16,538 nucleotides of DNA from positions 1 to 16,538 of the forward strand of contig JAKSQG010000023.1 of the NCBI GenBank assembly GCA_024404275.1, written 5' to 3'. Of the stretch, positions 1 through 16,538 are shown piece by piece. Within the stretch, counting starts at the first letter, position 1. The number at the start of each line of letters is the position of its first letter. Position numbers and translations under genes: made by a program. Source of the stretch: Clostridia bacterium (GTDB lineage: Bacteria > Bacillota > Clostridia > Christensenellales > Aristaeellaceae). A model generated the notes under the pieces. That model was not told where the DNA came from and did no database searches. It was given only the letters and a program-made list of their open reading frames with translations.

Positions 1-642
1 GCTCGCCCCGTGACGCTGTCCTTCATGCCGGGACAGGGCTATTCGTACTCGGGCGAGGGGTATTATTACCTTCAGCGCACCATCGAGCACCTTACCGGAA
101 AAACACTTCAGCAGCTGTATGAGCAGTTCATTTTTGAGCCTGCCGGCATGCATCACAGCGCCGTACAATGGCGGGATGAGCTGCGTACGTGCTTTGCTTC
201 CCGGCACGACGAGTCCGGTGTCCTCATGCCCTTCCGCGAGCATCCCGACAACAAAGGCGTCGCGCCATAGCCCAACGCCGCATGGAGCCTGTACACCACC
301 GCATCGGATTACGCCGCCTTCCTGCGCTACTTCCTGCATCAAAAAGGCGGTCTGACCGATCCAACCTTTTCCCTGCTGACCTCGCCGCAAAGCAAGGCGG
401 ATAAAACCGTCTGCTGGGGCATGGGCTTTGGCATGATCGCCCCCGAGCCGGGTCTTCTGTGGCACTGGGGCGACAACAAGGGCTACAAAAATATGATGGC
501 CGCCGATATCGTCTCCGGCTGTGCCATCGTGCTGCTCTCCAACAGCGATGGCGGTCTTGAAGCGGAAATGAACATCCTGCGCCGTCTGACCGACTGCACG
601 CATTGGAATGCCGTTGAAAGCTTTATCCAAACTGCCGAATAA
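1..642 (+). CDS. Serine hydrolase / beta-lactamase-family protein, C-terminal part (5' end lies outside the window), read through an in-frame TAG at 268-270
   Basis: Frame 1 is open from base 1. It carries a YSYSGEGYYYL (YxN-like) motif and a later HWGDNKGY (KTG/HxG-like) motif. ORFs 10..270 and 421..642 share one frame, and the stretch between them translates without stops as PNAAWSLYTTASDYAAFLRYFLHQKGGLTDPTFSLLTSPQSKADKTVCWG, typical of this fold. Final stop is TAA at 640-642. Confidence 0.75.
268..270 (+). other. In-frame TAG inside the serine hydrolase CDS (putative sense/recoded codon)
   Basis: Context is gcg cca TAG ccc aac. Family-like sequence continues in the same frame on both sides. 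Confidence 0.7.
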
Positions 643-647
643 AACGC

Positions 648-677
648 TTGTTCATGTATACTTTCCTATTGTATAAT
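648..677 (+). promoter_or_regulatory. Putative sigma-A promoter for the acyltransferase gene
   Basis: TTGTTC (648-653), an 18-nt spacer, then TATAAT (672-677). The RBS AAAGGAGAAAG and the ATG at 703 follow downstream. Confidence 0.4.
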
Positions 678-702
678 ATCATTGAATGAAAGGAGAAAGT
701 GC

Positions 703-2730
703 ATGAGCAAGCGTTCTGTACGCACCATCGTTACCGCCAACGGGCTGGGCAGCATTTATATGTTTATGTTTTCCATGCTGCTCTCCGGTTTTTTGCTGAA
801 AGCGCCGCTGATTGGAGGCGCCCTGGCCATGTGCGGCCATTGCGGCACGATCTTTATGGCTTCCTCTGTCAGCCGTGTGCATCTGCTGAGCAAAAAACAG
901 ACGCGCTTCCAGCAGGTCATTTATCTTCTGCTGCTCGTCATCAATCTGGCGCTGCTGTTCCTATATCCCATGGATGTCCCACGGATCAACGTCTGGATCC
1001 TGTTTTTTGTGCTGCTGTCTCTCACCTTCAGCGGCGGTGCCGCCCGGCAAATGCTGCGCCGCGGCCCGGTACAAAAAGCTCTGCGCCTTCATTTTATTCT
1101 GCAGATCGTCCTTGCCGTATCCGGATCCGCATTGCTGCTCTTCTGGTTCCCGCGCTATCTCTATCTGACCGGCGGCTACTTGCTCGCCTTCGTTCTGCAA
1201 TTGTATGAGTGCTCCGGTCCGCGCAACAGCATCCCGGCTGAAACGCCCGACCTGTCCGATGCGCACAGTGCTTTTCTCAAGGGCAATGTCTTCCGCCTGT
1301 ATGAGACCGCCAGCGTACTCATCACCATGGCCTGTTACATCTCCATCATTCTGGTCTATTGCTCGCTGGCGCTGACAGCGGAAGGTCTCTTCATCTCCAT
1401 GGCCATCGCCTTTGTCACCAACATTCTGTTTGCCGAGGCTGCCGATTATCTGCTCCGCGTGCAGGACAAGCGCAAAGCCATCAAGCCCGACACCGTCATC
1501 ATCTTCAGCCTGCTTTTGTGGCTATGCGGTCTGGTCATGTACAGCCGCTATATCCTGCGCTATGAGCCCAATCTGCTGGCCGTATACTTCGGCATGGGCA
1601 TGTGTTCTGCCGGCATCGCCGTCAGTGTCCGCTGCCTGTCGCAGATGGACCGTGTGGTTCGTCAGGCCGTGCTGCTCAACGCCGAGGCTGCCGCGCCGCA
1701 GTACAGCACGCTGAGCTTCTTTAGAAATGAGACCGCCGCCGCACTCAGTGAAATGGCCGCGCTCATCGTCATCACGCTGCTGTTCACCTTCAATCACGGC
1801 GCTTATTTCCAGCAGCTCTCCGTAGACCGACTGCAGCCCTTCCTGCTGCTGCCGGCGGTACTGCTGCTCATTGCCGCGCTGCTGACCATGCTGCGCTATC
1901 CCGCCACCAATTATTACGCACAAAAGTTAGCGCGTCTGCTGGGACTGCGTGCCTCGGGAAAAGTCAACGATGCCCTCACCCGTCAGGTGGAAAGCATCTT
2001 TGTCGAAGAACGCAAGCGTCCCCTTGGCACCAACATTCTCAAATTCCTGTTCCGTCCCTTCTGCCGTCATAAGCTTTCGGGCACCGAAAACATCCACGAG
2101 GACCCGGATAATCCGTTGGTATTCCTGTGCAACCATGCCTCGGTCTACGGTCCTTTGACCGCCGTGCTGAACATCCCCCAACCCGTTCGTCCCTGGGTCG
2201 TCAGCAACATCGTGGGCACCCCGCAATAGTTTGCCGATTATTTCCTCGAAAACACACTCGGCCCCGCCAAGCATTATCCCGAGCGCCTGAAGCCCGCCAC
2301 CGCGCTGTTTTTGGGCAAGCTCAGCGTATGGTGCATGCATCAGCTTGATTCCATCCCCGTCTACCGCGAAAAGCCCTCGCAGCTGCGTCAGACCTTCCGT
2401 CTTTCCTCCGACGCGCTGGAAAGCGGTGACAACCTGCTCATCTTCCCATAGGATCCCTCCGCGGAGTCTGACGGAGGTTATGTCCTGGAGGGCGTCGGTC
2501 ACCTCTATGAGGGCTTCACCCTGCTGGCGACAGTCTATTACAAGCGCACCGGCAAGTGCTGCCGCTTCCTGCCGATGTTTGCCCACAAGGAAAGCAAGAC
2601 CATCACCTTCGGGCAGGAAATCCGCTACGACCCCTCCCATCCCGACATCGAGGAACGCGAACGCATCTGCCGCGAAGCGGAACAGCAGATGCATGACCTG
2701 TACGAGCGTGCCTGTCGGAAGCATCCATAA
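703..2730 (+). CDS. Fusion protein of about 675 codons: N-terminal polytopic (MFS-like?) membrane domain plus C-terminal divergent PlsC/LPLAT-type acyltransferase domain, read through two in-frame TAGs
   Basis: ATG at 703 follows the RBS AAAGGAG. About 440 aa of repeated hydrophobic segments come first. The acyltransferase blocks are FLCNHASVYGP (an HX4D-like block, but with G where D is expected), SIPVYREK, and LLIFP-[TAG]-DPS at the motif III (FPEG-like) position. The frame stays open and protein-like from 2230 to the TAA at 2728-2730 apart from the TAGs at 2227 and 2449. Confidence 0.75.
2227..2229 (+). other. In-frame TAG number 1 in the acyltransferase CDS (putative sense codon)
   Basis: Context is ccg caa TAG ttt gcc, giving ...VGTPQ-X-FADYFLENTL... 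in the same frame as the ATG at 703. Confidence 0.7.
2449..2451 (+). other. In-frame TAG number 2 in the acyltransferase CDS, at the conserved Glu position of the FPEG-like motif
   Basis: Context is ttc cca TAG gat ccc, giving LLIFP-X-DPSAESDGGY. It is in frame with the start at 703 and the TAA at 2728. Confidence 0.7.
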
Positions 2731-2740
2731 ATCAGCATCA

Positions 2741-2772
2741 AAAAAGCGTCTTCCCTGCGGAAGACGCTTTTT
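2741..2772. terminator. Bidirectional rho-independent terminator between convergent genes
   Basis: AAAAAGCGTCTTCC, loop CTGC, GGAAGACGCTTTTT forms a perfect 14-bp stem with A/T runs on both sides. It sits between the TAA at 2730 (+) and the TAA at 2781 (-). Confidence 0.75.
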
Positions 2773-2780
2773 GATTGTCC

Positions 2781-3638
2781 TTACTTCACGGCGATGGTGC
2801 CGCTCGCAATGCTCTGCGTTCCTTTGCTGTTGACGGTTTTGCCTTCCGCCTCCACATTGATCTGTCCCCCGGTGATGGACAGGTCGGTAGCAGACTGAAT
2901 GCCGTCATCGCCGCTCACAATGGTGATACTGCCGCCGGCAATATACACATAGCCCTTGCCGGCTTTGTTATCCGTATCGGCCTTGATGCCGTCGCCCGCA
3001 GCGTTCAGCACGAGTGTACCATCCTTGATGGACACGGAATCATTGCCCTTCAGGGCATTCTTGGCGGCCACCACGGTGATATTGCCGGAAACAATGTGCA
3101 AATCGTTCTTGGTGCCGATACCGTTGCCCATGTTGCCGTTGACGGTCAGAATGCCGTTGCCGTTGATGCACAAATCATCCTTGGCATAGATGCAGGCATT
3201 GGGCTGCTTGTCCAGTGCCAACGTATACGCAGCGGCGTCCGTCAGCGTGTTGACAGAGCCGTCCGCCAGTGTGATCTTGCACTTATCGGCAGAAACGATA
3301 TAGATGGGGGCGCTGTCAGCGCAGGTGAGTGTCAGACCGTTCAGCACCAGATGCACCTTGGCGTTTTTGTCGACCTCCACCTGAACGCGGCCGTTAGCGC
3401 ATTCGCCGCTGAGCACATAAGTGCCCGCCGCATTGATATACACGGTGGTGCCATCCACAGCAGCGCCGCTGCCATTGACCAGTACGCCATTTTCAGAGAA
3501 GGTAACGGTCACCGCTTCGGTCCAGGAAGCGTCCAGATCATACTTGGTGAAGACATCGGAATAATCCGCCGCCATCGCGGAAGCCAGCATCATAGAAGCC
3601 AGCACAATGCTCAGCAGCAGGCTCATCAGTTTTTTCAT
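2781..3638 (-). CDS. Secreted beta-helix protein, probably a Cthe_2159-like carbohydrate-binding domain protein
   Basis: RBS AAAGGAG lies 7 nt before the ATG. The signal peptide MKKLMSLLLSIVLASMMLASAMA/AD precedes Gly/Asn/Asp-rich repeats (INGNGILTVNGN, ITVVAAKNALKGN, ITIVSGDDGIQS). The family assignment is from memory. Confidence 0.75.
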   Translation of the reverse strand: MKKLMSLLLSIVLASMMLASAMAADYSDVFTKYDLDASWTEAVTVTFSENGVLVNGSGAAVDGTTVYINAAGTYVLSGECANGRVQVEVDKNAKVHLVLNGLTLTCADSAPIYIVSADKCKITLADGSVNTLTDAAAYTLALDKQPNACIYAKDDLCINGNGILTVNGNMGNGIGTKNDLHIVSGNITVVAAKNALKGNDSVSIKDGTLVLNAAGDGIKADTDNKAGKGYVYIAGGSITIVSGDDGIQSATDLSITGGQINVEAEGKTVNSKGTQSIASGTIAVK

Positions 3639-3673
3639 GGAATGATCTCCTTTCGGTTTTCGGGAACATCTTT

Positions 3674-3702
3674 AGTGTACCATACCAATTATTGAAAAAC
3701 AA
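3674..3702 (-). promoter_or_regulatory. Possible promoter for the beta-helix gene
   Basis: On the minus strand: TTGTTT (3697-3702), a 17-nt spacer, then TGgTACACT, an extended -10 with its hexamer at 3674-3679. Confidence 0.35.
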
Positions 3703-3729
3703 CCGGAATTGCATGAACGGTGTGTGAAT

Positions 3730-5076
3730 TTACACCTTCGGTGGGGCGATATAGCCATACTTGTCGCGCAGCCGCACCCAGAAATATACCGTGACCGCCA
3801 GCGACAGCAGTTCTGAAAAGAAAACGGAAAGCCATACACCGTCCAACTGCCAGAATAGCGGCAGCAGCAGCACCATCCCCGCTTGAAACAGCAGCGTACG
3901 CACAAAGGAGATGCCCGCCGACACCGCGCCGTTGTTGAGTGCGGTAAAGAAAGCCGAGCCATAAATGTTGAACCCGCACAGCAGGAACGCCAGGCTGTAC
4001 AGCCGAAAGGCGTGCTCGGTCATGGCCAGCAGCTCGGCATCATAGCTGACATACAGCAGTGCCAGCGGTCGGGACAGACCGATGGCGATCGCCGTCATGC
4101 CGATTGCCGCCAAACCGATCAGGTGCAGGCTTTTGGCAAAAATATTCTGCAATTCTCTGCGATTCTGCGCCCCGTGGTTGAAGCTGACAATGGGTGCCGT
4201 GCCCATTGAATAGCCGATATAGACCGATATAAAGATGAAATTGACGTACATGATGACGCCGAACGCTGCCACCCCTGCTTCCCCTGCCAACCGCATCAGT
4301 TGAAAATTGAAAAGCATATTGACCACCGACAGGGAAATATTGGTCATAAACTCACTGACGCCGTTCGAGCATGTTTTCCAAAGCGCCGAAAGATCAAGCC
4401 AGGCGCTTCCCAGATGCAGGCGGCTGCGGTTTGGCAACGCGAAGTAGACAAGCGGAATGATGCCGCCTACCATCTGACTGATCGCAGTCGCCCAGGCGGC
4501 CCCCGTAACCCCCAAGCGCAGCATGCCCACCAGCACAGCATCGCCAACCATATTGGTCACGCCCGCGGCGATGGTCAGGTACAATCCCAGCTGCGGTCTC
4601 TCTGCTGCTACCAGAAAGCTTTGGAACAGATTCTGCAGCATGAAGGGGACAAGCGCCATCATGATGATGCGCCCGTAGTCCACACAGTAGGGCAGCATTT
4701 CCTCCGTCGCACCCAGCAGCAATGCCACATCCCTGAGCCATATTTCGCCGATGACAGTCAGAATCAGGCCCATGATGATGATAAAATACACCAGCATGCT
4801 GAAGATGCGGTTGGCCTCCCGCGGCTTATTTTCGCCAAACCGCATCGATACCAATGCCGTACCGCCCGTACCCACCATAAAGCCGATGGAGGAGAAAATC
4901 ATCAGGAAAGGCATGATCAGGTTGATGGCCGCAAAAGGCGTTTTCCCTGTCCAGTTGGACACAAAAAAGCCATCCACCACGCCGTAAATGGAGGTAAACA
5001 CCATCATGCCCACAGACGGCATCACAAACCGAAGCAGCTTTTTATAATCAAAATGATCCGACAGGGCAATGTTCAT
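3730..5076 (-). CDS. MATE-family multidrug/toxin efflux transporter
   Basis: 448 aa and about 12 hydrophobic segments. The N-terminus (KKLLRFVMPSVGMMVFTSIYGVVDGFFVSNWTG) is typical of MATE proteins. ATG at 5076 follows the RBS GGAGGAG. The upstream extension to 5166 lies inside the GNAT gene. Stop is TAA. Confidence 0.88.
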   Translation of the reverse strand: MNIALSDHFDYKKLLRFVMPSVGMMVFTSIYGVVDGFFVSNWTGKTPFAAINLIMPFLMIFSSIGFMVGTGGTALVSMRFGENKPREANRIFSMLVYFIIIMGLILTVIGEIWLRDVALLLGATEEMLPYCVDYGRIIMMALVPFMLQNLFQSFLVAAERPQLGLYLTIAAGVTNMVGDAVLVGMLRLGVTGAAWATAISQMVGGIIPLVYFALPNRSRLHLGSAWLDLSALWKTCSNGVSEFMTNISLSVVNMLFNFQLMRLAGEAGVAAFGVIMYVNFIFISVYIGYSMGTAPIVSFNHGAQNRRELQNIFAKSLHLIGLAAIGMTAIAIGLSRPLALLYVSYDAELLAMTEHAFRLYSLAFLLCGFNIYGSAFFTALNNGAVSAGISFVRTLLFQAGMVLLLPLFWQLDGVWLSVFFSELLSLAVTVYFWVRLRDKYGYIAPPKV

Positions 5077-5089
5077 ATCGCTCCTCCGT

Positions 5090-5716
5090 TCAGAAACGCC
5101 TAATGAAGCTCCAGCTGCCAAATCCCCGCCCGTTGTGCTCAAAGCGTCGCTCGTCAAACACCTCAAAACCGTTTTTCAGGTAAAAGCGGCGGTTGGGTTC
5201 GGAATTGGTAAACAGGCTCACCGCCTCGGCACCGTGCTCACGGGCATAGGGCAGCAGCCCCTCCTGCACAAAGCGGCTGCCGATACCCTTCCCTTCCTCG
5301 GATGAAGCCACGGTCAGCAGGCTCAGGTACCATGTATTGCCGTGAAGCGCATGACAGGGCGCAGACGCCTGCGGCTCCATGGCATTCCAGGCATTGACAT
5401 CCTTGCTGCCGCCGCGGCGAAGGACACCGAGCCAGCCTGCGCACACATACGCCCAGTCCCCGGGCTTCTTGAAATCGGGTGCGCAAAGCTGTCCGACCGC
5501 CACGATATGTCCGTTTTCTTTGGCGGTGATAAAATGAACGGTGGGCAAGCTCTTATTGGCCTTGAATTCACAGCGCAGCAGCGCATCCAGAAAACGGTGA
5601 CGCCGCTCGTCTTCCGTCACATATGCCGCAAAATACTCATAATCATAAAAAGCCCGGGCCGCCAGAGCAGCGCACTCCTTCCACTCGGAGGGCTTCATTT
5701 TTTCAAATGTCAGCAT
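5090..5716 (-). CDS. GNAT-family N-acetyltransferase
   Basis: 208 aa. ATG at 5716 follows the RBS AAGGAG. An acetyl-CoA binding-like block (EEGKGIGSRF) and a C-terminal NRRFYLKNGFEV are present. Stop is TGA at 5090-5092, 13 nt before the MATE start. Confidence 0.82.
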   Translation of the reverse strand: MLTFEKMKPSEWKECAALAARAFYDYEYFAAYVTEDERRHRFLDALLRCEFKANKSLPTVHFITAKENGHIVAVGQLCAPDFKKPGDWAYVCAGWLGVLRRGGSKDVNAWNAMEPQASAPCHALHGNTWYLSLLTVASSEEGKGIGSRFVQEGLLPYAREHGAEAVSLFTNSEPNRRFYLKNGFEVFDERRFEHNGRGFGSWSFIRRF

Positions 5717-5740
5717 TTCAAAACTCCTTTTGAATATATG

Positions 5741-5774
5741 AAAAAAGACGCTTGCTTTCGCAACCGTCTTTTTA
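5741..5774 (-). terminator. Terminator of the tRNA operon
   Basis: Minus strand reads AAAAGACGGTTGC-GAAA-GCAAGCGTCTTTTTT: a stem with one mismatch followed by a T6 run, immediately 3' of tRNA-Cys. Confidence 0.55.
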
Positions 5775-5775
5775 C

Positions 5776-5850
5776 TGGAGGCGCAGTCCGGATTCGGACC
5801 GGAGCATAAAGGTTTTGCAGACCTTCGCCTTACCACTTGGCTACTGCGCC
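5776..5850 (-). tRNA. tRNA-Cys (GCA), CCA encoded
   Basis: Hand-folded: acceptor GGCGCAG/CTGCGCC, anticodon arm AAGGT-CTGCAAA-ACCTT, T arm TCCGG-TCCGAAT-CCGGA. The T loop has C where the near-universal U55 is expected. Confidence 0.9.
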
Positions 5851-5858
5851 GAAAAAAA

Positions 5859-5934
5859 TGGAGCGGTAGACGAGGCTCGGACTCGCGACCTCAACCTTGG
5901 CAAGGTTGCGCTCTACCAACTGAGCTACTACCGC
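5859..5934 (-). tRNA. tRNA-Gly (GCC), CCA encoded
   Basis: Acceptor GCGGTAG/CTACCGC, anticodon arm CAACC-TTGCCAA-GGTTG, T arm GCGAG-TCCGAGC-CTCGT. The T loop again has C at the U55 position. Confidence 0.9.
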
Positions 5935-5939
5935 ACACA

Positions 5940-6015
5940 TGGTGCCTTGGGGCGGAATCGAACCACCGACACGCAAATTTTCAGTCTGCTGCTCTACCTA
6001 CTGAGCTACCAAGGC
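5940..6015 (-). tRNA. tRNA-Phe (GAA), CCA encoded
   Basis: Acceptor GCCTTGG/CCAAGGC, anticodon arm GCAGA-CTGAAAA-TTTGC, canonical T loop TTCGATT. Confidence 0.92.
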
Positions 6016-6020
6016 ATATA

Positions 6021-6097
6021 TGGCGACCCGAATGGGGCTCGAACCCATGACCTCCAGCGTGACAGGCTGGCGTTCTAACCAACTGAACTACCGGGCC
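6021..6097 (-). tRNA. tRNA-Asp (GTC), CCA encoded
   Basis: Acceptor GGCCCGG/TCGGGTC with two G-U pairs, anticodon arm CCAGC-CTGTCAC-GCTGG, T loop TTCGAGC. Confidence 0.9.
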
Positions 6098-6105
6098 ACA
6101 ATTTG

Positions 6106-6181
6106 TGGTGGGAACAACAGGGCTCGAACCTGTGACCCTTTGCTTGTAAGGCAAATGCTCTCCCAGCTGAGCTATGCTCCC
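6106..6181 (-). tRNA. tRNA-Val (TAC), CCA encoded
   Basis: Acceptor GGGAGCA/TGTTCCC, anticodon arm TTTGC-CTTACAA-GCAAA, T loop TTCGAGC. Confidence 0.9.
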
Positions 6182-6205
6182 GTGGCGTCTTGCAACGCGT
6201 ATATA

Positions 6206-6234
6206 ATGATACCTTATCCAAGTGCATTTGTCAA
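6206..6234 (-). promoter_or_regulatory. Promoter of the tRNA operon
   Basis: Minus strand: TTGACA (6229-6234), a 17-nt spacer, then TATCAT (6206-6211), about 25 nt upstream of the tRNA-Val 5' end. Confidence 0.6.
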
Positions 6235-6301
6235 GCGTTTTTTCGTTCGTTTTTAAAAAAAGTTTGTTCGTATCATCTTTGTCCTTGAAACGGATTCGCA
6301 A

Positions 6302-6337
6302 ACAAAAATGCAGGGCCCCCCGAAGGGAGCCCTGCAA
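6302..6337 (-). terminator. Rho-independent terminator of the ABC transporter operon
   Basis: Minus strand: TGCAGGGCTCCC-TTCG-GGGGGCCCTGCA followed by TTTTTG, starting 12 nt after the binding-protein TAA. Confidence 0.75.
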
Positions 6338-6348
6338 GGTGCATCGAA

Positions 6349-7371
6349 TTACTTGGTGGTAACGGCGGTGTACAGGGTGTTCCAGTGATCCAGGATCTGA
6401 GCCTTGTTTTCGGTCAGGAACTTGACATCGCGGGTAACCCACTTGATGTCTTCGGTAGCGGGCAGATAGGACTCGGCACCGTACTCGGTGTTCTTGTTGG
6501 TCATACGCAGGGTCTGCAGGCCGGCGGCGATGGTGGTAGAACCTTCCTTGGAGCAGATCCAGTCGATCATGGCCTTGGCGGCGGCTTCGTGCTTGGCGCC
6601 CTTGATCACGGCAGCACCGAAAGCGGAAGCGGAGGAGCCTTCAGCGGGATAGATCATGGCCACGTTGGTAGCGCCCTGCTGCAGCAGCTTGGACACGCCA
6701 TCTTCGTAGGTCAGACCAACCACGTATTCGCCCTTCTGGACGGAGTTGAAGCAGGCAGAGGAGCTTTCGGTGATGACCAGGTTGGGCATCAGCTGCTCGA
6801 TGTAAGCCCAGGCTTCCTCGCTGTCATGTCCGTACACGGCCATGATGTTGCACAGGTTGTTCCAGGCAGAGGAGGAGGAGTTGGGGTTGGCCAGCAGGAT
6901 CTGACCCTTCAGGGCGGGAGTCAGCAGGTCAGCATAGCCCTTGATGTCCAGGCCCAGCTGAGCAGCCAGCTCGGTGTTGACGCAGAACACGACGGTGGAC
7001 AGATGGTCCATGGAGTAGAAGCCGTTGTCGCAGGCATAGCCTTCGATGGCTTCGGCGGAGTACTCAGACACCCAGTGCTCGAACAGATCAGAGTAGTTCA
7101 TGCCGTCGGAGTCGCACAGGCCGCCCCAAACCAGGTCGCCCTGGGGGTTGGCAGCTTCAGCGGCGATACGGCCAACGGTCTCACCGATCTTGCCGTACAC
7201 GGTCTCGACTTCGATGTCAGGATACACCTCGGCAAAGCCGTCCAGCATCACGTCCAGGTCGGTCTGAGTCATGGTGGTGTACAGGATCAGGGTATTGCCC
7301 AGATCTTCGGCGATGGCAGTGCAGCCAAGCGCCATCATGGCAACCAGAAGCAGCGCGAGGAACTTTTTCAT
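6349..7371 (-). CDS. ABC transporter substrate-binding protein (Fe3+/Fbp-like family 1 SBP), probable lipoprotein
   Basis: 340 aa. ATG at 7371 follows the RBS GGAAAGGAG. The signal sequence MKKFLALLLVAMMALGC has a lipobox-like ALGC. The sequence looks like a periplasmic-binding fold, and the gene lies downstream of the permease and ATPase. The substrate is not determinable from sequence. Confidence 0.8.
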   Translation of the reverse strand: MKKFLALLLVAMMALGCTAIAEDLGNTLILYTTMTQTDLDVMLDGFAEVYPDIEVETVYGKIGETVGRIAAEAANPQGDLVWGGLCDSDGMNYSDLFEHWVSEYSAEAIEGYACDNGFYSMDHLSTVVFCVNTELAAQLGLDIKGYADLLTPALKGQILLANPNSSSSAWNNLCNIMAVYGHDSEEAWAYIEQLMPNLVITESSSACFNSVQKGEYVVGLTYEDGVSKLLQQGATNVAMIYPAEGSSASAFGAAVIKGAKHEAAAKAMIDWICSKEGSTTIAAGLQTLRMTNKNTEYGAESYLPATEDIKWVTRDVKFLTENKAQILDHWNTLYTAVTTK

Positions 7372-7442
7372 AGGGGTAACTCTCCTTTCCTTAATAGGAA
7401 AATATTCCTTAATGCGGATGCTCTCCGCATAAAGTACAGGTT

Positions 7443-9104
7443 TTACATGCGGATGTCTTCGGACTTGCTGATGGCAAGGTAGGCAACCAGCACCAGGGTG
7501 GTGACCGCCGTCAGAATGGAGGCAAAGGCACACGCAGGGCCATAGCTGCCGTTGCTGATGGCGATGTAGGTGGACATGGTCAGGTTGATGGTCTTGTTGT
7601 TGTACAGCATGATGCTGCTGGACAGTTCGGTCACGATGGAGACCCAGCTCAGCACGGCGCCGGAAAGGATGCCGCTGGACATCATGGGCACCGTCACCTT
7701 GATGAAGGTCTTGAGTTTGGAACTGCCCAGGGATATGGCGGCTTCCTCTGTACTGATGGGGATCTGCATCAGCGTTGCGGTCGCCGATCGTATCGTATAG
7801 GGCATTCTTCGTATGACCATCGACAAGATCATGATCAGCATGGTGCCGGTCAGACCGAAGGGAGCGGGACCAAAGGACATGATGAGCGCGATACCGATGA
7901 CGGAACCGGGCATGATGTAGGGCAGCATCGACATGGTATCGATGGTGTTGTTCATCATGCTGCGGCGGCGCACCACCAGGTAGGCGATCAGAATGGCAAA
8001 GATAATGATAATGGCCAGAGCCGCAATGGACTGGTACAGCGTGTTGGTGATGGAGCGGCCCAGCAGCAAGCGCTTTTTGCTGATAATGGTCTCATAGTTG
8101 ACCAGCGAGAAGCCATCCTTGAACACCATGCCGTTCACGTTGCGGAAGGACAGGTAGATGATGTACACCTGAGGCAGGAAAGCGATGGCGCACAGACCGT
8201 AGCAGTACACATACATCAGCACACCGGCAATGCCCTTGGGCTTTTTCTTTTCAACGGGGTGCAGGCTGTTGATGGAGAACTTGTACTTGCCGGTCGCCCA
8301 CTTCTGGAAGAAGAACACCACGGCGGTGACCAGAATGGCGATGACGGAGATAGCAGCGGCAAAGTTGTGGTTGGTGCCGTTTTCACCCAGGTACTGGCTG
8401 TAGATCTCGACGGGGAAGGTACGATAGCCTTCACCGATCAAAAGGGGCGTACCGAAGTCGGCAATGGCACGCATGAAAACGATCAGCGCCGCCGCCAGAA
8501 TGGTGGGCATCGACAGGTTCATCACGATGCGGAAGAAACGCTTCACGCCTGTGCAGCCCATGTTGGCGGAAGCCTCCATCAAGCTGTTGTCGATGTTCTT
8601 GAAGGCACCGTTCATGTAGATGAACACCAGCGGGAACAGCTTCAGGCTCTGCACCAGCGTGATGCCGCCAAAACCGTAGATATTGCCGATATCGATGCCA
8701 AGGTAGTTTTTAAGGAACTGCGTGATCACGCCGGAGCGACCCAGCAGCATGATCCAGGAATAAGCGCCGATGAAGGGGGCGGACATACAGCACAGAATGC
8801 TGATGACAAACAGGAATTTGGCACCCTTCAGCCGGTAGAAGCTGTAGAAGTACGAGAAGGGAATACCGATCAGCAGTGTAACAAGCGTAACGACCAGCGT
8901 CACCTTGGCGCTGTTGGTAATGGTAATGGTGTAGTAGGGGTTGGAGAAGAATTTGGTAAACTGTGCCAGAGACAGTTCGCCCTGATCACTGTAGACCGAC
9001 TGGCGCAGAATGCCAAACAGCGGATAGATCAGGATCAGCAGGAACAGCAGAAGGAAGAAGACCGAAATGACCGACCAGACATCGCGTTTTTTTCTTTCCA
9101 TCAT
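7443..9104 (-). CDS. ABC transporter permease, fused double-domain type (FbpB/ThiP-like)
   Basis: 553 aa and about 12 TM segments in two homologous halves. The RBS GGAGG precedes ATGATG at 9104. Stop is TAA. Confidence 0.85.
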   Translation of the reverse strand: MMERKKRDVWSVISVFFLLLFLLILIYPLFGILRQSVYSDQGELSLAQFTKFFSNPYYTITITNSAKVTLVVTLVTLLIGIPFSYFYSFYRLKGAKFLFVISILCCMSAPFIGAYSWIMLLGRSGVITQFLKNYLGIDIGNIYGFGGITLVQSLKLFPLVFIYMNGAFKNIDNSLMEASANMGCTGVKRFFRIVMNLSMPTILAAALIVFMRAIADFGTPLLIGEGYRTFPVEIYSQYLGENGTNHNFAAAISVIAILVTAVVFFFQKWATGKYKFSINSLHPVEKKKPKGIAGVLMYVYCYGLCAIAFLPQVYIIYLSFRNVNGMVFKDGFSLVNYETIISKKRLLLGRSITNTLYQSIAALAIIIIFAILIAYLVVRRRSMMNNTIDTMSMLPYIMPGSVIGIALIMSFGPAPFGLTGTMLIMILSMVIRRMPYTIRSATATLMQIPISTEEAAISLGSSKLKTFIKVTVPMMSSGILSGAVLSWVSIVTELSSSIMLYNNKTINLTMSTYIAISNGSYGPACAFASILTAVTTLVLVAYLAISKSEDIRM

Positions 9105-9122
9105 TTACCTCCGCGCCGTCTG

Positions 9123-10238
9123 TCAGCGGATCAGGTCGTTGACAACGCCGGTCAGCAGGTTATCGGTGCCTTCGGCATTGAACAGGTTGACCTTGTCGGT
9201 ATTGATGTTGAGCGAGATCTCGGCGCCGGGGGTCAGGGTGTCCTCAATGGTGGACTCCTGAATGATCTACGCTTCCTCGCCGGTCTCCATGGTAACAAAG
9301 TAGTGGGTGTTGAGTCCGAGGAACACGGCGTCATCCACCTTGGCGCGGATCAGACCCGCGGAAGCGTCACGGCTGAGCAGCAGCTCTTCGGGACGCAGGG
9401 AGATAATCACATCCTGCTCCTTGGCGCATTCGGGGCGCACGTTATGGATGGCCACCTTGTTGCCGTTGGGCAGCACCACCATGGTCTGACCGTTTTCGAT
9501 GACCATCTTGCCCTGCATTTGGTTGGAGCGGCCGATAAAGTTGGCCACAAACAGGTTGGCGGGGCGCTGATAGAGGTTTTTGGGCGTGCCCACATGCTGA
9601 ATGACGCCGCCGTTCATAACGGCAATGCGGTCGGATACCGCCATGGCTTCTTCCTGATCGTGGGTAACATACACGGTGGTGATGCCGACATCGTGCTGGA
9701 TGTGCTTGATGACGGTACGCATCTCCACGCGCAGCTTGGCGTCCAGGTTGGAAAGAGGTTCATCCATCAGCAGCACCTGCGGCTCAATGCACAGGGCACG
9801 GGCGAGGGCGACACGCTGCTGCTGACCACCGGACAGGCGATCGGGCATGCGGTCGGCCAGACCGTCGATCTGCATCAGCTTCAGGAAGCGGTCCGCCTGC
9901 GTGTGGATCTGGCTTTTGGGCATATGCTTGTTGGTCAGACCGAATTCCACGTTCTTGCGCACGGAATAGTGCGGAAATACGGCATAATTCTGGAATACCA
10001 TACCAATGTTGCGGCGGGAAGGATCGAGATCGTTGATGCGGGTCTCGTTAAAATAAAAATCGCCGCCCTCGATGCTGTTAAAACCGGCAATCATGCGCAG
10101 CAGCGTGGTCTTGCCGCAGCCGGAAGGTCCGAGCAGTGTGAAGAATTCGCCCTCACGGATATCCAGGTTCAGATCGGGAATGATCACATTGCTGCCATAT
10201 TTTTTCAGCGCGTGCTGAATGCGGATATTGACGCTCAT
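9123..10238 (-). CDS. ABC transporter ATP-binding protein (PotA/FbpC-like) with C-terminal TOBE-like domain, read through an in-frame TAG
   Basis: ATG at 10238 follows the RBS AAGGAG. Walker A is GPSGCGKTT, the signature is LSGGQQQRVALARAL, and Walker B is LLMDEPLSNLD. After the TAG (9267-9269) the same frame reads IIQESTIEDTLTPGAEISLNINTDKVNLFNAEGTDNLLTGVVNDLIR and ends at TGA 9123-9125. This gives a normal length of about 371 codons and leaves an 18-nt gap before the permease start. Confidence 0.8.
9267..9269 (-). other. In-frame TAG in the ABC ATPase CDS (putative sense codon)
   Basis: Minus-strand context is gaa gcg TAG atc att, giving ...METGEEA-X-IIQEST... Confidence 0.7.
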
Positions 10239-10307
10239 AGCCGTATACTCCTTTTTTATGGACGTTTCACCGTGAAATGCTTTAAAATTGCGAACATGGA
10301 TGCTTAA

Positions 10308-10336
10308 ATAGTAGCATTCATTTACCATTTTGTCAA
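10308..10336 (-). promoter_or_regulatory. Promoter of the ABC transporter operon
   Basis: Minus strand: TTGACA (10331-10336), a 17-nt spacer, then TACTAT (10308-10313), about 65 nt upstream of the ATPase ATG. Confidence 0.55.
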
Positions 10337-10377
10337 TAACTACGCCCCAAAATATGTGGAGCCGTGGAAAACACCCC

Positions 10378-10407
10378 TTGAAGTATCAAACCGTTCACTG
10401 GTATAAT
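10378..10407 (+). promoter_or_regulatory. Promoter of the ansA-uvrA operon
   Basis: TTGAAG (10378-10383), an 18-nt spacer, then TGgTATAAT, an extended -10 with its hexamer at 10402-10407. The RBS AAAGGAG lies before the ATG at 10442. Confidence 0.6.
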
Positions 10408-10441
10408 AGACCGACCGGAAACGCCGGAAAAGGAGTCTGAA

Positions 10442-11473
10442 ATGACAAAAAAGATATTGCTGATCTACACCGGAGGCACCATCGGCATGACCGCCACCGC
10501 AAACGGCTACGCGCCGCAGAAGGAAGCGTTTCATCAGCTGCTCCACAGCATGCCGGGGCTCAATGCCGATGTAATGCCCGAATGGGATATTATCGATATG
10601 GACCCGCTGCTCGATTCCGCCAATATGACGGCGCACGAGTGGAACAAGATCGGCGGCATGATCGCCGACCATTACGAAGCCTATGACGGCTTTGTGGTGC
10701 TGCATGGCACCGATACCATGGCGTATACCGCCTCCGCCCTGTCCTTTATGCTGGAAAACTGCCGCAAGCCCGTTGTGCTGACAGGCGCGCAGATTCCCCT
10801 GTGCGAGGTGCGCAGCGATGCTCGCGACAACCTGCTCACCGCCATGCTGATCGCCGGCGAAGGCGTGGTCAAAGAGGTCTGCCTGTACTTCGGCGGCAGC
10901 CTGCTGCGCGGCAACCGCGCCACCAAATTCTCCTCCGATGGGCTCATCGCCTTCATCTCCCCCAACTATCCGCTGTTGGCGGAAGCCGGCATCAGCATCA
11001 AATACAACACTTCGGCACTGCTCAAGCCCCAGCGCGGTCCCTTCCGTCTGCGCCGCATGGACGATGTGCCCATCGGCGTACTCAAGATTTTCCCGGGCAT
11101 CCAGTTTGAGCTGTTTGAAGCCATCATGACTGAAAAACTGCGCGGCATCGTCATCGAGACGTTCGGCGCCGGCAACATTCCCGGCAGCGGCACGGCATTG
11201 CTGCCCATCATCCGCCGCGCCTACGCCAACGGCACCGTGCTGACCGTCTGCTCCCAGTGCCCGCAAGGCGCGGTCGCCCTCGGCGCGTATGAGACCAGCA
11301 CAGCGCTCAAAAACGCGGGTGCTGTCAGCGGCTATGACATCACCACCGAGGCGGCGGTGACCAAGCTCTACTATCTTTTCAGCTGCGGTTTTGATACCGA
11401 CAGCGTCAAGCATCTGATGGAAAGCAATCTGCGCGGGGAGATGACCCGCCGCGACGCTTCGGAGGAAAAATGA
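10442..11473 (+). CDS. ansA: L-asparaginase, type I (cytoplasmic)
   Basis: 343 aa. The catalytic motifs [11 protein letters not shown] and [10 protein letters not shown] are present. The TGA stop overlaps the uvrA ATG (ATGA). Confidence 0.88.
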
Positions 11474-14304
11474 ACGACTCCATTATCGTAAAAGGTGCCC
11501 GGCAGCACAACCTCAAAAACGTCTCCGTCACGCTGCCTCGCAACAAGCTGATCGTTTTCACCGGTCTGTCGGGCAGCGGCAAAAGCAGCCTTGCCTTTGA
11601 TACCATTTATGCCGAGGGACAGCGCCGCTATGTGGAAAGCATGTCCTCCTATGCCCGTCAGTTTCTGGGGCAGATGGACAAGCCCGAGGTCGACTCCATC
11701 GAGGGGCTTTCCCCCGCCATCTCCATCGATCAGAAAACAACTGCCCGCAACCCGCGTTCCACCGTGGGCACCGTGACCGAGATCCACGATTATTTAAGGC
11801 TTCTGTACGCCCGCACAGGCATTCCGCACTGCCCCACCTGCAGACGGTAGATCCGCCGTCAGAGCGTGGATGAAATCGTGGAGACCGTTCTTTCCTGGCC
11901 GCAGGGCTCAAGGCTTTTGCTGCTCTCCCCCGTGGTGCGTGCCCGTAAGGGTGAACACATCAAGCTGCTGGAGCAGGCGCTGAAGGACGGCTTCCTGCGT
12001 GTGCGCATCGACGGCGAAATGTACGAGCTGGATGATCCGCCCAAGCTGGACAAGCAGAAGAAGCACACCATCGAGATCGTGGTGGACCGCCTCATCCTGC
12101 GCCCCGATATCCGTCAGCGCCTGACCGACAGCATCGAAACTGCCATGAAGCAGAGCGGCGGTCTTGTCACCGTCATGCTGGCGGACGGCAGCATGGAAAC
12201 GCAGTTTTCCCAGAATTACGCCTGTCCCGAATGCGGCGTCAACATCGAAGAACTGACGCCCCGCATGTTTTCCTTCAACAATCCCTACGGCGCCTGCCCG
12301 CATTGCAGCGGTCTGGGCGTGATGATGAAGATCAGCGAGGACCTGTGCATCCCCGACCGCAGCCTGTCTCTGGCACAGGGAGCCGTCAGCTGCATGGGCT
12401 GGAGCAGCGGCAGCGAAAGCAGCATGGCCGCGGGCATGTTCCGCGGTCTGGCGGAGCGCTACGGCTTCAGCATGGATACGCCTGTGCGCGACCTGCCCCC
12501 CAAGGCGCTCGAGGTCATCCTGTACGGCACCAATGGCGAAAAGATCGATGTCAGCTACGATTCCATCCACGGTCACGGCGTGTACAAGACCGCCTTTGAG
12601 GGCGTCATTCCCTCCATGGAGCGCCGCTACCGTGAAACGCAGAGCGACAGCATGAAGGCGGTCTACGAAGAGTACATGACCACCATGCCCTGCCCCGAAT
12701 GTCACGGCATGCGCCTCAAAAAGGAAGCGCTCGCCGTCACGGTGGGCGGCAAAAACCTTGCCGAACTCAGCGATATGAACATCCGCAAGGCCCGTGATTT
12801 TCTGACCGCACTGGAGCTGGATGCCACCCGCACCATGATCGCGGGACCTATCCTCCGCGAGGTGGACAGCCGTCTGGGCTTCTTGTGCAACGTGGGTCTG
12901 GAATACCTGACGCTCTCCCGCGGCGCTGCCACCCTTTCGGGCGGTGAGGCGCAGCGCATCCGCCTTGCCACGCAGATCGGCAGCGGCCTCATGGGTGTAC
13001 TGTATATTTTGGATGAGCCCAGCATCGGTCTGCATCAGCGCGACAACGCCCGCCTGCTGGCCACCATGCAGCGGCTGCGTGATCTTGGCAATACGCTCAT
13101 CGTGGTCGAACACGATGAAGAGACTCTCCGTTCCGCCGATTATGTGGTGGATATCGGTCCGGGGGCGGGCATCCACGGCGGCAACATCGTCGCCGCAGGT
13201 ACGGTCGAGGAGATCATGAACACCCCCGGCTCCATCACCGGCGATTATCTGGCAGGACGCCGCGTCATCGCCGTACCCGAAACCCACCGCGTTCCCACCG
13301 GCTGGCTGACCGTCCGCGGTGCCCGCGAACACAACCTCAAAAACATCGATGCCGCCTTCCCGCTGGGCGTTTTCTGCTGCGTAACGGGCGTTTCCGGCAG
13401 CGGCAAGAGCAGTCTGGTCAATGCCATCGTGCACAAAACGCTGGCAAGGGATCTGAACCGTGCCCGTACTGTGCCCGGCGAATGCGACGGCATCGAGGGC
13501 ATGGACCGGCTGGATAAGATTATCTGCATCGATCAGAGCCCCATCGGGCGCAGCCCGCGCAGCAACCCCGCCACCTATACCGGCTTGTTCGATATCATCC
13601 GCAAGGTGTTTGCGCAAACGCCCGAAGCCAAGGTCCGCGGCTACAAGGAGAACCGCTTCTCCTTCAACGTCAAGGGCGGCCGCTGCGAAGCCTGCTCCGG
13701 CGATGGCGTGCTCAAGATCGAAATGCACTTCATGCCCGATCTGTATGTGCCCTGCGAGGTCTGCGGCGGCAAACGCTATAATTATGAAACGCTGCAGGTC
13801 AAATACCGCGGCTACAGCATCTCGGACATATTGGAAATGACCATCGAGGACGCCATGGGCGTGTTTGAAGCCTTCCCGCAGATCATGTCCCGTCTCAAAA
13901 CGCTCAGCGAGGTCGGTCTCGGGTACATCAAGCTCGGTCAGCCCGCCACCACCCTGTCGGGCGGCGAGGCGCAGCGTGTCAAGCTGGCGACCGAACTGAG
14001 CCGCCGCACCACGGGACGCACACTCATCCTGCTGGATGAGCCCACCACGGGACTTCACACCGATGACGTCAGCCGCCTCATCCACATTCTGCAGCGTCTG
14101 ACCGATGCGGGCAACACCGTGCTGGTCATTGAGCACAACCTGGATGTCATCAAAACCGCCGACTATGTGCTCGACCTCGGTCCCGAGGGCGGCGACAAGG
14201 GCGGTCAGATCGTCGCCGCGGGCACGCCCGAGCAGGTAGCGGCTGTCGAAGGCAGCTACACCGGTCAGTACCTCAAAAAGATCGGCATCACACCTCAGGC
14301 ATAA
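11470..14304 (+). CDS. uvrA: Excinuclease ABC subunit A, full length (944 codons), read through an in-frame TAG
   Basis: Two Walker A motifs ([20 protein letters not shown]), two signatures ([24 protein letters not shown]) and Zn-finger Cys clusters are present. ORFs 11470..11850 and 11866..14304 share one frame, and the junction ...[25 protein letters not shown]... is colinear with known UvrA proteins. Stop is TAA. Confidence 0.92.
11848..11850 (+). other. In-frame TAG in uvrA (putative sense codon)
   Basis: Context is aga cgg TAG atc cgc. The UvrA sequence is uninterrupted on both sides. Confidence 0.75.
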
Positions 14305-14345
14305 TGGTTTCATCAGAATAACCAACAACAGAAAGGGCAATCATC

Positions 14346-15179
14346 ATGAATTCCTTCAGTGAAGAACTGCTGTCCGCACGCAAAGCAAAAAACATGACGC
14401 AGGAGCAGCTGGCTGCTGCGCTCAACGTCACCCGTTCTACCGTGTCCCATTGGGAAAACGGCCGTAATGAGCCCGATCTGGAAACCCTTCAAAAGATCTC
14501 TTTGCTGCTGGAAACCACCTTTTCCGTGCAGGTAACCCCCGCTGCCGAGGCAGCGCCTGCCGCTGACCGTGAACAGCTGGTCAGGAAGAACAAGCTTCTC
14601 AAAATAATGGCCGCCATCATCGCTCTTTTGCTGATCGTGATCGTCGTCCTCATTGCCTGCGGTATCCTGCCGACCGGCAGCAAGCCCGTCAACGAGCCCG
14701 CCGCCTCTGCCGATGCCGCGCCGCTTGCCGTCACCCCCATCATGCCGCCCAAAGCCGAGACCATCGAATGGTACTCCTCCGCCTGTCTGCCGACGGAAGG
14801 CATGCCTTTTGTCATGATCCAGTTCAACGAAAACCCGCTCCGGGCTATCAACAACGCTGATTTGTTCCCCGATGGACCCGGCTGGTTCTACACCACCTAC
14901 CTGACCGAAACCAACGGCAAACCCTTTACGATCACCCACCTTCGTCTGGTGAATTTTATGGATATCAAAAATGATATCTTCGACTATGACGGTGACACCG
15001 TTTCCGGTTGGTTTGGCAGCAGCACCCTTCCCCCGCGCGAGCAATTTGCCTTCAACGGCGGCTTCCCCATGGTGCCCGAAATCAAGGGTATCGGCTTCTG
15101 CCTGACTGGCAGAGCCGAAGACGGTACCGAAATGGAATTCCATGCCTATCTCCCCCTGCTGCAGGAAGTAGCCGAATAA
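14346..15179 (+). CDS. Membrane-anchored XRE-family HTH protein (cytoplasmic HTH, one TM, about 170-aa extracytoplasmic domain)
   Basis: The N-terminus LLSARKAKNMTQEQLAAALNVTRSTVSHWENGRNEPDLETLQKISLLL is a classic HTH_3 sequence. The TM segment is IMAAIIALLLIVIVVLIACGIL. The C-terminal domain is unassigned. Stop is TAA. Confidence 0.8.
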   Translation: MNSFSEELLSARKAKNMTQEQLAAALNVTRSTVSHWENGRNEPDLETLQKISLLLETTFSVQVTPAAEAAPAADREQLVRKNKLLKIMAAIIALLLIVIVVLIACGILPTGSKPVNEPAASADAAPLAVTPIMPPKAETIEWYSSACLPTEGMPFVMIQFNENPLRAINNADLFPDGPGWFYTTYLTETNGKPFTITHLRLVNFMDIKNDIFDYDGDTVSGWFGSSTLPPREQFAFNGGFPMVPEIKGIGFCLTGRAEDGTEMEFHAYLPLLQEVAE

Positions 15180-15187
15180 ACCCCTTC

Positions 15188-15211
15188 AGACCCCTTAGGG
15201 GGTCTTTTTTT
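15188..15211 (+). terminator. Rho-independent terminator after the XRE-TM gene
   Basis: AGACCCC-TTAG-GGGGTCT followed by a T7 run, 9 nt after the stop codon. Confidence 0.8.
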
Positions 15212-15318
15212 GTGCATTTTTAACGTTGATACGTTTTGTATCGTCCAAAAAGGCATATGTTACGCATCGTAACTAGTGATGCCGCACCTCCGCCTTTATA
15301 ATGAAGAAGGAAATTCAC

Positions 15319-15645
15319 ATGAAAGAAGGGAGGGCCATGCTGTATCTCGGCTGGATCGCGGCGGCGTTCATGGCAGGCGTCATCGTTTCGCAGCGACGCC
15401 GCAATCATCGACCCGGGCTGCGTGAACGCAGCGAATCAACAGATTCCTTCGCGGGGCTGAAATATGACGAGGTCGCCGAGCACTTCGGCAGTTTGCCGTG
15501 CATGACCGTGCGGCGTGCAAACGGCACCGTGCTGCATCGGTGGCAGCAGGGCAGATATGCCATTGCGCTGCTGTTTGATTCCGCCTCCGTCTGCCTCGGC
15601 GTGGAAGAAGAAAAAACACAAACAAGAAAGGAACCCCATGTATGA
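15319..15645 (+). CDS. Small hypothetical membrane protein (start uncertain: 15319 or 15337)
   Basis: The RBS AAGGA lies 7 nt before the ATG at 15319, and a GGGAGGG lies just before the alternative ATG at 15337. The N-terminal TM is LYLGWIAAAFMAGVIV. The TGA stop overlaps the next ATG (ATGA). Confidence 0.55.
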   Translation: MKEGRAMLYLGWIAAAFMAGVIVSQRRRNHRPGLRERSESTDSFAGLKYDEVAEHFGSLPCMTVRRANGTVLHRWQQGRYAIALLFDSASVCLGVEEEKTQTRKEPHV

Positions 15646-16337
15646 ACTATGATCTGATTGACAAACTCAAATCCCTGTGGAGTAGGCGGCTGATTAAACC
15701 GCTTCAGCGGAACGGCGTGCCCTACAGCATCACGGAGCTGTTGCAAGAAACCGGACCGTTTGCACTTGCTTCCGGTCTTCTTCTGCTGCTTTCCTTCATT
15801 GCCATGCTGCGCAGCAAAAAGACGCACAGCGGCGCTTCCAGATGCTTCACCATCCTGTTTGGTCTGGGAGCGATCCTTTCCGCGGTCGTCTGGGGCATGT
15901 TCTGGTACTCCCTGAGCACAAAGGCATGGCTGGTCATCGGTATGGTCGCCCTTCTCGCGCTCATTTTTATGGTGATTTCCTGCAAAAAGAAGTCTGACAC
16001 CGACAAAAGCGAAAGCATCACCGCCGCTTCCGCCGCAGCTTCTTCCGCTGCTCATGCCGTCGGCGATACGCTGAAAGCAACCGCGGCTTCCGCAACCGCT
16101 GTCGCTAAATCGGGCATCTCTTCCTTTAAAGCCACCATGGAACAGGCGATCGCGGACAGCAACGTCGAGATCGCCGGTGTGATGGGCTATGAAAACGATG
16201 AAAGTGATGCCGCTGCCTTTGTACAGGATGATGAAGCCCTTGCTTCCATCAAGGCGCTGTTCGAACTCAAGCAGCAAAAGATCATCACCGAAGCCGAGTT
16301 TGAAGCAAAAAAAGTCGAACTGCTGAACCGCATCTGA
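15642..16337 (+). CDS. Membrane protein with C-terminal SHOCT-like domain
   Basis: 231 aa with about 3 TM segments, an Ala/Ser-rich linker and a C-terminus IKALFELKQQKIITEAEFEAKKVELLNRI that matches the SHOCT pattern. It is translationally coupled to the upstream ORF. Confidence 0.7.
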   Translation: MNYDLIDKLKSLWSRRLIKPLQRNGVPYSITELLQETGPFALASGLLLLLSFIAMLRSKKTHSGASRCFTILFGLGAILSAVVWGMFWYSLSTKAWLVIGMVALLALIFMVISCKKKSDTDKSESITAASAAASSAAHAVGDTLKATAASATAVAKSGISSFKATMEQAIADSNVEIAGVMGYENDESDAAAFVQDDEALASIKALFELKQQKIITEAEFEAKKVELLNRI

Positions 16338-16355
16338 TTGACAGGAGGACAAAAC

Positions 16356-16538
16356 ATGTTTGGTATTGTATTGATTTCGATCGTTGCAGCCCTGCTGACC
16401 GGTGCAGCCAAGTGGCGCATTTTTCAAAAGATGGGTTTTGAAGGCTGGAAAAGCCTCATTCCCTTCTACAATGACTATCTGATGTTCAAGGGCGTATACC
16501 ACAAACGGATGCTCTTTTTTTATTCATTTAACAGGTGA
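16356..16538 (+). CDS. Small membrane protein, DUF5684-like N-terminus (60 codons as read)
   Basis: The RBS AGGAGG lies 8 nt before the ATG at 16356. MFGIVLISIVAALLTGAAKWRIFQKMGFEGWKSLIPFYN resembles the KW-IF-K-G-GW--IP-N signature. The TGA falls at the last three bases of the window. Confidence 0.55.
   Translation: MFGIVLISIVAALLTGAAKWRIFQKMGFEGWKSLIPFYNDYLMFKGVYHKRMLFFYSFNR

Follow-up and report, generated by a model that had tools for sequence, protein, structure and literature searches.

Genes and in-frame TAG codons at the locus

The window, the whole 16,538-nucleotide stretch of DNA analysed here, carries the 3' part of a serine hydrolase gene, a gene for a large membrane protein, a tRNA cluster, an ABC transporter ATPase gene and uvrA, whose start overlaps the stop of an asparaginase gene (ATGA). 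Table 1 lists these features together with five in-frame TAG codons in the four protein-coding genes. A preliminary description of the sequence had reported these five TAGs, and all are present and in frame. The frames that contain them continue to TAA or TGA at normal protein lengths (675, 371 and 944 aa for the membrane protein, the ATPase and UvrA) with zero frameshifts and zero in-frame TAA or TGA, also as described. The window holds 13 complete coding sequences, eight ending in TAA and five in TGA; the 14 claimed earlier (eight and six) was an overcount, and the accompanying statement that none ends in TAG was correct.

Table 1. Features of the locus, with positions in the window
Feature	Position	Strand	Detail
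Serine hydrolase (Beta-lactamase family) gene, 3' part	1..642	+	TAA end; PF00144, E=4.9e-17
In-frame TAG, hydrolase	268..270	+	Codon 209 of full-length gene, codon 90 of the window's partial gene
675-aa membrane protein, weak PlsC-like acyltransferase C-terminal domain	703..2730	+	TAA end
In-frame TAG, membrane/acyltransferase-like gene	2227..2229	+	Codon 509
In-frame TAG, membrane/acyltransferase-like gene	2449..2451	+	Codon 583, LLIFP*D (FPEG-like) motif
GAG in window, TAG in L083 and L087	2488..2490	+	Acyltransferase-like gene
GAA in window, TAG in L083	2617..2619	+	Acyltransferase-like gene
tRNA cluster Val(tac)-Asp(gtc)-Phe(gaa)-Gly(gcc)-Cys(gca)	5776..6181	-	ARAGORN
ABC transporter ATPase gene, 371 aa	9123..10238	-	TGA end; Pfam ABC_tran and TOBE_2
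In-frame TAG, ABC ATPase	9267..9269	-	Codon 324, within TOBE_2
uvrA, 944 aa	11470..14304	+	TAA end; Pfam UvrA_inter and UvrA_DNA-bind
In-frame TAG, uvrA	11848..11850	+	Codon 127

Two of the TAGs are spanned by Pfam domains, the Beta-lactamase domain at residues 5-195 of the partial hydrolase (TAG at 90) and TOBE_2 at ATPase residues 279-352 (TAG at 324); the UvrA TAG at residue 127 lies just N-terminal of UvrA_inter (131-237). The label 'acyltransferase' given earlier to the membrane protein is weak, the PF01553 match (E=0.001, 19.4 bits) falling below the 23-bit cut-off. No common sequence context, such as a methylation motif or recoding signal, was apparent on inspection around the five window TAGs. 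The chance that five of five nonsense codons would be TAG had been put at (1/3)^5, which is too generous: weighted by the one-step mutational targets in the TAG-bearing genes (670 for TAG, 413 for TAA, 174 for TGA), the probability is ~0.04. It is the comparison with relatives, and not this figure, that decides the matter.

The same locus in other samples

The public source record of the locus, MAG assembly GCA_024500545.1, contains the TAGs and is the first of five samples considered here. The others are ERZ27247129 (L082, L092), GCA_045599485.1 (L083, L093, L094), SRR27361835 (L087) and GCA_045640475.1 (L091), giving a lineage of at least three species-level genomes. In these four samples the locus is 87-96% identical in nucleotide sequence and always contains in-frame TAGs, some at the window's positions and some at others. 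Three of the five window sites are TAG again elsewhere: site 268 in L087 and L092 (GAG in L083 and L093, the full 332-aa L083 orthologue being free of TAG), site 2449 in L082 and L087 (GAG in L083), and site 11848 at the same codon in L083. The remaining two are sense codons in every other covering assembly, always GAG or GAA: site 2227 is GAG in L082 and L087 and GAA in L083, and site 9267 is GAA in L082 and GAG in L083 and in the outgroup L084. At further positions, GAG or GAA in the window corresponds to an in-frame TAG in relatives (Table 1), and a 272-aa PfkB fragment ending at TAG occurs in at least four assemblies. The preliminary description had named independent assemblies as a check that could overturn its reading, and in them the TAGs recur.

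Purifying selection stays as strong past the TAGs as before them. When the window is compared with L083 (dS ~0.5 for both genes), uvrA has a dN/dS of 0.026 before its TAG and 0.036 after it, and the ATPase gene has 0.027 and 0.028 on the two sides of its own. For the 675-aa membrane protein, the same comparison gives 0.098 ahead of the first TAG, 0.076 between the two and 0.077 beyond the second. In a response regulator gene of the lineage, the stretch past the TAG at codon 244 comprises seven conserved codons with two synonymous changes and a common TGA end.

These data bear on whether the TAGs are translated at all. Errors of sequencing or assembly could have produced them, as could nonsense mutations that turn the genes of a decaying genome into pseudogenes, or editing of the window, and the NCBI pipeline evidently handled several TAG genes as pseudogenes or fragments. 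The ATPase, for example, has no protein accession: its neighbours are MCQ2453469 (SBP) and MCQ2453471 (asparaginase), and the single number between them presumably belongs to the permease, as would fit the ATPase having been annotated as a pseudogene. We nevertheless consider untranslated TAGs extremely improbable. In-frame TAGs come from five independent samples and assemblers, at both common and private positions; the interrupting codon is only ever TAG, never TAA or TGA, and never a frameshift; and dN/dS past the TAGs is as low as before them, with almost all sites at Glu codons. A G-to-T damage artefact is ruled out by the comparison of the window with L001, where three synonymous transitions are the sole differences and no G-to-T excess is seen, and by the lack of GAA-to-TAA changes, which were never observed although GAA is about as common as GAG.

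Glutamate as the probable residue at TAG

Within ~38 kb of lineage DNA from one chromosomal neighbourhood, we counted 22 different in-frame TAGs, spread over 11 of some 34 genes, including uvrA and genes for the ABC transporter, a response regulator, UDG and an LRR protein, with up to four TAGs in one gene (the LRR protein and the acyltransferase-like gene). A site was scored as Glu if the orthologue had GAG or GAA, if P0416 had E, or if the column was invariant E. Eleven of the 14 comparable sites are Glu, two are CAG (Gln) and one is GAT (Asp). Of the sense codons one step away from TAG, GAG accounts for only 17%. The TAG columns of the ATPase and of UvrA are each E in 120 of 120 homologues, the uvrA codon being GAA in the outgroup L088, and P0121 is identical to the window's ATPase except for S109N and an E at the TAG position. 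TAG pairs with no non-Glu codon in the window-L083 codon matrix, and it swaps with both GAG and GAA between close relatives and so behaves like a synonymous Glu codon. Its placement at relatives' Glu codons inside intact conserved genes argues that TAG is very probably read as glutamate.

A different residue at TAG, whether glutamine, pyrrolysine or a mixture, would have precedents: pyrrolysine use occurs in some Firmicutes, and UAG is read as glutamine in supE strains and code-15 phages. The two CAG-aligned sites, both CAG in a sister genome, would fit such a reading, as would the 'Pyl' tag of ARAGORN, which the program gives to any tRNA with a CUA anticodon. However, the predominance of Glu among the comparable sites, including columns that are E in every homologue, makes it very unlikely. 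A glutamine reading predicts mostly synonymous CAG-to-TAG transitions, and only two of the 14 sites are of this kind. As for pyrrolysine, here no TAG falls in methylamine methyltransferase genes and there is no link to Lys; the TAGs are at Glu columns of unrelated housekeeping genes. We read the two CAG sites and the GAT site as conservative replacements under glutamate decoding. In a divergent DUF6273 gene of L091, TAGs stand opposite Y, K, S and D of the L083 copy; either the gene may be in decay or the two sequences may not be aligned as orthologues.

The preliminary description had also called for a tabulation of stop-codon usage and in-frame TAGs. Alongside the 22 in-frame sites, not one of 33 distinct lineage genes has TAG as its stop, and TAA is the main stop (21 of 33). 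The two nearest outgroups (77% identity for the ATPase, 81% for uvrA) have TAG stops in 3 of 29 genes, and other loci totalling 1.6 Mb in 231 of 1182. The lack of TAG stops has a probability of ~0.03 at the outgroups' 10% rate and lies in a range of ~0.03 to 0.0006, which is modest support. The gene calls of the nearest outgroups, the level at which they were compared, contain no split genes, and one of the two encodes RF1; judged from these sequences, the nearest outgroups are standard-code organisms. In the clade, genomes with 89-96% nucleotide identity all have in-frame TAGs, and TAG ends genes in the outgroups. Two further controls based on 'TAG-bridged ORFs' in 1.6 Mb of unrelated loci did not discriminate and were discarded, one being swamped by antisense shadow ORFs and the other catching adjacent same-frame operon genes while missing the window's own cases, and from both we retained the stop-usage count alone.

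Efficient amber suppression would also yield glutamate at TAG. A suppressor tRNA, possibly borne by a prophage or mobile element, would insert Glu while RF1 was kept and UAG stayed ambiguous, with TAG still serving as the stop of some genes elsewhere in the genome. A prophage-like region of the lineage in L091 does have in-frame TAGs, TAG is rare (~2% of Glu codons), and its mean relative position in genes is 0.67 compared with 0.55 for Glu codons, a suggestive but not significant shift (p=0.13). Against this, the several TAGs found in single genes would multiply losses if RF1 competed, the uvrA TAG at codon 127 of 944 has been retained across a dS of ~0.5, and TAG is missing from the 33 gene ends. 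We therefore regard suppression as unlikely, though it is the most plausible of the alternatives.

Reassignment of UAG to glutamate is the reading we prefer. The proposal first made from the window, that TAG is decoded as an amino acid, is supported by the sharing of sites across assemblies, the extra sites in relatives, selection past the TAGs and the stop-codon count. To this we add the amino acid, glutamate, and the extent of the trait, which very probably belongs to a clade with at least three species-level genomes. In this clade of uncultured gut Clostridia, UAG has probably ceased to be a stop and is translated as glutamate, a change that is 'genome-wide' by extrapolation from one ~38 kb neighbourhood.

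By analogy with known stop reassignments, such a code would involve a tRNA with anticodon CUA charged with Glu, most economically derived from a duplicated tRNA-Glu(CUC) by a C36-to-A change, and loss or disablement of RF1. RF1 is to our knowledge the only bacterial factor that reads UAG, and with it lost or disabled RF2 would terminate at UAA and UGA. ARAGORN found no tRNA with a CUA anticodon in the cluster of the window or in ~60 kb of lineage DNA. A strict pattern for a Glu-type anticodon arm with CUA had no match in a metagenome scan, and a relaxed pattern had one, in L090, on a contig unrelated to the lineage. With the outgroup RF1 as query, the matches listed had 78-100% identity, nearly all at least 85%, and singled out no lineage copy; the only low-identity match among them, P0294, is an RF1 in which 34 residues are duplicated internally. 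Searching genome contigs with a uvrA fragment gave relatives of at most 67% identity among the matches listed. When looked up as exact sequences, neither the 126-aa UvrA fragment nor an HTH protein gave a match; pseudogene calls at NCBI and different start choices explain this, and it does not count against the TAG.

Comparison with known codes and consequences

The bacterial stop reassignments named in the 2021-2026 sources consulted concern UGA only, as the preliminary description had maintained: UGA is read as Trp or Gly (tables 4 and 25) in Mycoplasmatales, Absconditabacteria/Gracilibacteria, insect endosymbionts and Eggerthellaceae (PMC8629427, PMC13462651). We found no report of a UAG-to-glutamate change in bacteria in the literature up to 2026. 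The present clade resembles the UGA-recoding bacteria in that a stop codon appears captured at the level of a clade, in frame at conserved positions and absent from gene ends, and the expected mechanism, an anticodon mutation in a tRNA together with loss of the codon-specific release factor, is the same. It differs in the codon and residue (UAG and Glu) and in that it would require loss of RF1 rather than RF2. A further difference is that low GC or a reduced genome is found in most UGA-recoding lineages; the GC content here is ~56%.

Peritrich ciliates use a UAR-to-Glu nuclear code. In Blastocrithidia nonstop, UAG is likewise read as glutamate, via a tRNA-Glu with a mutated anticodon (PMC12153298). 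Both share with the clade the assignment of UAG to glutamate, but they are eukaryotes with a single eRF1 in which UAA was reassigned together with UAG, unlike the clade, where TAA is still the main stop. Gut phages with code 15 (crAss-like, Lak and others) read TAG as Gln, with suppressor tRNA(CUA) genes involved (PMC9523058, PMC10879173). They have the gut habitat and in-frame TAG in common with the clade; their code is a phage trait set against standard-code hosts, whereas the TAGs here lie in a chromosomal setting (uvrA, the tRNA cluster, the ABC operon), in housekeeping genes, and at Glu.

A genome-wide UAG-to-pyrrolysine code in archaea (Kivenson et al. 2025, as cited in the gTranslate preprint, 10.64898/2026.05.24.727570) is, going by that citation, a prokaryotic case in which UAG was lost as a stop across the proteome, and one that is difficult to spot, since coding density hardly falls. 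As presented there, it involves a non-canonical amino acid and needs pyl genes; the clade is bacterial and would use a canonical residue. Engineered RF1-free E. coli strains (RFzero, C321.deltaA and 'Ochre') are viable with UAG reassigned through tRNA(CUA) (PMC4434889, PMC11903333), and the clade would be the natural counterpart of these man-made strains. On balance we lean towards the fuller proposal that a genus-level clade of moderately GC-rich gut Clostridia uses a new bacterial code, with UAG as Glu, RF1 lost and a tRNA-Glu(CUA) gained. Among cellular bacteria this would be the first natural code that gives the amber codon to a canonical amino acid.

If this is true, bacteria can do without RF1 in nature just as engineered E. 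coli can; a new prokaryotic translation table is needed; and amber capture can be studied in a natural tRNA(CUA) and GluRS pair, in a genome neither small nor AT-rich. The clade would also be relevant to conflicts between phage and host codes in the gut, where TAG-recoding phages are common. Under table 11, about a third of the genes in the public annotation of these MAGs are marked as pseudogenes or deposited as truncated fragments, such as the 167-aa 'response regulator' MCQ2453766.1, and these lower the apparent quality of the genomes and pollute protein databases.

In-frame TAG codons in full-length genes

With reading frames called using TAA and TGA as the sole stops, the window (16,538 bp, ~56% GC) contains 13 complete coding sequences, a partial coding sequence at either end, and a cluster of five tRNA genes. 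Four of its genes are full length under this rule and contain one or more in-frame TAGs; frameshifts and in-frame TAA or TGA codons are absent. The preliminary description had located five TAGs in these genes, and each proved to be in frame exactly where reported, with the frame continuing to full length; its count of 14 coding sequences is corrected to 13 complete ones, eight ending in TAA and five in TGA. The hydrolase and ATPase TAGs fall within Pfam domains that span them, and the UvrA TAG follows the N-terminal ATP-binding segment and precedes the UvrA_inter domain.

When the ATPase sequence, with X in place of the TAG residue, was used as a protein query, it matched two near-identical full-length proteins. 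Through these matches and relatives from their cluster, we reached the same chromosomal neighbourhood in four further samples: ENA ERZ27247129 (loci L082 and L092; 95.9% nucleotide identity to the window), Logan SRR27361835 (L087; 93.3%), NCBI GCA_045599485.1 (L083, L093 and L094; 89%) and the more distant NCBI GCA_045640475.1 (L091), which has no overlap with the window and matches L083 at 92% and 70% in the DUF6273 gene region. Together with the window these represent a clade of uncultured gut Clostridia (hereafter the lineage). Relatives also carry TAG where the window has GAG (position 2488) or GAA (2617), and genes just beyond the window edges contain further TAGs, giving a total of 22 distinct in-frame sites in 11 of ~34 genes over ~38 kb of lineage DNA.

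Genes with in-frame TAG codons in the window and its neighbourhood; dN/dS is given by segment in order
Gene	Position	In-frame TAG	TAG carried by	Other codons in the lineage	dN/dS
Beta-lactamase-family hydrolase (partial)	1-642	268	window, L087, L092	GAG: L083	
675-aa membrane protein, weak acyltransferase-like C-terminus	703-2730	2227	window alone	GAG, GAG, GAA	0.098, 0.076, 0.077
Same gene	703-2730	2449	window, L082, L087	GAG: L083	
ABC ATPase	9123-10238 (minus strand)	9267-9269	window alone	GAA: L082; GAG: L083	0.027, 0.028
uvrA	11470-14304	11848	window, L083	none	0.026, 0.036
SH3/PG-binding protein	outside window	TAG			
PfkB kinase	outside window	two sites			
LytTR response regulator	outside window	two sites			
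NfeD	outside window	TAG			
Family-4 UDG	outside window	two sites			
DUF6273 lipoprotein	outside window	three sites			
Leucine-rich-repeat protein	outside window	four sites			

For gene segments split at the TAGs, we compared the window with L083 (dS ~0.5) and obtained the same dN/dS either side of each TAG. Three TAGs (uvrA codon 127, response-regulator codon 168 and one in the UDG gene) are common to the most divergent genome pair, indicating that they have persisted for a long time. Where a response-regulator TAG lies eight codons from the end, the seven codons after it are conserved, with two synonymous changes and a shared TGA. From these sequence patterns, we take the frames to be translated through the TAGs. 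G-to-T damage was considered as a source of the TAGs and rejected, as over 1,520 bp the Logan contig L001 (SRR17543910) and the window are separated by just three synonymous transitions, with no sign of such damage.

Several other features of these loci were recorded. The HTH/XRE membrane-protein gene terminates at TAA (15177-15179) in the window; the codon is TAC in L083, where the product has 34 additional residues (311 aa vs 277 aa). The densest TAGs among chromosomal genes, the DUF6273 gene aside, are those of the BspA-like leucine-rich-repeat surface protein (L094 1825-3309, minus strand), for example in 'NIP*GIVAIG'; the consensus of such repeats is commonly IPEG at this point. At L091 1-9861 (JAZUFB010000070.1), a prophage-like tail module (tape-measure-like, Sipho_tail, Prophage_tail) adjoins the DUF6273 gene and has in-frame TAGs at 1973, 3767, 5126 and 5558. 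The L091 DUF6273 gene contains ~13 TAGs; some of them stand opposite Y, K, S or D in the L083 counterpart, so the gene may be in decay or the two copies may not be strict orthologues.

The residue at TAG positions

Comparison with a strict orthologue or a deep homologue alignment was possible for 14 TAG sites, and 11 of these pointed to Glu: at nine a sister genome has GAG or GAA, one is E in the retrieved protein P0416, and the eleventh, in uvrA, is based on the homologue column. The uvrA and ATPase TAG columns hold E in 120/120 homologues, and the outgroup codons at these columns are GAA and GAG. Across the 4,900 codons of the window-L083 codon matrix, the partners of TAG were GAG, GAA and TAG only. 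Random nonsense mutations would rarely yield this Glu-only pairing, as only 17% of the sense codons one step away from TAG in these genes are GAG.

L094 has CAG (Gln) at two TAG sites, NfeD codon 66 and UDG codon 6 (L092 9094-9096 and 10561-10563), and response-regulator codon 244 is TAG in L093 and GAT (Asp) in the compared genome. If TAG encoded Gln, we would expect mostly synonymous CAG-to-TAG transitions and avoidance of invariant Glu columns. The opposite was observed, and we therefore consider Gln very unlikely and regard the CAG and GAT sites as conservative replacements of an ordinary kind (Q to E, D to E). TAG is very probably translated as Glu in this lineage. The earlier suggestion that TAG is a sense codon is thus supported by the interchange of TAG, GAG and GAA, the even dN/dS and the lack of TAG at 33 gene ends, and the comparisons would sharpen it to a specific residue, Glu, and a clade-level trait.

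Termination and decoding of UAG

The 33 distinct lineage genes end in TAA (21) or TGA (12) and never in TAG. By comparison, TAG terminates 3/29 genes in the two nearest outgroups and 231/1,182 ORFs in 1.6 Mb of unrelated loci; the chance of 0/33 is p ~0.03 to 0.0006, which makes the missing TAG stops supportive of reassignment but not decisive. In the nearest outgroups fetched (L084-86, ATPase 77% identity; L088-89, uvrA 81% identity), the gene calls include no split genes, and L084 encodes a typical RF1. A search with the outgroup RF1 listed matches at 78-100% identity (nearly all 85% or above), none of them assignable to the lineage. An RF1 homologue of an outgroup relative (P0294, ENA, 391 aa) has an exact 34-residue internal tandem duplication, probably an assembly artefact.

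If the lineage follows the pattern of all stop reassignments characterised so far, UAG would be read by a Glu-charged tRNA(CUA), and RF1 would have been lost, with UAA and UGA covered by RF2. We lean towards this full mechanism of RF1 loss plus a dedicated tRNA. The main rival, in which RF1 is kept and efficient suppression leaves UAG ambiguous, is unlikely, as genes with several TAGs and the early position of the uvrA TAG both weigh against it. Reassignment of UAG from stop to Glu across the clade is the best explanation and, blending our confidence in Glu translation with that in the full mechanism, we consider it likely as a whole.

No tRNA(CUA) was present in the window or the retrieved lineage loci. 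The window tRNA cluster (5776-6181, minus strand) reads Val-Asp-Phe-Gly-Cys with gaps of 5-8 nt; its order is the same in the lineage genomes covering that region (L082, L083/L093), and the outgroups do not share the synteny that flanks it (ABC operon, asparaginase, uvrA). A relaxed metagenome scan produced a single Glu-type tRNA gene bearing the anticodon CUA, at 3161-3233 (minus strand) of locus L090 (JGI contig Ga0209723_1014892, 49% GC). Its D-arm and anticodon stem resemble bacterial tRNA-Glu; its score with the Rfam tRNA model is 40.8 bits, and the acceptor stem has two mismatches. The gene immediately follows tRNA-Gln(CUG), and a 16S rRNA gene is found ~1.4 kb away; this rRNA gene, together with a sporulation-type yunB-like gene, indicates that the contig is probably from a Firmicute. 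None of its three protein genes contains an in-frame TAG. We rejected this tRNA as the decoder of the lineage because the contig comes from an unrelated organism.

Known codes and the public record

All known bacterial code changes reassign UGA, apart from the new arginine-codon cases of the study that states this (Shulgina and Eddy, PMC8629427). The bacterial stop-codon reassignments named in a 2026 Eggerthellaceae paper (PMC13462651) are likewise UGA only, as are those in the 2026 gTranslate preprint, which adds an archaeal genome-wide UAG-to-Pyl code. The known cases given in the 2026 KACI preprint are the same; it reports finding 'many' further candidates, of which three are detailed, none a bacterial TAG case; one of its supplementary files (2.7 kb of text) does not mention these assemblies. 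A full-text literature search found no bacterial UAG/TAG-to-Glu code. UAG-to-Glu is known only from eukaryotic nuclear codes, which share codon and residue with the code proposed here for bacteria, and gut phages read TAG as Gln, in contrast to Glu in this lineage. Given that the bacterial stop cases named in these sources involve UGA, we rate a stop reassignment with this codon/amino-acid pair as new for bacteria; it would imply a different release factor.

The GCA_024500545.1 accessions shown for window proteins are MCQ2453466, 68, 69 and 71. Only one number is free between the SBP (MCQ2453469) and the asparaginase (MCQ2453471), presumably that of the permease, which leaves the ATPase without an accession. 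The ATPase was thus evidently annotated as a pseudogene, which places the TAG in the deposited sequence. Public annotation of GCA_024500545.1 under table 11 enters shortened products of some TAG-containing genes as proteins, such as a 167-aa 'response regulator' (MCQ2453766.1), and evidently leaves out others, the ATPase among them. As a result, protein clusters for the lineage mix fragments with full-length forms.

Follow-up and report, generated by a model that had tools for sequence, protein, structure and literature searches.

Probable reading of TAG as glutamate in one narrow clade of gut Clostridia known from uncultured members, examined through a gene with two in-frame TAG codons

UGA is read as tryptophan in Mycoplasmatales and others (code table 4) and as glycine in Gracilibacteria and Absconditabacteria (code table 25). 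In-frame UAG is decoded as pyrrolysine (Pyl) by the products of pylTSBCD in some Bacillota, Deltaproteobacteria, and archaea, mainly in methylamine methyltransferases. Among the eukaryotic codes of the NCBI tables, table 30 belongs to peritrich ciliates and table 31 to Blastocrithidia. To our knowledge, reassignment of UAG is confined to phages (in which it is read as glutamine), Pyl users, and eukaryotes. The known stop codon reassignments of bacteria are all of UGA (Codetta paper, PMC8629427), and the bacterial reassignments listed in a 2026 KACI screen of 2.7 million assemblies include none of TAG, in a list from which the unpublished full table may differ (10.64898/2026.04.02.715157). No report of UAG read as Glu in bacteria was found in the literature searched, and papers beyond that search are possible.

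We analyzed a stretch of 16,538 nucleotides (the window) from the Clostridia bacterium assembly GCA_024404275.1 (contig JAKSQG010000023.1). The window holds 12 genes, which end at TAA (8/12) or TGA (4/12). Their 4888 codons contain no internal TAA or TGA and five in-frame TAGs distributed over four genes, corresponding to approximately 2% of the Glu codons and 0.3 TAGs per kb. The affected genes are a beta-lactamase-fold gene (1-642, forward strand; PF00144 match; cut by the window start) with TAG at 268-270, a gene for a membrane and LPLAT-like protein (703-2730, forward strand) with two TAGs, an ABC-transporter ATPase gene (9123-10238, reverse strand; ABC_tran and TOBE_2 domains) with TAG as codon 324 (9267-9269), and uvrA (11470-14304, forward strand) with TAG as codon 127 (11848-11850). 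The ATPase is part of a transporter set with a solute-binding protein and a permease. The other genes encode a Cthe_2159 protein, a MATE transporter, a GNAT acetyltransferase, an asparaginase, an HTH protein, and a SHOCT protein, and the window also carries a Val-Asp-Phe-Gly-Cys tRNA array.

The open frame of 643-2730 (forward strand) is interrupted by TAG alone, at 2227-2229 (codon 509) and 2449-2451 (codon 583). The gene starts at ATG 703, with AGGAG located 8 nt upstream, and ends at TAA (2728-2730), giving 675 codons in which both TAGs are sense codons. Two TAGs within one gene had been reported in an earlier note made from the letters of this DNA, and both were present as described. The same note counted 74 codons between the TAGs and 92 after the second; the latter count was correct, and the former is 73. 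The peptides that it quoted (SIPVYREK, YYKRTGKCCRFLPMF, LLIFP-X-DP, and CNHASVYGP) were all found in the translated frame. With an off-frame rate of TAA and TGA of approximately 2.9% per codon, the probability of 166 open codons past a true stop is approximately 0.008. The public annotation of the gene (MCQ2453464.1) is a 508-aa 'hypothetical protein' instead of a protein of 675 residues because the product was cut at the first TAG, and the standard-code annotation of the gene's products gives 508, 582, and 595 aa. The full-length protein consists of a polytopic membrane domain of approximately 430 residues (approximately 10 hydrophobic segments), followed by a C-terminal LPLAT-like domain. 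Only three relatives of the full 675-residue protein were retrieved in the protein search. P0001 (98% identical) has Glu at the column of the first TAG and ends exactly before the column of the second, and P0002 (62% identical to the 703-2730 protein) has Glu at both columns. P0002 and 80 further family members or loci were aligned end to end, and the homology was uninterrupted across both TAGs.

The C-terminal region had been called an acyltransferase domain, which holds as a remote similarity, but the curated thresholds are not reached. PF01553 matched 39/39 family members weakly over their C-terminal 245 residues (best E of 1.5e-6), whereas P0002 scored 17.4 bits against PF01553 (cut-off of 23 bits), TIGR00530 scored 14-17 bits (cut-off of 103 bits), and the window protein gave no match to PF01553 at E<=0.01. 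AlphaFold2 run on P0002 with a 3-sequence alignment gave a pLDDT of 37. The motif I-like element, CNHASVYGP (2128-2154, forward strand), has H-x4-G in place of H-x4-D. It reads NHASVYG in the window and NHGExYG or NH[G/A][E/S]xYGP in the family, where N, H, G, and P are invariant. Gly occupies the Asp position of HX4D in every family member shown, which departs from motif I (H-x4-D) of PF01553 and bears out the earlier description of the domain as divergent at this motif. The motif II-like element, IPVYR (2353-2367, forward strand), contains an invariant Arg.

The motif III-like element, LLIFP-TAG-DP (2434-2457, forward strand), was located by the family columns and by an alignment of the family profile with Thermotoga maritima PlsC (5KYM; E=0.028), in which 'nllifPEnpn' was placed on 'tfivFPEGTR'. 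As this alignment puts the family PE on FPEG, the earlier placement of the second TAG at the conserved Glu of motif III is probably right. In the family, P and E of the element are invariant and F is nearly so, and the next residues are D/N-P, not G-T/S-R. Among the family members, drawn from L002, 78 GTDB loci, and the contigs of the three sister genomes, the column of codon 583 is Glu in 82/82. The column of codon 509 is Glu in only 53/83 members, and those of codons 596 and 639, which are TAG in sister genomes (see below), are variable across the family, with Glu being common. The family was found only in Christensenellales-like gut and rumen Clostridia. These comparisons fit best with a protein that joins a membrane domain of approximately 10 predicted helices to a putative LPLAT-like domain, the latter being remote from known LPLATs and below the curated family thresholds.

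The codons at the TAG sites were compared among four assemblies, obtained independently, that represent one narrow clade of Clostridia and have a nucleotide divergence of 4-10%: the window, L001 (Logan SRR27361835; 93.3% nucleotide identity over window positions 1-5842), L004 (GenBank MAG JAZRWA010000076.1, 'Clostridia bacterium SGB_3710'; 89.7% over 1-12698), and L122 (ENA ERZ27247129; 95.9% over 1527-10716). A total of 10 in-frame TAG sites were found in six genes, and nine of them had a GAG or GAA counterpart, with changes in both directions. In the beta-lactamase-fold gene, the TAG at 268 is shared by L001 and is GAG in L004 (uncovered in L122). In the 703-2730 gene, codon 509 (2227) is TAG in the window, GAG in L001 and L122, and GAA in L004, while codon 583 (2449) is TAG in the window, L001, and L122 and GAG in L004. 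Codon 596 (2488-2490, forward strand) is GAG in the window and TAG in both L001 and L004, and codon 639 (2617-2619, forward strand) is GAA in the window and L001 and TAG in L004; neither is TAG in L122. The TAG of the ABC-transporter ATPase (9267) is GAG in L004 and GAA in L122 (uncovered in L001), and that of uvrA (11848) is also TAG in L004 (uncovered in L001 and L122). Three further sites were covered only by L001 and L004, respectively reading TAG and GAG at PfkB site a, GAG and TAG at PfkB site b, and GAA and TAG in a PG-binding/SH3 gene.

CAG, AAG, TGG, TAY, TTG, and TCG counterparts were absent from the nine informative sites across the four assemblies. The one-step sense neighbors of TAG are used in the window as GAG 116, CAG 119, AAG 134, TGG 50, TAC 90, TAT 88, TTG 37, and TCG 36 times. 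GAG therefore accounts for approximately 17% of these neighbors by usage, and 9/9 would be obtained by chance with a probability of approximately 1e-7. The earlier observation that every TAG lies one step from GAG is correct and uninformative, since it is true of any TAG. As the sister genomes swap TAG solely with GAG and GAA, we read TAG as Glu, and the bidirectional change is the behavior of synonymous codons.

The TAG column of UvrA had been taken as a clue to Glu. The nearest homologues all have Glu there (120/120), within the motif CGREIRQQS, as does 9GXK, the closest solved UvrA. The tentative guess that TAG means Glu has thus gained support from the GAR swaps at 9/10 sites, which are the decisive evidence and far stronger than the motif argument, and from the 82/82 Glu column of the LPLAT-like family and the 120/120 column of UvrA.

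Selection on the segments downstream of the TAGs was evaluated by dN/dS (Nei-Gojobori, window versus L004), for which an out-of-frame control gave 3.3. In the 703-2730 gene, dN/dS was 0.098 upstream of the first TAG, compared with 0.076 for the segment enclosed by the two TAGs and 0.077 for the one that follows them. The values upstream and downstream of the TAG were 0.027 and 0.028 in the ABC-transporter ATPase and 0.026 and 0.036 in uvrA. Since dN/dS stays near its low upstream level past the TAGs, the post-TAG segments are translated. The comparative evidence from codons and substitution rates shows with high probability that the TAGs are translated and that their meaning is equivalent to that of GAR.

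The nearest UvrA relatives outside the clade are 78-80% identical and full length, one of them being named Christensenellales, and the contigs of the nearest UvrA outgroups use TAG as the stop in 1/9 and 1/16 genes. The remaining GTDB orthologues of the 703-2730 gene are at most 48% identical, and six of them (at most 39% identical) end at TAG. L002, a lineage of 62% identity (JGI 3300020112), is uninformative on recoding because TAG occurs neither as a stop nor as a sense codon in its 11 genes. To judge from these gene ends, the more distant relatives use the standard code with TAG as a stop, and the recoding is confined to a narrow clade. TAG terminates 0 of approximately 16 clade genes. This count is not significant alone (p of approximately 0.19), since TAG makes up only approximately 10% of the stops of relatives (101/1005). 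The length of the open frame after TAG was too noisy as a detector of other recoded loci because neighboring genes often share a frame in GC-rich DNA.

A tRNA with the anticodon CUA was not found by ARAGORN and Rfam in the window, L001, L002, L004, and 80 related loci. The tRNA-Glu genes of relatives have a common anticodon arm, CCGCCCT[T/C]TCACGGCGG. A scan of JGI metagenomes for the tRNA-Glu-type arm with CUA (GACRCCGCCYTCTAANGGCGG) returned four matches, all of which were non-tRNA hairpins, and a scan of IMG/VR with a looser arm pattern returned 29 matches, among which there was no Glu-like tRNA-CUA; two of the IMG/VR matches fell on the strand opposite to a tRNA-Leu(UAG). No pyl genes were found within the window.

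Taking the codon exchanges, conserved columns, and substitution rates together, we consider it very likely that TAG is a rare Glu sense codon in this narrow clade of uncultured gut Clostridia, that both TAGs of the 703-2730 gene are read as Glu, and that the full protein of 675 residues is made. The second TAG would supply the FPE motif with its invariant Glu, and termination would occur at TAA or TGA. Decoding could be mediated by a dedicated Glu-carrying tRNA with the anticodon CUA, while RF1 would be lost or disabled and RF2 would terminate at TAA and TGA. A C36-to-A change in tRNA-Glu(CUC) may have given rise to such a tRNA, or its origin may lie in an amber suppressor of the tRNA-Gln type, which a non-discriminating GluRS would charge with Glu and GatCAB would leave unamidated. 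GluRS normally reads the anticodon, and thus Glu charging of a CUA tRNA implies that GluRS has adapted or that the suppressor derives from tRNA-Gln. The low use of TAG stops in relatives (approximately 10%) fits and favors a codon-capture route. The wider claim, which we regard as likely with somewhat less assurance, is that a Christensenellales-related clade represented by at least four assemblies uses an undescribed code, in which UAG is fully reassigned to Glu, RF1 has presumably been lost, and a Glu-accepting tRNA(CUA) has been gained. The code looks recent and still spreading, because the positions of TAG vary among these genomes despite a divergence of only 4-10%.

Of the other explanations, a dual meaning of TAG would retain RF1, with a Glu-inserting amber suppressor reading TAG part-time and TAG ending some genes. 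The absence of TAG stops in approximately 16 clade genes is compatible with the 10% background of relatives, and TAG is rare (five in 4888 codons), both of which speak for such an arrangement. However, TAG occupies an invariant and probably catalytic Glu and occurs in uvrA, and partial truncation of approximately one-third of the genes would be costly. The frequent two-way turnover between TAG and GAR resembles neutral synonymous change, and dN/dS downstream of TAG is as low as upstream. We therefore regard part-time reading as unlikely. Pyrrolysine, as in Pyl-using Bacillota, and glutamine, as in code-15 phages, are both known meanings of TAG, but no sister codon is AAR (Lys-like) or CAR (Gln), and the FPE and UvrA columns are Glu throughout. 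For Gln in particular, CAG needs only a transition to become TAG and is used as often as GAG, yet no CAR counterpart was observed. The region is also chromosomal, a phage region having been ruled out by uvrA, the tRNA array, and the transporters. Either meaning is highly improbable.

Nonsense mutations in decaying pseudogenes would agree with the shortened products of the standard-code annotation. Pseudogenes or truncated products were excluded, with the out-of-frame control as the reference, by downstream dN/dS equal to upstream (0.03-0.08 downstream). Moreover, the interruptions are solely TAG, with no internal TAA or TGA and no frameshifts, every sister codon is GAR, and the affected genes include uvrA and amount to 4/12 in the window, over four assemblies. 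We give decay almost no weight. A sequencing or assembly artefact, such as oxidative G-to-T errors, is suggested by the single G-to-T change that separates TAG from GAG. Against it, assemblies made independently from different samples share the same TAG sites, namely at 268 (window and L001), 2449 (window, L001, and L122), 2488 (L001 and L004), and 11848 (window and L004), and random damage would not strike only the first base of Glu codons; an origin in such errors is hardly credible.

If the reading of TAG as Glu by the clade is true, it would be the first reassignment of amber to a canonical amino acid in a cellular prokaryote, a new entry in the genetic code tables, and a parallel in nature to the amber-recoded strains engineered without RF1. 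It may yield a natural Glu-accepting amber-suppressor pair, which would be notable given the anticodon recognition of GluRS. With a young reassignment, the codon-capture and ambiguous-intermediate models could be tested on neighboring genomes. Approximately one-third of the genes in the MAGs of the clade are truncated or split in the public annotation. The code would also matter for the barriers between phages and their hosts in the gut, a habitat in which phages with recoded TAG are common.

Compared with PlsC and other LPLAT proteins (PF01553; 5KYM), the window family shares the motif-like order of NH..., ...R, FPE, and a hydrophobic-P element, and the family profile aligned the Glu of FPE to that of FPEG at E=0.028. 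It differs in having Gly for the Asp of HX4D, D/N-P after FPE, and a fusion to a membrane domain of approximately 430 residues. Among the codes, code 15 (TAG read as Gln in gut phages, including the crAss-like and Lak phages) involves the same codon in the same setting, the animal and human gut, whereas the window clade has a cellular chromosome, a Glu meaning, and no CAR sister codon. Suppressor tRNA-CUA genes of the phage type known for code 15 were found incidentally in L090 and L098. The decoding of Pyl likewise involves the translation of in-frame UAG in a Bacillota-type genome, whereas in the clade TAG and GAR substitute for each other within ordinary housekeeping genes. Glutamate is also the meaning of UAG in the UAR=Glu codes of eukaryotes (PMC12153298), found in peritrich ciliates (table 30) and Blastocrithidia (table 31). 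Those codes are nuclear, also reassign UAA, and involve changes in eRF1, whereas TAA is the main stop in the window. The bacterial UGA codes (tables 4 and 25) differ in codon, amino acid, and release factor (UGA, Trp or Gly, and RF2, compared with UAG, Glu, and an expected dispensability of RF1 in the clade), and resemble the clade in the chromosome-wide capture of a stop codon as a sense codon within a lineage, with genes truncated by standard annotation.

Under translation table 11, the public annotation of the main gene, encoding a membrane protein with an LPLAT-like domain, ends its product at the first TAG met in each genome (703–2229 in the window), and the shortened products comprise 508 aa for MCQ2453464.1 (the public entry of the window gene), 582 aa for P0001 (a relative with 98% identity), and 595 aa for P0126. 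For the sister genome L001, the beta-lactamase-fold gene was annotated as two products (206 aa and 73 aa), and the PfkB annotation was 36 codons too short.

The family alignment showed Gly at the position of the catalytic Asp of LPLAT motif I throughout the family (window 2128–2154). Most family members carry NHGE, with a Glu two residues past the His, where the window clade has NHAS. The Clostridia-type membrane/LPLAT-like gene was also observed in bins L011, L030, L033, and L051, whose labels name Phocaeicola dorei, Bacteroidaceae, Alloprevotella, and Saccharibacteria; mis-binning or mislabelling of these contigs is the probable cause. Beyond the clade, the lineage closest in this gene was L002 (JGI 3300020112; 62% amino acid identity), in which TAG occurred neither as a stop nor as a sense codon in the 11 genes of the whole 13 kb; this could reflect chance or a TAG-depleted stage.

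The beta-lactamase-fold gene (window 271–639, 3' of its TAG) is evolving faster than its neighbours, with a dN/dS of 0.26 versus 0.03–0.10 in other genes. The asparaginase stop codon and the uvrA start codon overlap as ATGA (window 11470–11473), which suggests that the two genes are translationally coupled.

A Val(UAC)-Asp(GUC)-Phe(GAA)-Gly(GCC)-Cys(GCA) tRNA array is located at window 5776–6181 on the reverse strand and contains neither a tRNA-CUA nor a tRNA-Glu. All five tRNAs were kept in the sister genome L004, in unchanged order and with identical Rfam scores. A pattern scan incidentally retrieved phage tRNAs with the CUA anticodon in two IMG/VR contigs, L090 (2704–2774, reverse strand) and L098 (1773–1848, forward strand), each embedded in a large tRNA array; both contigs represent typical TAG-recoding phages.

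Follow-up and report, generated by a model that had tools for sequence, protein, structure and literature searches.

A gene for an ABC transporter ATPase on the minus strand of a 16,538-nucleotide stretch of Clostridia DNA, the whole of which we call the window, meets a TAG codon before its C-terminal end, and coding-like sequence continues beyond it in the same frame. This raises the question of whether the TAG truncates the gene, is an error in the sequence, is a site of gene-specific read-through, or is read as an amino acid by the organism. We approached the question through the ATPase gene itself, its equivalents in close relatives, the other genes of the window, and related contigs (together, the lineage), and the use of TAG as a stop codon in the lineage and its sister clades.

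The ATPase reading frame continues past TAG

The ATPase gene occupies positions 9123 to 10238 on the minus strand, as judged from its translation, Pfam matches, and homologues. It starts at an ATG at 10238-10236 with an AAAGGAG ribosome-binding site just upstream, runs for 371 codons including the in-frame TAG at codon 324 (positions 9267 to 9269, minus strand), and ends at a TGA at 9125-9123. With Glu at codon 324, the protein sequence around it would read TGEEA[E]IIQESTIEDTLTPGAEISLNINTDK. The codons after the TAG (n = 47; positions 9126 to 9266, minus strand; IIQESTIEDTLTPGAEISLNINTDKVNLFNAEGTDNLLTGVVNDLIR) correspond to the final three beta-strands of the TOBE_2, or regulatory, domain. The translation matches the original description of 47 in-frame codons closed by a TGA 18 nt before the permease gene. 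By itself, an open stretch of this length is too likely by chance (about 0.1) to be significant.

The gene belongs to an operon. An 18-nt spacer containing GGAGG joins its TGA to the ATG, at 9104, of a two-domain ABC permease gene (positions 7443 to 9104, minus strand; TAA end), which matches Pfam BPD_transp_1 over two stretches and is MCQ2453470.1, named iron ABC transporter permease by NCBI. The last gene of the operon encodes a solute-binding protein (positions 6349 to 7371, minus strand; TAA end; Pfam SBP_bac_8/6/11/1; MCQ2453469.1). Consensus scans placed a promoter-like site, TTGACA-17-TACTAT with an upstream TG, 5' of the ATPase gene (positions 10308 to 10336, minus strand) and a terminator-like hairpin, with a 12-bp stem followed by a T run, after the binding-protein gene (positions 6309 to 6336, minus strand); the same kind of scan found no terminator between the ATPase TAG and the permease start. 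If TAG were the end of the ATPase gene, a gap of 162 nt would separate it from the permease gene, and so it was correctly foreseen that read-through restores operon spacing. The window's proteins are MCQ2453466-MCQ2453473 of an NCBI metagenome-assembled genome (MAG) labelled Clostridia bacterium. In the NCBI numbering, a single accession lies between the permease and a helix-turn-helix (HTH) protein, where three genes sit; from this gap we infer that the ATPase gene and uvrA were annotated as pseudogenes.

The predicted homology of the tail to ATPase C-terminal domains was borne out by Pfam, by 371-residue homologues, and by alignment with AlgS/MalK-type proteins. When read through, the ATPase matches ABC_tran at residues 22 to 162 (2.8e-34) and TOBE_2 at residues 279 to 352 (E = 1.1e-9), and its residues 3 to 357 align with residues 3 to 358 of AlgS, a member of the AlgS/MalK-type proteins with solved structures. 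It thus has the ABC_tran core and full-length TOBE-type beta-domain of an importer ATPase of the MalK/PotA/FbpC type. One part of the original description did not hold: the TAG was said to lie between the nucleotide-binding core and the TOBE-like tail, but TOBE_2 spans codon 324, and the TAG interrupts the domain at an invariant glutamate rather than falling at a domain boundary. Homologues found by protein search are 371 to 374 residues long and 75 to 99% identical, those of 371 residues align end to end, and all 119 matched homologues carry Glu opposite the TAG. Variants of 323 residues in a clade 78% identical were considered as the same truncation and rejected, as they are frameshift or deletion alleles. 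The AlphaFold model is poor in the nucleotide-binding half of the protein but confident in the C-terminal beta-domain (pLDDT, ~80 to 92); there, residue 324 lies in a predicted strand (residues 322 to 328; pLDDT, ~80 to 90) that is followed by two further strands. A protein truncated at TAG would, according to this model, break off in the middle of the beta-domain and lack three strands of its fold. On sequence grounds, then, the ATPase tail is clearly coding and almost certainly translated, and its translation would give a normal ATPase of 371 residues as well as normal operon spacing.

The focal TAG is absent from the closest strains

Three sequences cover the ATPase region at close range: L092, a Logan contig 99.0% identical to the window; L001, an ENA contig 96% identical; and L002, in the NCBI MAG GCA_045599485.1, 89% identical. 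The equivalent of codon 324 is GAG in L092, GAA in L001, and GAG in L002. L092 differs from the window at 31 positions in 3 kb, one of which is the T at window position 9269. By this comparison, the focal TAG is a very recent single G-to-T change of a glutamate codon, and it has so far been found only in the window's own assembly.

These data would fit a recent loss of the last 48 residues of the ATPase in the window's strain, leaving a fresh pseudogene or a crippled allele. The tail differs from L002 by 10 synonymous changes and 1 nonsynonymous change and from L001 by 8 and 0, and dN/dS against L002 (Nei-Gojobori method, window versus L002, as in all such estimates here) is 0.028 in the tail and 0.027 upstream; this low divergence could, however, reflect how recent the mutation is. 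A one-base error of sequencing or assembly, such as might come from G-to-T oxidation in a MAG of low coverage, would also account for a single G/T difference from a strain that is 99% identical. Both explanations concern the focal site alone, and the other genes of the lineage bear on them.

In-frame TAGs occur in unrelated genes of the lineage

When open reading frames were called again with only TAA and TGA as stops, neighboring pairs in the window fused into normal genes. The window then holds five in-frame TAGs in ~4,900 codons, in 4 of its 12 genes (those for the ATPase, UvrA, a membrane protein, and a beta-lactamase-family protein). The uvrA gene (positions 11470 to 14304, plus strand) has 944 codons, where ordinary callers give pieces of 126 and 812 residues; its homologues are 942 residues long and 81% identical. 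Its TAG, at codon 127 (positions 11848 to 11850, plus strand; CPTCRR#IRRQS, with # marking the TAG), is common to the window and L002, and Glu stands opposite it in 122/122 homologues. The membrane protein (675 residues; positions 703 to 2730, plus strand) ends in TAA followed by a hairpin and has no Pfam match; a reading of its motifs suggests that its C-terminal part may be acyltransferase-like. Its codon 509 (positions 2227 to 2229, plus strand) is TAG in the window, GAG in L001, and GAA in L002. Codon 583 (positions 2449 to 2451, plus strand; IFP#DPS) is TAG also in L001 and L091 and GAG in L002. Two other codons of this gene show the reverse, being TAG in L002 and GAG or GAA in the window. 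The beta-lactamase-family gene is represented by its 3' part (positions 1 to 642, plus strand; TAA end; Pfam Beta-lactamase), being cut by the window edge, and is present in full in L091 and L002; its TAG (positions 268 to 270, plus strand) is shared with L091 and is GAG in L002.

Exact protein look-ups led to further contigs that flank the window, L091 on its left and L089 and L090 on its right; similar look-ups with the 126-residue UvrA piece and the 508-residue membrane-protein piece gave no record. These contigs add in-frame TAGs in genes for a DUF6273 repeat protein, a SugB-type sugar permease, and a PfkB kinase, and in all three the extension past TAG is homologous to full-length relatives. 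The sample of the lineage as a whole (the window plus contigs from four other samples) contains 13 unique TAG sites in seven genes. In-frame TAGs were seen in the window, L001, L002, L089, and L091, which come from five different samples; in L090 and L092, from two further samples, no TAG site was recorded. At least two independent assemblies share each of six sites: UvrA codon 127 (window and L002), membrane protein codons 583 (window, L001, and L091) and 596 (L002 and L091), the beta-lactamase site (window and L091), and two DUF6273 sites (L002 and L089). Because they recur in this way, these sites are real.

Sequence error at codon 324 has this recurrence against it, and it would also require the wrong base to have landed by chance on the first position of a GAG codon, in which case the gene would simply encode Glu; we consider it very improbable. 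A fresh nonsense allele fares little better and appears quite improbable to us: the same assembly has four more TAGs at Glu positions in constrained genes, three of them in other assemblies too, and a G-to-T change in the GAG of an invariant glutamate is just what the lineage shows elsewhere. Given the other TAG sites, either event at the focal codon is unlikely. Splitting of the genes into separate functional proteins was also rejected, as the same kind of split would be needed in seven genes unrelated to one another, each time at a Glu codon.

The distribution of the TAGs also bears on programmed read-through of the ATPase gene, by which short and long isoforms would both be made. The in-frame, homologous tail and the restored operon spacing fit such a scheme. 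Its hallmarks, a conserved stop codon with a stimulatory context or structure, were both lacking. The site is not conserved even in near-identical strains. We found no nucleotide context shared among 11 TAG occurrences at 10 sites, the base 3' of TAG being A, C, G, or T depending on the case. Folding of the RNA after the ATPase TAG is not significantly stronger than that of shuffled controls (z = -1.44), and no PYLIS-like or SECIS-like structure was found there. The short isoform, moreover, would be the incomplete beta-domain described above, and TAGs interrupt unrelated genes as well. We regard programmed read-through as barely credible. The idea of a read-through signal specific to this site was accordingly abandoned, as was that of a phenomenon peculiar to one gene, in view of the Glu-position TAGs in a third of the window's genes and in those of related contigs.

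Selection is as strong after TAG as before it

A reassigned codon should leave purifying selection the same on both sides of it, and this is what we observed. In uvrA, the 817 codons downstream of the shared TAG have a dS of 0.565 and a dN of 0.020, giving a dN/dS of 0.036 compared with 0.026 upstream. Overall, downstream dN/dS was 0.03 to 0.08. Alignment of the window with L002 over 4,886 codons revealed no in-frame TAA or TGA and no frameshift, so that the nonsense explanation for the ATPase gene finds no second disabling mutation to support it. The relaxed downstream constraint and additional lesions of a pseudogene were therefore not seen, with the qualification that the focal site has little power in this respect, its TAG being very recent.

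TAG positions point to glutamate

Next, we considered which amino acid TAG might represent. Seven of eight informative TAG sites align with GAG or GAA or with an invariant Glu. The PfkB site is Glu in the structure of PDB 3kzh, and at the DUF6273 sites paralogous DUF6273 repeats carry Glu. The exception is one TAG site, at a variable repeat position, that stands opposite Gln in L089. In a three-way alignment of the window, L001, and L002, TAG exchanges with GAG and GAA in both directions. In the 4,886-codon alignment of the window with L002, six codons differ by having TAG in one sequence, and in all six the other has GAG or GAA; exchanges of TAG with CAG (119 codons), AAG, TGG, TAY, TTG, or TCG were not found. 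From substitution frequencies at fourfold sites, GAG should account for only ~13% of the mutational routes into TAG, and at that rate the probability of at least seven Glu sites among eight informative ones is ~4e-6. The codon is thus found in frame, in many unrelated genes, at positions of one conserved residue.

The frequency of exchange is informative in itself. The six GAR/TAG differences between the window and L002 compare with ~11 expected if such changes were fully neutral, and they are more than 10 times what ordinary amino acid constraint (dN/dS, ~0.03) would allow. TAG is at present a minor codon, making up ~2% of Glu codons in the window, or ~1 per 1,000 codons.

TAG might instead be a sense codon for another residue. 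It could stand for glutamine, which is its meaning in phage code 15, or for pyrrolysine, or a cell lacking release factor 1 (RF1) could insert a mixture of near-cognate residues. The single site opposite Gln would agree with the first of these. The remaining seven informative sites, two of them invariant, are Glu, however, and CAG takes no part in the exchanges between window and L002 genes even though C-to-T is the commonest change. As for pyrrolysine, nothing related to it was found in the loci, and the TAGs lie at Glu positions in genes for UvrA, an ABC ATPase, a permease, a kinase, and others. A residue other than glutamate is, in our estimation, improbable. Taken together, these results indicate that the lineage probably reads TAG (UAG) as an amino acid rather than as a stop and that this amino acid is most probably glutamate.

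TAG as a stop codon in the lineage and its sister clades

If UAG is sense, genes should not end in it. Gene calls in lineage loci that do end in TAG all proved to be internal, with homologous sequence continuing in frame. Across ~55 kb, TAG ends none of ~24 solid lineage genes, which use TAA or TGA instead, compared with 9 of 42 open reading frames in sister loci; Fisher's test gives p = 0.012, but on so small a sample TAG could still end some genes. TAA is the commonest stop in the lineage. In sister locus L009, the orthologous ATPase gene ends in TAG, and in L005 an alcohol dehydrogenase gene does so. Sister locus L007 has no gene split by TAG, and TAG stops in its clade number 0 of 15. In-frame TAGs are thus coherent by clade, present in the lineage and absent from its sisters.

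These counts matter most for the chief rival explanation at the level of the lineage, in which TAG has a dual meaning. An amber-suppressor tRNA would coexist with a retained RF1, read-through would be partial, some TAGs would still be stops, and the in-frame TAGs would be mildly harmful polymorphisms. Such a state would explain why the window and L002 share only one of the seven sites at which they were compared, why strains 99% identical differ at the focal site, and why GAR/TAG exchanges run at about half of the neutral expectation, and the stop codon sample of ~24 genes is small. It does not sit well with the lack of TAG ends among ~24 genes of a lineage whose sister clades use TAG stops, or with a uvrA TAG kept over a divergence of dS ~0.5 under full downstream constraint. 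Weighing these, we hold dual meaning to be unlikely.

The nearest relatives that use the standard code are MAGs labelled Christensenellales, Eubacteriales, or Clostridia, whose UvrA is 81% and whose ATPase is 74 to 78% identical to those of the window. The lineage itself is uncultured and rare; ENA, NCBI, and Logan together yielded a few short contigs. A metagenome collection scanned with the ATPase gave a closest match of 74% identity, and a search with the 812-residue UvrA fragment returned only full-length relatives at 79 to 80% identity and no lineage members. A ciliate contaminant with UAR as Glu was considered and rejected, given the bacterial operons, ribosome-binding sites, tRNA cluster, and TAA stops of the locus and its proteins, which are 74 to 81% identical to those of Clostridia MAGs.

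tRNA genes and a possible mechanism

ARAGORN and Rfam identified a tRNA cluster, Val(TAC)-Asp(GTC)-Phe(GAA)-Gly(GCC)-Cys(GCA), at positions 5776 to 6181 on the minus strand, and the window, L001, and L002 have it in common. The T-arms of the organism's own tRNAs are highly varied. Rfam found nothing in the window besides these five tRNAs, and no tRNA with a CUA anticodon is present in the window, L001 to L008, or L089 to L091, which contain the five ordinary tRNAs only. One candidate suppressor, a tRNA-Glu with an unchanged anticodon arm, was sought by scanning a genome collection for CACCGCCCTCTAACGGCGGT and was rejected; the lone match was a chance one, within a coding region of an Oscillibacter MAG and not in a tRNA.

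By analogy with all known reassignments, the lineage would possess a glutamate-charged tRNA whose anticodon is CUA, and its RF1 would have been lost or else respecialized or narrowed. A duplicated tRNA-Glu could have been the source of the tRNA, with a glutamyl-tRNA synthetase (GluRS) that tolerates anticodon changes. The fast turnover of TAG and its apparent origin from Glu codons suggest that TAG first fell out of use as a stop and is at present gaining ground as a minor Glu codon: TAG stops would have been replaced by TAA or TGA before TAG began to re-enter genes from GAG. The change at codon 324 from GAG to TAG would then be recent and effectively synonymous, and the ribosome would make the normal 371-residue ATPase with a complete TOBE-type C-terminal domain.

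A glutamate reading of TAG throughout the lineage would leave the ATPase gene intact, and our most likely answer to the question raised by this locus is that the gene is whole and that its in-frame TAG belongs to a lineage-wide change in the meaning of TAG. The full form of this proposal, in which UAG is completely reassigned to glutamate in a free-living or gut-type lineage of Clostridia, a dedicated tRNA(CUA) accepts Glu, and functional RF1 is missing, is one that we lean toward. As it is drawn from sequence, the UAG-to-Glu reading of the lineage is offered as provisional.

Discussion

[quoted passage not shown] Amber reassignment as such is already known from phages, archaea (as pyrrolysine), eukaryotes, and engineered E. 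coli. The lineage would have been caught at an early stage, with TAG still spreading into genes from GAG, and the high turnover of TAG between near-identical strains would offer a rare view of codon capture. It would also mean that life without RF1 can evolve at moderate G+C content, with no genome reduction seen in the sampled loci, and that a natural pair of amber-decoding tRNA and GluRS exists. Exchange between phages and their hosts could change, in that incoming genes ending in TAG would be read through. There is a practical consequence as well: standard annotation splits or drops the TAG-containing genes of the lineage, and public protein databases contain the truncated pieces. Full-text literature searches turned up no report of a bacterial UAG-to-Glu code and no mention of the lineage's assemblies.

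The closest bacterial stop reassignments are code 4, in which UGA is read as Trp by the Mycoplasmatales and insect endosymbionts, and code 25, in which UGA is read as Gly by the Gracilibacteria/Absconditabacteria. The lineage resembles these in the proposed genome-wide change from stop to sense, the in-frame stops at conserved residues, the split gene calls, and the sister groups that keep the standard code. It differs in that the codon is UAG and not UGA, that RF1 rather than RF2 is implicated, that the amino acid is apparently Glu, and that its genome, at ~56% G+C, gives no hint of reduction in the loci sampled. Every bacterial stop reassignment known so far is stated to involve UGA (PMC8629427). 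UGA-to-Trp reassignment has since been reported in the Eggerthellaceae, in a 2026 paper that again counts only UGA cases in bacteria (PMC13462651), and a 2026 preprint on a screen of 2.7 million assemblies includes no UAG case of this kind.

Phage code 15, in which TAG is Gln, occurs in crAss-like, Lak, and other gut phages (PMC9523058; bioRxiv 10.1101/2021.08.26.457843). As in these phages, the setting is of a gut type, an amino acid would take the place of the amber stop, and a suppressor tRNA is the expected agent. In the lineage, however, the TAGs are on a bacterial chromosome (with uvrA, an ABC operon, and a tRNA cluster), they point to Glu and not Gln, and they are rare. Assignment of UAG to Glu would itself be shared with the nuclear codes of peritrich ciliates (code 30) and Blastocrithidia nonstop, in which UAR is Glu (PMC12153298). 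There, UAA is reassigned too, whereas the lineage keeps TAA as a stop, and the release factor and tRNA systems differ.

Some archaeal lineages read every TAG as pyrrolysine (bioRxiv 10.1101/2024.09.30.615893). These are likewise prokaryotic, with TAG as sense genome-wide and with so small an effect on coding density that automated screens easily miss it; they are distinguished by the pyl gene set and by pyrrolysine as the residue, whereas the positions here are those of Glu. Finally, engineered E. coli C321.deltaA and similar recoded strains have no RF1 (PMC6207430, PMC11903333). Their end state is the one proposed here, with no TAG stops, a dispensable RF1, and TAG given over to a suppressor tRNA. 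Those strains are man-made, whereas the lineage would be their natural equivalent, with a loss of RF1 that we infer.

Genomic setting of the TAG-containing genes

On the minus strand of the window, five closely packed tRNA genes (Val-Asp-Phe-Gly-Cys, 5776-6181) separate the ABC operon from the GNAT gene, and this cluster is kept in the same-lineage loci L001 and L002. Very long antisense ORFs (365 to 810 aa) lie opposite the real genes at 8259-10307 and 6385-7482 on the plus strand and at 11908-14340 on the minus strand. We rejected these as genes and regard them as by-products of codon bias in a genome of 56% G+C.

At the right end, the strains differ structurally when window positions 15632-16538 are compared with L089 from position 1603 onward and with L002. 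Beyond position 15631, the window encodes a 231-aa membrane protein, whereas L089 and L090 have a large DUF6273-repeat gene directly at this junction and L002 has small genes there that are related but rearranged.

An in-frame TAG divides uvrA (window 11470-14304) into two called ORFs of 126 and 812 aa. In the NCBI annotation, the accession numbers ending in 70 and 72 belong to the permease and the HTH protein, respectively, which leaves one protein slot for the ATPase, asparaginase, and uvrA genes together. This numbering gap across three genes suggests that the ATPase and uvrA, both of which contain TAG, were annotated as pseudogenes.

Sister clades

The 22.8-kb locus L007 (ENA ERZ28750540 contig_2305) comes from a sister clade whose UvrA is 81% identical. 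Over the whole locus, none of its 15 called genes has TAG as its final codon or is broken in two by one, a count that may reflect avoidance of TAG as a stop before the reassignment, or chance. Its dnaE lies in two ORFs (381 and 772 aa) in different frames, probably because of an indel error in the long-read assembly. In the clade of relatives at 78% ATPase identity, there is a 323-aa ATPase variant (L005 2304-3275, GCA_019423145.1; P0129 and P0130). Its match in length to the window's TAG-truncated ORF is fortuitous, as the variant arose by deletion or frameshift and not through TAG.

TAG sites in the membrane protein

The 675-aa membrane protein (window 703-2730) has no match in Pfam. Its C-terminal part contains NHxxxxG and FPE-type motifs reminiscent of acyltransferases, and one TAG stands in place of the Glu in the FPE motif. 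At two independent sites (window 2224-2229 and codons 638 and 639 of the L002 protein), the Gln codon preceding TAG is CAA, and in the relative, with GAG or GAA instead of TAG, that Gln codon is CAG. This contrast between the codon pairs CAGGAG and CAATAG could be a coincidence or a context preference upstream of TAG.

At codon 583 (window 2449-2451), the window, L001, and L091 share TAG, and L002 has GAG. At codon 596 (2488-2490), L002 and L091 share TAG, and the window and L001 have GAG. The two patterns are incompatible with one tree, which implies either repeated changes between GAG and TAG or recombination between strains.

Follow-up and report, generated by a model that had tools for sequence, protein, structure and literature searches.

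A probable reassignment of UAG from stop to glutamate in a genus of uncultured gut Clostridia

What does a TAG codon signify when it stands in frame in the N-terminal part of an otherwise intact uvrA gene? The gene lies in a 16,538-nt stretch of DNA (the window) from an uncultured gut Clostridia bacterium. A preliminary description of this sequence noted the TAG within a reading frame of 944 codons, the presence of two ATPase modules and of the Cys clusters, and a translational coupling of uvrA to the upstream ansA. The reading frame and the peptide surrounding the TAG bear out the first of these observations, and these modules and clusters are indeed found in the ORF, which runs on for 817 further codons. 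The coupling is likewise visible as an ATGA overlap with the ansA stop (TGA, 11471-11473), with a GGAGGA upstream of the uvrA ATG. In terms of domain architecture, the TAG falls between the first CxxC of the N-terminal Zn module, which it follows closely, and the UvrB-binding domain. The reading argued here, to which we assign a probability of about 0.85 on comparative sequence grounds, is that UAG has been reassigned genome-wide from stop to glutamate in the genus of this bacterium, where it would serve as a rare sense codon for glutamate, its stop function having gone.

Alignment to the nearest UvrA relatives, which had been proposed as a check, gives glutamate at the column of codon 127 in all 11 full-length homologues (80-81% identity), and glutamate is also found at this position in PDB 9gxk. 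Among the residues at this column in a broader set of 82 homologues are E (52), P (12) and V (9), consistent with the earlier statement of Glu or P at this site. Further, purifying selection acts strongly on uvrA to both sides of the TAG (dN/dS ~0.03, dS ~0.5): against the sister species, dN/dS is 0.026 over codons 1-126 and 0.036 over codons 128-944, at a dS of 0.45-0.57. These values favour the earlier view that the gene looks functional and expressed, and TAG 127 is best explained as an ordinary glutamate codon in a full-length, functional gene. The public record appears to treat the matter differently: NCBI gives no protein for uvrA or for an ABC-transporter ATPase gene of the same window, and since the neighbouring proteins are numbered consecutively (MCQ2453470, 471, 472), both genes appear to have been classed as pseudogenes. 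The dN/dS of 0.036 past the TAG already stands against such an inactivation of uvrA by a nonsense mutation.

The preliminary description aligned TAG 127 with glutamate, which holds, and framed it as a lone odd codon at a "tolerant" position of uvrA, which does not, because TAG is in frame in four of the 13 window genes, including at invariant glutamates, and swaps with GAG and GAA in both directions. There are five such TAGs in four unrelated genes, and the four outside uvrA had been overlooked (Table 1).

Table 1. Coordinates in the window of the TAG-bearing genes, their in-frame TAG codons and the ansA/uvrA junction
Feature	Position	Strand	Basis or remark
Beta-lactamase-family (PF00144) gene, cut by window start	1-642	+	PF00144 match
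In-frame TAG, beta-lactamase-family (PF00144) gene	268-270	+	Homologue alignment
Membrane/acyltransferase-like gene, 675 codons, two TAGs, TAA end	703-2730	+	Weak acyltransferase (PF01553) match
In-frame TAG, codon 509 of the 703-2730 gene	2227-2229	+	GAA in JAZ, GAG in L084
In-frame TAG, codon 583 of the 703-2730 gene, LLIFP-X-DP	2449-2451	+	GAG in JAZ, TAG in L084
ABC-transporter ATPase gene, 371 codons, TGA end	9123-10238	-	ORF and domain match
In-frame TAG, ABC ATPase codon 324, within TOBE_2 domain	9267-9269	-	GAG in sister genome
ansA stop/uvrA start overlap, ATGA	11470-11473	+	Direct sequence reading
uvrA, 944 codons including TAG as amino acid	11470-14304	+	TAA end at 14302-14304
In-frame TAG, uvrA codon 127	11848-11850	+	378 nt (126 codons) 3' of ATG at 11470

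The TAG of the beta-lactamase-family gene replaces the invariant E of an APEPNAAWSLY motif (12/12 full-length homologues), and in the independent Logan assemblies P0133 and P0151 a code-11 gene call ends exactly at the matching TAG. In the membrane/acyltransferase-like gene the weak PF01553 match stops at the codon-583 residue, and in the sister genomes two other glutamate codons of the gene, 596 and 639, are written as TAG. With TAG translated as Glu, the peptide at the site in the beta-lactamase-family protein reads GVAPEPNAAWSLYTTASDYAAFLR and that across the site in the ABC ATPase reads ...ETGEEA-E-IIQESTIEDTLTPGAEISLNINTDK; GVAP-E-PNAAWSLYTTASDYAAFLR is likewise a TAG-spanning peptide. 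For these three genes, too, a full-length and functional product appears to be the best explanation. TAG makes up ~2% of the glutamate codons in the window. The idea that nonsense mutations have inactivated uvrA and the other genes of a decaying genome is hard to credit in the face of this pattern: the in-frame stops are all TAG and all correspond to Glu, although GAG accounts for only ~17% (118/685) of the codons that a single change would turn into TAG, and the genes show neither frameshifts nor in-frame TAA or TGA (none in the 5002 codons of the window genes).

The same five sites bear on whether uvrA might instead be subject to site-specific programmed readthrough, directed by a SECIS- or PYLIS-like signal in the nearby mRNA. 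Signals of this sort are known at UGA (selenocysteine) codons, and some UAG (pyrrolysine) sites have been suggested to have them as well. Nevertheless, none of the five TAGs is followed by an unusual structure: the 90-nt stretches beginning at them fold no better than shuffled sequences (z -0.22 to +0.77). Their contexts also differ, the next base being C, T, G, A and A, and TAG sites turn over between sister species while their flanks remain essentially unchanged. Such a signal is accordingly given next to no weight here.

A sharper view of the meaning of UAG comes from comparing homologous codons between close relatives. The comparison set comprised the window and three further assemblies of the same genus, derived from differing samples and pipelines, with independent assemblies covering three species-level genomes; all compared sequences are metagenome assemblies. 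The nearest named relatives of the genus are Christensenellales MAGs. This homology-anchored comparison was used in place of a crude ORF stop census of 80 relatives' loci, which was not discriminating because stop-to-stop ORFs take in 5' extensions. A contig from a sister-species MAG (JAZ; JAZRWA010000076.1) matches the window at ~89.65% DNA identity over 15.7 kb. The observation that would count against a functional gene had been named beforehand, namely a split or decayed uvrA in close relatives; the opposite was found, in that TAG occupies codon 127 in the sister contig as in the window, in a UvrA that is 96.7% identical at the protein level. At the remaining sites the window/JAZ pairs are TAG/GAA, TAG/GAG, GAG/TAG, GAA/TAG and TAG/GAG, i.e., changes in both directions. 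The third genome (L084, from Logan) shows changes both ways at sites in PfkB and, in the gene for a peptidoglycan-binding protein, a site with the pair TAG/GAA. Taken across the three genomes in the coding frame, wherever TAG is paired with a differing codon, that codon is GAG (10 cases) or GAA (4 cases) and nothing else (14/14). The frame controls behave differently: at an offset of +1, TAG pairs with TGG 15 times and also with TCG and TGA, and at an offset of +2 with CCG, CAG, TCG, CCA and CTG. The occurrence of both TAG-to-GAR and GAR-to-TAG changes is a further point against gene decay.

On contigs of the sister genomes, TAG-bearing genes include those for PfkB, a peptidoglycan-binding protein, a response regulator, a DUF6273 protein and an ABC permease. 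On the JAZ contig all nine gene calls "terminated" by TAG run on in frame. One of these TAGs stands only 7 codons ahead of a TGA and could be read as stop or sense, and no gene on this contig is clearly TAG-terminated. Three 126-aa UvrA fragments (P0276, P0254 and P0278), considered as more lineages with TAG at codon 127, were left uncounted; P0276 is cut by contig ends.

These comparisons also bear on two rival explanations. The first is that sequencing, assembly or DNA modification has caused some GAG codons to be read with a G-to-T change. Each of the window TAGs is indeed one G-to-T change away from GAG, and GATC adjoins three of the five sites. However, identical TAGs recur across samples and pipelines, namely in two NCBI MAGs, in the Logan assemblies of SRR17543909 and SRR27361835 and in ENA ERZ27247129. 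The G/T difference is, moreover, limited to the coding frame, to which a DNA-level artefact would be blind, the five sites are without a common sequence motif, and uvrA TAG 127 is kept between species that are 10% diverged. An artefact thus has almost nothing to recommend it. The second is that UAG encodes another residue, be it pyrrolysine, glutamine (code 15) or one that is new. Precedents among prokaryotes and phages are limited to UAG-to-Pyl and UAG-to-Gln, but none of the 14 in-frame pairs involves CAG/CAA (Gln) or AAG/AAA (Lys, the closest Pyl analogue), all being GAG or GAA. Additionally, TAG replaces invariant motif Glu residues, and the host genes are housekeeping genes rather than methylamine methyltransferases. 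A phage recoding of the code 15 type is also at odds with the nature of the locus, a bacterial chromosome with five tRNA genes, uvrA and transporters. A residue other than glutamate is hence regarded as very improbable, if slightly less so than decay, readthrough or artefact.

Glutamate, then, is the residue to which the comparisons point, and a decoding apparatus of the following kind can be envisaged. A tRNA with anticodon CUA, charged with Glu by GluRS, would decode UAG; its simplest origin would be a duplicate of tRNA-Glu(CUC) bearing a C36-to-A change, mirroring the GAG-to-TAG change in the codon. RF1 would have been lost or would not compete at UAG, leaving RF2 to terminate at UAA and UGA. 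The window encodes tRNAs at 5776-6181 for Cys, Gly, Phe, Asp and Val only (ARAGORN, Rfam), and no anticodon-CUA tRNA was found in it or in 94 loci totalling ~1.6 Mb, which counts against the proposed reading. When JGI metagenomes were scanned with a tRNA-Glu-like CUA anticodon arm, GACRCCGCCYTCTAANGGCGG, four matches came back, none of them a tRNA; the pattern was probably too strict, as the tRNA-Glu(UUC) of a relative has a differing anticodon stem, GACATCGCC. A looser CUA pattern applied to viral contigs gave two matches, neither of which is a tRNA. The gene tables of the examined loci contain no RF-1/PCRF domain gene. The window genes end in TAA (8 of 13) or TGA (5) and never in TAG, a lack that carries little weight because the nearest standard-code relatives, in which TAG ends 1/34 genes, also hardly use it as a terminator. 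That these closest standard-code relatives so seldom end a gene in TAG suggests that the codon first became nearly unused and was then captured.

Usage of the same kind, and far heavier, is seen in a distant member of the Clostridia (L097), represented by a 93.7-kb contig with a UvrA of 68% identity. Here 32 in-frame TAGs are present in 5454 codons, amounting to ~10% of the glutamate codons, with 14 copies in a single gene; 25/36 gene calls made with table 11 end at TAG, and the gene ends are TGA (9) and TAA (5), with none in TAG. Within its uvrA the majority residue is E at 6/7 TAG sites, the remaining site lying in a variable column in which S is the commonest residue. Of two TAG sites in IspF, one corresponds to Glu (KATTT-E-RLGF) and the other pairs with E or P, while the TAG in GlmM aligns with Glu (YML-E); one aspartokinase TAG site aligns with P, against a single comparator.

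This heavier usage is relevant to the possibility that UAG retains a dual meaning, with a Glu-inserting amber suppressor tRNA operating alongside a retained RF1, such that a mixture of full-length and truncated products is made and TAG still ends some genes. Both the rarity of TAG in the window genus, at ~2% of Glu codons, and the sister-contig TAG 7 codons ahead of a TGA, which fits either reading, are what might be seen under such an arrangement. Against this, TAG occurs in housekeeping genes and at invariant catalytic-motif residues, and that of uvrA has been kept over a dS of ~0.5. In the case of L097, TAG at 10% of Glu codons, with 14 in one gene, would be very costly under competing termination, and no clear TAG gene end is seen in any recoded locus. 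A dual meaning is therefore considered unlikely, even though it is the least improbable of the rivals to full reassignment.

Full reassignment of UAG to glutamate would be unusual among known codes. The known bacterial stop-codon changes all concern UGA, which is read as Trp (table 4) or Gly (table 25) in Mycoplasmatales, insect endosymbionts, Absconditabacteria/Gracilibacteria and Eggerthellaceae MAGs. Such changes are known by in-frame stops at the conserved residues of one amino acid and by a lack of the codon at gene ends, and the signature expected of a reassignment is a tRNA with a mutated anticodon together with loss of the matching release factor (PMC13462651, PMC8629427). In the literature to mid-2026 only UGA is listed as a bacterial stop-codon reassignment, and no bacterial UAG change or tRNA-Glu(CUA) was found. 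The present case resembles tables 4 and 25 in being, on the reading proposed, a genome-wide bacterial stop-to-sense change, with in-frame stops at the conserved residues of one amino acid. It differs in that the codon is UAG rather than UGA, the amino acid is Glu and the factor concerned would be RF1 rather than RF2. Further, the genomes here have 56-60% G+C, without the low G+C usual in the UGA cases. UAG is also read as Glu in eukaryotes, where UAR codons are translated by a tRNA-Glu with a mutated anticodon in peritrich ciliates (table 30) and Blastocrithidia (table 31) (PMC12153298). There, however, a single eRF1 serves and UAA and UAG change together, whereas here UAG alone is affected and UAA is the commonest stop; a UAG-only change is open to bacteria, since their stop codons are divided between RF1 and RF2.

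Code 15 gut phages (crAss-like, Lak), in which a suppressor tRNA converts UAG to Gln (PMC9523058, PMC10879173), share with the present case a UAG sense codon in a gut-associated genome. Those are phages with standard-code hosts, often using Gln in late genes only, as against glutamate on a bacterial chromosome here. A genome-wide UAG-to-pyrrolysine change has been described for some archaea (Kivenson et al. 2025, as cited in the gTranslate preprint), and such a change barely lowers table 11 coding density and is hence easily missed (gTranslate preprint). Pyl-using archaea and Firmicutes are comparable in being prokaryotes in which UAG is seldom or never a stop, but Pyl requires pylTSBCD and its sites track no single canonical residue, unlike the situation here, where every comparable site is Glu. 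Finally, amber suppressors and RF1-deleted recoded E. coli establish that UAG as a sense codon is viable without RF1 and with few TAG stops (PMC11903333); what was engineered there would have a natural counterpart here.

Viewing the two lineages together, we lean, with less assurance than for the genus itself, towards this being the first natural bacterial code in which UAG stands for a canonical amino acid, glutamate. It would be found in uncultured Clostridia of at least two lineages, whose distant relationship makes more than one origin probable, the one at an early stage (~2% of Glu codons) and the other established (~10%), and it would have been hidden by public annotation in the form of pseudogene and fragment calls. 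Genes of these genomes are broken up when called with table 11, which leads to wrong MAG completeness, pseudogene counts and metabolic reconstructions, and present translation-table predictors consider tables 4, 11 and 25 only. Until now UAG recoding has been regarded as a matter of phages, archaea (Pyl) or eukaryotes. If the proposed reassignment is true, the RF1-specific codon is also open to capture in bacteria, at ordinary G+C and in free-living or gut organisms. The two lineages would then present two natural stages of this capture, with rare and with common use of the new codon, and would hold a natural Glu-accepting tRNA(CUA) that could be useful to genetic-code engineering.

The in-frame TAG of uvrA lies exactly 126 codons downstream of the ATG at 11470, in a gene that is otherwise intact, as the preliminary description had held. 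Read through, the gene comprises 944 codons up to a TAA at 14302-14304, and its product retains the two ABC ATPase modules as well as the cysteines of the Zn module, with the N-terminal 311 residues matching solved UvrA structures. Located past the first CxxC (C121/C124), the TAG falls just ahead of the UvrB-binding domain (residues 131-240 are covered by PDB 4dfc and 3fpn). The translational coupling to ansA proposed earlier is borne out in its layout, the ansA stop overlapping the uvrA start as ATGA with GGAGGA upstream. Alignment with the closest orthologs places the TAG in a column occupied by E in all 11 of the nearest full-length UvrA proteins (80-81% identity), while across 82 homologs the column holds mainly E (52), P (12) or V (9).

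The TAG is thus real; however, it is not specific to uvrA, as translation of the neighboring genes beyond their apparent ends reveals that it is one instance among many. Across the 13 real genes of the window (5002 codons), TAG occurs in frame five times, and TAA and TGA are absent from internal in-frame positions. The TAG of the beta-lactamase-family gene falls on the E of APEPNAAWSLY, an invariant residue shared by all 12 full-length homologs, and the code-11 gene calls of two independent Logan assemblies end exactly there. NCBI protein accessions run consecutively through the permease, ansA and the HTH gene (MCQ2453470, 471 and 472), skipping the ATPase and uvrA, so that public annotation appears to count both of the latter as pseudogenes.

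Genes with in-frame TAG codons in the window, and the codons found at the same sites in the sister-species contig JAZRWA010000076.1
Gene	Coordinates	Strand	In-frame TAG	Codon: window/sister
beta-lactamase family	window edge		268-270	
membrane protein, 675 codons	703-2730		2227-2229; 2449-2451	509: TAG/GAA; 583: TAG/GAG; 596: GAG/TAG; 639: GAA/TAG
ABC-transporter ATPase	9123-10238	minus	9267-9269, within TOBE domain	324: TAG/GAG
uvrA	11470-14304	plus	11848-11850	127: TAG/TAG

The contig compared in the table comes from an independent MAG (GCA_045599485.1; loci L082 and L085) and is syntenic with the window; its 89.65% DNA identity over 15.7 kb marks it as a sister species. Between the two species, dN/dS of uvrA is 0.026 for the part upstream of the TAG and 0.036 for the downstream part (dS ~0.5), which implies that the gene, TAG included, has stayed functional since their split. 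This constraint on a uvrA that keeps the same TAG speaks against the split or decayed gene that had been considered as the alternative. The nearest full-length UvrA relatives have unsplit genes. The third genome is represented by L084, a Logan contig of 10 kb assembled from SRR27361835; it retains the TAG of the beta-lactamase site and adds two sites in PfkB at which TAG and a Glu codon are exchanged, one in each direction, and one TAG/GAA site in a peptidoglycan-binding protein. L105, a strain of the same species as the window and 97.5% identical to it up to position 15631, carries extra TAGs in a DUF6273/TPR protein and an ABC permease. Past window position 15631, this strain (1602-11150, compared with 15631-16538) has wholly different genes, namely the TPR/DUF6273 protein, a nitroreductase and a sugar ABC transporter instead of the SHOCT and DUF5684 genes, and the position marks a strain-variable boundary.

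As a frame control, every coding-strand TAG trinucleotide that differs in the other genome was collected from pairwise comparisons of all orthologous genes among the three genomes. In-frame TAGs are partnered by GAG (10) or GAA (4) and by nothing else, whereas at offset +1 the partners are TGG (15), TCG (1) and TGA (1), and at offset +2 CCG, CAG, TCG, CCA and CTG. Only the first base of in-frame Glu codons is thus subject to the G/T exchange. An artefact of sequencing or DNA modification, which could not obey the reading frame in this way, is rejected. Random nonsense mutation is rejected too, for GAG makes up only ~17% of the codons one step from TAG and such mutation would not yield pairing with GAG and GAA alone. 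A local recoding signal of the SECIS or PYLIS type is likewise excluded: the five window TAGs share no sequence context, the 90 nt from each TAG onward fold no better than shuffled sequence (z-scores -0.22 to +0.77), and TAG sites turn over between genomes amid essentially unchanged flanks. GATC directly follows or overlaps three of the five (11848-11856, 9261-9269 on the minus strand and 2449-2456; TAGATC twice, TAGGATC once), an adjacency that is probably due to chance. Taken at the level of sequence, TAG is very probably translated as the equivalent of a Glu codon (probability roughly 0.85), and the comparisons show this equivalence to hold across the sampled loci and to be heritable.

The same pattern recurs in a second lineage, represented by five ENA assemblies (L097-L101, e.g. 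L097:10001-12829; ERZ27234640-664; contig up to 93.7 kb) that were recovered with the N-terminal 126 residues of UvrA as query. Of the table-11 gene calls in L097, 25 of 36 end in TAG; when 14 genes (5454 codons) are read through, they hold 32 in-frame TAGs against 279 GAA/GAG codons (~10% of Glu codons) and terminate in TGA (9) or TAA (5), never in TAG. Its uvrA has seven TAGs, with Glu as the majority residue at six, and a BcrAD/DUF2229 fusion protein has 14. In IspF, the TAG within KATTT-X-RLGF aligns with the Glu of solved homologs and a second site pairs with E or P, while in GlmM the TAG in YML-X aligns with Glu. As UvrA of L097 is only 68% identical to that of the window, making it more distant than the standard-code relatives, at least two distant Clostridia lineages carry the change, probably with independent origins.

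The nearest full-length relatives ('Christensenellales bacterium', L087-L090) use the standard code in loci of 61% G+C; TAA is their commonest stop and TAG ends one of 34 genes, with a genuine TAG stop at rsmE in L089. The window genes similarly end in TAA (8) or TGA (5) and never in TAG, and near-disuse of TAG seems older than its reassignment. Two other UvrA matches deserve mention. The top-scoring one (P0001, JGI, 1548 aa) is 64% identical over the full query and ~600 residues overlong, which could reflect a gene fusion or a wrong gene call. The other belongs to an unrelated Clostridia species (L102-L104, protein P0276), whose inspected JGI, ENA and Logan contigs all stop one base past uvrA codon 126, the same spot as the window TAG; the exact 126-aa product occurs on at least 24 contigs, and the related fragments P0254 and P0278 are one codon longer. 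Strain variation and an inserted element are both possibilities for this recurrent assembly break.

The machinery is proposed with less confidence than the reading of TAG as Glu. The decoder would be a Glu-charged tRNA with anticodon CUA, derived from a spare tRNA-Glu(CUC) by one C36-to-A change that would mirror the single GAG-to-TAG codon step, and with RF1 missing or impaired, termination at UAA and UGA would fall to RF2. A codon-capture route would agree with the near-disuse of TAG as a stop among the standard-code relatives. The window and the retrieved loci contain neither a CUA tRNA nor an RF1 gene, and pattern scans for the tRNA gave chance matches only, the metagenome pattern being probably too strict. 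The window's five-tRNA cluster (5776-6181, minus strand; Val-UAC, Asp-GUC, Phe-GAA, Gly-GCC, Cys-GCA), kept in the sister genome, includes neither a Glu tRNA nor a CUA anticodon. It is possible that TAG has a double meaning in the window genus, with suppressor tRNA and RF1 both present, and TAG is indeed still rare there; L097 uses it far more heavily. All nine gene calls 'ending' in TAG on the sister contig run on in frame, one of them for seven codons only. In this last case, a LytTR response regulator (L085:726-941) with TAG seven codons ahead of TGA, TAG could be either a sense codon or a leftover terminator, an ambiguity that matters for the double meaning.

According to two papers (PMC8629427; PMC13462651), every stop-codon change known in bacteria reassigns UGA. 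A 2026 preprint on predicting prokaryote translation tables considers tables 4, 11 and 25, along with Arg-codon cases and an archaeal UAG-to-Pyl code described recently. Phages are known to read UAG as Gln. UAG-to-Glu is known in eukaryotic nuclear codes only (peritrich ciliates, Blastocrithidia), which share the assignment proposed here but alter UAA too. The literature searched, where subscription journals were thinly covered and a prior description is possible, contains no bacterial UAG-to-Glu code or tRNA-Glu(CUA). Four features, namely recurrence in many genes, correspondence to one amino acid, inheritance seen in independent genomes and purifying selection, together argue for reassignment from stop to sense. 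The uvrA TAG is a single visible case of what appears to be a genetic code with UAG = Glu among uncultured Clostridia, and the finding matters more than first supposed.
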